Source of the DNA: Syntrophales bacterium | GTDB taxonomy: Bacteria; Desulfobacterota; Syntrophia; Syntrophales; UBA2210 | Assembly (NCBI GenBank): GCA_963666365.2 | Contig: CAXXNF010000002.1 | Location: 480,001 to 544,000 of the forward strand | DNA length: 64,000 bases | Reading direction: 5' to 3' | In this document: in pieces, positions 1 to 64,000 of the stretch | Layout of the letters: each line of letters begins with the position of its first letter | Position numbering within the stretch: position 1 is the first letter of the stretch | Notes under the pieces: model-generated | Database searches by the model: none | Told to the model about the DNA's origin: nothing | The model's input: the letters and a program-made list of their open reading frames with translations, nothing else | Position numbers and translations under genes: made by a program

Positions 1-1
1 T

Positions 2-598
2 GCAGGCGGCCAGGCGATCGCTGTCCTGGGGAGCGTTGCCTCCCGTGAAGTGGTGCAGACTATGGTGGATAGGGCCATCGAGGAATTCGGCACGCTCGAT
101 ATCATGGTGAACAATGCCGGTATTACCCGCGACGCCATGCTGCACAAGATGACCGACGAGCAGTGGGATCAGGTGATCGCCGTGAACCTGACGGGCGTAT
201 TCTATGGTATCCAGTGTGCGGCACTGTACATGCGAGAGAAGGGCTATGGGAAGATTATCAATATATCTTCCACCAGTGCTCTGGGCAACCCCGGTCAGCT
301 TAATTATGCCGCCACAAAGGCGGGTGTCATCGGAATGACCAAAACGGCTGCGAAGGAACTGGGTCCCAAAAATGTCAATGTCAATGCCATTGCTCCCGGC
401 ATGATCTGGACCGATATGATGAAAAACATGCCCCAGGCTGCCAAAGACAGAATCGATCAGATGCTTCCCACGATTGTTCCTCTGAACAGAAAGGGCTCGC
501 CTCTGGATATCGCCAACCTGGCCCTGTTCCTTGCCTCGGAGGAGAGCCAGTTCATTACCGGTCAGGTCATCTTCTGCGAAGGCGGCATGAAAGCGTAA
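2..598 (+). CDS. Short-chain dehydrogenase/reductase (FabG-like), 5'-truncated by the window edge
   Basis: Frame is open from position 2 (AGGQAIAV...). NNAGITRD, catalytic YAATK (YxxxK), VNAIAPG, FITGQVI motifs. Confidence 0.9.
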   Translation, partial: AGGQAIAVLGSVASREVVQTMVDRAIEEFGTLDIMVNNAGITRDAMLHKMTDEQWDQVIAVNLTGVFYGIQCAALYMREKGYGKIINISSTSALGNPGQLNYAATKAGVIGMTKTAAKELGPKNVNVNAIAPGMIWTDMMKNMPQAAKDRIDQMLPTIVPLNRKGSPLDIANLALFLASEESQFITGQVIFCEGGMKA

Positions 599-633
599 GG
601 TGAATATCACCCAGGCATCCTTGGAACGCGATG

Positions 634-666
634 AAAAAGGACAGCAGCTCGTGCTGTCCTTTTTTT
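634..666. terminator. Bidirectional intrinsic terminator between the convergent SDR and PAS genes
   Basis: Perfect 13-bp inverted repeat AAAAAGGACAGCA (634-646) / TGCTGTCCTTTTT (652-664), with A and T tracts on either side. Confidence 0.85.
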
Positions 667-689
667 ATTCACGCGAATCCTTTGCAACA

Positions 690-2048
690 TCATTTGACAA
701 AGTTCGGGTACAGTTTCCTCGCACACTCAGGGCAGATGCCGTGAGTAAAGTCTGCATCGGAGTGATTTTTGATGTAGAGTTCCAGTTGTTCCCAGTATCC
801 TTCATCATTGCGTATTTTTTTGCAGGAGGCACAGATAGGCAGCAGGCCGCTCAATGTTTTGATGCGGGAGAGCGCCTCTGTAAGTTGCTTGATAAGCTGT
901 TCCCTCTCCGCCTCGATCTTCTTCCGATTTGTGATGTCGCGGGCAATAAAAAGGACGCCGGAGGGTGTGCCTTCCTCTGTCAGGAGAGAGGAGCGTACCT
1001 CTGTCATGATTTCTTTCCCGGTAGCGGGCGAAATTGCTCGCCATTCATACAGAAGGTGATCCGTAAAACCCCGGCGGCGTTTTTCAATCATATCCCTTTG
1101 GCGTTCCACAAGGTCGGCAGGGACAAAATCTTTGATATTCAAACCCACAGGATCGAATCCGCCGAGGAACGAACGGGTTGCCTCATTGACGAATGTGGCC
1201 GTTCCATCCAGATCGACGGTGATGATCATGTCCCCGGCAGCTTCGGCCAGGTTCCGGTACCGCTCTTCCGATTGACGCAGGGCCTTCTCAACTGCCTTAT
1301 GATCTTCAATATTCCGCACGGCGCCGATATGAAACAAGACGGCGCCGGCGGTGTCGCGGACAATAGTTCCTACATCGCTGAACCATCGAAAGACAGCGTC
1401 TGCGCAGAAAAACCGGTACTCGATTTCATAGGCGCCGGTGTGAGTTGCATAGCCGGTAAATGTGTGTTGAAACTTCGATCGTTCGTCCGGATGCACAAGG
1501 GAAAAAATACGTTCTTTACTCCACGCGGCAACTTCATTCGCTTTATACCCCGTCATAAGTTCGATGACAGGACTGAGATAATCGTAGCGTTCAGTAAGGA
1601 CATTCCATCGGTAGGACGCGACCTGGGAGTTTTCCAGCACATGGCGGAAACGTTCTTCGCTCTCTCGAATGACATCCTGAGACCGCCTGCGCTCGGTTAT
1701 GTCGCGCACATACAGAACACCGCAAAGATCAGGGGCCTCTTTGTTTATAATGGGTATGAAACGGACGGACAGCCAGCGATCCTCTCTCGTCGTTTCAAAT
1801 CGCAGATGGGTCGATGTTTGTATCGCGTTCTTTAATTGGCTGTATTCAGACAATTCCCAGTGCGCCGGAAGTAGACTCAAAAAATTTTTTCCTATTACTT
1901 CGTGCAGTGCGATACCCAAACCATCCGCGCAGGAACGGTTTATGGCCAGCACGGTCCCCCCCACACCAAGTAAAAGAATACCATCGGGCGTGGCATTGAA
2001 AAGCGCCTCCATGGCGGTTTCAAGCTGCCTTGTCGATTCAGGGCTCAC
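690..2048 (-). CDS. Multi-PAS/PAC sensor protein with C-terminal CxxC...HGICxxC putative zinc-binding domain; no kinase domain
   Basis: Three PAS/PAC units ending RDITERR, RNIEDHK and RDITNRK. C-terminus LPICASCKKIRNDEGYW...FTHGICPEC. Confidence 0.85.
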   Translation of the reverse strand: MSPESTRQLETAMEALFNATPDGILLLGVGGTVLAINRSCADGLGIALHEVIGKNFLSLLPAHWELSEYSQLKNAIQTSTHLRFETTREDRWLSVRFIPIINKEAPDLCGVLYVRDITERRRSQDVIRESEERFRHVLENSQVASYRWNVLTERYDYLSPVIELMTGYKANEVAAWSKERIFSLVHPDERSKFQHTFTGYATHTGAYEIEYRFFCADAVFRWFSDVGTIVRDTAGAVLFHIGAVRNIEDHKAVEKALRQSEERYRNLAEAAGDMIITVDLDGTATFVNEATRSFLGGFDPVGLNIKDFVPADLVERQRDMIEKRRRGFTDHLLYEWRAISPATGKEIMTEVRSSLLTEEGTPSGVLFIARDITNRKKIEAEREQLIKQLTEALSRIKTLSGLLPICASCKKIRNDEGYWEQLELYIKNHSDADFTHGICPECARKLYPNFVK

Positions 2049-2321
2049 AGGATTGCCCCCTTGAATGCGCGCTTATACGCGTCATACTGCGTTGTCGTAT
2101 GCGATTGTTGCTGAGACAGGGCGTGCAGGTAGCGCTATCCCCCCCTTTTTCTGCATGCGATAAAGTATAGAGGGTGCAGTTCTCTGTGTCAAAGAAATTT
2201 TGGTACAAAGGGGTGTGAAAAAAATACCATATGGAGTATAGAACTATACACGGTCGTGCCGAGATTTCGGATTCCAGGGCCTGTAGTAAAAAATGCATTG
2301 CAGTTGATAAAGGAGAGAGTG

Positions 2322-2717
2322 ATGGAGGTTTTTGAGCTTTATATCCAGACACACTTTTCCGCAGCCCACGCGTTAAAGGGGTATGAGGGGGAATGCGCAA
2401 AAGTGCATGGCCATAACTGGATCATAGAGGTATTCGTTCGATGTGAACGCTTGAACGACATTGGCATCGGTATGGATTTCAGGGTTATAAAGCAGGCTGT
2501 CAAAGAGGTGATACAGCACGAAGATGAAGCCCTGCGCCTGGATCACGCGAATTTAAGCGAGCATCCGGCCTTTGTCAATGTGAATCCAACCTCAGAGCAC
2601 ATTGCCCGTTATATCTATAGGGAACTGAGCAAAAAAATACACGGCGACGGCATACGAATTTCAAAAATCAAGGTGTCGGAAACACCCGGTGCCGGTGCGT
2701 ATTACTGGGAGGAGTAA
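2322..2717 (+). CDS. queD: 6-carboxy-5,6,7,8-tetrahydropterin synthase
   Basis: FSAAH, C..VHGHNW, LDH.NL, NPTSE, VSET motifs. AGGAG RBS upstream of ATG 2322. First gene of queDEC. Confidence 0.93.
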   Translation: MEVFELYIQTHFSAAHALKGYEGECAKVHGHNWIIEVFVRCERLNDIGIGMDFRVIKQAVKEVIQHEDEALRLDHANLSEHPAFVNVNPTSEHIARYIYRELSKKIHGDGIRISKIKVSETPGAGAYYWEE

Positions 2718-3365
2718 ATGCCTCTCCTGGTCAATGAGATGTTTTTCAGCATTCAGGGCGAATCCTCCTATGCCGGGCAGCCCTGCGCATTTGTAAGGCT
2801 CACAGGATGCAATCTGCGCTGTTCTTACTGTGATACCCGCTACGCCTATGAGGCGGGCAACCGGATGACAATCAAAGAGATTGTCGGCCGGGTTGCCCTG
2901 TATCGGTGTCCTCTGGTGGAGATTACGGGAGGGGAACCCCTGCTTCAGAAAGAAACTCCTGCGCTGGTTCACGAATTGCTCAGAAAGAACTTTCACGTAT
3001 TGCTTGAAACAAATGGAAGCAGGGATATAGGGGTAATCGATGAACAGTGCGTGAGAATTGTAGACATCAAATGTCCCTCCAGCGGAGAGCATGAAAAAAA
3101 CCGTTGGGAAAATCTTAAACTACTAACAGTGAAAGACGAGATTAAATTTGTAATGGCAACCCGGGAAGATTACGAATTCGCAAAAGCGGCGGTGGTACGT
3201 ATGCGAGAGACTCCCGTAAAGACAGACATTATTCACTTTTCTCCGGTCTTCGGGCAATTAAATCCTCCCATGTTGGCAGCCTGGATTCTGGAGGACCGTT
3301 TGCCTGTGCGGCTTCACCTGCAGCTGCACAAGATCCTCTGGGATCCCGACAGGCGGGGAGTATAG
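2718..3365 (+). CDS. queE: 7-carboxy-7-deazaguanine synthase (radical SAM)
   Basis: EMFFSIQGE, CNLRCSYCDT (CxxxCxxC), ITGGEPLLQ, ETNGS, QLHK motifs. Confidence 0.93.
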   Translation: MPLLVNEMFFSIQGESSYAGQPCAFVRLTGCNLRCSYCDTRYAYEAGNRMTIKEIVGRVALYRCPLVEITGGEPLLQKETPALVHELLRKNFHVLLETNGSRDIGVIDEQCVRIVDIKCPSSGEHEKNRWENLKLLTVKDEIKFVMATREDYEFAKAAVVRMRETPVKTDIIHFSPVFGQLNPPMLAAWILEDRLPVRLHLQLHKILWDPDRRGV

Positions 3366-3374
3366 GAGCAACCC

Positions 3375-4070
3375 ATGAATAAAAAAAAGGCCGTAGTCCT
3401 TTCCAGCGGTGGTATCGATTCCACAACGGTGATGGCAATTGCCCAATCGGAGGGCTTTTTACTCTATAGCCTCAGTTTCAGCTATGGACAGCGCCATGCG
3501 GTCGAGCTTAAAGCAGCCGAACTTATCGCATGCGCATATGAGGTGCTAGAGCACCTTGTCGTCGATATCGACTTGGGAAAGATCGGCGGTTCGGCCCTTA
3601 CTGCTGATATTAACGTACCGAAAGACAGGTCTGAAAATGAGATGCCATCAGAGATTCCGGTTACCTATGTGCCTGCCCGCAATACCATATTTCTTTCCTA
3701 TGCCCTCGCCTGGGCGGAGGTGTTGGGTGCATCGGACATATTCATCGGGGTGAATGCCGTTGATTACAGCGGCTATCCCGATTGTCGTCCCGAATATATA
3801 AAGGCCTTTGAACAAATGGCGAATCTGGCCACAAAAGCTGCCGTGGAAGGGACGATGAAAATAAAAGTACGCACACCGATCATTCACATGACCAAGGCGG
3901 AGATCATCAGGAAAGGCAAAGAACTTGGTGTCGATTATGGCATGACCCACAGCTGCTATGACCCTTCTCCCGATGGAAACGCCTGCGGCCTTTGTGACAG
4001 CTGCCGGTTGAGGAAACGGGGATTCAAGGAGGCGGGAATCCCCGATCCTACCATTTATGTGAAGAATTAA
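3375..4070 (+). CDS. queC: 7-cyano-7-deazaguanine (preQ0) synthase
   Basis: SGGIDST, YGQRH, TYVPARN, GYPDCR and SCY...CGLCDSC zinc motif. Confidence 0.95.
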
Positions 4071-4081
4071 TCACAATGTTC

Positions 4082-4130
4082 TCGTAAGAAGCTCCTCATG
4101 CCGACACGTCGGCATAGGAGCTTCTTACGA
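4082..4130. repeat. Long near-perfect inverted repeat just downstream of queC
   Basis: TCGTAAGAAGCTCCT-C-ATGCCGAC-AC-GTCGGCAT-AGGAGCTTCTTACGA: 23 complementary pairs, one bulged base, no U-tract. Confidence 0.85.
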
Positions 4131-4225
4131 AGTCGGCAATCATGAACAATCCGCTCGATTACTTATAATCGGCAATCGCCTGTCTCTATTGAGAACAGGG
4201 GATTGCGGGGTTGTTGTCCTTTGTG

Positions 4226-4375
4226 TCAGGCGCAGCCGTTCTTGTCTTTGGCGGTGGAATCTGCGCCTTCTGTTTTTGCACTTTTTCGTTTGGCTGCGAA
4301 AACAACCAAAATAATCACAACGGCAAGTACGATAAGGGTAACTAGTTTGCCTGTACTCACGTCAATAAAGTTCAT
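4226..4375 (-). CDS. Putative 49-aa single-pass membrane microprotein (below the ORF-track cutoff)
   Basis: Manual translation MNFIDVSTGKLVTLIVLAVVIILVVFAAKRKSAKTEGADSTAKDKNGCA*: hydrophobic helix followed by KRK. RBS is weak (GAG). Confidence 0.55.
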   Translation of the reverse strand: MNFIDVSTGKLVTLIVLAVVIILVVFAAKRKSAKTEGADSTAKDKNGCA

Positions 4376-4390
4376 AACAAACTCACATGT

Positions 4391-4429
4391 AAAAGGGACC
4401 AGTCCGCGCAGGGGACTCGGTCCTTATTT
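4391..4429 (-). terminator. Hairpin, probable terminator downstream of the carboxyltransferase gene
   Basis: Minus strand AAGGACCGAGTCC-CCTGCGC-GGACTGGTCCC followed by TTTT. Confidence 0.55.
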
Positions 4430-4515
4430 ATGGGTTCTTAGGATGTAATGAGTGTTTAAGGATAGAGAACTCAATAATGAAAAAAATTCCGGAAAGCGGA
4501 TTGCCTCATCAGCTG

Positions 4516-6111
4516 TTACCAGCAATCGATGTTAGGCCGTTTTTTTCCGCTCCGCGGCACGGGTGTCGGCTGGGAGCGCAGGCCGCACATGATCCAGTTC
4601 CTCGTCTGGGCGGGATCGATAACATCGTCTATTTCAAGACAGGCCGCCATATTGATTGCCTTGCCGAGTTCGTAGTGCTGTGCCAAAAGTTCTTCAAACC
4701 GCTGCTCGCGCTTTTCCGGGTCTTCGATCGCATCGAGTTCTTTCTTGAACCCGAGGCGCACTGCACCTTCAAGTCCCATGCCGCCGAATTCACCCGTCGG
4801 CCAGGATACGATAAAATTGGATACGTGAAAACTGCCGCCAGCCATGGCCATGGAACCAAGGCCGTACCCTTTTCGCAGCACCACGCTGAAAATCGGTATG
4901 GTGGCATTGACGGCATTTGTAAATATGCGGCAGAAATGGCGTGCCTGAGCCGTTTTTTCCGCCTCCGGGCCAACCATGAACCCCGGGCTGTCGATGAGGA
5001 CGATCATGGGAATATCGAAGGCGTCGCAAAGCTGAATAAAGCGGGAGAATTTATCGGCGCCGTCGGCGTCTATCGCACCACCGAGATGAAAGACATTATT
5101 TGCTGCCAATCCGAAAGGCTGTCCTTCAATTCTCACAAGGGCGGTGACTATCCCCACGCCGAAATCGCGGCGCAATTCCAGGACCGATTCCTTGTCGGCC
5201 AGTATATCAATGACCTTTCTTACATCGTAGGCCCTGCGCCGTCGCTCCGGAACCACTTGCCGCAGCAGGAGCTGGTTTTCGCACTCCCATTCCGACAAGC
5301 TTCCCTGGAAATAGGAGAGGTATTGTTTTGCCGCCTGCACCGCCGCGGCATCGTCTTCTACGAGAATATCGACCACGCCGTTTGGTGACTGTATTGACAT
5401 GGGGCCCACTTCCTCCGGCCTGAACACCCCCAAGCCGCCCCCCTCAATCATCGCCGGGCCGGCCATGCCGATATTGGAGTTTTTCGTGGCGATAATCACG
5501 TCGCTTTGAGCGACAAGCGCTGTATTGCCGGCAAAGCAGAATCCGCTCACGATACCGACAACCGGTACCAAGCCGCTCAGTTTTGCATAGTGTGCAAATG
5601 TCATTAAGTCAAGTCCTGCCACCACCGTGTCCATCATATCCACGTCTCCGGGCCGTCCGCCCCCTCCTTCGGCGAAAAGCACCGTCGGCAGTTTCTGTTT
5701 ATAGGCGACGGTGAGCAGACGGTCTTTCTTTTTGTGATTCATGAAGCCCTGGGTGCCGGCAAGGACGCTGTAATCGTATCCCATTACCATGCAGCGGGTG
5801 CGCGATCGATCAAAAAGGTGTCCGTTTATGGATCCAATCTTTGCGACAAGGCCGTCGGCCGGGGTTCTTTTGATTAGTTCGTCCATAGATTTACGGCGCC
5901 GCTGCGCGGCCATTGTCAGCGCGCCATATTCAATCGAATCACCCGGGTCCATAAGATCGTCAATGTTTTCTCGGATCGTGCGCTGTCCTTTTTTGTGGCG
6001 CCGTTCCACCATGTCGGGACGGGCCTCGTCCAGGGTAAAATTGTGACGGGTAATCGATTCCGCCAGGTCGGCTCTGATTTCATTCGGATCTGTATTCTTT
6101 TTGTCGCTCAC
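4516..6111 (-). CDS. Acyl-CoA carboxylase carboxyltransferase subunit
   Basis: YDYSVLAGTQG, AEGGGGRPGD, FAGN, GMAGP, DSPGFMVGPEAE, GMGLEGAVRLG motifs. Likely GTG start at 6111, after AAGGGGG. Confidence 0.88.
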   Translation of the reverse strand: MSDKKNTDPNEIRADLAESITRHNFTLDEARPDMVERRHKKGQRTIRENIDDLMDPGDSIEYGALTMAAQRRRKSMDELIKRTPADGLVAKIGSINGHLFDRSRTRCMVMGYDYSVLAGTQGFMNHKKKDRLLTVAYKQKLPTVLFAEGGGGRPGDVDMMDTVVAGLDLMTFAHYAKLSGLVPVVGIVSGFCFAGNTALVAQSDVIIATKNSNIGMAGPAMIEGGGLGVFRPEEVGPMSIQSPNGVVDILVEDDAAAVQAAKQYLSYFQGSLSEWECENQLLLRQVVPERRRRAYDVRKVIDILADKESVLELRRDFGVGIVTALVRIEGQPFGLAANNVFHLGGAIDADGADKFSRFIQLCDAFDIPMIVLIDSPGFMVGPEAEKTAQARHFCRIFTNAVNATIPIFSVVLRKGYGLGSMAMAGGSFHVSNFIVSWPTGEFGGMGLEGAVRLGFKKELDAIEDPEKREQRFEELLAQHYELGKAINMAACLEIDDVIDPAQTRNWIMCGLRSQPTPVPRSGKKRPNIDCW

Positions 6112-6145
6112 ATGCGCCCCCTTTTTTTTATAATTACATGTCCGC

Positions 6146-6174
6146 TTTATAGATGTAAAGGGGGCCAATGTCAA
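6146..6174 (-). promoter_or_regulatory. Sigma70-type promoter for the carboxyltransferase gene
   Basis: Minus strand TTGACA (6174-6169), 17-nt spacer, TATAAA (6151-6146). Confidence 0.7.
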
Positions 6175-6378
6175 GAAAGGAGGAATAACAGCGCAAAAGA
6201 ACATAATCAGTGATGGAACATTTTCTGCGAAGATGATATCGTATCGCCTATGTGAAAGTGGTGATGCACGCTGATGGGAAGCAACGAAACATCATCGGAA
6301 GGTGAAAGCCGGCATGTGACGGCCTGCACCTGTGACAGTGTCCTCAATGAGCGCATAGCCTTAAGAAAGGGGGTGTCC

Positions 6379-7578
6379 ATGAAAATTCTTGCTTTAGGTG
6401 GCGCCGGCGATATGGGGCGGGCTGCTGTGACAACGCTTCTCGGCATGTTCGGCATATCATCGGTTACCGTAGCAGATGCAAATTACGAACTGGCTGAGCG
6501 ATTCGTCAGACTTATCGCTGCGGGGAATCTCTCTGCGGCGCCCATAGACGTGCGCGATAGAAGTGCGCTTCATTCCCTCATAGAAAAACACGATCTTGTC
6601 GTTTCTACAGTAGGGCCCTACTACAAATACGGAAAGACCGTGGTCGAGGCCTGTATCTCCGCCGGGAGATCAGGTATCGATATCAATGATGATTGGGAGC
6701 CGACGCTGGATATACTCGCCCTTCATGAAAAGGCTAAAAACGCGGGGATTACCTATATTACCGGCATGGGATCGAGTCCCGGGCTGTTAAATCTTATGGC
6801 GCTTCAGGCCTCAAGGGCTTTGGAACAGGTTGAAAGCATTATGACTGCCTGGTCTCTGAACGGTGGGTGGCAATCCGGTCCGAAGCAGCCGTTCCATGTT
6901 GCGAGACGGCTTCTTGGACTGGGGGACGCGGAGCGTCCAAATGCCGCAATCGAGCATCTCTTTCATGAATGTTCCAGCACCGTTCCCACATACAGAGATG
7001 GGAATCTTGTAGGAGTTGATTCAATGACGTCGGCAGGAAGTCTGCAATTTCCCGGATATGCCGACAGGCAGGTATTTCATGTGGGGCATCCCGAGCCGAT
7101 CACGCTTCCCAAAACCAGCAATGCAAAGTCCGTGTCGAATGTGATGTTTGGTGACAAGGAAATTTTTGACCTGATTCGGAGGATTGCGGACAGTATTAAG
7201 CGAGGGCGACTTTCGGTGGAGGACGGGGCACATTCTTTTGAGGACGAGGCAAAAAACCTGGCTCCGGTTTCTTCAAATATAGATGACCCCCCAGGTCTGT
7301 GCTCCGTTGTGACGGGATGGACAGGGGAAAAAAGAAAAAAAATTGCATGGGGACTCATACGCGGACCCTATGGACTTATGGCAGGTGTTACCGCGGTTCC
7401 TCTTGCAATTGCGGCCCGCATGATCGCCGACGGTCGTATTGCGAAACGGGGGGTCTTTCCACCGGAATCTTCAGTGGATCCTGAACGGCTCTTTGCCGAG
7501 TTTGCACCCTATTGCGGGGAAAATCTTGGTTCCGACGATATCATAATCCGACGGGAAGAAGCACTAGACTCCGTATAA
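6379..7578 (+). CDS. Saccharopine dehydrogenase-like NAD(P)-binding oxidoreductase
   Basis: N-terminal Rossmann MKILALGGAGDMG, STVGPYYKYG, DINDD, GMGSSPG, GHPEP, GVFPPE. AAGGGGG RBS. Confidence 0.82.
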   Translation: MKILALGGAGDMGRAAVTTLLGMFGISSVTVADANYELAERFVRLIAAGNLSAAPIDVRDRSALHSLIEKHDLVVSTVGPYYKYGKTVVEACISAGRSGIDINDDWEPTLDILALHEKAKNAGITYITGMGSSPGLLNLMALQASRALEQVESIMTAWSLNGGWQSGPKQPFHVARRLLGLGDAERPNAAIEHLFHECSSTVPTYRDGNLVGVDSMTSAGSLQFPGYADRQVFHVGHPEPITLPKTSNAKSVSNVMFGDKEIFDLIRRIADSIKRGRLSVEDGAHSFEDEAKNLAPVSSNIDDPPGLCSVVTGWTGEKRKKIAWGLIRGPYGLMAGVTAVPLAIAARMIADGRIAKRGVFPPESSVDPERLFAEFAPYCGENLGSDDIIIRREEALDSV

Positions 7579-7580
7579 AT

Positions 7581-8873
7581 ATGGCTACTGTACCGGTGGA
7601 GCGAAAGCGATTCTACGAATGGATGACTCTCGCAGGCGTGATGCTTACCTACGCCGGCATGTGCGGAGATCTTACCTACGCCTACGGCCTGTTCCTGCCC
7701 TCCATGGCCGAGGCCTACCACTGGAGCCGTTCGGTCCTTTCCGGTCCCTATGCCGTCTTTGTTATTATCGGTGGATTGCTGGGACCCGTCGCCGGTATGA
7801 CTGTCGCCAGATTCGGCGCCCGGCGGAATATAGTCATCTGTAACATCATTGCGGCGCTCGGGTTGCTGAGCATGTCCCGTGCCGATTCTATATGGCATGT
7901 GTATTTCTTTTTCGGTATTCTGGGGGGCATCGGCATTGCCTTTGCGGAATTTATTCCCCTTACCACAATAATAAATCACTGGTTCGTCAAAAAAAGATCA
8001 CTTGCTATGGGGATGCTTTTCGCGTCCGGCGGGGTCGGCGGCCTCATCATGCCGCCGGTTATCAGCTGGTTCATACTCGAAATAGGCTGGCGCCACGCCT
8101 GGCTGTATCTTGGCGGTATCCACGTTGTGCTTGCCGTGGTGATGAGTGGTGTCCTCATCCGGAACAAACCGGAAGATCTGGGGTGGATACCGGAACAATA
8201 CGGGGTGTCAGCGGCAGGGACGAGTTCCCCGGGACTGAAACGGAGGGAGGTCTATCAGACAATCACCGACTGGACGTTGCGGGACGCGCTGCATACCCCG
8301 TCACTGTGGTACATTGTGGCCCTTTTTGCGATTGTCCTTTTTGTCCTGAACCTGCTGACGACTCATCAGGTTGCCTATCTTCAGGATCTCAATTTTTCTC
8401 CCATGGCCTCTTCGACGGCCCTTGGCATCATGCTGGGCATGAGTATAATCGGCAGAGTGCTCTGCGGCGCCCTCGGCATGCGGTACGAGGGGCGGCATCT
8501 CGCCATTTTTTTTATGGCCGCAATGGCCATGGGGGTTATGGCCCTCATGAACGCCGTCAATGTATATTTTATTTATATGTATTCGATATTGGCAGGAATC
8601 GGCTTTGGCGGCATGATCGTTCTTATTCCCAATCTTATGGGCGCCTATTTCGGTCGTCTCCATTATTCGAAGATCATTGGATGGACCGCTCCCATCATCA
8701 CACTTGTTTCCGCAGTGAGCCCCGTACTGGCAGGCTACCTTTACGACGTCACGGGCGCCTATTTCATCTCCTTCATCCTTACGGCGGCGCTGCTCTTTGG
8801 CGGCATCATCATCGCCTATCTCGCCCGCCCTCCGCGGATTGTCGAGGTACGGAAACCAAATGTTCAAGTGTGA
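7581..8873 (+). CDS. MFS transporter (OFA/MCT-like)
   Basis: About 12 hydrophobic segments. ARFGARR loop motif, HWFVKKRSLAMG, YFGRLHY. Confidence 0.88.
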   Translation: MATVPVERKRFYEWMTLAGVMLTYAGMCGDLTYAYGLFLPSMAEAYHWSRSVLSGPYAVFVIIGGLLGPVAGMTVARFGARRNIVICNIIAALGLLSMSRADSIWHVYFFFGILGGIGIAFAEFIPLTTIINHWFVKKRSLAMGMLFASGGVGGLIMPPVISWFILEIGWRHAWLYLGGIHVVLAVVMSGVLIRNKPEDLGWIPEQYGVSAAGTSSPGLKRREVYQTITDWTLRDALHTPSLWYIVALFAIVLFVLNLLTTHQVAYLQDLNFSPMASSTALGIMLGMSIIGRVLCGALGMRYEGRHLAIFFMAAMAMGVMALMNAVNVYFIYMYSILAGIGFGGMIVLIPNLMGAYFGRLHYSKIIGWTAPIITLVSAVSPVLAGYLYDVTGAYFISFILTAALLFGGIIIAYLARPPRIVEVRKPNVQV

Positions 8874-8880
8874 TTGCGCG

Positions 8881-8904
8881 GACGGGCTTGGCGAATGCCC
8901 GTTT
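8881..8904 (+). terminator. Possible terminator hairpin after the MFS gene
   Basis: GACGGGC (8881-8887) / GCCCGTT (8897-8903) with only a short T run. Confidence 0.35.
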
Positions 8905-8946
8905 AAACGACAGCGAAGTGATAAAAAAAGGAGCTTCTTGTAAAAA

Positions 8947-10059
8947 GTGCGCATTTCCGAACTCCCTCTGAAAACTGTCATCAATGAATTTAATGTCGAC
9001 GGAAGTTTCGACCATGGAGCCCCCTATGGCGCCGGTCATATCCACGATACCTATCGCGTGGTGTGCCGCGGCAATGACGGACAGTCATCGTATCTGTTGC
9101 AGAAAATCAATAACAGGGTTTTTGCTCGGATACCGGTTATGATGGACAACATCCGAAAGGTGACGAAGATTCTCCGTGAAAGGGTGTATTCATGCCATGG
9201 AGATGAACTATCGCGCCGTGTCCTTACGTTGGTGCCGACACGGTCCGGTGACTGCTTCTGGGAGGACGGAAGCGGCGGTTTCTGGCGCGTGTACCATTTT
9301 ATTGAAGATGCCTACAGTCTCGAGTACGCACGAAACTGCAACCAGATCGAAGAGGCGGCCGGGGCCTATGGCAGGTTTCTGGGGGCCTTGGCACACATGC
9401 CGGCCACTTTGCTTCGGGAAACAATCCCTCATTTTCACGACGGCGCCCGCCGTTATGCCATGCTTGTCGCCGCCACGCAGCAGGACCTGTGCGGCAGAGC
9501 GGCAGAGGCGCTGCATGAAATTGCCTTCATTGAGAACTATCGGCTCGTGCTCGATCAACCACGAATCCTTGCAGCACGGGGGAGTGTGCCCCTCCGTGTG
9601 ACCCATAACGACACCAAACTGAGCAACGTGCTCCTGGACGCCCACACCGGGGAGGGACTGTGCGTGATTGATCTGGATACGGTCATGCCGGGCCTGGCCT
9701 TGTTCGATTTTGGAGACATGGTGCGTACAATGGTAGGTGACGTCCGGGAAGATGCTCCTCATCCACGCCGGCTGCATATCGACATGCGCCGTTTTGAAGC
9801 CCTGACTCGCGGCTTTATGGCCGGGGCAGGAGATGCGCTGAACTCGGAGGAGATCGATTCACTGGTCATGGGAGCGGTGTACATGCCCCTTATCATCGGT
9901 ACCCGTTTTTTAACGGACTTTCTTACGGGTGATAAATATTTCAAGACCTCTCACCGTCGTCACAATCTGGAACGCTGCCGCGTGCAATTTGCGCTGGCAG
10001 AACAATTGTCGGCTCAAGAAGAAGATCTTCATGACTGTATAAGGAGAATGTGCCGATGA
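8947..10059 (+). CDS. APH/choline-kinase-fold phosphotransferase (N-acetylhexosamine kinase NahK-like family)
   Basis: GAGHIHDTY, YLLQKIN, ETIPHFH, HNDTKLSNVL, VIDLDTVMPG, DFGD, RFLTDFL.GDKYFK. Confidence 0.8.
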   Translation: MRISELPLKTVINEFNVDGSFDHGAPYGAGHIHDTYRVVCRGNDGQSSYLLQKINNRVFARIPVMMDNIRKVTKILRERVYSCHGDELSRRVLTLVPTRSGDCFWEDGSGGFWRVYHFIEDAYSLEYARNCNQIEEAAGAYGRFLGALAHMPATLLRETIPHFHDGARRYAMLVAATQQDLCGRAAEALHEIAFIENYRLVLDQPRILAARGSVPLRVTHNDTKLSNVLLDAHTGEGLCVIDLDTVMPGLALFDFGDMVRTMVGDVREDAPHPRRLHIDMRRFEALTRGFMAGAGDALNSEEIDSLVMGAVYMPLIIGTRFLTDFLTGDKYFKTSHRRHNLERCRVQFALAEQLSAQEEDLHDCIRRMCR

Positions 10060-11879
10060 CGACAATGGCCTCTGTGGATTGGATGATTCTCATTTCATAT
10101 TTTGTGGTGTCGCTGATGGTGGGGCTGATAGTCTCGAAGAAAGCGGGGAAAAATTCCACCGAGTACTTTCTTGGAGGTCGTGCCATGCCCTGGTGGCTGT
10201 TGGGCATTTCGATGGTGGCCACGACCTTTTCCACCGACACCCCCAATCTGGTGACGGATATTGTACGAACAAGCGGCGTGGCGGGCAATTGGGCATGGTG
10301 GGCCTTTCTTCTAAGCGGAATGCTTACTGTGTTTGTCTATGCCAGGTTATGGCGCAGGTCCGGTGTCATGACGGATGTGGAATTCTATGAAATCCGTTAC
10401 AGCGGCAAACCCGCGGCCTTCCTCCGCGGCTTTCGAGCGCTTTATCTGGGCGTGTTTTTTAATATTATGATTATGGCCACGGTTTCACTGGCGGCGATAA
10501 AGATAGGCGGCATACTGCTGGGGCTGTCGCCGGTGCACACCATCCTTATTGCACTGGCAGTGACGGTGGTCTATTCAACCTTGGGGGGACTGCGAGCCGT
10601 CCTGATAACAGATTTTATTCTTTTTGCCTTTGCCATGTTCGGCGCAGTGACAGCCGCCATAGTGGCATGCAGACATCCCGATGTGGGAGGATTGAGCGGG
10701 TTGTTTCAGCATCCCAATGTAGCGGATAAGCTTTCTCTGATCCCGGCCCTGAGGGGAGAATCCTGGGAGGCCGACTTTGTCCCGTTGTTTCTGATCCCTA
10801 TTGCGGTGCAGTGGTGGAGTGTCTGGTATCCGGGTTCCGAACCGGGCGGCGGCGGCTATCAGGCCCAGCGGATGCTCAGTGCCCGAAACGAGGAACAGGC
10901 CCTCAGTGCAACCCTGTTATTCAATCTATGCCACTATGCCCTGCGTCCCTGGCCCTGGATTCTGGTAGCATTGGCATCTCTGGTGGTGTTTCCGGATCTG
11001 GCGGCAATCCAGGATCGATTCCCGGGGGTGGATCCGGGCATTATCAAGCATGACATAGCCTATCCGGCCATGCTGACCTTTCTGCCGGCCGGGCTTATGG
11101 GATTGGTGGTGGCCTCATTGCTTGCGGCCTACATGTCCACCATGAGCACTCACTTGAACTGGGGGGCATCCTATGTGGTAAACGATTTTTACAAACGATT
11201 TCTGAAACAGCAGGCGACGGAAAAAGAACTCGTGTGCACGGGGCGCATCGCTACGGTCCTGCTGATGGCAATGGCGGGAGGCGGGGCCCTGATGCTCTCC
11301 AATGCACTGCAGGCCTTTCATATTTTGCTGCAGATCGGCGCCGGCACCGGCTTGATCTTCATCCTGCGGTGGTTCTGGTGGCGTATCAATGCCTGGACTG
11401 AAATCGCAGGCATGACGATTTCATTTGTTGTGGCCCTCTATTTCGAAGTTATCCACGGATATCTGGGCCTGGAACCGTGGCCGACCCACCTGCGACTTGT
11501 GATGGGCGTTGGGATCACCACCGTCGGATGGGTGCTTGTCACTTTTCTGACCCGTCCCGTCGATATGGATACCCTGCAACGGTTTTACCGGCGTGTCATG
11601 CCGGGAGGCAGAGGGTGGAATCCTGTCCTTGAAGCGGCCCGGCACATGGGCGATCCCATCAGTGAAACCGCCCTGGCCGGGGAATTGCCGCGCGGCATTG
11701 TCTGTATGGTCATGGGTTCTTTTGCTGTCTACGGCACTATTTTTGCGGTCGGATATGTGCTCTATGGTCGCTGGATACCGTCCGTCATCGCTACTGCCTG
11801 TGCAATTGCGGGTTTTGGAATCCTTTGTGCGGTATGGCGGGGAAGAGGAAGAGGAAGAGGAAGAGGAAGAGTTCATTGA
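10056..11879 (+). CDS. Sodium:solute symporter family protein
   Basis: EYFLGGRAMPWW, SMVATTFSTDTP, AQRMLSA, AAYMST motifs and many TM helices. ATGA overlap with the kinase stop. Confidence 0.9.
   Translation: MTTMASVDWMILISYFVVSLMVGLIVSKKAGKNSTEYFLGGRAMPWWLLGISMVATTFSTDTPNLVTDIVRTSGVAGNWAWWAFLLSGMLTVFVYARLWRRSGVMTDVEFYEIRYSGKPAAFLRGFRALYLGVFFNIMIMATVSLAAIKIGGILLGLSPVHTILIALAVTVVYSTLGGLRAVLITDFILFAFAMFGAVTAAIVACRHPDVGGLSGLFQHPNVADKLSLIPALRGESWEADFVPLFLIPIAVQWWSVWYPGSEPGGGGYQAQRMLSARNEEQALSATLLFNLCHYALRPWPWILVALASLVVFPDLAAIQDRFPGVDPGIIKHDIAYPAMLTFLPAGLMGLVVASLLAAYMSTMSTHLNWGASYVVNDFYKRFLKQQATEKELVCTGRIATVLLMAMAGGGALMLSNALQAFHILLQIGAGTGLIFILRWFWWRINAWTEIAGMTISFVVALYFEVIHGYLGLEPWPTHLRLVMGVGITTVGWVLVTFLTRPVDMDTLQRFYRRVMPGGRGWNPVLEAARHMGDPISETALAGELPRGIVCMVMGSFAVYGTIFAVGYVLYGRWIPSVIATACAIAGFGILCAVWRGRGRGRGRGRVH
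11841..11870 (+). repeat. Hexanucleotide tandem repeat (GGAAGA)5 encoding a GR-repeat tail
   Basis: Five exact copies, read in frame as GRGRGRGRGR near the symporter C-terminus. Confidence 0.95.
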
Positions 11880-12035
11880 CTCATTACAACTCCATGAAAC
11901 CTGTCATGTGGTAAAAATAATTAAAAAACCAACTGAAAGGTGATAATAAGAGGTCGTTATATATCGCCGTGACTTTATAAAAATGATGCTGCTGGATGAA
12001 CAATGCCTTTGCGCAGAAGAAAGGAAGGAAAAACC

Positions 12036-12431
12036 ATGCAGGAAACAGGTATAACATTTGACCATATACACCTTATCAGTGAGAATCCTCATGCGGCCGC
12101 ATCGTGGTACGCCGACATGCTGGGGGGGACCATTGCCGCCAGCCACGAAGTACGGGGGGCGCCGCAGTGTGTGGTCAGTTTCGGAGGCGTCACCGTTATT
12201 ATCCGCGGGAGAAGGCCCGGAGAGGAAGTGGGTGTGCGCAAGGGGCTGCAGTGGGGCACGGATCACTTTGGGTTTCATGTGACAGGCAATTTCGATGGTT
12301 TTTGCGAAAAGATCAGAAGAAAAGGGGCCGTTTTTACCGTGGGACCGACGGATTTCAATTCAACCCTTCGACTGGCCTTCATTGAAGGACCCGATCGTGT
12401 TATTATAGAGCTTCTGCAGCGAAAAGGATGA
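12036..12431 (+). CDS. VOC family (glyoxalase/bleomycin resistance) protein
   Basis: FDHIHL, DHFGFHV, AFIEGPD.VIIELLQ. AAGGAAGG RBS. Confidence 0.85.
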   Translation: MQETGITFDHIHLISENPHAAASWYADMLGGTIAASHEVRGAPQCVVSFGGVTVIIRGRRPGEEVGVRKGLQWGTDHFGFHVTGNFDGFCEKIRRKGAVFTVGPTDFNSTLRLAFIEGPDRVIIELLQRKG

Positions 12432-12458
12432 GAAGAGATATTATTTGATGGAGGGGAC

Positions 12459-13673
12459 ATGAAGCGGTATGTATTCCTCAGTATAATTGTGACACTCCTG
12501 ATTCTTGTCGGCGGCACCGCTATGGCTGTGGCACCCCCGGCTTTCCAATCCGCCAGGCCCGTTGCCTCTTTCGAAGGGGGAAGTCTCTATTTGTCGGGCA
12601 GGGTGCCCATAGTGAATCTTCATGGCGCCTATAGAGAGATGGGACGGCAGTACGGGCATCTTGTTAAGGATCAACTCAAAGAACTCTACAGGATTGCCAT
12701 TGATGAATACTGCATCGGAGAGAAAGGGTTGTCCCTGGAGACGCTCAAAAGCACGGCCATGGGGCTTTTCGCGTATTATCCACAACGGTTCAAGGATATT
12801 GTATACGGTATGGCGGAGACCTCGGGATTGTCCGTTGAGCAGCATATCGTGCTTAACGGGATAGAGTTATACGGGTCACTTCAAGGATGTTCGGCTATCG
12901 CGGCATGGGGCGATTATGCGGAGGGAGGTACGCTCGTCTTCGGCAGAAACTATGACTGGTACAAGCGATATGAAGATTTTGCAAAATACCTTACAGTGAC
13001 AGTATTTAATGCCGAAGGCAGTATCCCAACCGCAATTGTTACCTTTGCGGGAGTGATCTATGCGACCACGGGAATGAATGCGCAGGGGCTCTTCCTTGAG
13101 CTGAATAACGGATTTCCTTCGGGGGGAGGGCTGTATCATTCAAACAGGGTGCACGCTATCGCAAACCTGCTGGCATTTTTATTCGATTGTTCTACCATGG
13201 ACCATCTGGATGCCTCCTTCAACTCGACTCGGTCGAATTTTGCCTTCATTATCAATGTTGCCGATAGCCATGGCGCCTGGTCTTACGAGTGGCCACCTTT
13301 TGACATCAGGAAAAGGACCGGCGAGGATAAAGGGTTGCTCGTATCAACAAACCATTTTGTCGATACCGCATGGGGCATAGTGCTTCAGCAGAATAGGGGG
13401 TTCAAATCCGTTCTTAGAAGGGAAAACCTTCTTTCATTAGGCAAAACATATAAGGAAAGAATAAGCTGTACTGCAATGATGGAAGTTCTGGACATTCCCA
13501 TCGATAAGGGCGGTGCGACCTGGCCTGCGGAGGATGCAATTCAGACCGTGTACCAGGTGATTGCTGTTCCGCAGGATTTAAAGCTTTGGGTAAAAGTTCC
13601 CGGGTTTCAGAACTGGACCGGCATAGATCTCTCGACCCTGTTTAAGAAAACAAAGAATGGTTTTATGAATTAA
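12459..13673 (+). CDS. Secreted C45-family autoproteolytic Ntn hydrolase/acyltransferase
   Basis: Signal peptide, G..REMGRQYG, G|CSAIAAWG nucleophile site, GRNYDW, TGMN, STNHF. Confidence 0.82.
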   Translation: MKRYVFLSIIVTLLILVGGTAMAVAPPAFQSARPVASFEGGSLYLSGRVPIVNLHGAYREMGRQYGHLVKDQLKELYRIAIDEYCIGEKGLSLETLKSTAMGLFAYYPQRFKDIVYGMAETSGLSVEQHIVLNGIELYGSLQGCSAIAAWGDYAEGGTLVFGRNYDWYKRYEDFAKYLTVTVFNAEGSIPTAIVTFAGVIYATTGMNAQGLFLELNNGFPSGGGLYHSNRVHAIANLLAFLFDCSTMDHLDASFNSTRSNFAFIINVADSHGAWSYEWPPFDIRKRTGEDKGLLVSTNHFVDTAWGIVLQQNRGFKSVLRRENLLSLGKTYKERISCTAMMEVLDIPIDKGGATWPAEDAIQTVYQVIAVPQDLKLWVKVPGFQNWTGIDLSTLFKKTKNGFMN

Positions 13674-13800
13674 GAGAGTTGTGACGCATGTAGAGGGAAA
13701 TGTCCCTTTCTTCTCTGTGCGGTCACTACCAGATTATTCGGTATTGAAACCGCCGGCGTCAACCTGGAGAAGATTCGTTAAAAAATCGGGAAGTGTCCCC

Positions 13801-14943
13801 ATGATGAAAAATCGGTTTTGCGTTGCGCCTGTCATCGCAGCAGCAGTCATTGCCCTCGCTGCGCTGACACCGGTTTCATGCAGTGATCCTGTCGATCATG
13901 GCGGCGTGTGGAAACGCATTGAGCGCGCAGTCGAGATTACCATGGCAGAGAGCGGCATACCCGGTGCAATCGTGGGGGTATGGAGTCCCCTCCAGGGTGA
14001 TCGAATTATCATAAAAGGAAAAGCCGATATTGCAACAGGGAGGGACATGGCACAGGGTGACCGGGTGCGAATCGCCAGCATTACTAAGAGCTTCGTAGTG
14101 ACGATCATTCTGGAGCTGGCCGATGAAGGGTATCTCGATTTAGGACAGACCATCGATACATGGTTCTCTGAAACGGAAATTCCCAATGCACATGCTATTA
14201 CTGTTCGTGAACTCTGCAATATGACAAGTGGCATTTTCAACTATTCCGATGATGAGACCTTCAGAAAAATCTATACGGAAGACCCGAACAAAGTCTGGGT
14301 GCCCTGTGAACTGGTGAAACTGGCAGTCGCCCACCCCTCCTACTTCCCGCCCGGGACGGGATGGCACTATTCCAATACCAACACCATAATCATCGGCATG
14401 ATAATTGAGAAGATCACCGGCAAGACTGTAGAGGAGGAGATAAAGACGCGCGTTATCGACAGATTGAATCTTACGAACACCTATTATCCCCAGTGCACAA
14501 ATATAGAAGGGGTTCACAGCCGCGGGTATGTCGGCGGTGAGGCCGAAGGAGAGGTCATTGACGTGGCGGAAATGTTCAACCCTTCAGGCATGGGCGCTTC
14601 CGGTGCATTGATTTCAAATCTTGAGGATCTTAAAATGTGGATCATCGCCTGTGCAGAGGGCCACTTATTGAGTCCATCGATGCAGAAAGAGAGGACCTTG
14701 TATGCAGACGGGGAGTACGAGTACGCGGGCGAGAGGATACGCTACGGACTGGGGATCATGTGTGCTCAAGGATTTCTCGGTCACCCGGGAGACGGAATCG
14801 GCAACACAAATGCGGCGTTTCACTCACCTGAGAACGGAACCACTGTTGTAATTCTGTTGAACAAGGCCCCAAATCCACAGGATGTGACGGCGCTGACGCT
14901 TTTTATGGACATCGCACAGATCATGTTTCCTCTGGAAGAATGA
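13801..14943 (+). CDS. Exported serine hydrolase, beta-lactamase-like (S12 peptidase) family; possible lipoprotein
   Basis: RIASITK (SxxK), LCNMTSG, PGTGWHYSNTN (YxN), GHPG. Hydrophobic leader ending PVSC. Confidence 0.85.
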   Translation: MMKNRFCVAPVIAAAVIALAALTPVSCSDPVDHGGVWKRIERAVEITMAESGIPGAIVGVWSPLQGDRIIIKGKADIATGRDMAQGDRVRIASITKSFVVTIILELADEGYLDLGQTIDTWFSETEIPNAHAITVRELCNMTSGIFNYSDDETFRKIYTEDPNKVWVPCELVKLAVAHPSYFPPGTGWHYSNTNTIIIGMIIEKITGKTVEEEIKTRVIDRLNLTNTYYPQCTNIEGVHSRGYVGGEAEGEVIDVAEMFNPSGMGASGALISNLEDLKMWIIACAEGHLLSPSMQKERTLYADGEYEYAGERIRYGLGIMCAQGFLGHPGDGIGNTNAAFHSPENGTTVVILLNKAPNPQDVTALTLFMDIAQIMFPLEE

Positions 14944-15009
14944 AAGAACTCTGCGCATTATAACGAATTTCAATTGAGCACCGTATCCTTTTAGAAGAAA
15001 ACCAAAAGG

Positions 15010-15038
15010 TTGACATGGGGAACTGAATTTGTAAAACT
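15010..15038 (+). promoter_or_regulatory. Possible sigma70 promoter for the surface-protein genes
   Basis: TTGACA (15010-15015) followed 16 nt later by TAAAAC, in an AT-rich intergenic region. Confidence 0.4.
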
Positions 15039-15128
15039 ATCCGCATATAATCATATCTGATGTGAAATAGGTTCAACAATAAATATCCTGTAATGCCGAC
15101 TCGATGAACCATGAAGGGCAGGTGAAGG

Positions 15129-17447
15129 ATGAAGAAAAGAAGCATCTTTGTTTTTTTTGATGTGATGGTATGCCTAGCGTTGTGCACACTGATGATAGAC
15201 AGGTCTTCTGTATATGCGGTAAGTGCCCCGTCGGTGATCTATTGCGGCAAAGGTATCGTCGATCTCTATATTGGAGACTGCGGCGAAGGAAAGCGGTGCG
15301 AACTTTACCGCGACGGGAGCAAGATCGCGTCCCAGGAAAACCTCCTTTTGGGAGGCTTCTATTTCAGCGACAAGGTGTCTTCAAATACAAAGTATGGGTA
15401 TAAGGTAGTGCAATATACCTATAACGCGCAAACAGAAAGTTGGGATGGTCCTTTAGAGTCTTCCGAAAAGGAAGTTGATACCTTTTACGTGTCGGGCACC
15501 ATACATAACGGGCAGGAATGGCTCGCAAAACTTGATCGGCTCCCCATAATGTGGAGTTCTGCAGGAAACCCCCATTACTGCAAGGGAATTACCGTAGAAG
15601 ACGGCGACCTTTACATCGCTCCGAAAACGGAGATTGTGTTCTGTACGCGTACGAGCGGTCTCTATGATCTGAAGGGGAAACTGGATGCAGAGGAGGTGAC
15701 ATTCACAAGATGGGACGACGCAGTGTCCCCTGAAGTGATCGCAAGCGGCGGTACTCTTAAAGATTGTGTGTTTCCGGAGTATGTGAAACTGAGTATCGAA
15801 GGCGAAGGAGGACATTACGCAGGGAACGAGTTCGACAACCATCACCTCTGGATTAAAGGGCAGAATCATCTCTTCGAGAACAACAGTGCCGTGAATTATA
15901 CCTTTGTGTATCTCTCTTATGCTTCGGGCTGCACCGTAGATAAAAATGCAGTGCATCATATACAGGTTGGCGGGAGTGCAAATATAATACGGAACAATAC
16001 CTGTACTTCCGTATATGTAGATTGGGGCGATGCAAACGAAGTGAGGGGCAACAGGCTGCTTGATGGTGGAGTGCTTCTGGATGAAGATGTAACCAATACC
16101 CTGATCCAGGAGAATACAATGATATGCGAAGAAGGCATTGGCGGCCACGGAGTGAGGCTCCAGGGGAGGGGAAATACGGTCAGAGACAATGTGATTCGCG
16201 ACAGATCGGTCGGAATTTACAGCCAAGGCAGCGGCACTTACGGTAATGTCATAGAAAACAACAGGATAATGGACTGCAGCCAGTATGGCATACAGATAAA
16301 ATTCGGGCCTTACGAAAACGTTATACAGAAAAACTATATTGCCCGAAGCGGGTACTGCGGAATCTATATGCTAGGAGCATCGGCCAATCAGATAGTAAAT
16401 AATGCCTTTGACAGTAACGGAGGAAACTGCGGTGACAAGTACTGGCTTGGGAACGGAGGAATACAGCTTAGCGATTCATCCGGCAATTATCTCTATAATG
16501 ACGAAGCGGGGAGCATTCAGAATATCATAGCCTACAATTATATATGGGGAAGTATCACAGGTACGGGTATTGCCGTTCTGAATGAGTATTGCAAGGGTAC
16601 GGGCATTCATGACAATAGTATCGAAGACAACGCCCTCGGCGTCAACCTGGAAGGATCCGGCGGTAGTGTGTACAACAACATTTTCAGGAGAAACGTACAG
16701 CATGCGCGGGGGGCCGCGACTCCCGAAGGCGGAATTGACAACCGGTGGAATCACGAGAGGGTCGCAGTGAACCAGAACATTCTTGGCGGTCCCTATCTCG
16801 GGGGAAATTACTGGAGCGATTATACCGGTGCGGATGCCGACAGCGATGAGATAGGAGACACCCCCTATACTATTTATGATAAGGACGGCAATGCCGTTGC
16901 GGAGGATGACCTTCCGTTGAAACCCGGCTCGCATTATGCTGATATCGCCGTAAATCCTTCAAGCTGCCGATTCGGGGCCGTAGAGCTCGGTTACAGCTCT
17001 GATCCCACGACCGTACTCGTTTCAAACGAGGGAACCGCAGGACTGACAGTGAATCCGTCCATTACAGGCGCCAATGCCGCCGAATTTGCCATTGTCGAAG
17101 ATCCCTGTTCCGGGTCCACCTTGGCGTCTTCAGGAAGCTGTTTATTGGCTGTCGTGTTTACCCCGGTCACAGAAGGTCAAAAGGAAGCAACGTTAAGACT
17201 TTCGTCGAATGATCTCGACGAAAGTCCTTTAAACATTTTACTCTACGGCGGTGGTGTGACCCCGCAGCCGGGCGACCTGAATCTCGACTGGAAAATCGAC
17301 CTTGCCGATGCACTTATCGCTCTGCAGGTTATGGTTTCGCGACATCCCGAACTGAGCCTCAAGGGTGACGTGAGCAATGACGACAGAATAAATATGGTCG
17401 ATGTCCTTTATATCATACAGGTCCTGGCGGATCTGCGGGAAGAATGA
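15129..17447 (+). CDS. Secreted right-handed beta-helix (NosD/PbH1-repeat) protein with Ig-like (ASH/choice-of-anchor D-like) domain and C-terminal dockerin-like duplex
   Basis: Signal peptide and repeated N.I.NN.I....GI.L units. GGNYWSDY.G.D.D.DEIGDTPY motif. DIAVNPSSCRFG..VSNEGTAGL..CLLAVVFTP..SND domain. GDLNLDWKIDLADALIALQV / GDVSNDDRINMVDVLYIIQVL. Confidence 0.8.
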   Translation: MKKRSIFVFFDVMVCLALCTLMIDRSSVYAVSAPSVIYCGKGIVDLYIGDCGEGKRCELYRDGSKIASQENLLLGGFYFSDKVSSNTKYGYKVVQYTYNAQTESWDGPLESSEKEVDTFYVSGTIHNGQEWLAKLDRLPIMWSSAGNPHYCKGITVEDGDLYIAPKTEIVFCTRTSGLYDLKGKLDAEEVTFTRWDDAVSPEVIASGGTLKDCVFPEYVKLSIEGEGGHYAGNEFDNHHLWIKGQNHLFENNSAVNYTFVYLSYASGCTVDKNAVHHIQVGGSANIIRNNTCTSVYVDWGDANEVRGNRLLDGGVLLDEDVTNTLIQENTMICEEGIGGHGVRLQGRGNTVRDNVIRDRSVGIYSQGSGTYGNVIENNRIMDCSQYGIQIKFGPYENVIQKNYIARSGYCGIYMLGASANQIVNNAFDSNGGNCGDKYWLGNGGIQLSDSSGNYLYNDEAGSIQNIIAYNYIWGSITGTGIAVLNEYCKGTGIHDNSIEDNALGVNLEGSGGSVYNNIFRRNVQHARGAATPEGGIDNRWNHERVAVNQNILGGPYLGGNYWSDYTGADADSDEIGDTPYTIYDKDGNAVAEDDLPLKPGSHYADIAVNPSSCRFGAVELGYSSDPTTVLVSNEGTAGLTVNPSITGANAAEFAIVEDPCSGSTLASSGSCLLAVVFTPVTEGQKEATLRLSSNDLDESPLNILLYGGGVTPQPGDLNLDWKIDLADALIALQVMVSRHPELSLKGDVSNDDRINMVDVLYIIQVLADLREE

Positions 17448-17505
17448 GCTTCGAAGAGACTATCACACTATCAGCGCATATCACCAGAAATGAGGGAGAA
17501 GACAC

Positions 17506-20500
17506 ATGTACGTGCAGGGTAAGATGCGGTATTTGACAGTGCTTGTGTGTATTTTTTCCATTTTTATTTTTGCCGGCACTTCCATGGCGCTGTCCGACCT
17601 TCACGGTCGGATCACTGACTCGAAAACGGGGTACGGCATAGAGGGCGCCCTGGTGGGCGTCGACGCCGATCCGGCGGACGGCGTCGACGAAAATGCCGTT
17701 TATACCGATATCTTCGGTTTTTACACACTGACCCAGGTGGAGAGCGGGACCTACGAATTGACTGCCTCCCATCCGGCTTACGAAAGTGGGCTCGTCCCCG
17801 ATCTCGCATTAGCTGACGCAGGCAGAGTGGAACAGTCCCTGGCCCTTACGCCGAAATATGTTGAGCCCACGTTTGATGTGTACCTGCAGGTCAACTGTGT
17901 GGTGACCAGTCTTGCGCTGAAGGATGTGCCGGTGGAAATGACCGTCACGCCGCTTAAACCCGGAATTTTCGGCGCACAGGTGACCCGAAGCGGAAAGACC
18001 GACAGCAATGGATTTCTGCATTTCAAGGGACTTCCGGCCGGTTTTTTCTCCTTTACGGTGAATAAGGGAACAGGCGCGATACCGGGATGGGGAGAATATC
18101 AGGGCAGTCCGATGGCTTCTTTGTCGGGTCCTCATACAGCAAATGTCGGACTGATGCCGGTGCTGGACTACATCGATGTACAGGTCTACGGGTTCGATCC
18201 GGTGACCGAAGAAGAAGGGGTGCTACTGGAAGGTATGTATGTTGAGGCCACCGGTGTGGACCCGAATCGGATCGATCATGATCTGCTGCCCACGCGCACG
18301 GGCGTTTCCGCCATCACCAAGGAAAATCCGGAAGGAACGCCTACTGAAAAAATCTGGAACAACAGCCGCAAAGGGAAGGTCCGGTTCACCGGGCTTCCCC
18401 CCATAGACTGGATGATCGACTGCAAGCGCCTCGGCTATGAACCAAAGAACCGCCACATCCGCACGGACGACCAGGCCCGGTTTTTCTATGATGATGCGGC
18501 CAAAAAGAGTATCCGCGTCGATATGGTCATGCTCGACACCCGTCTGAGCGTGGTCGTGGACTCCGATTACCGGGACCGGAAGATGCTGGGTGGAAAAATT
18601 ACCGTCAAGATCCAGGGTCTCAAAGACACCAACACGGCCGGCATCGAACGGGAGGGTACGGTGACCTATGACGCCGCGAAGGACCGTGCCGAGGTCGAAT
18701 TTGATCGGATTCTCCCCGGGACCTACCGGCTGACCGCCGAAGGTACAACGCAAAAGAAAATTGAAATCAGGGCCGGCAATTCCGAAACGGGAGAACGGAT
18801 AGAGAGCAAGTATTTTGACATTCGTTTTACCGCCGAGACCTATGTGGATGCGTTGCCTGATATTGACAGAGAAATCGACGTGCACCTGGATCCCTGTCCC
18901 ATGACCTTCCGGGGACAGCTGGTGCGCGTGGACGAAGAGGCGCAGAGTCTCTCCAGTTCGGACTATATTCATGTGCCGACTCAGGCGTCGGGCATTACCT
19001 TCCGGGTTTCGGAATATATGGCCGACATGATTCCTCAGGTCCACCGGGTGATCACTGTCGACTCGGACGAGAAGGGGGAATTCACCGTCAATCTGCTGCC
19101 CGGTCTGTACGGTATTGTGGTGCCGGGAATGGACGACTACTGGGGTGAGGCGGTGGAAACAGTGCCGGCCGACGGCGGTATGCGCGAATACGAAGGATGG
19201 CCCTACTACCAGATATGGCCCTTCAGTGCGGCGGCGGCACGGGATAATTTCCATTACAATGCGGGGGGGATCGCCGTCGGTTCCGACCAGGAACTGCGGG
19301 GCATGCTGTTCATCCGCAAAGATTGGGTTAATGTGGACTGCAATATCGTCATCGGCGACGACCCGACGGCAAATCAGGTGGTGGCCATCGACAAGTCCGA
19401 CGGACCCGGCAAGTATGTAAAGCAACTGATAAACTACTATGATGTGCTGGAAGACAACCCTTCACTGAGCCTCATCGGTCCCAGCGGTCAGACCTTTCCC
19501 GTGACGATGCGTCACGGGTCGCCCCATGTGCGTTTTGAGAAAGTGCTGCCCGGCAGCTATCGTGTGACGCTTACCCATCCGCGCTATGGGGTGAGCAGCC
19601 CGGTTTCTTTCGATTATTTTGATTTCAATGCACCGGGAGAACTGCCGGCCACGGCGCCACCCGCCTACACCATGGACAGCCCTCATCCCATGCTCCCCTT
19701 CGATCTGGAAGTTCCCATAGCGTATACAAGCCCCGGCAGCACCGAAATCAAAATCAACCAGTGGGTGCCGGAACAAACCGATCCCTACGTGCCCGGTCAC
19801 TACGTAGTCGTCAGTAGTGACGCCATGCCGTCATACCTGAAAGCAGGGTATGCCGGTGAACGCATATTCAATTATGGGGGGAAGGTGCCCGCCAGCGCCT
19901 ACACGGTCTGGCTCGACCTGAACCACTATTTTGACAGCGGCGAAAACCACTGGTACAAACTGGAAAGCGGCGGCGGCGACCTGGAAACCGAAATCTTTAT
20001 CCCGAGCCCGGATGGGATTCCCGGCCCAGATCCAACCGCCACGGCGGCGCCTCTGGATGTCGCCTACAGTCTGACCGTCGAAGCCCGGAATGTCAATGAT
20101 CCCGACGGTCCTGCCATTACCGGCGTTACTGTGCCCTTTGACGACGGAATCGTTCGTACATCGGGCAGTACCTATTCGGGCCTCACCGGTTCGATGGGCT
20201 ATGATAGAAATACCATTACCCATCCAAACTGGTCCTACGGGTATCTTGATACCCTTTCGGTGAGCACGGTGTCGGCCAACGCGCCAGCCGTTACCATTAC
20301 CATCTACATGAAAGAGGGCATGGCCATCCGCGGCGCCATCACCAATATAAATACGACAAGCGCCATTCCTGAGGCAAGCATCACTGTGACGAAACGCCAC
20401 GGAGGCGGCGCCATTTTCGGTCCTCCTTCCGGTGCGGACGGGAAATTTGAGTTTCCCTTTACCTGGGAAGGGAATCAAATCTACTATATCGAGGTCAACG

Positions 20501-23500
20501 CCAAGGGATATCAGACCTATCGAAGGCGGCTGAACCCCGACGATGCAACGCAGGATCAAAGTGATCCACGAACAAAGGAACATAATCTGGACATCACACT
20601 GATTCCGCTTGTGGGGCCGGAGATTGCCGACAGCGACGTACGCTTTGACCGCTGCGGGTCCTTTCTTCCCTCAGTAAGCCGGGCCGGGAATCAGAGCGCC
20701 TTCAACGCCCTCAGAGCTGACGAGCAGTTGACCCTTACATGGAATCTGGCCGCCACCCGAAAGCAGCACACCTACACACTGCCTCAATTCGACGATCCGG
20801 AAGGGAATACCCGCGGGGATGTTACCCTCGATCCCTGGGATGACATTGCCGAGGTGTGGCTGGTGGATCTACGCAGTTTTGCAAACAACGCCTATGACGA
20901 TGATGCGCAGGCTCTCACCGTGCCGTCGGCGAACGACCCCCACCTGATTCACGCCTGGCTGGCCAGGATCAGCAACGGTGATGAAACAGCGCCCAACGTG
21001 TTTCATCAGAAGATACTGCGTTTCAGCGCCGGCGCCGACGAGAATCAGAAGAGAGCGCAGGGAAAGGTGAAGTTGTGGAGACTTCCTCCCGATAAATTTG
21101 CGCCCACCTTTGTGGCCGTATCGCGCATGGGCGCGGTTACCGTCTACCCCTTTCACGAAAAGGAGGCTTACATAGGCAAGGAACTGACGGGGATGCGTCT
21201 GCCTCCATGGATGGGATTCCTGGCAAATGTCCTCGGCACAGTGGCCGGCACACAGGCGACGATTGCCCAGGTGGAACAGTTCATGCCAGAAGGAAGGTTT
21301 AAGGCATTACCCGCGTTTACCGCCAATATCGAACTGGTCGACGACTTCTATCTGGATTACCAGTACGCCATCGATGTAAACCTCAAGGAGGGCATGGACG
21401 GACCGGCCCAGAAGCTGGTGGGTCTGGCGCCCGGCATTATCGGACTTGATCTCACGGCAAAACTGGAGGCCGGCATGAACGGTCAGGAACGCAAATTCCA
21501 TATTGCCGTGGAGGGCGGTATTTCGCGCAATGAAGTCAATCGTGACGGATTTAAACCATCCTTCTTCAGGCATGTCGGTGTGGGCGTGGATCTCCACCCG
21601 GCGCCCTACGGTTCAATCGGCACCAAGGCGTCCCAAAGTCTCAGCGCAGAAAATATGCCCAACGATTTTCAGATTACCCATGAAGTGAGCGGTACCGTGG
21701 GGGCCAAGGTTTCAGTCAGTATCCTCAAGATCCTTCAGAAGATCCCCTATGTGGGGCCGGTGCTTCTGCTGGCGGAAAAGGCCCAGGCCATCAACAAGGC
21801 CGATGCCTATGTGCGGGGACTGATCGGTCTGACCTCGACCACCAACTGGCGTACAGTCTTTCCCCACGAGATCGAACACTACAGTGTCGTTAGCGCCGAG
21901 AAACGCCAGCTTCGGCGACATTTTCTCGGCGGCAACGAAAAAGGGGAAAACGAACCGGAAACAGAAAATCTAAAAACAAAATTTGACATCTGTTTCGGCT
22001 TCGGCGTGGGGCTTGAAGCCGCGGCCATCGGCAACCGCGTCGGCGCAAGCGGGGAAATCGCCCTGGCCGGTGAAAATTGCGGAAAGACCAAAGAACCGGC
22101 TCTGACCATAGAGACGAATCCCCTCGGCGACTGGCCCCCCATCCGCCGCATATCAGGCGACGTGAGGGCCACGCTCAACGCCTATCTCGATGCCTGGATC
22201 ACCACGATCGAGAAGGAGTATGTGTGGACGGCCATCACGTTCGATATCCCCATGGGTGAAAAAGAAGAGGCGGCCGCGCAGGGCGCACGGGCGCCCATGG
22301 CCCTTGAATACCCGAAAACCACCTTTACACTGACACCTATGCAGATCAAGGTGACCGAGGTGTGGCGGAACGAGTACCCGCCGGTCGATTTTGAGGGAGA
22401 ACGGCCCCAGGTGATTCGAGACTTTGTCCCCATGGGAGATTATGCTCTGTCATCGGGCGACGGTCAGATCATGCTTTATACTGATATGATCGCAGGGGAT
22501 ACTATGCTGTTAAAAGCTGCAGCGCGAAACGGCGGCGCCTGGGGGGATGTGCGCACGCTTACGCAGACCGAAGGCGCTATTGTTGATGCGGCGGCAGCCG
22601 CTGCAGGTGACGCCTGCATGGCCGTGTGGAGCGAAATTTCTTCAGGTGATGTCAACAATATCTACGCGCCGTCTACTATTCGCTATATTCTTCGAAACGC
22701 TTCAGGCGAATGGTCCGAGGCGGGCACCGTGGCTGCCCTGGACGGCCTCGGCATCGAATTGCGTCTTATTCCCCTGGGAAACACTATGGCACTGGTATAT
22801 CTGGAAACGGACGAGGGGCCCGGCGCGGACACCTTTGCGATTCAGGGAACGGTATGGGACGGGAGCGCCTGGAGTGCGCCGGTGGAAATTGCTTCCTACA
22901 GGGATATGATCGATTTCGATGCCGCCGGGTCGACGGATCTGTCGACTCAACCCGCCTGTATCGTCTATGCAGACCTTGAAGGAGTCCTGCATGCAATCGA
23001 CTGGCATGGTGCGGAAACCGCAACCGTGCCCTACGAACCGCTCTCCGAAGCGTCGGTTACGGCCGAGGATATCAGCCTGATTTTCGGAGGCGACAACTAT
23101 CATTATCTGGCCTATGCAGACAAAAACGGCGGCATCGGCCTTGCAACACGTTCACCGGGCACCGCATGGGCCGATCGGGGTATATGTTTTGCCGATATCG
23201 ATCCGGGGGATTTGAAGATCGCCTTCCTCGAGGAATCGACGGCGCCGATGCTTTTCTATGTCTGGACCGAAGGCGGCGGGGTGAGTTCGCTGCAGTACGG
23301 GTATTCCGATACGGACGGAACACTGCTTGTTCCTGCATCGGATCTTACCGGAAACACCGCAGGGAGCTATTTCGATATCGCACTTCTGCCGGAACGGGAG
23401 CAGCAGACTATAGTAATGGCACGATTCCGGAATAATGCGGTGGAAGAACTCCGTTCCTTTACAGTGTCCTATCCCGGCGGTCCGGTGTTCAGCGATATCG

Positions 23501-23853
23501 ACAAGGACGGTATGGAGGACCGCATGGAGTTGCTGGTGATTGACGCGGACACAGAGGACGACATCCATACGATTTACGATGTGGCTCCCGGAGACGATTT
23601 TGACGGTGACGGATACGGCAACGCGGAAGAGATCCGCGCCGGCACCGATCCTTCATGGGCCGGTGATCACCCCTGGTACGGGGACATACGACGTGACGGC
23701 GTGCTCGATCTGGCTGATGTGATAGTAGGACTCCAGCTACTGACGAGTACGCACGGGGCATACACGGACACTGTTGCCGACGTCAACCTGGACGGCTGTA
23801 TCGGACATTACGAAATACTCTATGTGCTCCGCGCACTTTCAAAAGCACAATGA
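17506..23853 (+). CDS. Giant secreted multidomain protein (2115 aa): carboxypeptidase-regulatory-like/Ig repeats, beta-rich core, Ca-binding repeats, C-terminal dockerin-like duplex
   Basis: Signal peptide (TSMA|LSD). G.ITD..TG..I.GA.V...TD..G.Y.L..V..GTYELTASHPAY type repeats. DIDKDGMED and DFDGDGYGNAEEIRAGTDP. GDIRRDGVLDLADVIVGLQLL / ADVNLDGCIGHYEILYVLRAL. Confidence 0.8.
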   Translation: MYVQGKMRYLTVLVCIFSIFIFAGTSMALSDLHGRITDSKTGYGIEGALVGVDADPADGVDENAVYTDIFGFYTLTQVESGTYELTASHPAYESGLVPDLALADAGRVEQSLALTPKYVEPTFDVYLQVNCVVTSLALKDVPVEMTVTPLKPGIFGAQVTRSGKTDSNGFLHFKGLPAGFFSFTVNKGTGAIPGWGEYQGSPMASLSGPHTANVGLMPVLDYIDVQVYGFDPVTEEEGVLLEGMYVEATGVDPNRIDHDLLPTRTGVSAITKENPEGTPTEKIWNNSRKGKVRFTGLPPIDWMIDCKRLGYEPKNRHIRTDDQARFFYDDAAKKSIRVDMVMLDTRLSVVVDSDYRDRKMLGGKITVKIQGLKDTNTAGIEREGTVTYDAAKDRAEVEFDRILPGTYRLTAEGTTQKKIEIRAGNSETGERIESKYFDIRFTAETYVDALPDIDREIDVHLDPCPMTFRGQLVRVDEEAQSLSSSDYIHVPTQASGITFRVSEYMADMIPQVHRVITVDSDEKGEFTVNLLPGLYGIVVPGMDDYWGEAVETVPADGGMREYEGWPYYQIWPFSAAAARDNFHYNAGGIAVGSDQELRGMLFIRKDWVNVDCNIVIGDDPTANQVVAIDKSDGPGKYVKQLINYYDVLEDNPSLSLIGPSGQTFPVTMRHGSPHVRFEKVLPGSYRVTLTHPRYGVSSPVSFDYFDFNAPGELPATAPPAYTMDSPHPMLPFDLEVPIAYTSPGSTEIKINQWVPEQTDPYVPGHYVVVSSDAMPSYLKAGYAGERIFNYGGKVPASAYTVWLDLNHYFDSGENHWYKLESGGGDLETEIFIPSPDGIPGPDPTATAAPLDVAYSLTVEARNVNDPDGPAITGVTVPFDDGIVRTSGSTYSGLTGSMGYDRNTITHPNWSYGYLDTLSVSTVSANAPAVTITIYMKEGMAIRGAITNINTTSAIPEASITVTKRHGGGAIFGPPSGADGKFEFPFTWEGNQIYYIEVNAKGYQTYRRRLNPDDATQDQSDPRTKEHNLDITLIPLVGPEIADSDVRFDRCGSFLPSVSRAGNQSAFNALRADEQLTLTWNLAATRKQHTYTLPQFDDPEGNTRGDVTLDPWDDIAEVWLVDLRSFANNAYDDDAQALTVPSANDPHLIHAWLARISNGDETAPNVFHQKILRFSAGADENQKRAQGKVKLWRLPPDKFAPTFVAVSRMGAVTVYPFHEKEAYIGKELTGMRLPPWMGFLANVLGTVAGTQATIAQVEQFMPEGRFKALPAFTANIELVDDFYLDYQYAIDVNLKEGMDGPAQKLVGLAPGIIGLDLTAKLEAGMNGQERKFHIAVEGGISRNEVNRDGFKPSFFRHVGVGVDLHPAPYGSIGTKASQSLSAENMPNDFQITHEVSGTVGAKVSVSILKILQKIPYVGPVLLLAEKAQAINKADAYVRGLIGLTSTTNWRTVFPHEIEHYSVVSAEKRQLRRHFLGGNEKGENEPETENLKTKFDICFGFGVGLEAAAIGNRVGASGEIALAGENCGKTKEPALTIETNPLGDWPPIRRISGDVRATLNAYLDAWITTIEKEYVWTAITFDIPMGEKEEAAAQGARAPMALEYPKTTFTLTPMQIKVTEVWRNEYPPVDFEGERPQVIRDFVPMGDYALSSGDGQIMLYTDMIAGDTMLLKAAARNGGAWGDVRTLTQTEGAIVDAAAAAAGDACMAVWSEISSGDVNNIYAPSTIRYILRNASGEWSEAGTVAALDGLGIELRLIPLGNTMALVYLETDEGPGADTFAIQGTVWDGSAWSAPVEIASYRDMIDFDAAGSTDLSTQPACIVYADLEGVLHAIDWHGAETATVPYEPLSEASVTAEDISLIFGGDNYHYLAYADKNGGIGLATRSPGTAWADRGICFADIDPGDLKIAFLEESTAPMLFYVWTEGGGVSSLQYGYSDTDGTLLVPASDLTGNTAGSYFDIALLPEREQQTIVMARFRNNAVEELRSFTVSYPGGPVFSDIDKDGMEDRMELLVIDADTEDDIHTIYDVAPGDDFDGDGYGNAEEIRAGTDPSWAGDHPWYGDIRRDGVLDLADVIVGLQLLTSTHGAYTDTVADVNLDGCIGHYEILYVLRALSKAQ

Positions 23854-23862
23854 TTGAATGTG

Positions 23863-25986
23863 CTATTGATACACTACAGTCAGCCACGCAATGGGAATGT
23901 CGGAAACTTTTTCGACAGTGTGGCCGAGAAGGTCGTTCTGATAGATGATGTAGTACGCCTCCGACCTCGAGGTGTCGCGTGAGTAATAGGAGTAGGGACC
24001 TCCCCCGTATATGCCTGCATTCGCATACACGAAAAACTCCAGGTAAAGCGATCCTTCTGAGGCATTAATCCAGGGTGTTGCGATTTCCACGAGATCCGAG
24101 GCAGTCAGATTGTCGTGGTAAGTCATTGCAATAAGATTGCCGCCGGTATCCAGCAAACGAAGGGAAACCTTTCCCGTGTCCGTGGTAACCGGAATGTGCA
24201 CGACGGTCGTAGAGCCCGAGATGACCGGATCAGGATCAAAATAAGGCTGTCCGGTGGCGTAGGGAACGCCGGGCAGTGGATTGTCTGGATTGACCGTTCC
24301 TTTGCAGATTCCACCCGTGCACAGATCGTTTTCCGTTACCGGGTCCCCGTCGTCACAGGGGGTGCCGTTTGCTACCGGAGAGCTTTGACATTGGCCTGTA
24401 TCCGGATTGCAGGAATCCTCTGTACAGGGGTTGCCGTCGTTGCATACTTTGGGTGTGCCCGTACACCTTCCGCTTGAGCATTTGTCGTTTATGGTACATG
24501 GGTTTCCATCATCACACGTTGCCCCCCATGCCTTGGGTCTGTGTACGCACTGATGACTTTTCAGGTCATAGGCATCCCAGGTGCAGGAATTGCCGTCTTC
24601 GCAATCGGGAATTGAATAGTCGGCATCGGAAAGGATAAAAAAATCCGAACCTCTTTCAGTTTCTATGTCCCCGAGCATGGAATCAAAGGCGATATCCAGG
24701 GCGCTGCAATCTCTTGTTACAGAGCCTGCTTTCATGATAACGCCTGTTTCGACCGAGACTATTCTCCAGGAAAACTCGCATTTGCAGGAGCAGTCACGGG
24801 GATCGCAGTAACTGTAAAAGCTTAAGAACAGCAGGTAATGGGCGCCACGGAAGTACCCTTCCGGTTCTACCAGCCGAAAATCGCTGTTTTGTATTCGCTG
24901 CCCGAGTTTCTGGTAACTTTCCAACACTTCAAGATCGCTTCCAAGACGGATGGTCGCTTTAACGTAGTTGCCGCATGGGGAGGGTTGCGGGGAGTCCTTT
25001 ATCTCTAAATGATCGGCGGTGAAGTTTACTCCCTGTGTGGCAAATGAAGCCTGCAATTCTGAAAGGATATCGACATCCGGGCAGGTGCAGCTTCCTGTAT
25101 GGACAGGCACTGCCTGCATTTCGTTCGCTATGCTCTGAAGAGTGCTTTCTGCCGGTGTTCGAACGCCGGCGCCGTCAGAGGTGAAAATTTTTACCGCATT
25201 GTTTTCACCGACAACAAAATCGGAGCCGGCTTCCGTGGTAACGTGAAGTAATATTCCCTTAGAAGGGTCCACATCGGCAAGTCCCTTTACCGCTCCATCG
25301 GAAATCCTTTTTATTCCATCTATGTACAGGGAATAGGTCGCTGAAAAATTATCGCCGTGGGGCGTGCCGGCGAGAAACGACGTCAGTGTGTTGTGCTGTA
25401 TGCCATAGCCCCACGCACTGTCCTGGGTATCAAACAAGAGTACCCGCACCGTATCTACAGGTTCCGGATTTCCTTCCGGTGGGGTATATGATCCTATAGC
25501 TACGCGCACATCGAATCCTTCGCTGTTAAAGTCAATGGCAGGCATTTTCAATGCCGGTCCCTCGTCTCCGTTGCGATAAAAGGTAAGATCCAGCTCCGGG
25601 AACGCGCTGTCGGCAAAAGCCGTTTCCGTTACGATACGTTCCAGATAGGCATCGATGTAAGGTTGGAGGGTTGCATGTAGCAGGGCAATCGTCGTAAGCA
25701 TGCAGAGGGCATCACTGGTGCTGACGACACCGTCGCCGTCGACATCGCCGACAGGCGCGACGGGCCCCCTATCGATGCCGGTCACAAGGCTGAGAACGAA
25801 AATGACATCGCTGAGGGTCAGCTTTTGATCCGCATTTATATCTCCCAGTATTTGCGCATTTTCCGACTGCACAGTTCTGGCGGTGGACATATCGTATTTG
25901 TTAAAAAGGGCCTCCGCGCCGGCCGTGGCAGGCAATGCAAGCAGCCACAAGGTTGCAAGTACAATGATAATGGTTCTCTTCATCAT
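23863..25986 (-). CDS. Secreted protein with N-terminal dockerin-like duplex, CsgG/TolB-N-like segment and Cys-rich CDDGNPCT repeats
   Basis: AAGGAGG RBS before ATG 25986 and signal peptide (ATAGA|E). GDINADQKLTLSDVIFVL / GDVDGDGVVSTSDALCML. Four C.DG[ND]-type repeats at about 24297-24603. Confidence 0.8.
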   Translation of the reverse strand: MMKRTIIIVLATLWLLALPATAGAEALFNKYDMSTARTVQSENAQILGDINADQKLTLSDVIFVLSLVTGIDRGPVAPVGDVDGDGVVSTSDALCMLTTIALLHATLQPYIDAYLERIVTETAFADSAFPELDLTFYRNGDEGPALKMPAIDFNSEGFDVRVAIGSYTPPEGNPEPVDTVRVLLFDTQDSAWGYGIQHNTLTSFLAGTPHGDNFSATYSLYIDGIKRISDGAVKGLADVDPSKGILLHVTTEAGSDFVVGENNAVKIFTSDGAGVRTPAESTLQSIANEMQAVPVHTGSCTCPDVDILSELQASFATQGVNFTADHLEIKDSPQPSPCGNYVKATIRLGSDLEVLESYQKLGQRIQNSDFRLVEPEGYFRGAHYLLFLSFYSYCDPRDCSCKCEFSWRIVSVETGVIMKAGSVTRDCSALDIAFDSMLGDIETERGSDFFILSDADYSIPDCEDGNSCTWDAYDLKSHQCVHRPKAWGATCDDGNPCTINDKCSSGRCTGTPKVCNDGNPCTEDSCNPDTGQCQSSPVANGTPCDDGDPVTENDLCTGGICKGTVNPDNPLPGVPYATGQPYFDPDPVISGSTTVVHIPVTTDTGKVSLRLLDTGGNLIAMTYHDNLTASDLVEIATPWINASEGSLYLEFFVYANAGIYGGGPYSYYSRDTSRSEAYYIIYQNDLLGHTVEKVSDIPIAWLTVVYQ

Positions 25987-26111
25987 CGCTGTCACCTCCT
26001 TTAGCAGGGATATTTCCCTGTGTGTGAAAAACCTTGAGAGCGTTGAAAACGTTTTGATAGAGAGAATTCAAAAGTTTATAACGATCCTGTCACTTAGATA
26101 GGGAAGTGTTC

Positions 26112-27449
26112 CTATCGCATGGACCGTGCAACTTCTTCCTGCAGCGCGATCAACGAATTCGAGATGAAGACAGGGTAGGGGGGCGTCGTGTCCAGTGCCC
26201 GAAGATGTTCCGGTAGAGCGTGTAGCTGTGATCGAACGTACGCTCGTAGTTCCTCCAGCTTTCGGGGGGAAGCTGTGCGGCGGCCGCCGCTCATGACCTT
26301 GAAAATAAGCGGTGTTCCCCGGGACGTTTCGTTTTCCCGCGTCAGCAAGTCTTGTACCATGATTCCGTCGGCAATTTCCCGGAATATCTGTTTTCGACCC
26401 GGAATGGTGGCTTTCCCCGACGATTTTTTCATGCGCGGTGTTCCCGCATATTCCATCATTTTATAGGCGCACTCAAGATAGGGTGCGTCTTCCGACGTGT
26501 CGAGCTTGGTGCCAACACCAAAACCATTGATCGGCGCTCCTCGGGACAAAAGATCTCTGATGCCATATTCATCGAGATTGCCACTGACAAAAATTTTAAC
26601 ATCGGCACACCCGTTTTGATCAAGGATATGACGCACTTCCCTGGATTGAGCGCAGAGGTCTCCGCTGTCGATGCGGACGGCATTCACTGCAATGCCCTTC
26701 TCTGCCAGTATTCTCGACGCTTTCACGGCGGTTGCAGCGCCCCTGGCTACGTCATAGGTGTCGATCAGAAGCGTGGTGTTGGTGGGATTGGCCTCTGAAA
26801 AATTGAGAAAGGCGTCGAGTTCGCTGTCGTGCGCTTCAATATAGGAATGGGCCATGGTGCCGACGATGGGAATGCCGAATGCGGGTTCTGCGAGAACTGT
26901 TGCCGTGCCTCCAAATCCCGCTATATAGCTGGCCCGCGCTGCCAGAAGTCCCGCTTCGGCGCCGTGCGCCCGTCTCAGCCCGAAATCGACCAACACGGGC
27001 CTGTCGGCAGCGGCAAGTACGGCGCGGGCCGCTTTGCTTGCAATAATGGTTTCAAAGTGCAGGATATTGATCAGTCGGCTTTCGATCAGTTGTGCTTCAG
27101 GGAGGGGGGCAACCACGCGCAGCACCGGCTCGTTTTCAAAAAAGACCGTTCCCTCGTCCAGGGCATGGATGTCGCCGCTGAAACGGAAATGCGCCAGATA
27201 GTCGAGAAGCTTTTTCGAAAATCTTCCTGTTCCTGCAAGGTAGCGCAATTCCTCTTCCGTGAAGTGCAATTGGTCCAGAAAAGAAAGAAGCGTTTCAAGA
27301 CCGGCGGCAAGAAGAAATCCGCGGTGTGGAGGAAGACTGCGCACATAAAACTCAAAGACCGCCGTTTCATGCATGTCCCGTGAGATGTATCCTTCCAGCA
27401 TTGTCAACTGGTAAAGGTCGGTCAGAAGGGGGCTCAGTAAAGGGTTCAT
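26112..27449 (-). CDS. pncB: Nicotinate phosphoribosyltransferase
   Basis: LLTDLYQLTM, DFGLRRAHG, GTMAHS, LLIDTYD, VRIDSGDL, GFGVGT. Confidence 0.93.
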   Translation of the reverse strand: MNPLLSPLLTDLYQLTMLEGYISRDMHETAVFEFYVRSLPPHRGFLLAAGLETLLSFLDQLHFTEEELRYLAGTGRFSKKLLDYLAHFRFSGDIHALDEGTVFFENEPVLRVVAPLPEAQLIESRLINILHFETIIASKAARAVLAAADRPVLVDFGLRRAHGAEAGLLAARASYIAGFGGTATVLAEPAFGIPIVGTMAHSYIEAHDSELDAFLNFSEANPTNTTLLIDTYDVARGAATAVKASRILAEKGIAVNAVRIDSGDLCAQSREVRHILDQNGCADVKIFVSGNLDEYGIRDLLSRGAPINGFGVGTKLDTSEDAPYLECAYKMMEYAGTPRMKKSSGKATIPGRKQIFREIADGIMVQDLLTRENETSRGTPLIFKVMSGGRRTASPRKLEELRAYVRSQLHALPEHLRALDTTPPYPVFISNSLIALQEEVARSMR

Positions 27450-28069
27450 GATGAAGCACTCAGTCTTTCGGAGGTAATTAACAGCGCGCCCAATCGCACC
27501 ATCTCCTCAAGCGCCTGCGCGCCGTCGCCGGGGTTGACATTGACGGCCCTGATTGCATCGGTCATGACATAGACTTCGTAGCCGGCTTTCCGCGCATCCT
27601 TCACCGAGTTCAATACGCAGTATTCGGTGGCCAGGCCGCAGATGAACAGTCGTGAAGTCCCTAAAGATTTCAAGAGTTCGTCTTCCGTCTGTCCGGAAGG
27701 ATCGCGCCCCTGCAGGGTTGAATATTGATCGTGCGCCGGATCGTTCCCCTTGGATATGATGACGGCCTTTTCCGGTACCATGAGGTTGGCGGCAAATTCG
27801 GCGCCTTTTGTATATTGCACGCAATGCGGGGGCCATGGTCCGTTTTTTTCTATAAAGGAGCTGTGATGGGCGGGATGCCAGTCTCGGGTAATAAATATAG
27901 GGAGTCCTTCACTTCTGAACAGTTCTATAACGCGATTGGTTAAAGGGATCACCTCGTCTCCGCCGGAGACGCCGAGCGCTCCTCCCGGCAGAAAGTCGTT
28001 CTGCATATCCGTGACCGACAGGGCATCCCCCTTCCGCACAAGGATTGTACTTTGAATTGTCGCCGTCAT
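27446..28069 (-). CDS. pncA: Nicotinamidase/pyrazinamidase
   Basis: DMQNDFLPGGAL, TRDWHPAHH, WPPHCVQ, GLATEYCV. Stop overlaps the pncB start. Confidence 0.92.
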   Translation of the reverse strand: MTATIQSTILVRKGDALSVTDMQNDFLPGGALGVSGGDEVIPLTNRVIELFRSEGLPIFITRDWHPAHHSSFIEKNGPWPPHCVQYTKGAEFAANLMVPEKAVIISKGNDPAHDQYSTLQGRDPSGQTEDELLKSLGTSRLFICGLATEYCVLNSVKDARKAGYEVYVMTDAIRAVNVNPGDGAQALEEMVRLGALLITSERLSASS

Positions 28070-28140
28070 GAGATTTCCTCCCGAGTATGATCGCTATATG
28101 TACCAATATTCGACTATAAATACAATGGCTGATGAAAGTG

Positions 28141-28183
28141 AAAAGGGCCTGCCGTAACGATGTGAGGTTGCGGTCAAGCCCTT
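28141..28183 (-). terminator. Intrinsic terminator downstream of the acyl-CoA dehydrogenase
   Basis: Minus strand AGGGC-TTG-ACCGCAAC-loop-GTTACGGC-AG-GCCCT followed by TTT. Confidence 0.6.
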
Positions 28184-28218
28184 CAACTGATGTTTCTCTG
28201 CAGGAGTTTTACGGGTCG

Positions 28219-30015
28219 CTATTGGGGAAACTCGTCCTCCCCCATTAACGAAAGAATCCGATCGTATCTTTTTATGGCGTCGATCTTCCCATAGACGAGA
28301 GGAAGCAGCGAACCGATGTAGAATTTGGCGGTGTTGATTTTGGCGGTATAGAAGGGAGACGTTCCACTCTTCGCCTGTGCATCACTGGCCTTCTTCGCCT
28401 GCCAGATAAACATCCAGGCCAGCACGACATCCCCGAATATTTCAAGATAGGGAGTTGCCCAGGATTGCGCAAGATAGGGGTCGTCTCCCGAAGCCTGTTC
28501 CAGGAGGAACCGGGTAATTTCCTCCAGCGCGGTGATCGATTTTTCGACTTCACCCGCGTAGGACGTCAGCTCATCCACGTTCATCGCCGCCTCGACGGCA
28601 GTTTTCATTTCCGAAAGCACGGCCTTCAATGCCGCCTGATCCTTCATTCTGATCTTTCTGCCGAAGAGATCGATGGACTGAATTCCGTTGGTACCCTCAT
28701 AAATGGAGGTGATCTTGCAGTCACGTGCGAACTGTTCGACCTTGTATTCTTTGCAATAGCCGTAGCCGCCATGGACCTGAATGGCCCGTGTACAGACCTC
28801 GAAGGCTCTGTCCGTGGAATAGGCCTTGCTGATGGGGGTCATAAGCTCCACAAGATTCTGCCATTTCGCCTTTTCGGTATCATCGGTGCTTGCCGCCTCG
28901 CGGTCCATGCAGTAAGCCGTGTAAAGAATGGCGGCCCTCAGTCCCTCGGTGTAGGCCCTCATCCACAGAAGGTTTCTTTTTACGTCGGGGTGGGTAATGA
29001 TGGGAACCTGCTCGAAGCTTTTAGAGCCGAACCTGCCTCCCTGCTTTCGTTCACGGGCGAAATCCAGTGCGTGCAGATAGGCGGCGCTTCCCTGAGAAAG
29101 ACCCTGCAATCCAACGAGAAGCCGCTGCTCGTTCATCATGTGGAACATAACCACGATGCCCTTTTGCTCCGGTCCCAGAAGCTCGCCCCTGCAGGCGCCG
29201 TTGTCGCCGAAGTTCAGGACGGCGGTGGCGGAACCCCGCAGCCCCATTTTGTGCTCGACGCCGGAGCAGACAAGATCATTGGCTTCACCCAGCGTTCCGT
29301 CGTCATTGACGCGGTATTTGGGGACAATGAAACAGGAGAGGCCCCGGGTGCCTTCGGGGGCGCCTTCTATCCTCGCCAGTACGATATGTACGATATTGTC
29401 CGTGAAATTATGATCCCCCCCGGTGATGAATATCTTTCCACCGGTAATTGAATAGGAGCCGTCGGGATTTTTTACGGCCTTTGTGCGCGCGGCGCCGACG
29501 TCGCTGCCTGCCATGGTTTCCGTCAGATCCATGGTGCCGCCGTAGGTTCCTTCATAGAGGGGTTGCATGTATGTGCGTTTCTGCTCCTCCGTGCCGTAGA
29601 GTTCGATTACCTTGGCGGCGCTGTGGGTAAGTCCCATATAGGCCGTGAGCGCCATGTTCGCCCCGAAAAAGAGCTCGTGCGATGCAAAGCTTACACAGAC
29701 CGGGGCGTTCTGCCCCCCTACCTCATAGTCGTCGGGGAGGCTCATCCAGCCGCCTTCACAATATTTCTGAAAGGGGGTCTTAAAAATTCCCGGTGCCTTT
29801 ACGATGCCGTCTTCTATGCGGCATCCGATTTCATCTCCCTCGCTGTTGGCGGGAGCGAATTCGTTCAAGGCAAGCTTTTCCGCAGTGTCTACAATCATTT
29901 CGAAGGTTTCCCTCGAGTGATCCTGGAACTTTTCCGTCGTGCACAGATCTTCGATGCCCAACTGCTCGTAGAGGACAAATCGCATGTCACGAACATCAAC
30001 TGTTTTGTTTTCCAT
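28219..30015 (-). CDS. Acyl-CoA dehydrogenase (long, about 600-aa class)
   Basis: TMDLTE..AGSDVG, GGKIFITGG, EHKMG, AIQVHGGYGY, IYEGTNGIQ. Confidence 0.93.
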   Translation of the reverse strand: MENKTVDVRDMRFVLYEQLGIEDLCTTEKFQDHSRETFEMIVDTAEKLALNEFAPANSEGDEIGCRIEDGIVKAPGIFKTPFQKYCEGGWMSLPDDYEVGGQNAPVCVSFASHELFFGANMALTAYMGLTHSAAKVIELYGTEEQKRTYMQPLYEGTYGGTMDLTETMAGSDVGAARTKAVKNPDGSYSITGGKIFITGGDHNFTDNIVHIVLARIEGAPEGTRGLSCFIVPKYRVNDDGTLGEANDLVCSGVEHKMGLRGSATAVLNFGDNGACRGELLGPEQKGIVVMFHMMNEQRLLVGLQGLSQGSAAYLHALDFARERKQGGRFGSKSFEQVPIITHPDVKRNLLWMRAYTEGLRAAILYTAYCMDREAASTDDTEKAKWQNLVELMTPISKAYSTDRAFEVCTRAIQVHGGYGYCKEYKVEQFARDCKITSIYEGTNGIQSIDLFGRKIRMKDQAALKAVLSEMKTAVEAAMNVDELTSYAGEVEKSITALEEITRFLLEQASGDDPYLAQSWATPYLEIFGDVVLAWMFIWQAKKASDAQAKSGTSPFYTAKINTAKFYIGSLLPLVYGKIDAIKRYDRILSLMGEDEFPQ

Positions 30016-30084
30016 TAGCCTTCTCTCTCCTTCACTAAAAATTCAGGAGAGAACTATATACAATTATTTATAAAAATAAAACCT

Positions 30085-31695
30085 CTATTCAAACACCTTT
30101 TTTAAATCATTTTTAAGGATTTTACCGGTGGGATTGCGGGGAAACTCCGTCATGAATTCGACGAACTCCGGCACCTTGTATTTGGCAAGCCGTTCTTTCA
30201 GATACTCCTTGACCTCGTCGGCGGTCATGGAGCCCGGCTCCTTCAGGATGATACAGGCGCGTACCCGTTCTCCGAGTGCGGGATCGGGGGCGCCGATCAC
30301 CGCGACATCGGCGATCTTCGGGTGACCTTCGAGAGGAATTTCAATTTCCCGGGGATAGATGTTTTCGCCGCCCCGATTGATCATTTCTTTCTTGCGGCCC
30401 GATATGTACAGATATCCCCGTTCATCCATGTAGCCCATGTCGCCGGTATGCAGCCATCCATCCCTGACGGCTTCGGCAGTGGCTTCGGGTTTGTTCAGGT
30501 AGCCGATCATTACCGCATCGCCCCTGATGCATATCTCGCCCTTGTCGCCGTAAGGAAGAATGGTGTTGTCGTCGTCCATGATTTCCACTTCAAGGCTGGG
30601 GTAGGGGACGCCGATTGATGCCCTGTTTTCCGGAGTGTTGATGCTGGAGCTGGTGACGCCCGTCGCCTCGGTAAGACCGTAGCCGTCCACCACTTCCACA
30701 TTGAATTTTTCCTTGAACCCGTCGATCAATTCAGGCGGCATCGGTGCGGCGCCCGAGAAGGCGTAGCGGAGTTTCAGTCTGCCGTAATCGATGGTTGCAG
30801 GGTCGGCGGCATTGTAAATATAGGCGTACATAGCGGGAACGCCCTGCACGATAGTTACTCCGTACTTGACAATGGACGGCCAGAAATCGGAGGGCGAGAA
30901 GGTGCGTCTGATGCACAGGGTCAACCCCATATAGAGAACCGGATAGGTGTAGACACACAGCGGGTTTGTATGAAACATGGGCAGGATAATCAGAAAGATG
31001 TCGCCGGGTCTGCTGACGCCCATTCTTCCTCTGTCCTTGCAGATGGTAAGCTGATTTTTATTGGAAAGCAATATCCCCTTGGGCATGCCGGTCGTTCCCG
31101 ACGAATAGAGCAGAAGAAAGGGATCTTCCGGTAACTGAGGGACGAGGCACTCATCGGCGGGGTACCCTGCGAGTATTTTCTTGAGCGTGCCCGAGGCGAT
31201 GTCGGCGTCGTGCGCCACCTCGGTAACCACCTCGATTACAAGTGGTTTATGGGATGAGAGGTGCCATCCCCTTGCGAACTCGGTCATGTACTCACTGCCG
31301 ACGAAGGCGACCTTCGGTTTCGAATCTTCGAGAACGTAGGCGATCTCCGGTCCTTTCAGCATGTAATTGATGGCGCCGGCAACGGCGCCGAGTTTCTGCG
31401 CCCCGAACATGGTGTAATAGATGTCGGGCGAGTTTAACACCATCACCGAGACGAAATCCCCCTTGGCAACCCCCTTTTCCTTGAGAAAGTTGGCCACCCT
31501 GTTCGCACGTTCATTCACCTGGGCGTAGGTGACAACCTCGTCGTAGTACAGTACATAGGTTTCTTCGGGGATCTCCTGCGCCCTGCACGTCAGCATCTCC
31601 GCGATGCTGGCGAATTCAAGGCGCTTTCCCTTCAGGACCTCCATTTCAGTCAGTTCAACGATTTTACGCACGTAACGCCTGCTCTTGTCTATCAT
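30085..31695 (-). CDS. Acyl-CoA synthetase (AMP-binding, long-chain fatty acid--CoA ligase family)
   Basis: YSSGTTGMPKG, GYGLTE, WLHTGD, GRKKEMINRGGENIYP, PTGKILK. Confidence 0.93.
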   Translation of the reverse strand: MIDKSRRYVRKIVELTEMEVLKGKRLEFASIAEMLTCRAQEIPEETYVLYYDEVVTYAQVNERANRVANFLKEKGVAKGDFVSVMVLNSPDIYYTMFGAQKLGAVAGAINYMLKGPEIAYVLEDSKPKVAFVGSEYMTEFARGWHLSSHKPLVIEVVTEVAHDADIASGTLKKILAGYPADECLVPQLPEDPFLLLYSSGTTGMPKGILLSNKNQLTICKDRGRMGVSRPGDIFLIILPMFHTNPLCVYTYPVLYMGLTLCIRRTFSPSDFWPSIVKYGVTIVQGVPAMYAYIYNAADPATIDYGRLKLRYAFSGAAPMPPELIDGFKEKFNVEVVDGYGLTEATGVTSSSINTPENRASIGVPYPSLEVEIMDDDNTILPYGDKGEICIRGDAVMIGYLNKPEATAEAVRDGWLHTGDMGYMDERGYLYISGRKKEMINRGGENIYPREIEIPLEGHPKIADVAVIGAPDPALGERVRACIILKEPGSMTADEVKEYLKERLAKYKVPEFVEFMTEFPRNPTGKILKNDLKKVFE

Positions 31696-31924
31696 ATCTC
31701 TCCCTCCGCATATTCGGGTTGCCGCTGCAACTACCCTGCACTACACGCCCTGTATCACAGTATGGATTCTTTGGAAATAGGGGGAAATAACGGGTAAAAA
31801 TGCAGTTGCTTCCCCATAGTGACTTCAGAGAACCCCGGAATTGAGGCGGAAACGTTTTTTTCAGAGAGACCGGTGGGAAACACAGTGTCTGCTGTGCCCG
31901 CCGTTACGGGAGTGCAATGAATTG

Positions 31925-33100
31925 TTATGACGTTGAGTGGGCGGCGGCACAGGTCTGAATTCGTTGCAGTGCTTCCTCAAGGAGAGTGCGTCTGCAGCCG
32001 AAGTTCAGTCTGACAAAGCCTTCGCCGTCGAAGGGTGTTCCGTCGAAGAGCCCGACGCCTGCATTTTCAAAGGTCGCGGCAGGGGTGGCGATGCCTGATT
32101 CCCTTGTATCTATCCACGCAAGGTAGGTGGCTTCCACGTGATTCGTGGAAAGTCCCGGGATGGTTTCGATGGCACGTTCCACGAGATCCCTGTTTGTCCT
32201 GAGATAGGTAAGAAGCGCCGAATGCCATGCGCTGCAGTCGCGGTATGCGGCAAGGGCAGCCGTCAATCCCAGTGCGTTTACATGCGGCACGATGCCGTTC
32301 ATTTCACGGCTGAAGTTCCGTCGAAGTGCGGTGTCGGGGATAATGGCGAAGGAACAGCCCAGACCGGGGAGATTAAAAGTCTTGCTTGGCGCCATCAGGG
32401 TAATGGTGCGCATGGCTGTCCGGGGATCAAGGGTTGCCGTGGGGATGTGGCGTTTATCCCTGTCGAGGAGAAGTTCGCAGTGGATTTCATCAGAGCATAT
32501 CACCAGGTCGTACCGTTCGCAGATGTCAGCCAGTGTGGAAAGTTCTTCTTTCCCGAAGATCCTTCCCGTCGGGTTATGCGGGTTGCATAGGAGGAGGAGT
32601 CGAGTTCCGGACGTGATGGCATGTTCCAGGCGATCGAAGTCAATCACCCAGGTTCCTTCTTTCTTGTCGAGAGGAACCGTGATGCATTCCCTCGATGCGT
32701 TTCGCGGCGCCGTCAAAAATGGGGGATAGACCGGCACCATGGTCAATACCGCATCGCCGGCGCTTCCCACTGCTCGGCAGGCCACATTGAGGCCTGCGAC
32801 AAGACCGGGGAGCCATACAATCCATTCCGGCTCAATCTTCCATGCATACCGGCGTGCCATTCTTTCGATTACGACTTCGGTCAGTGCAGGAGGTACCAGC
32901 GAGTACCCGAAAACTCCGTGGTCCACCTGTGTGCGCAGGGCATTGGCGATCGGCGGTGCGACGGGGAAATCCATGTCGGCGACCCAGAGAGGGATAACAT
33001 CTCTTCCCTGGTAAATATCCCACTTCAAGCTGTGAGTGCCCCGCCTTTCGACGGGGCGGTCAAAATCAAATTGTATTTCATTAATGGTGCTCTTTGTCAA
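31925..33100 (-). CDS. patB: PLP-dependent C-S lyase, MalY/PatB family (cystathionine beta-lyase)
   Basis: LWVADMDF, LCNPHNPTG, SDEIH, APSKTFN, TYLAWID, RLNFG. TTG start after GAGGAGG. Confidence 0.88.
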   Translation of the reverse strand: MTKSTINEIQFDFDRPVERRGTHSLKWDIYQGRDVIPLWVADMDFPVAPPIANALRTQVDHGVFGYSLVPPALTEVVIERMARRYAWKIEPEWIVWLPGLVAGLNVACRAVGSAGDAVLTMVPVYPPFLTAPRNASRECITVPLDKKEGTWVIDFDRLEHAITSGTRLLLLCNPHNPTGRIFGKEELSTLADICERYDLVICSDEIHCELLLDRDKRHIPTATLDPRTAMRTITLMAPSKTFNLPGLGCSFAIIPDTALRRNFSREMNGIVPHVNALGLTAALAAYRDCSAWHSALLTYLRTNRDLVERAIETIPGLSTNHVEATYLAWIDTRESGIATPAATFENAGVGLFDGTPFDGEGFVRLNFGCRRTLLEEALQRIQTCAAAHSTS

Positions 33101-33336
33101 AAATTGTTCCTCCTCTGCGAATTCTCAATCTAACGCAGGAAAAGTGGTAGTGCAAGCAGCATTTCGGCCGCAAAAGGGTTCTAAGCATTGGACAAATAAC
33201 CTGTTTTTATTTTTATTCCAATATGTGATAATAAGAACCGGCCTTCAAAAGGGCGGGTTCAGTGCCGGAGATGCGTTTTTTTGTCCTGCGCACATGATAG
33301 GCGATACTACGATTGAGAAGGAAAAGGGAGTGTTAG

Positions 33337-33645
33337 ATGAGTCTTAAAAAAAAATACCTGACAACAAGAAACACCTGTAAGGTTACCTTTCGATTGGCGA
33401 AGGAAGCGGCGGAAAAGGCGGAGACGGTAAATCTTGTCGGCGATTTCAATGATTGGGATCAGAAAGCCCATTCAATGAAGCGATTGAAAAGCGGCGATTT
33501 TACTATTACCATCGATCTCGATTCGGGAAGGGCGTACGAATTCCGCTATCTGATTAATGGGGAAAGGTGGGAAAATGACTGGTCGGCCGACAGGTACAAC
33601 CCCAGCCAGTATTCCTACTGCGATAACTCGGTAGTGGAAACCTGA
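33337..33645 (+). CDS. Stand-alone isoamylase early-set / CBM48-like glycogen-binding domain protein
   Basis: CKVTF, VNLVGDFNDW, MKRLKSGDF, YEFRYLI.G.RWEND..AD.Y. Confidence 0.85.
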   Translation: MSLKKKYLTTRNTCKVTFRLAKEAAEKAETVNLVGDFNDWDQKAHSMKRLKSGDFTITIDLDSGRAYEFRYLINGERWENDWSADRYNPSQYSYCDNSVVET

Positions 33646-33844
33646 GCGCATGATGACAGGAACGCCGAACGGGTGAAATGGCACCAAAATGTAGTGACCT
33701 TTTGCAATTTCTACAGTTATGTAGCAATCAAAAAATGTACATCTGTTCCCTGTGGCTGCGTACACATGTGCCTACGCAGTGTAATATTAAGAAATAACGT
33801 ACAATTTAGCGTGTTGATCCTACGGACCGTGATAAAAAATATTT

Positions 33845-33861
33845 TCGGCACGCTAATTGCT
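33845..33861 (+). promoter_or_regulatory. Sigma54 (-24/-12) promoter upstream of glutamine synthetase
   Basis: TCGGCACGCTAATTGCT: GG (33847-48), N10, GC (33859-60), matching TGGCACG-N4-TTGCW. Confidence 0.8.
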
Positions 33862-33928
33862 GTCTCGACTTTTAAACGAGAACCGTTGACATACGCACCA
33901 ACAGGAAGGAAAAGGAGGCAGGAATATT

Positions 33929-36112
33929 ATGGACGGTAATAAAGCACGATTACAGGCGGTGACAGCTCTCGCCGAACCCTGTAAGCTTGAAAGAAAATTC
34001 GACTTTATCGGCGATTCAGCCCAGGAGCTTTTCGGATCGAATGTCTTCAGTTTGAGAGTTATGAAGACCTGTCTTCCAAAAGCCGTATTTAAATCGCTCA
34101 AGGAAACCATTGAAACAGGCAGGCCGCTCGACGAAAGCATCGCCGATGTAGTGGCGGCCGCAATGAAGGATTGGGCAATTTCCAAAGGCGCCACTCATTT
34201 TACCCATGTGTTCTATCCGTTGACCGGTTTGACCGCGGAAAAACATGATTCCTTTCTCATTCCGGACGGTGAGGGGGGGGCGATTACCGAGTTTACGGGA
34301 AAATCCCTTATCCAGGGGGAGCCGGATGCCTCCAGTTTTCCCTCGGGAGGCATTCGCACCACCTTTGAGGCCCGTGGCTACACTGCCTGGGATGTGACAA
34401 GTCCCGCCTACATTATGGAAAATTACAATGGATCGACCCTCTGTATCCCCACCGCCTTCATTTCATGGACCGGCGAGGCCCTTGATAAAAAGACGCCCCT
34501 GCTGCGCTCCATGCAGGCACTGGACAAAGAGGCGAGAAGGGTATTGAAGCTTTTCGGACACGAAAGTATCTCAAAGGTCACTACCTATGCAGGGTGCGAG
34601 CAGGAATATTTTCTGATTGATCGAAAGTTTTATAATGCCCGCCCCGACGTGATGCTTGCCGGGCGCACGCTCTTCGGGGCGCCGTCGCCGAAGGGTCAGG
34701 AGTTTGACGATCACTATTTCGGGGCCATAAATGAACGTGTGCAAGGCTTTATGATGGAGGTGGACCGGGAGCTTTTTAAACTGGGCATTCCTTCACGGAC
34801 ACGACATAACGAGGTGGCGCCGGGGCAGTTTGAAATTGCGCCTCTTCACGAACCGGCAAACCTGGCGGCGGACCATCAGCAGATGACGATGACCATTCTG
34901 AAAAAGGTGGCCGAGAGAAACGGCCTTGCCTGTTTGCTCCATGAGAAACCCTTTGCCGGCATCAACGGTTCCGGAAAACATCTTAATTTTTCAATCGGAA
35001 ATACAACGCAGGGGAATCTCTTCGATCCCGGAACCACGCCGCATGAGAATGCGCAGTTTCTTGTATTCTGCGCGGCGGTCATTAGGGCGGTACATCTGAA
35101 CGCACCACTCCTTCGGGCCGTGGTGGCTTCAGCGGGAAATGACCACAGGCTGGGCGCCAATGAAGCGCCGCCGGCGATCATGTCCATCTTTCTGGGTGAC
35201 GAGTTGGCAGGCATATTCGAGCAGATTCTTAAAAATGAAAAAAAATCATCCAGGGCAAACGGCGTCATCAATGTCGGTGTTGACACGCTGCCGGCTATTC
35301 CCCGCGATGCCGGTGACAGAAACCGCACGAGTCCCTTTGCCTTTACAGGCAATCGTTTCGAGTTTCGTGCCGTCGGTTCGAACCAATCGGTGAATGGACC
35401 TCTGGTTGCTTTGAACACGATACTGGCCGATTCACTGGACTACATCGCCACGTCACTGGAAAATACGATAAAGGGCGATCCGAAGAAATTCAACGATGCA
35501 GTGCAGGCGATCGTCAAGGAAATTATGCAAAAGCACAGTGCGGTCATTTTCAACGGAGACGGCTATACAGAAGAATGGCAAAAGGAAGCGGCAACCCGCG
35601 GTTTGCCCAACATGAAAACGACCGTTGACGCGCTTCCGGCAATCACCGCCCGCGATGTTGTCGCTATGTTCGAAAAGCATAAGGTGCTTTCATCGGTGGA
35701 ACTGGAAAGCCGGGAAGAAGTGTACTTCGAGCAGTATTGCCTTTCCGTGAAGGTAGAGGCAAACCTGACTGCAAAGATCGCCAAAACCATTATATTTCCT
35801 GCAGCGATCAGGTATCAAAGCGAGCTTGCCAAAACCTGTGCCGATCTGAAGGCTGTGGGGTATAGCTTTGATACGAATACGCTCGACAGGGTAACCGGTC
35901 TGGTGAAGAAGCTTCAGGACGGCATTGCCGCGCTGGAAGACGCGCTTGCCAGAAGAGGTGGAAAATCAATCAGTGCACAGGCTAAATACTACAGAGACAA
36001 AGTGATTCCGGCCATGAACGAAGTGAGAAGAGCCGCCGATATTATGGAAGGGGTTGTGGCCGACGACCTCTGGGCGTTGCCCATGTACTTTGAGATGTTG
36101 TTTATCAGGTAG
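33929..36112 (+). CDS. glnA: Glutamine synthetase type III
   Basis: 727 aa. [81 protein letters not shown]. Confidence 0.95.
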
Positions 36113-36169
36113 GAACAATGTGAGCAATTGTCTGGTTGCAGAGAATAGTCACATTCAAAGTGAAAAAAC

Positions 36170-36199
36170 TTGACATAAATCTGAGATTTGAAGTATAGA
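36170..36199 (+). promoter_or_regulatory. Candidate sigma70 promoter of the trp leader
   Basis: TTGACA (36170-36175), 18-nt spacer, TATAGA (36194-36199), about 27 nt before the leader ATG. Confidence 0.5.
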
Positions 36200-36225
36200 G
36201 ATGCACATATCTGAAGGGAAGAGAA

Positions 36226-36324
36226 ATGCGGGACGTGAAGTACACTCTCTATCGCAAATTGAATAGGCAACTCTGGTGGTGGACCAACATAGCAGTGTCT
36301 GCCGGCGCACCTTCCCACTTTTAG
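36226..36324 (+). CDS. trpL: trp operon leader peptide (32 aa, three consecutive Trp)
   Basis: Manual translation MRDVKYTLYRKLNRQLWWWTNIAVSAGAPSHF*, with TGGTGGTGG at 36274-36282. Purine-rich RBS (AAGGGAAGAG). Directly upstream of terminators and trpB. Confidence 0.85.
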   Translation: MRDVKYTLYRKLNRQLWWWTNIAVSAGAPSHF

Positions 36325-36350
36325 TAATTGCAGTACCATACATAATAATA

Positions 36351-36390
36351 AAGGGACCGTAGGCAGCACCATTGCCCTCGGTCCTTTTTT
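36351..36390 (+). terminator. Attenuator terminator 1 of the trp leader
   Basis: GGACCG..GGCAG-CACCA-TTGCC..CGGTCC hairpin followed by T6 (36385-36390). Confidence 0.8.
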
Positions 36391-36395
36391 CGTAG

Positions 36396-36434
36396 AAAAA
36401 GGGGCCTGGAGAAATCCATGCCCCCTTTTTTTTT
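36396..36434 (+). terminator. Attenuator terminator 2 of the trp leader
   Basis: GGGGC-C-TGGA-GAAA-TCCA-T-GCCCC hairpin (GNRA loop) followed by C and T9 (36426-36434). Confidence 0.82.
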
Positions 36435-36519
36435 ACTGCGGTTGAAAATATCAGGCAGTATGTAATGCTCGCATGTGAAGGTTTGAGTCGTGCGTGCGAG
36501 ACAACATGGAGGATGACAT

Positions 36520-37758
36520 ATGCAAAAACCGTCAACAAGTAACGATACACCGAAGATGACGTCCATGCCCGACGAAAGCGGTCATTTCGGTCCTCATGGC
36601 GGGCGCTACGTGGCGGAAACGCTTATGACGGCGCTCCTGGAGCTGGAAGGCGCCTACAGAAGGATCTCTCCCGAGCGCATGTTTCAAGAGGAACTGGAGG
36701 TACTGCTGGCCGACTATGCCGGCCGTCCCACTCCCCTCTACTATGCCCGTCGGTTAAGTGAACATCTTGGCGGCGCCCAAATCTACCTCAAGCGGGAAGA
36801 TCTGACCCACACGGGCGCTCACAAGATCAATAACACGCTGGGGCAGGCGCTGCTTGCCCGGTGGATGGGAAAAAAGAAGGTTATCGCTGAAACCGGCGCC
36901 GGTCAGCACGGGGTTGCCACCGCAACGGCGGCGGCGCTCTTCGGCATGGAGTGCATAATATTCATGGGCGTGGAGGATATTCGGCGACAAGCCCCCAATG
37001 TGCTTCGTATGAAACTGCTTGGCGCGGAGGTGATACCCGTTGAGTCCGGCGCCGGAACCCTGAAGGATGCCATGAACGAGGCCATGCGATACTGGGTGGG
37101 CGCAGTGGAAGACACCCACTATGTAATTGGTTCGGTTGCCGGGCCTCATCCCTATCCCATGATGGTACGGGATTTTCAAAAAATCATCGGGGAAGAAGTA
37201 AAAGACCAGATGCGGAATTCCCACGGCCGGTTTCCTGACGTGCTTGTGGCCTGCGTGGGCGGAGGGAGCAATGCAATGGGGCTGTTCCATCCCTTTCTGG
37301 AAACGTCGGCAACGCTGGTGGGGGTGGAGGCGGCGGGAAAGGGCATCGCCTCGGGCAAACACGCGGCGACTCTCGGCGAGGGTTCCCTGGGGGTGCTCCA
37401 CGGCTCAAAGTCCTATGTGCTTCAGGACGAAAGCGGGCAAATCAAGGAAGCTCACTCTATTTCCGCGGGACTTGATTACCCCGGTGTCGGTCCTGAGCAC
37501 TCGTTCTTGAAAGACGCCGGCAGAGCACACTATGTCTCGGTGGATGATGACGAGGCGATGGAGGCCTTTCATATGCTGTGCCGTCTGGAGGGAATCATTC
37601 CGGCATTGGAGAGTTCCCATGCCGTTGCCTATTGTCTCAAGAATGCACCGCACATGTCAAAGGATACGGTGGTGGTGGTGAATCTGTCCGGAAGGGGCGA
37701 TAAAGACCTGGGCATTGTATCGGAGTATGAACGAAGGAAAGGGGAGGTGAGCCGATGA
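36520..37758 (+). CDS. trpB: Tryptophan synthase beta chain (TrpB1 type)
   Basis: [58 protein letters not shown]. Confidence 0.97.
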
Positions 37759-38594
37759 GCAGACTGGATCTCCGATTTGCCGATCTGAAAAAACGAAGTG
37801 AAAAGGCGCTTGTGGGATTTGTTGCGACAGGAGATCCCACATTGCCTGTTTCACTTGAACTTATCACGGCCATGTGCCATGCCGGTCTCGATGTGCTGGA
37901 ACTGGGCGTTCCCTTTTCCGATCCCACAGCCGATGGTCCCGTGATACAGCGTGCCGCGGCGCGGGCCCTGAGGGCAGGTGCGAGCCTTGCAAAAGCGATT
38001 GAAATGACAAAAACCTTGCGGGGAAGAACCGATATACCCATTATCCTTTTCAGCTATTACAATCCCATCTTTGCCTACGGACATGAATCATTTTACCGTG
38101 ATGCCCGCAATGCCGGGGCCGATGGCGTACTTGTCGTGGATCTGCCCCACGAAGAGTCGAGGGAACTGACGAAATGCTGGGAGAGAAACGACGATTTTGC
38201 ATTGATCCGGCTTGTGGCGCCTACCACGCCGGATGAAAGAATGAAAACGATCACGGAGAATGCATCGGGATTTCTCTACCTGGTTTCGAAGACAGGGGTG
38301 ACCGGAGGCGCCGGTGTGGATAGGGACAGCGTGAGGACCAAGGTAACGACGCTGCGCGCCCTTACGGACCTGCCCATATGTGTGGGATTCGGCATCTCCG
38401 GTCCCGAAGATGCAAGAATGCTGGCCCCCCACGCCGACGGAATCGTGGTGGGTAGTGCCTTCGAAAGGGCCATAGAGGATAATATGGATGATCCGGAGCT
38501 TGTCGCAGGGCTGGAGAGACAGGTGAACGAATTGAAGCAGGCGCTGAAACCGCTTGGCGAACATAACAATAATAAAAAGGAGGAAACCCCATGA
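37755..38594 (+). CDS. trpA: Tryptophan synthase alpha chain
   Basis: [46 protein letters not shown]. Confidence 0.96.
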
Positions 38595-39937
38595 TTACAG
38601 CACTGGTGCTTTTTAAGGCGGAAAAGGGAAAAATCCAGAAGCTGGCCATGCAACTGGGTGCCATCGAAGAGGTGGTGGAAGTACTGTCCATTACCGGAGA
38701 ATATGATCTGATGGCAAAGATTCAGGTGCGGGAATATGAGCATCTGTCCGACATTGTGACGGATAAGATGCAGAATACGGAAGGCGTTACGGGGACAAGG
38801 ACGATGATGGCCTTCAAGACGTACAAGTTTCATGAACTGGGTGAAGGCGCGCCCGCGGCAATGATGGTTTCATCAGCCGAAGAGGAAGCGGTCGCACTGC
38901 TGGAGAACGGGAAGAGCACGATCAAGCCGGTCCTTTCAAAGCTGACCGAAAACTTTGATCTGGAGAAGAGCGAAATCTACAGCGTCATCGATGCGATTCA
39001 CGAAGGACAGCTGTCGGAGGTGCAGATTGCCGGGTTTCTGGTGGGACTTCTCAGCAAGGGTCCGAGCATCAAGGAGGTGGCCTATATCGCTCAGGCAATG
39101 CGAAAAAACTGCATTCCCATGCATGTCTCCGTAGGGTCGGAACTCACTGATACATGCGGTACCGGCGGTGGGTTAACCACCTTCAATGTCAGTACGGCAA
39201 ACGCAATCCTGACCGCATCGGCCGGTGTGCCCGTGGCCAAACACGGCAGCAGATCCATATCATCCCCATCGGGGAGCGCCGATGTTCTTGAAGCGCTGGG
39301 CGTCAAAATTGATCTGCAGCCCGAAGAGGCATCCCGGCTGATCGAGGACATAGGAATCAGCTTCATCTATGCGCCGAACTTTCATCCTGTCATGCTCAAG
39401 GTGTTCGGTCCGGAGAATCAGCTGGGCATAAAAACGATATTTTTTACCATCATCGGGCCTCTCATCAATCCGACAGGCGCCCGCAACCATATGATCGGCG
39501 TGTACAAGCCCGAACTGGTCAACATGATGGCAAGCGTAGTGGCAGAGATGGATTTTAATCATGTCATTGTTGCCCACGGGCTTGACGGGCTGGATGAAAT
39601 ATCATTGATCGGAAAGACCTCGCTTGCGGAAATCAGGGGCAGGGAAATCAAATACTTCGAAGTCGCCCCGGAGGATTTCGGTTTCACACGCTGTACCCTG
39701 AAAGATATCGCAGGAGGAACTCCCGATTTCAACGCGAAGGTTATCAGGGATATCTTCTCCGGTCGAGAGCAGGGTCCACGGAGGGATTTCCTGCTCCTTA
39801 ACAATGCAGCCACGCTCTATGTAAGCGGCAAGGCATCGAGCATCCAGGATGGAGTGGCGCTTTCCCGGTCTCTCATCGATTCCGGGGCGGGCGCCCGCAA
39901 ACTGGAAGAACTTGTGGAAAAATCGAATGCCCTTTGA
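38591..39937 (+). CDS. trpD: Anthranilate phosphoribosyltransferase with N-terminal Lrp/AsnC ligand-binding (RAM) domain
   Basis: Residues 1 to about 77: EVLSITGEYDLMAKI...GVTGTRT (RAM signature). From about residue 110: DTCGTGG, FNVST, KHGSRS, GSADVLEALG, GPLINP, GLDEIS. Confidence 0.9.
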   Translation: MITALVLFKAEKGKIQKLAMQLGAIEEVVEVLSITGEYDLMAKIQVREYEHLSDIVTDKMQNTEGVTGTRTMMAFKTYKFHELGEGAPAAMMVSSAEEEAVALLENGKSTIKPVLSKLTENFDLEKSEIYSVIDAIHEGQLSEVQIAGFLVGLLSKGPSIKEVAYIAQAMRKNCIPMHVSVGSELTDTCGTGGGLTTFNVSTANAILTASAGVPVAKHGSRSISSPSGSADVLEALGVKIDLQPEEASRLIEDIGISFIYAPNFHPVMLKVFGPENQLGIKTIFFTIIGPLINPTGARNHMIGVYKPELVNMMASVVAEMDFNHVIVAHGLDGLDEISLIGKTSLAEIRGREIKYFEVAPEDFGFTRCTLKDIAGGTPDFNAKVIRDIFSGREQGPRRDFLLLNNAATLYVSGKASSIQDGVALSRSLIDSGAGARKLEELVEKSNAL

Positions 39938-39949
39938 TAGTGTGCTGTC

Positions 39950-40687
39950 ATGAATAGCAATGCAAACACCGCGCAAGGGGAAAAAAAATCAACGCTTGCC
40001 TCGTTCATACGCACTCGGCAGCGAGAGGGTCTGTTCCCCGTAATATCTGAAGTGAAGGTGCGTTCCGAAAAGGAGGGCGATCTTCTGCGCGGGCGCGATC
40101 CGGTCGCGCTCGCCTGTGAAATGGGCCGGTCAACCATCGCGGGAATAAGCGTCGTGACGGAACCGGATCATTTCGGCGGAGACTTGAACCTTTTGCGCGA
40201 GATCGCCGCGGCGGTAGATTTGCCCGTGCTGCATAAAGATTTCATTACGTCGGAGCGTCAAATCGAGGAATCAGCCGCAGCAGGCGCCTCGGCCATACTA
40301 CTGATCACCGCCATGGTCGATGCAACCCAAATGGCGCGTCTGATTGCATATGCCCGACAGTGCGGGCTTGAAACCCTTGTGGAAGCACACAACATGGAAG
40401 AGGTGAAAATGATAACGTCTCTTCCTTTTGACCTTATGGGAATCAACAACCGCGATATTACCGTTTTCGAAGTGGACGACAACGACGTGGGAAGGACGGA
40501 GGCGCTCGCCCGTTTCTGTAAAAGCAGTCGGCCGCTGATCAGCGAAAGCTCGATCAGTTCTCACAGTGACGTACGGCGCGCGGGCAGAAGCGGCGCCGAT
40601 GCCGTGCTGGTCGGCACGGCGGTGCTGAAAGCGCCCTCAATTTCAGGGTTTTTACGGGAACTGATATCGGTGGGATGGCCGCCATGA
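39950..40687 (+). CDS. trpC: Indole-3-glycerol phosphate synthase
   Basis: ISEVK, ISVVTEPDHFGG, PVLHKDFI, LVEAH, GINNRD, ISESSI, DAVLVG. Confidence 0.9.
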   Translation: MNSNANTAQGEKKSTLASFIRTRQREGLFPVISEVKVRSEKEGDLLRGRDPVALACEMGRSTIAGISVVTEPDHFGGDLNLLREIAAAVDLPVLHKDFITSERQIEESAAAGASAILLITAMVDATQMARLIAYARQCGLETLVEAHNMEEVKMITSLPFDLMGINNRDITVFEVDDNDVGRTEALARFCKSSRPLISESSISSHSDVRRAGRSGADAVLVGTAVLKAPSISGFLRELISVGWPP

Positions 40688-41373
40688 CGCGGATTAAAGT
40701 ATGCGGGATTACCACAGAAGAAGACATCTGCCTCTGCGTTGCGGCGGGTGTCGATGCCCTGGGCTTTGTGGTGGAGTACCCGATTGACGTGCCATGGAAT
40801 CTGGACAGACAACAGGCCAGAATACTGATGCAACAGGTGCCTCCATTTGTGTCGAGGGTAATCGTGGTCGGCGACGATCCACAGACCATCATTACACTGG
40901 CGGACCTGTTGAGGCCTCACGCTGTCCAATTGCATGGTAAGGAATCACTCTCCCTCACGGCGAAACTTGTGACCGCGCTTCATGCGCGTCGCATTTCGGT
41001 GGTAAAGGCACTGCGTATTTCCATCGAGACGGGGAAATGCACAAACGCAGGAGAAAATCCCCTCGATGCCGCAGGGCTTATTGAAGATGCCGGTGTCGAT
41101 GCTTTGCTTCTGGACTCGGTGACTGAAGGACGCCCGGCGGGAACAGGCCGTACTATAGATTGGGGTATTGCACGTTATATCAGAAAAATGGTGAAGCTTC
41201 CCCTTATACTTGCGGGCGGCTTGCAGGCAGAAAACGTCGGCGAAGCCATTGCAACCGTCCATCCCTTCGCTGTCGATGTGATCAGTGGCGTCGAAAATCC
41301 TGTGGGAAGAAAAGATTCCGAAAAGATACAGGCGTTTATCACCGCAGTAACCACAGCTACGAGCCAGAGGTAG
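40684..41373 (+). CDS. trpF: Phosphoribosylanthranilate isomerase
   Basis: RIKVCGIT, DALGFV, VQLHG, LLLDS, GTGRTIDW, LAGGL, VDVISGVE. ATGA overlap with trpC. Confidence 0.92.
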   Translation: MTRIKVCGITTEEDICLCVAAGVDALGFVVEYPIDVPWNLDRQQARILMQQVPPFVSRVIVVGDDPQTIITLADLLRPHAVQLHGKESLSLTAKLVTALHARRISVVKALRISIETGKCTNAGENPLDAAGLIEDAGVDALLLDSVTEGRPAGTGRTIDWGIARYIRKMVKLPLILAGGLQAENVGEAIATVHPFAVDVISGVENPVGRKDSEKIQAFITAVTTATSQR

Positions 41374-41478
41374 AATCAGTGGCACCCGGGGGGGGGGTAA
41401 TGAATGTTTCATGATTTCGGAATATGAACATTCTTGTTTTTTCTCGTCTCTCCCTTTGACGATTTGTTCAATGCATTG

Positions 41479-41507
41479 TTGACTTACCATGTTTGTTTTA
41501 CCATACT
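41479..41507 (+). promoter_or_regulatory. Sigma70-type promoter of the histidine kinase gene
   Basis: TTGACT (41479-84), 17-nt spacer, CATACT (41502-07). Confidence 0.55.
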
Positions 41508-41585
41508 CATATGTTCAAGTATGCTTCATGGAGATTTATTCAAAATCTTACCATTAAGTATGTAATTAAAAGTGGAGGATATCGA

Positions 41586-43868
41586 ATGCCGATAGCAACA
41601 GACAGACTGCGGATGTTACTCATCAACACATTTATATTTCTCATAGCGTTTGTGTGGGCTGATGAACTGATCGATATGCCCCGTGTTACTTCCGGCGGTC
41701 AGCCAACACCCATAAATTGGGTTGAAGCACTAATCGAGACGGTGGTGATTGCAGCGGTGGGCTTTCTTACGGTAACACGATTTTTTTCAAAGCAAGAAGC
41801 AAAGAGCCCGCGCGGATTAGCGAGGGAAGAACGGTATACCTGGATCACGGTGTCATGTTCGTTTCTGGGGTTGTGTTGTATGGTATGGCTAAATGAAATT
41901 ATAGACGTGCCCTATCTTCTACTGCAGGGCGAAAAAACTCCCCTCAACTGGTCGGAAGCCGCTGTTGAAACATTTCTTATTATTATCGTCGGTGGCATAG
42001 CACTCTCGATTCTGATGCGCAAGATACGTGAACGAGACAAAGCACAGAATCTTTTTTTCAAAAGCTTTTACTTCAATCCTGTCGGGGCAGCAATTACATC
42101 ACTAAACAATAACACAATAATTCATGTAAACGAGGCATTTTCTGCCACGACCGGTTACAGGCCGCAACAGATTGTCGGAAAATCTATGGAAGAGCTTAAC
42201 ATGTGGGCTTTTCAGGAAGAACGCAATGAGGTGATTACTGCGCTTCATAAAGAAGGCTCTGTGCGCAATGTGGAAGTAAGCATCCGAGATATCGAAGGAA
42301 ATTACAAGACCGTTTTGTATTCGGCAGACATCATTGATTATGTAGGTGAACAGCATGTGCTTTCCGCGGCCATTGACATAACAGACCGAAAACGTACACA
42401 GGATCTGCTCATAAAAACCGAGACCAAATACAGGGATATGTTTATGCACTCGATACAGGGCATTGCGGTTTATAGTGAAACAGAGGACGGCGACGATTTT
42501 GTTATAATGGACATCAACAAAGCGGGCGAACGAATAGATAGAATCAAGAAGGCAGACGTCATGGGAAAGACAGTTTCTGAAATATTTCCAGGTATTCGTG
42601 AATTCGGCCTGCTTGACGGGTTGAAGCGAGTATGGAAATCTGGTGAAGCTGAGCACCTGCCCACATCGTATTATAACGATGGAAGGATCGAGGGTTGGCG
42701 GGATAATTATTTATATAAGCTCGCTTCAGGCGAGATTGTGGCACTCTACAGCGACGAAACGGCGCGTAAAAATGCCGAAAAGGAACTTTCCAAGCGTCAA
42801 CGGGAACTTCTGATAAGCGAGGAAAAGTTTTCCAAGGCCTTTCACGCAAGCTCTGATCTTATCACAATTTCGACACTAAAGAACGGAGTCTTTATAGATG
42901 TCAACGATATGTTTCTGAAAACTCTCAGCTATTCGCTGAAAGAGGTTATCGGACACTCCGCGATAGATCTTGGCATGTGGGGAAACAGAGAAAAGCGGGA
43001 TCTGATGACCGATATTGTGCTTAAACAGGGGAAAATACGTAATTACGAAGTAAATCTTCACACCAAAGACGGGAATGAGCGGACAATGCTGGTGTCCGCC
43101 GACAGGTTTGTGTTTCAGGGCGAAGACTGCATGCTTATGATAAGCCGTGACATCACCGATCGAAAACGTATGGAGGAGCAGATTAGGCTCTCCGAAAAAC
43201 AACTTCGTGATCTATACAAAAACCTTCAGGAAACAAGAGAAACTGAGCGAACTCGTATTTCCCGTGAAATTCATGACGACCTCGGTCAAGAGCTTACCGT
43301 ACTGAAACTGGAAATGCAACAATTGGCGCATACATTACCCGAGGGTGATGATGTTTTTAAGAAAAAGACCGCGGTAATTATAGATCACATAGACTTGGCC
43401 ATAGACTCCATGAGAAGAATTTCAATGGACCTGAGGCCCGCCCTGCTGGATCAGCTTGGCCTGATTGCGGCAATTGAATGGCAAGCCGAAGATTTTCAGA
43501 AGAGGGCGGGTGTTCCCTGTCTCCTGACTATTGATCCCGGGATTACGATAATCAACACAAAACTATCTACCACCCTGTTTCGTATTTTTCAGGAAACGTT
43601 AACGAATATAACCCGTTATGCTTCGGCTTCGAAGGTGAATGCTGCATTGCGAAAGCTGCCGGATGCGCTCGAGCTGACCGTTTCAGATGATGGAAAGGGG
43701 ATTACAGAGGCAGAGATTGAAAATCCTAAGTCCTTCGGCATAATCGGCATGAAAGAACGAGTATCAGACTGGGGTGGAACAATCGAGATATCGGGAAAAA
43801 GAGGGAGGGGTACCACGGTACGGGTGTCGATTCCTTTCTCCGCCAATGATATAAGGGAGACTGATTAA
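41586..43868 (+). CDS. Membrane-bound multi-PAS sensor histidine kinase (HisKA_3 / NarX-UhpB type)
   Basis: Four N-terminal TM helices and three PAS units. ERTRISREIHDDLGQEL H-box, FRIFQETLTNI, VSDDGKG, GIIGMKER. GGAGG RBS. Confidence 0.9.
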   Translation: MPIATDRLRMLLINTFIFLIAFVWADELIDMPRVTSGGQPTPINWVEALIETVVIAAVGFLTVTRFFSKQEAKSPRGLAREERYTWITVSCSFLGLCCMVWLNEIIDVPYLLLQGEKTPLNWSEAAVETFLIIIVGGIALSILMRKIRERDKAQNLFFKSFYFNPVGAAITSLNNNTIIHVNEAFSATTGYRPQQIVGKSMEELNMWAFQEERNEVITALHKEGSVRNVEVSIRDIEGNYKTVLYSADIIDYVGEQHVLSAAIDITDRKRTQDLLIKTETKYRDMFMHSIQGIAVYSETEDGDDFVIMDINKAGERIDRIKKADVMGKTVSEIFPGIREFGLLDGLKRVWKSGEAEHLPTSYYNDGRIEGWRDNYLYKLASGEIVALYSDETARKNAEKELSKRQRELLISEEKFSKAFHASSDLITISTLKNGVFIDVNDMFLKTLSYSLKEVIGHSAIDLGMWGNREKRDLMTDIVLKQGKIRNYEVNLHTKDGNERTMLVSADRFVFQGEDCMLMISRDITDRKRMEEQIRLSEKQLRDLYKNLQETRETERTRISREIHDDLGQELTVLKLEMQQLAHTLPEGDDVFKKKTAVIIDHIDLAIDSMRRISMDLRPALLDQLGLIAAIEWQAEDFQKRAGVPCLLTIDPGITIINTKLSTTLFRIFQETLTNITRYASASKVNAALRKLPDALELTVSDDGKGITEAEIENPKSFGIIGMKERVSDWGGTIEISGKRGRGTTVRVSIPFSANDIRETD

Positions 43869-43953
43869 ACGCACCACATCAAATCATTACATATATAATG
43901 CGTCAATAAAGTACAACAGGCTCACAGCGATGAAAGAACTCTGAAAAGTTACA

Positions 43954-45918
43954 ATGGAAATAACCACGGACATCATTCTCTTAATCGTCGCAGCGTTTTT
44001 CAGCGGTCTTCTGATGCAGAAGCTCGGCCAGCCCTTGATACTCGGATATATGCTGGTGGGGTTTATTCTCGGTCCCCATACAGGGGGGGTCACGGTTTCA
44101 AGCATCCATGAAATAGAACTGCTGGCGGAAATCGGCGTTGCCCTGCTTTTATTCGCCCTGGGGCTCGAATTTTCCTTCAAGGATTTAAAAGAAGTCAAAA
44201 AGATCGCCCTGATCGGAACCCCTATTCAGATACTGCTGACTATAGGGCTTGGTCTGGGAATCGGACATTTCCTGGGCTGGGAATTGAGACAATCTCTCTG
44301 GTTCGGCGCGTTGATTTCTCTTTCCAGTACCATGGTAATTCTGAAAACACTGATGAACCAGGGCTGGATCGGCACACTGTCGAGCAAGGTGATGGTGGGG
44401 ATGCTGATTGTGCAGGATCTGGCGGTGGTTCCCATGATGATTATCCTCCCCCAGATACACACTGCTGAGATTGGTCTGTCCGCACTCGGGTATGCCGCGG
44501 TGAAGGCGGCGTTCTTTATCGCGGTAATGGTGCTCCTGGGTACAAAGCTTTTGCCTCGACTGATGACCCATATAGCCAAACTGGGCTCGCGGGAACTGTT
44601 TCTGCTTGCGATTACCGCCATCGGGCTCGGGATAGGCTATGTAACCTATCTGTTCGGTCTTTCCTTTGCCTTTGGCGCCTTTGTGGCGGGTATGGTGTTG
44701 AGTGAATCGGACTACGGCCACCAGGCCTTGAGCGATATTATTCCGGTCCGGGATCTTTTTGCATTGCTCTTTTTCGCCTCCGTAGGCATGTTGCTGGAAC
44801 CGGCCTTTCTCCTGCAGCATTGGAGTGAGGTGATCCTGCTTGTTGTTCTGGTAAGTGTGGGGAAGGGATGCATCTTTGCGGCACTCTCACGGCTCTTTGG
44901 CTACGGTAACGTGGTTCCTTTTGCCGTTGGGCTGGGACTGTTTCAAATCGGGGAATTTTCCTTTGTCCTTGCACAGGTGGGCCTGGTGACAGGCTCAATC
45001 AGTCACGACCTCTATTATTTTGTGCTCACCACCGCAGTGGTTACGATGGTGCTTACCCCGCTTGTCTCAGGCCGGACGGCACAGTTATATGCACTGAAAA
45101 AGCGCTGGTTCAAACACGAACCTCTTGAAACGAAAAATATTCCTGAAAAGGGTCTTCAAAATCACGTGGTCATTGCCGGCGGCGGCCGCGTGGGCTATCA
45201 GATCGCAGAGGTTCTCACGCGACTGGGACTCCAAAGCGTGATCGTCGAGATCGACCAGCGCAGATTGGAAAAGGCAAAAATAGGGGGAATACCTGTTGTC
45301 TATGGAGATGCAGGCCATGAGATTGTGCTTGAAGCGGCTGAAATTGCAGGCGCAAGTCTCCTTGTGGTGACCATGCCTTCGATTGTTGTGGCCCGATCGA
45401 TTATCAAACACGCAAAGCGCTGCAACAGCAGAATCGAGGTGGTCGCAAGGACATCGGATGCCGAATTTTTGCCTGTTTTTGCAGAGCTGAATGTGAGGGG
45501 CGTGGTCCTTCCTGAATTTGAAACCGGATTGGAGATGATTCGACAGGTGCTTCTGGATCTCGGCATACCGGCCCCGGAGATTCAGCAGTGCACGGAGACG
45601 ATGCGACAGGAGCTTTTCGGGCCCATGTTCAAACCGGTCAGCGGTTACCGTACATTGGGACAGTTCAGAACGGCGGAACAGCAATTCGATCTGCAGTGGG
45701 TATTGATTGAAGACGCCAGTCCGCTCATTGGGAAATCAATCGGGGAAACCGAGATCAGAAAAACTACGGGGGCTTCAGTTGTTGGAGTGATCAGGCATGA
45801 GGTGCTTGAGCCGAATCCGGCGACTCATTTCAGTTTTGGCGCGGATGATCTAGTTGCAATCATCGGTACCGACGAGGCGCGGGCAGCCTTTCGGCAGATG
45901 GCGGAGGTTCATGAATGA
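43954..45918 (+). CDS. CPA2 cation:proton antiporter (KefB/KefC/YbaL-like) with TrkA-N and TrkA-C domains
   Basis: [49 protein letters not shown], and C-terminal [21 protein letters not shown]. Confidence 0.9.
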
Positions 45919-46008
45919 AATATGGGCCGACTATGAAGACAACAGAGGGACACGGGGCGGCGCGGCAAATGTGTTACACTTCATGAAAGTATTGGAAGGA
46001 GAGCAGTT

Positions 46009-47070
46009 ATGGGAATTGCGGTGATATTCTTTCTGGCGCTGGGCGTTATTTTTGCGATCTCACTGCTTTATTTACTGGTTGTGGCGCTTGTTCCCGGAAT
46101 CAAGGCTCCGGCGGTGTCAGTGAAAAAAGAAAAAGGTACAGGGGGAGGGGAAAACGATTTGTCACAGATCAGCAGCAAAGCGCATGTATCCTTTGCCGTC
46201 AAAGACACAAAAATACATGGATGGCTTTTTCTTCCCCGGGATATGGCCGAGCCGGTTGCCTGCATTGTAATGGCCCACGGATTCGGCGGGACCAAGGATA
46301 TGGGGCTGGAATCCTACGCGATCCGGTTTCAGGAGGCCGGTTTTGCGGCACTTGTGTTCGATTATCGGTATTTCGGCGAAAGCGAGGGGGGCCCGCGTCA
46401 ATTGTTGTGGATACCCTTTCAGCTGGAGGATTGGTCTGCGGCGATTGAGTATGCGCGAAACCTCGAAGGAATCGATCCGAAGCGGATTGCCCTCTGGGGG
46501 ACTTCATTGAGCGGCGGACATGTAATCGTAAAAGCGGCACGGAACAGGGGGATTGCCTGTGTTGCCGCCCAGTGCCCCGGTATGGATGGTCGTGCATCGG
46601 CTGAACATATTTATAAAAATCAGGGAATTGTAAAATCTCTGTGCCTGATACTGCACGGGCAGCGTGATATGGTGCGGTCATGGCTGCACCTTTCGCCCCA
46701 TACCATACCGATTGTGGGAAAGAAAGGCGATATCGCCTGCTTAACGACACCGGGCGCCTATGAGGGGTTCGGAAAACTGGCGCCGGACAACTTTATAAAC
46801 GAAGTCTGCGCCCGCATTGTGCTGCGGGCGGATAAATATCGTCCGGTTGCGGAAGCGCACAACGTGCGCTGTCCAGTGTTGTTGCAGATATGCGACCGCG
46901 ACGAGATTACCCCGCAAAGTGCTGCAGAACAGACAGTCGAACAGCTGGGGTCATGCGCCGATGTCAGACACTATCCGATTGGTCATTTTGATATCTATGA
47001 GGGGGAGCATTTTGAGATAAGCCTCAGCGATCAACTGGCGTTTTTCCGGCGGCATCTGGGCAAGATCTGA
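46009..47070 (+). CDS. Membrane-anchored alpha/beta hydrolase (S15/CocE-like)
   Basis: N-terminal TM helix, MAHGFGG, FDYRYFGESEG, WGTSLSGG nucleophile elbow, D and GHFDIY. Confidence 0.85.
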   Translation: MGIAVIFFLALGVIFAISLLYLLVVALVPGIKAPAVSVKKEKGTGGGENDLSQISSKAHVSFAVKDTKIHGWLFLPRDMAEPVACIVMAHGFGGTKDMGLESYAIRFQEAGFAALVFDYRYFGESEGGPRQLLWIPFQLEDWSAAIEYARNLEGIDPKRIALWGTSLSGGHVIVKAARNRGIACVAAQCPGMDGRASAEHIYKNQGIVKSLCLILHGQRDMVRSWLHLSPHTIPIVGKKGDIACLTTPGAYEGFGKLAPDNFINEVCARIVLRADKYRPVAEAHNVRCPVLLQICDRDEITPQSAAEQTVEQLGSCADVRHYPIGHFDIYEGEHFEISLSDQLAFFRRHLGKI

Positions 47071-47104
47071 TTTATCGGACGGGATATCAGATGAGCGATA
47101 TCCC

Positions 47105-47656
47105 CTATCGTACCGGTTTTTGCCACTCCTTTGCAAAGACTTCTCCTATTTGTGCTGTCTGGCTCTGATCTATCTTCAAGGCCTTTGCGATCTCCGCATA
47201 GAGCTTTTTCCTGTCGCTGTTTTCGGCCTCAATATTGGCACGCAAAGACCTTTTGCTTTTCAGATCGAGCCCCGCTTCGCTTTTTATAGAAACGAAGCCG
47301 TCCGATTCTTCTTTAAGGACACCTTTTAGGTAGTAAGGTTTAAGGGTTGAGTACCTGTTTTTCATGCTTTGCTTTAAAGATCTGATTGTCGGATTCGACA
47401 CGTCCGTAACCTCGTCGGCATATGCGGCAGGAACGGAAACAACAAAAATGGTCTTTTGAAAGAGAAAACTTTGATCCTTCTCAACATTATTTTCTGCCGG
47501 CGCCTTTTTTTCTTGCCCGCGAATCTCGTTGACTATTTCTCCTGCCACTGACTCCACCTTTTCGGCGGGGAAGTATATGTTAATGGTCACACAGGCGAGT
47601 ACTAACAGTGAAGTTAACGCACCCGTCAGCACAAAGCGCTTTCTCCTCGTGTTCAT
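47105..47656 (-). CDS. YdbL/DUF1318-like lipoprotein with YnbE-like N-terminus
   Basis: Lipobox LVLA-C followed by VTINIYFPAE. C-terminal G...E..DGFV...EN.DRKKLYAEIA...FAKEW. Confidence 0.72.
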   Translation of the reverse strand: MNTRRKRFVLTGALTSLLVLACVTINIYFPAEKVESVAGEIVNEIRGQEKKAPAENNVEKDQSFLFQKTIFVVSVPAAYADEVTDVSNPTIRSLKQSMKNRYSTLKPYYLKGVLKEESDGFVSIKSEAGLDLKSKRSLRANIEAENSDRKKLYAEIAKALKIDQSQTAQIGEVFAKEWQKPVR

Positions 47657-47724
47657 GATTTCCTCCTTGTTACGGTTGTTCAGGGCTTCCTGTCGGCAGC
47701 TTCGATCTATGGATGTCGCACAGG

Positions 47725-50700
47725 TTACTCTATGAGCGGTGAGGCGCTTTCTTTTGTAACCCTTTGTATCCTCTTTACCATGTCTTTGAAGCTGATTCGA
47801 TTGTCAGGATTTTGATTTACTATATTTACACCTGAAAAACCACCCCTTTTGATTATATATTCTGTTTCACCTTCCTTTATGGTTCCGTTTATTTTGAATA
47901 CATCATTTTGCAGAGACGCCCGGACTCCAATTTTTTCATAGTGGAATTCCTTGAAAAAAGATGAGATTACACCTGCGAGTCCGACAAATGGGCTTTGGCC
48001 CCCTCCTATTTTGGCGATATTTTCGACGGCCTTTACACTTATTTTCTGCTCAACTCCCTTGCGGGGGGTTGTTTCAAGAAGAAGATCAAATTTCTGAGGC
48101 TGTCCATAGGCGATTTCGAAACCCCTTACATACCCTTGAAGTATGCCTTCAATTTTACCGAAGGAGGTGTTTGTCGTCATTTCGGCCAGGTCCAGGCCGT
48201 CTATCCGTGCGTCAAATGAAAGAAGCGGTCCGCTGAAAAAGGAAGATGCCCTGATATGCGAAACGACTGCCGTTCCTCCAAAGACATCGGCCACGATTTC
48301 ACCTTCGGTTGTGATCATATCTTTCGTAATTTTTACGGGATCCAGTCTGCCGTCCAGTGTGCCCTCGATATGGGGAAACACAGCTTCAGGAATAAAGGGT
48401 CCTATATCGAGGGCTTCTATCAAGATATCTGATTGTATGGATGGATGCGGACCGGCTATTTCCAGGAAAGAGATGGGACCGACGCGCAGGGGACCGCCGG
48501 GTGTTGCCACTTCCGTTGAAGAATCAATGGTGAGCGCGTTTGGTGCAGCTCTTAGAGGAAGAGAGAAAGTCTGGGTCGGAAGAAAGGGCATTCGAAGCGA
48601 TTCTATGTCGAGTTTTCCCGTCAGGGGATTGCCCGCATGCCTCTTTGCCCCTGTGTGAATCCAGAGAGGAAGATCGAGAGACAGACCGGTAAGGCGAATC
48701 TTTGCATTGTCGTATGACAACACTCCATCTTTCCAATGGAGATATCCCAGGATATCAGCGCCTGTGCGGTCTTTGTCAACTTGGAAGGAGGCGGAGATAG
48801 TTCCACCTGTAGCAATTGATTCCAATGCCGGATGCTCAGCTTTAAACGGTTCTCGTACAAAGGTCTCAAATAATGGAGAAACAGAAGCTTCATGCATTTT
48901 TATGAGAATATTCCCTTCAGGAGCATAGGGATATACGGTCCATTGTCCTTTGAAATCCAAGTCAAACCTGTCATAGAGCGCAAAATTCATTTCTCGAAGT
49001 ACTATGATCTTTTTCGTAGTTTCGTAATTTCCCTTAAAATCCGACAACACCGCGTGTTTCCCCAAATCCAGATAAAATGTGTCGAAGAGCACCTCGCCAT
49101 TCGTTACACGAACCGAACCGTCAAACGATGAGAATCTGTCTGTCGGGTCGTAGAGGCAATTGACCGAGACTGCGGCATCAATACCCTCACCGATGCAGAG
49201 GGCAGCGCCGTCTTCAAAGTTGCACGTATCTACACGCAGATCGGTTTTTAAACGCCATGACTTTCCTTTTTCCCTCTCTGCGGATAGTCGGATTGTGTCC
49301 GAGCCGCTTACTTTCCAGCCTTCGGGAAGGAAGCCCTGTGCCTGTGCACACTCCAGCAGGCCCGTATTGACTCCCGTAAGATTGATCCGGCAGAGTTCAC
49401 CTTTTCCCTCTCCCTGCAATTCAATGCGGTGCAATTCCTCAGAATCAATTGACAGGAGTGGCAATCCGAAGGCCTTTGTCAAAAAATCAAAATAGCACTT
49501 TTCTGAGGATAGGCGAATATCTTTGATATCAAGGGATGTTTCTCCTGCGACAAGGCGCATCTTTGGTATGGTCAACGCCATAGTGCCCATAGTAAAACGG
49601 GGGAATCGGCCGTCAATGTTTACGCGTCCGCTGCAGGGCGAAAGGCTGCACAGGGGTGAGTCCACGGTGCAGCCGGAGGCGGTGATATCAGCGCTGATAG
49701 TTGGATTTACCGCCTCTCCTCTGACTGAAATATCTCCGGTAATGCCGCCTTTAATACTGACGTCCTCCATAGAAAAGAAGACGGGATTGTGGTGAAAAAA
49801 AGTTTTCAGGTCGCAGTGATAGTTCCAGGCGTCGTTGCTCTTGAGGCCTTTCAGGGCGCCCCGGATCTGAACGGAACCGCCCAGATGGGCCGTTCCCATC
49901 GCTTTTTTTGTCGTCTCTGGCAGAAACGCTTTGAGCTGGGAGGGGACAAATGATCCCTCGAAGATGTCAAGAATTATGCGCCCCCCCTTTCTAACGCTGG
50001 CCTTGAGTGCGCCTTGAAGAGAAAACAGATCCTGTGCGTTGAGACTGAACTGTTTTGCATGAATATCGGCACTGTGTAAGTCAAAGGCGCCGTCCATTTT
50101 TCCCTCTATCTCGCAGGGAAATGCGGCCACCCCCTTTCCGAATGTTCCCTTTCCCATGAATTCAAAGGCATTCCATGTCAAGAGAGCTTTCTCTTGTTCG
50201 TATCCGATGCAGGAATTGAGATTCACATTGTCCAGGCTGCCCCAGGGTGTTGTGATGGATGCATGAGATATCGATACCTTGGCGCTGATATCGAGCCTGG
50301 CCGGAGAGAAGGAACTCTTTGTGGCTGCATGAATATCGGGAAGGAGTATGGTGATGTCAGGTTCAGTTACAACTGTTCGTGACTCACAGGTAATCTCGAT
50401 GTGGTTCTCTGCATTCATGCGAGCGTTGATGTTCGACAGGGCAACGGCGCCCATATCGGAAATAAAGGCAAGATCGCCGTTGTCGATTTCAATGCTTCTG
50501 AATTCGATTTCCTTGAAAAGAAAGAGCCCTGTAATGCCCTTGAGGATTGTTGACGCTATCGATGATGATCTCGATCCAGGGGATGGCGCCGGCAGGCTGC
50601 TTTTCTGGTGCAGTCGCAGCGAGGGGTTGTTGAGGCGGATCGAATCAACGATGAGCGTCTTGCGACCGAAAGGTCCCTCCCGGTGAAGATCAACCGCCAC

Positions 50701-50964
50701 CTCAGAGACAAAGGCCCCTGTCTGATGATCGCCTTCGACCTGTTTCAACGTTACCTGCTGCAACAAGAAGTGAATCGGTGAGACGGTATACTCTATGCGC
50801 TTGACGGCAACCTGCACACCGCTCACATCTTCGACGGTTTTTTCTATGAGTGCTTTGGTTCTTTCCGGGCTGGCAAGGTAATAGGCGAGTATCCCCGCGA
50901 CAGTCAGCAGAGCTGATAAAGAAATGATTGCCACCAGCAAGATGATCTTTTTCTTTCTGCTCAT
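47725..50964 (-). CDS. Large AsmA-like/YdbH-type intermembrane bridge protein
   Basis: N-terminal TM anchor (MSRKKKIILLVAII...), long beta-rich body, C-terminal FGKIEG.L.G...QKISVKAVENI..IGGG...YEKIG...L.ND...SFKDMVKRIQR. Directly upstream of the YdbL-like gene. Confidence 0.68.
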   Translation of the reverse strand: MSRKKKIILLVAIISLSALLTVAGILAYYLASPERTKALIEKTVEDVSGVQVAVKRIEYTVSPIHFLLQQVTLKQVEGDHQTGAFVSEVAVDLHREGPFGRKTLIVDSIRLNNPSLRLHQKSSLPAPSPGSRSSSIASTILKGITGLFLFKEIEFRSIEIDNGDLAFISDMGAVALSNINARMNAENHIEITCESRTVVTEPDITILLPDIHAATKSSFSPARLDISAKVSISHASITTPWGSLDNVNLNSCIGYEQEKALLTWNAFEFMGKGTFGKGVAAFPCEIEGKMDGAFDLHSADIHAKQFSLNAQDLFSLQGALKASVRKGGRIILDIFEGSFVPSQLKAFLPETTKKAMGTAHLGGSVQIRGALKGLKSNDAWNYHCDLKTFFHHNPVFFSMEDVSIKGGITGDISVRGEAVNPTISADITASGCTVDSPLCSLSPCSGRVNIDGRFPRFTMGTMALTIPKMRLVAGETSLDIKDIRLSSEKCYFDFLTKAFGLPLLSIDSEELHRIELQGEGKGELCRINLTGVNTGLLECAQAQGFLPEGWKVSGSDTIRLSAEREKGKSWRLKTDLRVDTCNFEDGAALCIGEGIDAAVSVNCLYDPTDRFSSFDGSVRVTNGEVLFDTFYLDLGKHAVLSDFKGNYETTKKIIVLREMNFALYDRFDLDFKGQWTVYPYAPEGNILIKMHEASVSPLFETFVREPFKAEHPALESIATGGTISASFQVDKDRTGADILGYLHWKDGVLSYDNAKIRLTGLSLDLPLWIHTGAKRHAGNPLTGKLDIESLRMPFLPTQTFSLPLRAAPNALTIDSSTEVATPGGPLRVGPISFLEIAGPHPSIQSDILIEALDIGPFIPEAVFPHIEGTLDGRLDPVKITKDMITTEGEIVADVFGGTAVVSHIRASSFFSGPLLSFDARIDGLDLAEMTTNTSFGKIEGILQGYVRGFEIAYGQPQKFDLLLETTPRKGVEQKISVKAVENIAKIGGGQSPFVGLAGVISSFFKEFHYEKIGVRASLQNDVFKINGTIKEGETEYIIKRGGFSGVNIVNQNPDNRISFKDMVKRIQRVTKESASPLIE

Positions 50965-51053
50965 GATGACGGTTGTCTGGTTTTCCGATGCGTCGCGGCC
51001 GCTCCAAATCACGCTGCATCATTGAGAAGTTTTAAATATCTGTCTGATTCTCA

Positions 51054-51968
51054 TTATTTTTCGCGGCGCCCTCTGAGCGCACTGATTGCTGTCCCATAGA
51101 GATCTGCCGCATCGTAAGAACTTCTGACAAAGGGTCCGCTTGCCACGGCGGAAAATCCTAGTGCCAGGGCCCTGCTCCTCCAGTCATCGAACTCTTCCGG
51201 GGGAATGAACCTCTCTACGGGAAGGTGTCTGCCCGTGGGCTGAAGATATTGACCCAATGTAAGTATGCTGCACCCTGCCGCGAGCAGATCTTCCATGATC
51301 TTCAAAAGTTCCTGCGACGTTTCGCCAAGACCAAGCATAATGCCCGATTTTACCGGAATCTCAGAAGCACTGCTTCCCGTTGCCTTCATAATATTCAGTG
51401 AACGTCGGTAATCGGCGCCGGGTCGCACCACATGATACAGTCGCGGCGCCGTTTCTATGTTGTGATTGAGAACGGTGGGGCCTGTGTTGAGCACGGTTGC
51501 CAGGGCGTCAACGTCTCCCTGAAAATCCGGAATCAATACCTCGACTTTTACATTCGGAACAGTTGTTTTGATGGCTTCTATCGTTTCGGCAAAGCAGGAC
51601 GCGCCGCCGTCGGGAAGGTCGTCCCTTGTCACAGAGGTGATTACTACGTACTGTAATCCCATGGCCGCAACGGTTTCCGCCACGCGGGCCGGTTCGTCCC
51701 GGTCCGGAGGTTTCGTGGGGCCATGGTCGACGGCACAGAAGCGGCATGAACGGGTGCAGCGATTTCCCATAATCAGAAATGTGGCTGTTTTCTTTGAAAA
51801 GCAGTGCCACAGGTTCGGACATCGCGCTTCCTGGCAGACCGTATGAAGCCCCTTATCCTTGATCATGGATCGTATGGTTTCATACCCCGGACCGGCTTCC
51901 AGTCTTTGTTTCAGCCATCGTGGCTTGCGTACCGGTTTTTGAACAGTGGATGTAATGAATTCGTCCAT
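51054..51968 (-). CDS. lipA: Lipoyl synthase
   Basis: KPRWL, VCQEARCPNLWHC (CX4CX5C), CTRSCRFC, NHNIET, GQYLQP, VRSSY. AAGGA before ATG 51968 (alternative start 51983). Confidence 0.95.
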   Translation of the reverse strand: MDEFITSTVQKPVRKPRWLKQRLEAGPGYETIRSMIKDKGLHTVCQEARCPNLWHCFSKKTATFLIMGNRCTRSCRFCAVDHGPTKPPDRDEPARVAETVAAMGLQYVVITSVTRDDLPDGGASCFAETIEAIKTTVPNVKVEVLIPDFQGDVDALATVLNTGPTVLNHNIETAPRLYHVVRPGADYRRSLNIMKATGSSASEIPVKSGIMLGLGETSQELLKIMEDLLAAGCSILTLGQYLQPTGRHLPVERFIPPEEFDDWRSRALALGFSAVASGPFVRSSYDAADLYGTAISALRGRREK

Positions 51969-52129
51969 GGATTCCTTATGCATCGGGGGTTACCCTATTG
52001 AAACTGCGACGAAGTCAAACGCCTTGCAGCCATTTGGTGATCAATATTTCTCTTTCTGTGGTTCAATGACGTCTTTTACCGGATGATATCATAAAATTGC
52101 CCAGTGTACACGAATTGATGCCGGAGCGA

Positions 52130-53419
52130 TCATTGCGAAGAGCCTTTCTGATGTGAAAGAAAGAGGATGCACAAAAATGCCGCCGCATAGGAAATTAAGA
52201 ATACAAGAAACAGGTGCCGGTAGGCTTCCATCGTGTAAGAGCCGGGGGTAAGTCCCGTAAAGTCATTGAGAAGATACCCGGAGAAGGGCTGGTAGAGTGC
52301 TGCGCCGAAAAAAGCCGACGGATTCATGAGTCCCACCGCGGTTCCCATAAGCCAGGGGGGGAAAAGATCTCTGGTAATGGTAAAGCAGATGGGAAGGGTT
52401 CCTCCTGCGGAAAGGCCGAAAATAAGAAATAAAGGACAGGCAAGAACAATGTGAACGCGTCCGTGAAAAAAAAGAAGCACCATCCATCCGAGGACACTAA
52501 GCCCGATCGCCCACAAAAGCACTGATTTACGGTTCAAATTGAGTCGATCGGTAAAAAAACCGAGTGCAGGTCCGCCGACAGCAAATCCCAGGGGAAGAAT
52601 CATAAGCAGCCATCCAGCATGCACGCGACTGAGATGGAATACATCCATCAGACAGGGAACTGCCCAAAGTCCCTGAAAGGTGAGAAACACCCCTCCCGTA
52701 AAGAACATGGAAAGAGTGATCATCCAAAAATCTAAAGAACGCAGAATCATCTTGAGACGTTTCAGCAGGGTTGGCTGATGTAAGGGCGTCTGTTCTTGCT
52801 TTTCCTTCGCTGTCCCTTCTGTGAGAGACAGCGAAGGCCAACCCTTTGCGGCGGGAGTGTCGCGGACTATGGCCCAGCAGATAATGGCAAGGACAAGTGA
52901 AATCAGCCCCAGGCTTACGAACGAACCCCTCCATCCGAGCAGAAGGACCAGGCAGGTCAGCGGGAGTGCCGCCGCAAGAGCGCCGATGCCGCCGATTGCA
53001 ATCATAATTCCTGTAAGACTGGCAAATTCATTGACTCTATACCACTGCGAAAACAGTTTCAGGCTTGGGATAAAGACGCCGCCTACGCCTGCGCCGACAA
53101 TTGATCTGCCCAGTGCTGCTACCGTTGCATTGGGTGCGGCGCCGAATATAAGCGCGCCGATAGCGGCAAGTACGGAAAAATAAGTAATTACTTTTCGAGG
53201 ACCTATCGTATCGGACAAATAGCCCACAACCGGTTGAACCGCTGAATAGAGGTAAAAATACGAAGACGCAATAATACCGAGGACTACTGCATCGGCATTA
53301 AAGGAGACGGCCAGATCACGGGCGATGACAGTAGGAGAGACCCTATGGAGGCACACCAGGAAGTAGAGCGAACCCACAATAGCGAATTGGGTCCAACGAT
53401 AGTAATTGAAAGCTCTCAT
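52130..53419 (-). CDS. MFS transporter lying between gcvPB and lipA
   Basis: GYLSDTIGPRK motif A, R...G.G helix 4, about 12 TM segments. Confidence 0.88.
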   Translation of the reverse strand: MRAFNYYRWTQFAIVGSLYFLVCLHRVSPTVIARDLAVSFNADAVVLGIIASSYFYLYSAVQPVVGYLSDTIGPRKVITYFSVLAAIGALIFGAAPNATVAALGRSIVGAGVGGVFIPSLKLFSQWYRVNEFASLTGIMIAIGGIGALAAALPLTCLVLLLGWRGSFVSLGLISLVLAIICWAIVRDTPAAKGWPSLSLTEGTAKEKQEQTPLHQPTLLKRLKMILRSLDFWMITLSMFFTGGVFLTFQGLWAVPCLMDVFHLSRVHAGWLLMILPLGFAVGGPALGFFTDRLNLNRKSVLLWAIGLSVLGWMVLLFFHGRVHIVLACPLFLIFGLSAGGTLPICFTITRDLFPPWLMGTAVGLMNPSAFFGAALYQPFSGYLLNDFTGLTPGSYTMEAYRHLFLVFLISYAAAFLCILFLSHQKGSSQ

Positions 53420-53467
53420 TGCGCGGTATCCTCACCTACTCCTTGAGATAATGACAGTGATAACCGG

Positions 53468-53490
53468 CTCCGGCTGGGGAGCAGTCGGAG
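53468..53490. other. Intergenic hairpin between gcvPB and the MFS gene
   Basis: CTCCGGCTG (53468-76) / CAGTCGGAG (53482-90), no U-tract. Confidence 0.45.
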
Positions 53491-53497
53491 AATATGA

Positions 53498-54952
53498 TCA
53501 GCCTGCAAGACAGGGGTGACGAGCCGCCTCAGTTTCATCGAGCCTGGATGTTCTGCAATTGCGGGGCGCCTCTTTCAGAAGATCGGGGTTCTCTTTTGCC
53601 TCCTCGGCAATTGTCTTGAAGGATTCAATAAACTGGTCGATGGACTCCTTTGTTTCCGTCTCCGTTGGTTCTATCATAATTGAACCATGAACGACCAGAG
53701 GGAAATACACCGTAGGCGGATGGTGTCCGAAATCTATGAGGCGCTTTGCCATATCAAGGGCGCTGATCTTATGTTCCTGTTGCCGGAGGTCGGAAAATAC
53801 ACACTCGTGCATACAGGGACGGTCATAGGGGAGATGCAGGGTCCCTTTGAGGTTTTCCTTTATATAATTTGCATTCAGTACGGCAAGTTGACTTGCCCTC
53901 TTGAGATTCGGACCCATGCTGAGAATATAGCTCAAGGCCTTTATCATGACGCCGAAATTGCCGTAGAAGGCGTGTACCCGTCCGATAGACAGGGGGAACT
54001 CTTCTGAAAGACGATAGGCGCCGTTTTCCTCTATAATGCGGGGCAGGGGGAGGAAGGGGGCCAGATCTTTCGTGACGCATAAAGGACCTGAACCGGGTCC
54101 GCCGCCGCCATGGGGAGTCGAAAAGGTCTTGTGGAGATTCAGGTGAAGAATGTCGATGCCGAGTGAGGCGATATCGACGATTCCCATCATTGCGTTCATG
54201 TTGGCGCCGTCGCCGTAAACAAGCCCTCCTTTGTCATGGACTATGTGGGCGATTTCTTTGATGTGCGCCTCGAAGAGGCCCAGCGTGTTGGGGTTGGTGA
54301 CCATTATCCCGGCGGTATCTTCATCCATGACCCGGGCGATGCTTTGCGCATCGAGGATTCCATCCTCACCGGATGCAACCGGAACGGGGGTAAACCCGCA
54401 GAGGGCGGCGCTTGCCGGATTGGTCCCGTGGGCGGTGTCTGGAACGATTATCTTCGAACGAATCGATCCGCGGGATTTGAGGCAGGCATACATAATGAGC
54501 ATTCCCGTCAGTTCTCCATGAGCGCCTGCCGCCGGCTGAAGTGAAACGGCGTCCATGCCGGTAATTTCCCCGAGGAATTTCTCAAGTTCGGCCATTGCTC
54601 GCAGCGCGCCCTGCGAAAGTTCAGCCGGAAGAAGCGGATGGGCGCCGGCAAAGCCACGCAGCCCGGCCTGTTTTTCGTTTGTTTTCGGGTTATACTTCAT
54701 TGTGCAGGATCCGAGCGGGTACATGCCTGTATCGATGCCGAAATTCCATGTTGAGAGTCGCGTGTAGTGGCGGACCACCTCCAGTTCGCTCAGGTCGGGA
54801 AAATCCGGACCGTCTCCCAAAAGCGCCTCTTCAATGAAGGCTTCCTCCACATCACGCCTCGGCAGGGAGAAGCCTGATCTTCCCCTGTTGCCGCGTTCCC
54901 ATAGGAGGGGTTCATTCAGTATAAGCCCCGTTGTCGCCGGTGCAGTTTTCAT
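53498..54952 (-). CDS. gcvPB: Glycine dehydrogenase (decarboxylating) subunit 2
   Basis: VVRHYTRLS, YPLGSCTMKYNP, QPAAGAHGE, AHGTNPAS, HLNLHKTFSTPHGGGGPG (PLP Lys), EPTETE. Confidence 0.95.
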   Translation of the reverse strand: MKTAPATTGLILNEPLLWERGNRGRSGFSLPRRDVEEAFIEEALLGDGPDFPDLSELEVVRHYTRLSTWNFGIDTGMYPLGSCTMKYNPKTNEKQAGLRGFAGAHPLLPAELSQGALRAMAELEKFLGEITGMDAVSLQPAAGAHGELTGMLIMYACLKSRGSIRSKIIVPDTAHGTNPASAALCGFTPVPVASGEDGILDAQSIARVMDEDTAGIMVTNPNTLGLFEAHIKEIAHIVHDKGGLVYGDGANMNAMMGIVDIASLGIDILHLNLHKTFSTPHGGGGPGSGPLCVTKDLAPFLPLPRIIEENGAYRLSEEFPLSIGRVHAFYGNFGVMIKALSYILSMGPNLKRASQLAVLNANYIKENLKGTLHLPYDRPCMHECVFSDLRQQEHKISALDMAKRLIDFGHHPPTVYFPLVVHGSIMIEPTETETKESIDQFIESFKTIAEEAKENPDLLKEAPRNCRTSRLDETEAARHPCLAG

Positions 54953-56280
54953 TTCGACATCTCCTTGAGCAACCTGTCCATGTCCTCCATGGAAACAGTT
55001 TCCGTGACACAGAACAGATAGTGCTCGGTAAGTTTCGGATAAAACGACGAGAGGGGGAGTCCCGCAACAATCTTTTTCGCCGCAAGTTCATCGTATCGAT
55101 CTTTGAAGCCTTCGGGACACTGAAGTACAAATTCATTGAATGTGGGGGCGGTGAAGGGGATGGTAAACCCGAATTCGGCAAGTCCCTTTTTGAGATATTT
55201 CGTCTTGTCATAATTGAGCCTGGCGAGGGTTCTGAAACCTGTACCTCCGAGAGAGGCCATATACATTGCCGCCGCAAGTGCACAAAGATTGTTGTTTGTG
55301 CAGATGTTCGACGTCGCCCGTTCCCGGCGGATGTGCTGCTCTCTTGTGGCGAGAGTGAGCACAAACCCCTGTCTGCCCGCGAGATCCCGCGTTTTCCCCA
55401 CCAGACGACCCGGCATGGCACGGACATATTTGCTCCGTGTCGCGAATATGCCGAGCCCGGGGCCTCCAAAAGAACGCGGTATTCCCAGACTCTGCCCTTC
55501 ACCGCAGACTATGTCGGCGCCCTGCAATCCCGGCGATTTGAAGAGACCGTAGGCGAGGGGTTCTGTAAAAGAAACGATCAGAAGCGCATTCCCTTTGCGG
55601 CATGCCTGTTCCGCTTCAGCAGGATCTTCAATACACCCTAAAAAATTGGGAGACTGAATGGCCACAGCGGCAAAGGAATCTTCCGATGCAGGCAATGATG
55701 TATCGGTCCTTCCTGACGGAAGGAGAGGGAGTTCCACGATTTCGCACTGTGCCGGTTCAAGATAGGTGCGCACCACCTGGCGGTAGGAAGGGTGAATGAG
55801 CGCCGACAGGGCAATGCGCCTCTTTTTTGTGATCCGCACCGCCATGAGGCAGGCCTCCGCCAGTGCCGATGCACCGTCATAAAGGGATGCATTGGCGATA
55901 TCCATTCCTGTAAGCCGGGCAATCAGCGTCTGGTATTCGTACAGGGCCTGCAGTGTCCCCTGGCTTGCTTCCGGTTGATAGGGGGTATAGGCAGTGGAGA
56001 ATTCAGAGCGGCCCAGAAGATACCGCACCGATTCGGGAATATAATGTTCGTAACTGCCGGCGCCCACAAAGAGCGCATATTCCGGAGACCCTGCATTCCG
56101 CTCAGCCATCTTCTCCATGTAGGCATCCAATTCCCACTCGGTAAGTGCGTCGGGAAGATTCAGCGGTCTGCTGCGGCGGCATTCACCGGGAATTGCGGCA
56201 AAGAGCTCCTCCAGGGACTCGGCGCCGACCGTGTCGAGCATGGCGGCGATATCCTCATCGGTATGCGGCAAATAGCGCAT
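54949..56280 (-). CDS. gcvPA: Glycine dehydrogenase (decarboxylating) subunit 1
   Basis: MRYLPHT, TAYTPYQPEASQG, NASLYDG, FGGP, REQHIRRERATSNICTN. Confidence 0.95.
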   Translation of the reverse strand: MRYLPHTDEDIAAMLDTVGAESLEELFAAIPGECRRSRPLNLPDALTEWELDAYMEKMAERNAGSPEYALFVGAGSYEHYIPESVRYLLGRSEFSTAYTPYQPEASQGTLQALYEYQTLIARLTGMDIANASLYDGASALAEACLMAVRITKKRRIALSALIHPSYRQVVRTYLEPAQCEIVELPLLPSGRTDTSLPASEDSFAAVAIQSPNFLGCIEDPAEAEQACRKGNALLIVSFTEPLAYGLFKSPGLQGADIVCGEGQSLGIPRSFGGPGLGIFATRSKYVRAMPGRLVGKTRDLAGRQGFVLTLATREQHIRRERATSNICTNNNLCALAAAMYMASLGGTGFRTLARLNYDKTKYLKKGLAEFGFTIPFTAPTFNEFVLQCPEGFKDRYDELAAKKIVAGLPLSSFYPKLTEHYLFCVTETVSMEDMDRLLKEMSK

Positions 56281-56281
56281 G

Positions 56282-56686
56282 TTATTCAGATCCTTTCAGC
56301 ATGGCAATGTAGGCTGCTTTGTCCATAAGCAGGTCAAGTTCGTGTGTGTCGGCGGGTGTTATCTTGATTATCCAGCCCTCTTCATAGGGAGATTTATTAA
56401 TACGCTCGGGCGAATCTTCGAGATTCTCATTTACTTCTATGATTTCTCCTCCGATAGGCATATACAATTCGGAAACCGCCTTTACCGATTCCAGAGAACC
56501 GAATTCTTCACCTTTCTCGAAGGTGTCGCCGACGGCCGGCAATTCGACGTACACGATGTCCCCCAATTGATCCTGGGCGTAATCGTTGACGCCTATCTTC
56601 ACTGTCCCCCCTTCGCTTCGCGCCCATTCGTGATCTTTCGCGTATTTTACATCGTCAGGCAAGATCAAGTCATTAATTTCTTTCAT
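56282..56686 (-). CDS. gcvH: Glycine cleavage system H protein
   Basis: DHEW, DYAQDQLGDIVYVELP, ESVKAVSE (lipoyl Lys), IN.SPY.EGW. Confidence 0.96.
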   Translation of the reverse strand: MKEINDLILPDDVKYAKDHEWARSEGGTVKIGVNDYAQDQLGDIVYVELPAVGDTFEKGEEFGSLESVKAVSELYMPIGGEIIEVNENLEDSPERINKSPYEEGWIIKITPADTHELDLLMDKAAYIAMLKGSE

Positions 56687-57980
56687 GTTCCATCTCCTTG
56701 TTCCTATAGTATGATAGCATCTGTACCATCGGTTTGCGGGCGGTGCGGTCGGGACGAATATCTTGCACGATTTCGGCCTTCAGTGTGCGCCTGCCGTGTG
56801 TGATTTCTATTACCGATCCATAGGCGAGCGGCGCCGTTACTTTAATGAATCCGCAGCAAAGCCCCTTCGGTGTGAAACCTTCGGGCGCATCGGGGCTTGC
56901 AATGCTGTATATGGTTCCTTCGTGCCGATCAATGGCCACATCGGTAACGCAAGTCAATACTGTGCCGATTTCGTCACCTTCGCCGTTAATCACCGCGGAC
57001 GAAGCGCCCGGTGCGACCTTGCGCAGGTCGAACCCTGCAAAGGGATAGACGTATACAGTGTGATCGCAGTGTCTCAGCGCATCATTGCCGAGGAACGGTT
57101 TGGTAAAACGAGTTCCCGTTTCATCGTAGGGGAGGGCATACTGCCAGGGATGATTGATGAAGGGCCAGGGACCGATGTCCTGGTGCGAAAGGGGGAGCAC
57201 CGCTCCCGCTCTCAGGGAATCTCGTGCAGCAAGTCCACAGGGTGTAAGCCCCGCATCGCGGCCTGCGCGTACGAGATTGTCCCAGACCTGAATCAAATGC
57301 TTTGTGTCCATGAAAAGTTCAAAGCCAAACTCCCCCGTATAGCCTGTGCGGGAAAGCAGGACCGGTGTACCGTCGGTCAGCCGGACCTCGTCGGAAAGGG
57401 GTGAGCGGTCGTCGTAATGTCCCTTGAAACTGAAATAGGGCATCCGCTCGAATACCTGTCGAGGGTCGGCGAGATGCGACTCAAGTAAACGGGCGGCACA
57501 GGGGCCCTGGATGTCTATTTTCCCCACTCTGTCGGTAAGATCTATAACGGAAACCGATGAGGGGGCGTGCGCCTGTTTGTTCAAGTGAGCGACGACAGGT
57601 CCACCCATTCCGGCGTTGACCACCACGCAGTAGCTGTCCTCTGCGAACTGCGATACGATTGCATCGTCAAGAACGGCGCCGTCTTCATACAGAAAGGCGC
57701 CATAGGCTGAGCGACCTCGCACAAGCGGGGTTTTGTTTTTTCCCAAGCAGCGGTCTAGATCTTTCGTAAAACAGAACTGCAGAAGGTTACGCGCTTCTTG
57801 GCCGGAAACCGTAATGAGGGACATATGGCTCGTGTCGAAAATACCTGCATCCGTAAGAACGGCAAGGTGCTCATTTCGCGCGCCCGTGGGGTACCAGAGA
57901 GGCATTTCATAACCGCCGAATACGGCCATATGCGCCCCCTCGGCACGGTGCCGACTGTTGAGGGGGGTCTTCTTTTCCAT
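56673..57980 (-). CDS. gcvT: Glycine cleavage system aminomethyltransferase T
   Basis: KTPL, FGGYEMPLWY, FDTSHM, VVNAG, IQGP, SRTGYTGEFGFE, GLAARDSLR. AAGGAG RBS before ATG 57980. Confidence 0.92.
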   Translation of the reverse strand: MEKKTPLNSRHRAEGAHMAVFGGYEMPLWYPTGARNEHLAVLTDAGIFDTSHMSLITVSGQEARNLLQFCFTKDLDRCLGKNKTPLVRGRSAYGAFLYEDGAVLDDAIVSQFAEDSYCVVVNAGMGGPVVAHLNKQAHAPSSVSVIDLTDRVGKIDIQGPCAARLLESHLADPRQVFERMPYFSFKGHYDDRSPLSDEVRLTDGTPVLLSRTGYTGEFGFELFMDTKHLIQVWDNLVRAGRDAGLTPCGLAARDSLRAGAVLPLSHQDIGPWPFINHPWQYALPYDETGTRFTKPFLGNDALRHCDHTVYVYPFAGFDLRKVAPGASSAVINGEGDEIGTVLTCVTDVAIDRHEGTIYSIASPDAPEGFTPKGLCCGFIKVTAPLAYGSVIEITHGRRTLKAEIVQDIRPDRTARKPMVQMLSYYRNKEMEHERN

Positions 57981-58008
57981 TTCGCTCCTTTTTTGTGAAT
58001 CCTTTATT

Positions 58009-58037
58009 TTTCTATGTATCCTCGATGCTTCTGTCAA
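58009..58037 (-). promoter_or_regulatory. Sigma70-type promoter of the gcv operon
   Basis: Minus strand TTGACA (58037-32), 17-nt spacer, TAGAAA (58014-09), preceded by an A-rich UP-like tract. Confidence 0.55.
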
Positions 58038-58355
58038 TATATTTTTTTAATAATCGATGCTTCGTTCACATACGATGCTGCTCTCAACGGGAGGTTCAAG
58101 GGCGCCGTTCGCGCAGACCTGTAAAAAATATCATTAAAGTCCAGACAGGTCAAATAATCACTGCTATAATAATAACTGGTCAATATAATTATACGGTGGT
58201 CGTATAGGTGCAGTATGAAACGACAGCAGGCACAGATGCTGTGAAACAATGGAAAATGGGCAAAACTGCAGCTCCACGGACACAGTAACGGCAAGGGGAG
58301 TTAAGTCATCAAAGATATCGTAATTTCGTGATAAATCAATCGTGCTTGTGTGTGC

Positions 58356-59987
58356 TTATCGGTTATTCCTGGATTCCTTCATCAGTGCCTTGGTGGTGAC
58401 TGTGTCATGAGGAGGGCGACGTTCATCCCGCTCGGGATAATCAATGTTGTAATGGAGCCCTCGACTCTCTTTTCGCAAACAGGAACACTCGATGATCAAC
58501 CGCGCCACCATGGCGATATTGCGGAGTTCCAAAAGTTCTGAGGTGATTTTGAAGTTCCAGTAGTATTCGTTAATTTCCTGAAGGATGATATCGATCCTTC
58601 TTTTGGCCCTTTCCAGGCGTTTGTCGGATCTGACGATCCCCACGTAGTTCCACATGCACATCCGTATTTCATCCCAGTTGTGGGAAACCACGATTGACTC
58701 ATCGCTTTCCGTGGCGCCCTTCGGATCCCAGGGAGGAATTGCAATCGAGTCTTCTTCCGTAGAGTTATAGATTTCTGAAATTCTCGTAAATATCCGGTGG
58801 GCGAACACCACCGCTTCAAGGAGTGAATTGCTTGCGAGGCGGTTGGCGCCGTGAAGACCGGTACAGGCGACCTCTCCGCAGGCATAGAGACGGTCTATGT
58901 TTGTTTCCCCGCGAATGCCCACTTTGACGCCGCCGCATTGATAATGTGCAGCCGGTACCACGGGAATGGATTCCGTGGCCATATCGATTCCCAGTTCCAT
59001 GCATTTTCTGTAGATGTGTGGAAAGCGGCTTCTGAGAAAATCTCGATCGTGGTGGGTAATGTCCAGATACACGCACTCATCGCCGGATTTTTTAATTTCC
59101 CTGTCGATCGCCTTTGCCACTACGTCCCTCGGCGCCAGACTTTTCATGGGATGGTATTTTTCCATGAACGTGGCGCCGCTTTTCAGTCTCAGTGTTCCTC
59201 CTTCGCCGCGCACGGCTTCACTGATCAAAAATGAACGGGCTTCGGGATGATAGAGACAGGTTGGATGAAACTGGATGAATTCCATGTTGGCAATTTCCGC
59301 ACCGGCCCTGAAGGCCATTGCCACGCCGTCTCCCGTGGCGATATCAGGGTTGGTGGTGATGAGGTAGACCTTTCCCGATCCTCCGGTTGCCAGAACAATG
59401 AAACGGGCCCTGAAAGTATGGATGCAATCGTTGTCAACGTCGAATACATAGGCGCCGACGATGCGGTCCGGAAATTGAGGAATGCCGGTCAGTTTTGAAC
59501 GCGTAATCAGGTTGACGGCGAAGTGATTTTCGTAGATGTCGATATGGGGGTTGCGCTCGGCTTCTTCAATAAGCGCTCGCTCGATTTCACGACCCGTAAG
59601 GTCTTTCGCATGAAGGACCCTCCGATGTCGATGGCCGCCTTCTCTGCCCAGGTCATAGGAAGATTCCACGCTACCCTCCATCCGGGTGAATTCGACGCCC
59701 CAATTTATGAGTTCGGCAATGCGTGCGGGACCTTCGGTAACTACAAAACGGACCACCTCTTTGTTGCACAATCCCGCCCCGGCCTCCAGCGTATCCTCAA
59801 TGTGGGAGTCAAAGCTGTCGGTCTTATCCGTAACGGAGGCAATCCCGCCTTGTGCGTAATTTGTGTTCGATTCAACAGTGCCCTTTTTCGTCACGATGGA
59901 CACAGTGCCCAGACCAGCTGCTTTTATGGCAAAACAAAGACCGGCAATACCGCTTCCCAGAATAAGAAAATCGCTTTGTATTTCCAT
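58356..59987 (-). CDS. nadB: L-aspartate oxidase
   Basis: GSGIAGL, YAQGGIA, REGGH, TTNPDIATGDG, EFIQFHPT, SEAVRGEG, PAAHY, GLHGANRLASNSLLE, ESRGLHY. Confidence 0.95.
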   Translation of the reverse strand: MEIQSDFLILGSGIAGLCFAIKAAGLGTVSIVTKKGTVESNTNYAQGGIASVTDKTDSFDSHIEDTLEAGAGLCNKEVVRFVVTEGPARIAELINWGVEFTRMEGSVESSYDLGREGGHRHRRVLHAKDLTGREIERALIEEAERNPHIDIYENHFAVNLITRSKLTGIPQFPDRIVGAYVFDVDNDCIHTFRARFIVLATGGSGKVYLITTNPDIATGDGVAMAFRAGAEIANMEFIQFHPTCLYHPEARSFLISEAVRGEGGTLRLKSGATFMEKYHPMKSLAPRDVVAKAIDREIKKSGDECVYLDITHHDRDFLRSRFPHIYRKCMELGIDMATESIPVVPAAHYQCGGVKVGIRGETNIDRLYACGEVACTGLHGANRLASNSLLEAVVFAHRIFTRISEIYNSTEEDSIAIPPWDPKGATESDESIVVSHNWDEIRMCMWNYVGIVRSDKRLERAKRRIDIILQEINEYYWNFKITSELLELRNIAMVARLIIECSCLRKESRGLHYNIDYPERDERRPPHDTVTTKALMKESRNNR

Positions 59988-60111
59988 TTTAGATCCTAGT
60001 TATGTATTTACAAACGAGAGGCTTTCTTATATACCTTTCCCCGCTGTTTGTGGAGTACTATTTTCACAAGGGAAAAACGTACTCTGAACGGCATTCATAG
60101 AACAGGACGGA

Positions 60112-61143
60112 ATGCAAATAATGATGGTACTGGGCATTGAATCATCCTGCGATGAGACGGCGGCTGCCGTTGTGTCGAACGGCAAGACAATCCTTTCGAA
60201 TGTCGTTGCCTCGCAGGTGGATATTCATCGGCGTTACGGCGGAGTCGTGCCTGAAATCGCTTCGCGTCATCATATAGAGGCGATTGTCCCCGTTATCGAG
60301 CAGGCCCTTGGCGAGGCCGAAATATCGCTCGATGATATAGACGGAATTGCAGTCACACGGGGACCGGGGCTGATCGGATCACTTCTTGTGGGGCTTTCCG
60401 TTGCAAAATCGATAGCCTTTGCCCGCGGAATTCCCTTTGTGGGAGTCAATCATATCGCCGGTCATATCGGCGCACTCTATCTCAGCGAAAATGTACCGCC
60501 CTTTCCTTTTGTGGCCCTTGTGGTCTCGGGTGGACATACCAACATATACCGCGTCGAGGCCCATGACAGTTTTATTCTGCTGGGTCAGACTAGAGATGAT
60601 GCCGCCGGAGAAGCCTTTGATAAGGCGGCAAAGATGCTCGATTTAGGTTATCCGGGGGGTGTAGTAATCGACAGGATTGCTCAACAGGGAGATCCCACAG
60701 CTATTCATTTTCCGAGGGCCATGAAAATGAGCCTGGATTTTAGTTTCAGTGGATTAAAGACAGCGCTTCTGAATTATATAAAACAGCAGGAGTCACCCAT
60801 ACAAACGGAGTGTATTCCCCATATCGCGGCCTCATTTCAGGATGCAATTGTCGATGTTTTGGTTGAAAAAACATTGCGGGCCGCAGAAGAATCATCAATA
60901 TCACGGGTGGCGATATCGGGAGGAGTGGCGGCAAACCGCAGGCTGCGGCACTGTTTTCTCGAGAGGGCGAGACCAAAAGGGATCGATGTAGCTATTCCGC
61001 CGCCGATTCTCTGTACCGACAATGCGGCCATGATTGCCGCCGTGGGTGCGCAAATTCTAAAGGCAGGCGGATCGGATTCCTTCGATTTGAATGCGGTATC
61101 GCGATGGCCCCTGAGCGCAGGTACGTCAAGAGAGGCGAAGTGA
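60112..61143 (+). CDS. tsaD: tRNA N6-adenosine threonylcarbamoyltransferase
   Basis: LGIESSCDET, GGVVPEIASRHH, NHIAGH, VSGGHT, DDAAGEAFDK, FSFSGLKT, CTDNAAMIA. Confidence 0.96.
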   Translation: MQIMMVLGIESSCDETAAAVVSNGKTILSNVVASQVDIHRRYGGVVPEIASRHHIEAIVPVIEQALGEAEISLDDIDGIAVTRGPGLIGSLLVGLSVAKSIAFARGIPFVGVNHIAGHIGALYLSENVPPFPFVALVVSGGHTNIYRVEAHDSFILLGQTRDDAAGEAFDKAAKMLDLGYPGGVVIDRIAQQGDPTAIHFPRAMKMSLDFSFSGLKTALLNYIKQQESPIQTECIPHIAASFQDAIVDVLVEKTLRAAEESSISRVAISGGVAANRRLRHCFLERARPKGIDVAIPPPILCTDNAAMIAAVGAQILKAGGSDSFDLNAVSRWPLSAGTSREAK

Positions 61144-62054
61144 CCACGCCAAAAGAAATACTGGCAAAATATAATATACGGCCGTTAAAACGCTTCGGAC
61201 AATCATTTCTCATTGATCCCAATATCATTGAAAGGATTGTGACAAGCGCCGGTGTCGTTCCTGAGGATACCGTGGTGGAGATCGGCGCCGGCGCGGGTAT
61301 TATGACGGGTATGCTCTGTGAGCGCGCCAGAAAAGTGTTCGCGCTGGAAGTTGACGAAAGAATGATCGAAGTGCTGAGAGAAGAACTGAGTACGCGATCA
61401 AATGCGACGGTTATTCATCAGGATGTGCTGAAGTATGACTTTTCACAGGCGTTCAGGGCATCGGAGGGGCGTCCCTTGGTGGTGATAGGGAATATCCCCT
61501 ACAATATTTCGTCGCAGATCCTGCTTCGCCTGATCCAGTATCGAAGCATCCTGTCGACTGTGGTGCTGATGTGCCAAAAAGAGGTGGCCGAAAGAATCAT
61601 CGCCTCTCCGGGCGCCAAACAATACGGAATTCTTTCAGTACTGACACTGCTGTACTTCGACTGCAAGAAAATAGCAATGGCCTCTCCGGGCTGCTTTTAT
61701 CCAAGACCGCGTATCGATTCAATGGTCCTGAAAATGACGTTGCGCGCCCGTCCTCTGGCAGGGGTAAAAGATCCGGAGCTTTTTCAGGCGTTAGTGAGAG
61801 CCGCTTTTTCGAAGAGAAGGAAAACGCTTGCCAACAGCCTGAAAAATAATCCTTTCCTCCTGTTTGATGATGCTGAAATATTGGAAATAATGCATCACGC
61901 CGGCATCGATCCGAAAAGAAGGGGAGAAACCCTGACCATAGAAGAATTTGCGCGAATGTCGAATGTAATCTATGCGATGCCTTCTACCGGACGATCGGCC
62001 GAAAATGCCCTGCCCGGTCAGGGGGAAACGCTCCACGGACTTGACGACAGGTGA
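61140..62054 (+). CDS. rsmA: 16S rRNA m6,2A dimethyltransferase
   Basis: KRFGQSFL, VEIGAGAG, GNIPYNIS, QKEVAERI, F.KRRKTL.N, RGETL. GTG start overlaps the tsaD stop. Confidence 0.93.
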   Translation: MTTPKEILAKYNIRPLKRFGQSFLIDPNIIERIVTSAGVVPEDTVVEIGAGAGIMTGMLCERARKVFALEVDERMIEVLREELSTRSNATVIHQDVLKYDFSQAFRASEGRPLVVIGNIPYNISSQILLRLIQYRSILSTVVLMCQKEVAERIIASPGAKQYGILSVLTLLYFDCKKIAMASPGCFYPRPRIDSMVLKMTLRARPLAGVKDPELFQALVRAAFSKRRKTLANSLKNNPFLLFDDAEILEIMHHAGIDPKRRGETLTIEEFARMSNVIYAMPSTGRSAENALPGQGETLHGLDDR

Positions 62055-62151
62055 CGGTGCTGGTATGCAGTACCACATAATAAGAGCCGATTGAACAGAG
62101 AAGATGGTGTAATTTGAAATCGGGACTACAGTCGGAGCGGAGGACGAACAT

Positions 62152-63888
62152 ATGACGACCTATGTGGTGATTGTGGGCGTTTTGATTTATCTCGGTCTTT
62201 ACTTCACCTATGGAAAAATGATCGAGAAAAAAGTGGTGGTGGCGTCGAATGGAAGGGAAACGCCTGCGAGACGCCTTTATGACGGAATGGATTACATACC
62301 GGCGCGGAGATCCGTTCTTTTCGGACATCACTTTGCCTCCATTGCCGGCGCCGCCCCCATCATCGGTCCCGCCTTGGCCATATGCTGGGGCTGGCTGCCG
62401 GGATTGCTCTGGGTCTGGTTCGGGAATATTTTCATCGGCGCCGTCCACGATTATCTGGCGCTTATGGCATCAGTGCGATATGACGGCAAGTCGATACAGT
62501 TTGTTGCCGCCGATCTTTTCGGCAGGCGAACGGGCAGGGCTTTCTACTGGTTGGTGTTTTTCATGCTTGTGCTGCTCGTCGGCGCATTCGGCCGTGAAAT
62601 TGGCACGATGTTCGTCGCCACGCCTGCAATTGCCTCGGCCTTTGTATGGCTGATCGTCGCGGCAATAATTCTCGGCATTTTGATCTACAGAGCGAAAATG
62701 AATTTTACGGGCGCCACGGTTATCGGTATCGTTATGGTGTCTCTGTCCATATGGCTTGGCGTCGCCTTTCCCATGAAAGCGACCTACGCAACCTGGATGT
62801 GGGTCTTTTTTTTCTATATCATCATTGCAGCTTCCATCCCCGTGAACGTACTGCTGCAGCCCAGGGACTATCTGAATTCCTGGCTTCTGTATGTGGGCCT
62901 CGCCGTGGGACTCCTGGCGGCGGTTTCGGCCTTCAAATCATTTGATGTGCCCGCATTTTCGAGTTTTTCTCCCATTCTATCCGGTCATAAGCCCACGCCC
63001 TTCTGGCCGGCGATCCCCCTCATCATTGCCTGTGGATCACTTTCCGGTTTCCATTCCATAGTTGCGTCTGGCACCACCTCGAAACAGCTGGAAAGGGAGA
63101 GTGACGGCCTTCTCATAGGGTACGGGGCCATGTTTACGGAGGGACTTTTGTCGACTATCGTCATAATTGCAATAGCGGGCTTCGGTTATACGGCCATCAA
63201 AAATGCCGGTGCGGCGCTGGATATTACCGTAACACTCGATCCGCACAATTGGGGGGCGATGTTTACCAAGACAACGGCTGAGTTAAAACTTGCCGGTGCA
63301 AATCTTTTCATTCAATCCTATGCCGACATGGTAAGCGCCACATGGCTCAGTATACTGCCGGCGAAATACATAAAAATTATCGCAGGTATGTGGGTGGCCG
63401 CCTTTGCGATGACGACGCTTGATACCACGAACCGCGTCGCTCGGTACTGTGTGACTGAAATGGCCGCTCCGTTGAAGGCGCGTGCCACAGGACTGCACGC
63501 CTTTCTCACAAACCGCTGGATCGCCTCGATGATTCCCGCAGCGATAGGCATATACCTTGCTGCAAGCGGTACCTCAACCATTCTCTGGCCGTCCTTTGGC
63601 GCCGCCAATCAGATCATCGCTTCCATCGCTCTCATGACCGGCGCCTGTTACGTAAAGTCGAAACTGAATTCACGGTTCTGCAGCGTCGCCGTAATTCCGG
63701 CCTGGATTCTCTGGATCACCGTGACGGCAGCGTTGGTATGGTTTATGGTGGTGGTGCTGCCGGGGTCAATTATTTCGAATCCGCTGACAGGGTGGACGGT
63801 ATTGGGAATCTGCGTCATTATGGGCATAATGAACATAGTATTCATTTTTGAATTTATCAGGAACTACTATGGCGCTCGTAAAGAGTGA
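62152..63888 (+). CDS. cstA: Carbon starvation protein A family peptide/pyruvate transporter
   Basis: TPA...DGMDYIP, LFGHHFASIAGAAPIIGP, GAVHD, LLQPRDY, IACGSLSGFHS, IGYGAM..EG, TTLDT, LWPSFGAANQ. Confidence 0.93.
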   Translation: MTTYVVIVGVLIYLGLYFTYGKMIEKKVVVASNGRETPARRLYDGMDYIPARRSVLFGHHFASIAGAAPIIGPALAICWGWLPGLLWVWFGNIFIGAVHDYLALMASVRYDGKSIQFVAADLFGRRTGRAFYWLVFFMLVLLVGAFGREIGTMFVATPAIASAFVWLIVAAIILGILIYRAKMNFTGATVIGIVMVSLSIWLGVAFPMKATYATWMWVFFFYIIIAASIPVNVLLQPRDYLNSWLLYVGLAVGLLAAVSAFKSFDVPAFSSFSPILSGHKPTPFWPAIPLIIACGSLSGFHSIVASGTTSKQLERESDGLLIGYGAMFTEGLLSTIVIIAIAGFGYTAIKNAGAALDITVTLDPHNWGAMFTKTTAELKLAGANLFIQSYADMVSATWLSILPAKYIKIIAGMWVAAFAMTTLDTTNRVARYCVTEMAAPLKARATGLHAFLTNRWIASMIPAAIGIYLAASGTSTILWPSFGAANQIIASIALMTGACYVKSKLNSRFCSVAVIPAWILWITVTAALVWFMVVVLPGSIISNPLTGWTVLGICVIMGIMNIVFIFEFIRNYYGARKE

Positions 63889-64000
63889 CGACAGGAGGAT
63901 TCGACGCTGTACAACGATACAGCGCGGTCGTGTGTGCCATGGCCATGATTGATGTCTGAAAAGCACCGCGAAAAAATAACGACAAAAATAGCTTGACACA

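Follow-up and report, generated by a model that had tools for sequence, protein, structure and literature searches.

The window analysed here, a stretch of 64,000 nucleotides, carries the genes trpB, trpA, trpD and trpC on the forward strand. These are preceded by a leader region with a short open reading frame (ORF) and two closely spaced terminator-like hairpins, T1 and T2, the arms of which can also pair with each other. The features of the leader and the operon are as follows (energies are computed folding energies).

36170..36199, forward strand: predicted promoter-like site, read from the sequence (TTGACA at 36170-36175, 18 nt, TATAGA at 36194-36199)
36226..36324, forward strand: leader ORF of 32 codons, MRDVKYTLYRKLNRQLWWWTNIAVSAGAPSHF, from the ORF list, with stop codon TAG at 36322-36324
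36266..36306, forward strand: hairpin 1:2, -13.3 kcal/mol in the single-sequence fold
36274..36282, forward strand: run of three Trp codons (TGG TGG TGG) at which the ribosome is proposed to stall; the columns do not vary in alignment A1
36295..36369, forward strand: proposed anti-T1 helix (2:A), -17.7 kcal/mol in a fold of 36293-36372
36350..36390, forward strand: Terminator 1 (T1; arms A and B), -22.1 kcal/mol, U6 at 36385-36390
36380..36406, forward strand: B:C helix, proposed antiterminator of T2, -15.3 kcal/mol, 12 pairs, 3-nt loop
36394..36434, forward strand: Terminator 2 (T2; arms C and D), -19.3 kcal/mol, GAAA loop at 36411-36414, U9 at 36426-36434
36520..40687, forward strand: trpB-trpA-trpD-trpC, the putatively regulated genes, from ORFs and Pfam matches
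36520-37758, forward strand: trpB (Pfam PALP)
37755-38594, forward strand: trpA (Pfam Trp_syntA)
38591-39937, forward strand: trpD with an N-terminal AsnC/Lrp ligand-binding domain (Pfam Glycos_transf_3, Glycos_trans_3N and AsnC_trans_reg)
39950-40687, forward strand: trpC (Pfam IGPS)

The gene upstream of the leader encodes a type III glutamine synthetase, and the genes on either side of the leader lie on the same strand, with no convergent gene. The promoter-like site at 36170-36199, the second hexamer of which ends in A, was not listed by the consensus promoter scan; homologous leaders have a TTGACA box in the same relative position. The same scan gave no promoter-like site in the interval between T2 and trpB. 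T2 (U9, -19.3 kcal/mol) sits between the sole promoter-like site and trpB, and in this position it would block the operon if it were unregulated. As in classical attenuators, a short ORF with tandem Trp codons is found ahead of a trp biosynthesis operon, and hairpins resembling intrinsic terminators (T1 and T2) are located between this ORF and trpB. The leader ORF ends in ...QLWWWTNIAVSAGAPSHF according to the ORF list, a WWW or WWWW run is kept in the leader ORFs of relatives, and the folding energy of the leader as a whole is 3.3 sd lower than that of shuffled sequences. With regard to the operon itself, the AsnC/Lrp (RAM-type) domain occupies residues 7-77 of the anthranilate phosphoribosyltransferase encoded by trpD (38591-39937), and at the loci L019, L020 and L022 the fused AsnC/Lrp-trpD gene directly follows the Trp leader.

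Alternative helices in the trpBADC leader

Segment 1 of hairpin 1:2 holds the Trp codons, and segment 2 is the GUCUGCC box at 36297-36303. The consensus form of this helix, GGUGGACC:GGUCUGCC, is kept in 7/7 close homologues, with one-sided changes only. In the alternative anti-T1 pairing, segment 2, together with its extension (36295-36313), is paired to the entire 5' arm of T1 (36351-36369), and pairing of the box GGTCTGCC against GGCAGACC is seen in many relatives. When 36262-36292 was masked, as it would be under a stalled ribosome, and B was not yet made, anti-T1 was the minimum-energy fold of the window, and the findpath barrier from anti-T1 to T1 was approximately 16 kcal/mol, a rough upper bound. 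In the family duplex test the anti-T1 signal was weak (cognate -16.3 versus shuffled -12.1, sd 3.5), with 11/59 leaders beyond the 5th percentile. The C-terminal half of the leader peptide (TNI.GSAGA.SH., 36283-36324) is conserved among orthologues, and as the same bases also encode segment 2 and the anti-T1 strand, the constraint here may be on the RNA and not on the peptide.

T1 is formed by pairing of 36350-36359 with 36379-36388 and an inner stem of 36362-36366 with 36372-36376, while the pairing in T2 spans 36394-36432 and leaves the last C before its U-run unpaired; the gap between the two is five bases (36391-36395). An earlier note made from the sequence alone had described tandem terminators with a 5-nt gap, T6 and T9 tracts and a GAAA loop, and all of these are present in the sequence. 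The 12-pair helix that it placed across the two terminators was also recovered, at -15.3 kcal/mol: GGTCCTTTTTTC (36380-36391) pairs with GAAAAAGGGGCC (36395-36406), two of the pairs being G-U, so that the 3' arm and U-tract of T1 are joined to the A-tract and 5' arm of T2. In the order 1:2, anti-T1, T1, B:C and T2, the energies in the window (-13.3, -17.7, -22.1, -15.3 and -19.3 kcal/mol) match the hierarchy expected for the relay proposed below.

Compared to 200 dinucleotide shuffles per element, the z-scores of the folds were -5.8 for T1, -4.3 for T2 and -5.1 for B:C, with 0/200 shuffles as good for each. This null is lenient for B:C, because a C-rich arm and U-tract followed by an A-tract and G-rich arm will pair whichever two terminators are taken, and 288 further terminator-like hairpins from this genome were used as the stricter null. 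Against the T1 3' arm of the window (duplex of -16.0 kcal/mol), 6.9% of the foreign 5' arms equalled the real one, as did 12.8% of the foreign 3' arms when these were paired with the T2 5' arm of the window. In the window alone, the B:C helix is real and only mildly above what the composition of tandem terminators provides. The duplex of -16.0 kcal/mol is one of the weakest in the subfamily, whose other members lie between -15.6 and -21.0 kcal/mol, and this can be linked to the start of T2, which is GGGGCC in the window versus GGGGCG in the orthologues, whereby the upper CCACG:CGUGG extension is lost. For the change from B:C to T2 in the window, findpath gave a barrier of only about 7.7 kcal/mol (a rough upper bound), and B:C may therefore protect against T2 only partly. 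The minimum-energy folds also contain an 11-pair long-range helix of 36325-36335 with 36434-36444 which encloses both terminators; it is absent from the consensus fold of the seven homologues, the alignment of which ends 8 nt past T2.

The family of leader cassettes and the conservation of B:C

BLAST-searches in 60 relatives identified six homologous leaders with conserved WWW or WWWW ORFs, T1 and T2. A covariance model (R1) built from seven sequences was used to search 151 genomes of the same order and gave 73 match rows, of which 71 were taken in, two short partial rows being left out. Examination of these 71 rows separated 58 leader cassettes from 13 plain gene-end terminators (L047, L048, L051, L053-L055, L063, L064, L068, L072-L074 and L076), and together with the BLAST-derived L002 and L003 this makes 60 cassettes in 48 genomes. 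Both T1 and T2, each with hairpin and U-tract, are found in 56/60 cassettes, a share biased towards that form by a covariance model built on two-terminator Trp leaders. Three cassettes (L020, L021 and L058, which are orthologous or paralogous leaders) have T1 only, and in L058 a ribosome-binding site and then trpB come directly after T1; such relatives suggest that T1 by itself serves as a terminator. In the remaining cassette, T2 comes after a hairpin 1 that lacks a U-tract; this cassette belongs to the same genome as the window:

G000:C2:1517679-1517843, reverse strand: trpE leader of the same genome (L078), a paralogous cassette with the peptide ...NWWWT...

In this trpE leader the 5' arm of T2 is complementary to the 3' arm of hairpin 1, so that by its sequence it appears to be a his-like version of the cassette, which suggests that the chain of A:B, B:C and C:D is used even when A:B has no U-tract.

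A run of U4-9 (median 6) follows hairpin 1 in 59/60 cassettes, the median U-run being 6 behind both hairpins. The spacer from the T1 U-run to the T2 stem is short (median 11 nt, range 3-29), which suits the fast formation of B:C that a relay would need. Family means for the 56 relatives were -23.2 kcal/mol for T1, -20.8 for T2 and -17.3 for B:C, with B:C weaker than T1 in 55/56 and weaker than T2 in 51/56. A crude peptide classifier assigned 41/59 leaders to a Trp-run type, approximately 17 to a Phe/Tyr-rich type and one to a Val-rich type, although these shares are biased by the Trp-derived model, and the classifier takes the wrong frame at some loci, where Trp runs are read as GGGG, and calls L049 a Leu leader although it is aromatic. 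Common to all leader types are a segment-2 box (e.g. GGTCTGCC), a T1 with the stem GCCGTGG...CCACGGC and a U-run behind it, and a T2 consisting of an A-tract, GGCCGTG...CACGGCC and a U-run, and T2 travels with the leader ahead of different operons.

The genome of the window has at least four cassettes, i.e. those of trpB and trpE, a Val leader with ilvB and a Phe leader with a secreted protein. The two-terminator cassette at G000:C2:2033957-2034028 (reverse strand) has a Val-rich leader ahead of an ilvB-like gene, and that at G000:C2:920383-920460 (reverse strand) has a Phe-rich leader and a gene with a signal-peptide-like start. A further candidate for tandem terminators, G000:C2:997234-997345 (forward strand), proved false, being a repeat unit (CGGTTCATCCCCGCGTGTGCGGGGAAC) at regular spacing which resembles a CRISPR array. 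The B-spacer-C pattern was also looked for in one genome of each species, which gave at least 119 loci, most of them Trp, Phe, Tyr, Leu or Ile leaders, with about a dozen chance matches inside genes. By record label, 80 of these at least 119 loci divide into 29 from Smithella, Syntrophus, Syntrophaceae or Syntrophales, 14 of Desulfobacterales type, 18 from delta-proteobacteria, 8 from other Desulfobacterota or Proteobacteria and 11 from other phyla. Cassettes L092, L110 and L119 are on MAG contigs labelled Aminicenantes, Spirochaetota and Chloroflexota, respectively, which could reflect mis-binning or transfer.

Conservation of B:C was assessed on a MAFFT alignment of the 56 T1-T2 modules (A4), as the model-fitted alignments A2 and A3 are too ragged in divergent leaders for counting pairs. 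In the family consensus the B:C register (columns 32-46 with 73-85) is one base off that of the earlier note, and 86.9% of its 710 cells are paired, compared to 46.3-61.0% when the partner is moved by 1-3 columns and to 89.3% for T1 and T2 on the same alignment. Across the 56 relatives, B:C is thus conserved about as well as the terminator stems. Changes on both sides are found in 20 pairs (183 cells) of T1 and T2 and in five pairs (28 cells) of B:C, and the latter come from few lineages, e.g. the C-G to U-A change in columns 36/81 is seen only in aromatic leaders. The covariation that the earlier note proposed to look for in homologous leaders is there, with a score of 0.255 that was reached by 0/500 shuffles, but across the family it is modest. 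The paired share of B:C is barely above that of the shuffles (86.9 vs 86.1%, with 25/500 shuffles reaching the observed value), because the columns are so conserved.

Swapping the arms of T2 kept the stability of the hairpin (-15.4 vs -15.9 kcal/mol), whereas B:C went from -17.6 to -7.0 kcal/mol, with the natural arm better in 55/56 leaders. Compared to the 5' arms of the 288 generic terminators, the cognate C arm is in the best 5% for 37/56 leaders, and the mean B:C duplex is -17.6 kcal/mol with cognate arms versus -10.4 kcal/mol with generic arms. Combinations of B and C from different family members reach -16.3 kcal/mol and are barely discriminated from the cognate ones (-17.6 kcal/mol), since the stems of T1 and T2 are common to the whole family. 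Given this likeness of the stems, a hairpin that was duplicated and then inherited could also have produced the B:C complementarity without selection.

A proposed relay between the two terminators

We think it probable that the leader is a ribosome-mediated Trp attenuator with a chain of five mutually exclusive helices resembling that of the his leader, in which the middle hairpin is also a terminator, so that one stall controls both stops. With ample Trp, or in the absence of translation, segment 1 would pair with segment 2; with charged Trp-tRNA the ribosome would reach the stop codon and 1:2 would form behind it. A:B would then form T1, and as this occupies B, C would be free to form T2 (C:D), which polymerases that get past T1 would meet. 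When Trp-tRNA is scarce, a ribosome stalled on the three UGG codons would cover segment 1, segment 2 would take A and block T1, and the free B would pair with the adjacent C once this is made and block T2, and with both terminators blocked transcription would enter trpBADC. T1 would have a double role, as a terminator and as the anti-antiterminator of T2, and with one sensing event setting both stops repression would be multiplied while the induced level would not be lowered. The analysis shows the helices with their energies and conservation, and also the variants, while we infer the stalling, the folding order, the termination at each U-tract and the lower leakiness. The earlier note had suggested that the freed 3' arm of T1 is the antiterminator of T2, with T2 as back-up when T1 folds, and the comparative data speak for such wiring: B:C is kept in 56/56 relatives, it depends on the orientation of the T2 arms (the natural one being better in 55/56), and the trpE paralogue keeps the chain. 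With regard to the family as a whole, we lean on balance towards a relay attenuator with two stops under one sensor, which would be a modular cassette reused with Trp, Phe/Tyr, Val, Leu and Ile peptides in Syntrophales and Desulfobacterales, ahead of biosynthetic and other genes, with the segment-2 box and the T1 and T2 stems in common.

The U-tract behind hairpin 1 could also serve only to lengthen B:C by way of the A-tract, in an attenuator like that of the his leader where T2 is the sole stop and hairpin 1 is an anti-antiterminator and perhaps a pause hairpin. The his leader operates in this manner in the part of the published description used here (PMC10989985), the chain is present, with no U-tract behind hairpin 1, in the trpE leader of this genome, and pairing of the U-tract with the A-tract within B:C (pairs 43-46 with 73-76) is found in most relatives. 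We nevertheless regard a sole stop at T2 as unlikely, as it has to accommodate the U4-9 (median 6) behind hairpin 1 in 59/60 cassettes, the G+C-rich stem of hairpin 1 at about -22 kcal/mol, and the three leaders (L020, L021 and L058) in which this hairpin is the only terminator before the gene. Another possibility is that T1 and T2 are both terminators but independent ones, with T1 regulated and T2 a constitutive, leaky fail-safe, and with B:C arising from base composition or from T2 being a copy of T1. The 7-13% of generic arms which equal the B:C of the window, the likeness of the T1 and T2 stems across the family, and the non-cognate combinations which pair nearly as well as the cognate ones are in line with independence. 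A constitutive U9 stop would however cut induced and basal expression alike, with no gain, and the B:C pairing reaches into the upper stems (CCACG with CGUGG), is kept in 56/56 leaders and pairs in 86.9% of cells versus at most 61% when slid. Furthermore, 37/56 cognate arms rank within the top 5% when compared to generic ones, and the T1 and T2 stems are still matched where loops, spacers and leader peptides have diverged, so that independence, too, is an improbable explanation.

A role for T2 outside attenuation appears very improbable. It could act against antisense transcription as a bidirectional terminator, and T2 is indeed symmetric, with an A-tract ahead of the stem and a U-tract behind it, and also scores as terminator-like with the model on the reverse strand; alternatively, it could be part of an attenuator-derived sRNA with two 3' hairpins, and sRNAs derived from attenuators are known from Sinorhizobium, as far as the consulted part of PMC6614838 goes. 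There is however no convergent gene at the locus, where the neighbours are on the same strand, T2 accompanies the leader ahead of different operons, and neither version accounts for the conservation of B:C.

Relation to known leaders

The closest system is the his leader (hisL) of E. coli and Salmonella, in which, according to the sections of PMC10989985 consulted, the stem-loops AB, CD and EF stand against the alternatives BC and DE, and only EF is followed by uridines. On this partial account, the two systems share a single leader peptide with a run of regulatory codons, six segments that form three hairpins when terminating and two alternative hairpins at read-through, and a middle hairpin that is the anti-antiterminator. 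The folds of the trpBADC leader give the same type of chain, with 1:2, A:B and C:D versus 2:A and B:C, and B:C is conserved. In contrast to the his leader as described there, where uridines follow EF only, the middle hairpin T1 has U4-9 in the cassettes and is the sole terminator in some relatives. The last hairpin is thus not alone in being terminator-like, with U6 behind the middle hairpin of the window, and the trpE leader is the exception. There is no sequence relation between the his leader and the Trp cassette.

The E. coli trpL leader, which we take to be the Rfam family Trp_leader (RF00513), likewise has tandem Trp codons in a short ORF ahead of trp biosynthesis genes and a partner of the codon-bearing segment that alternatively pairs with the 5' arm of the terminator, whereas the leader described here has six segments versus four, two terminators, and a stop codon approximately 20 nt beyond segment 2. 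An Rfam cmscan of 35800-36900 with E up to 10 gave six weak, unrelated matches (best E = 0.19), with no amino-acid leader family among them and no match near the gathering score. Tandem attenuators and riboswitches also have two terminators in series in one 5' leader and multiplicative control, but with a separate sensor for each terminator, as in tandem T-boxes, where each of the two terminators in series has a sensor of its own. Here there is one leader ORF, and the 5 nt between T1 and T2 contain no second leader ORF or regulatory codons; with one sensor and 5 nt between the stops, the cassette differs from what is usually called a tandem attenuator. The rimP-leader of some Gammaproteobacteria has a second tandem terminator with a potential antiterminator (Naville & Gautheret 2010, PMC2965389), but it is without a leader peptide, and the portion of that description drawn on here has no two-terminator relay.

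In openly searchable full text, as distinct from subscription-only work, we found no account of one leader peptide relaying to two terminators and nothing on attenuators in Syntrophales. The architecture had been called unfamiliar in the earlier note, yet it is less unprecedented than it seemed there, as it amounts to the six-segment his chain, as far as this is described in the sections consulted, with the middle hairpin turned terminator. The chain is the known part, and the middle hairpin as terminator is the novel part.

Leader-peptide attenuation is a textbook mechanism for which nearly all work has been done in enterobacteria and a small number of further groups, and a large, poorly studied anaerobic lineage (Syntrophales and Desulfobacterales, both by record label) appears to use one cassette for several amino acids. 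If the relay reading is true, it would show how RNA can make an on/off ratio sharper by simple means, with basal read-through being the product of two leak rates, and it would offer a compact design for tight synthetic switches. It would also add a family absent from Rfam and improve the annotation of these genomes, in which genes with such a leader ahead of them, transporter-like and ligase-like ones among them, would be flagged as responsive to amino-acid starvation. With regard to genes behind Phe-rich leader cassettes, the downstream gene starts with MKGVNLASC... in L033, L042 and L045, and the downstream genes in L046, L062 and L077 have a signal-peptide-like start; none of these is obviously involved in Phe biosynthesis.
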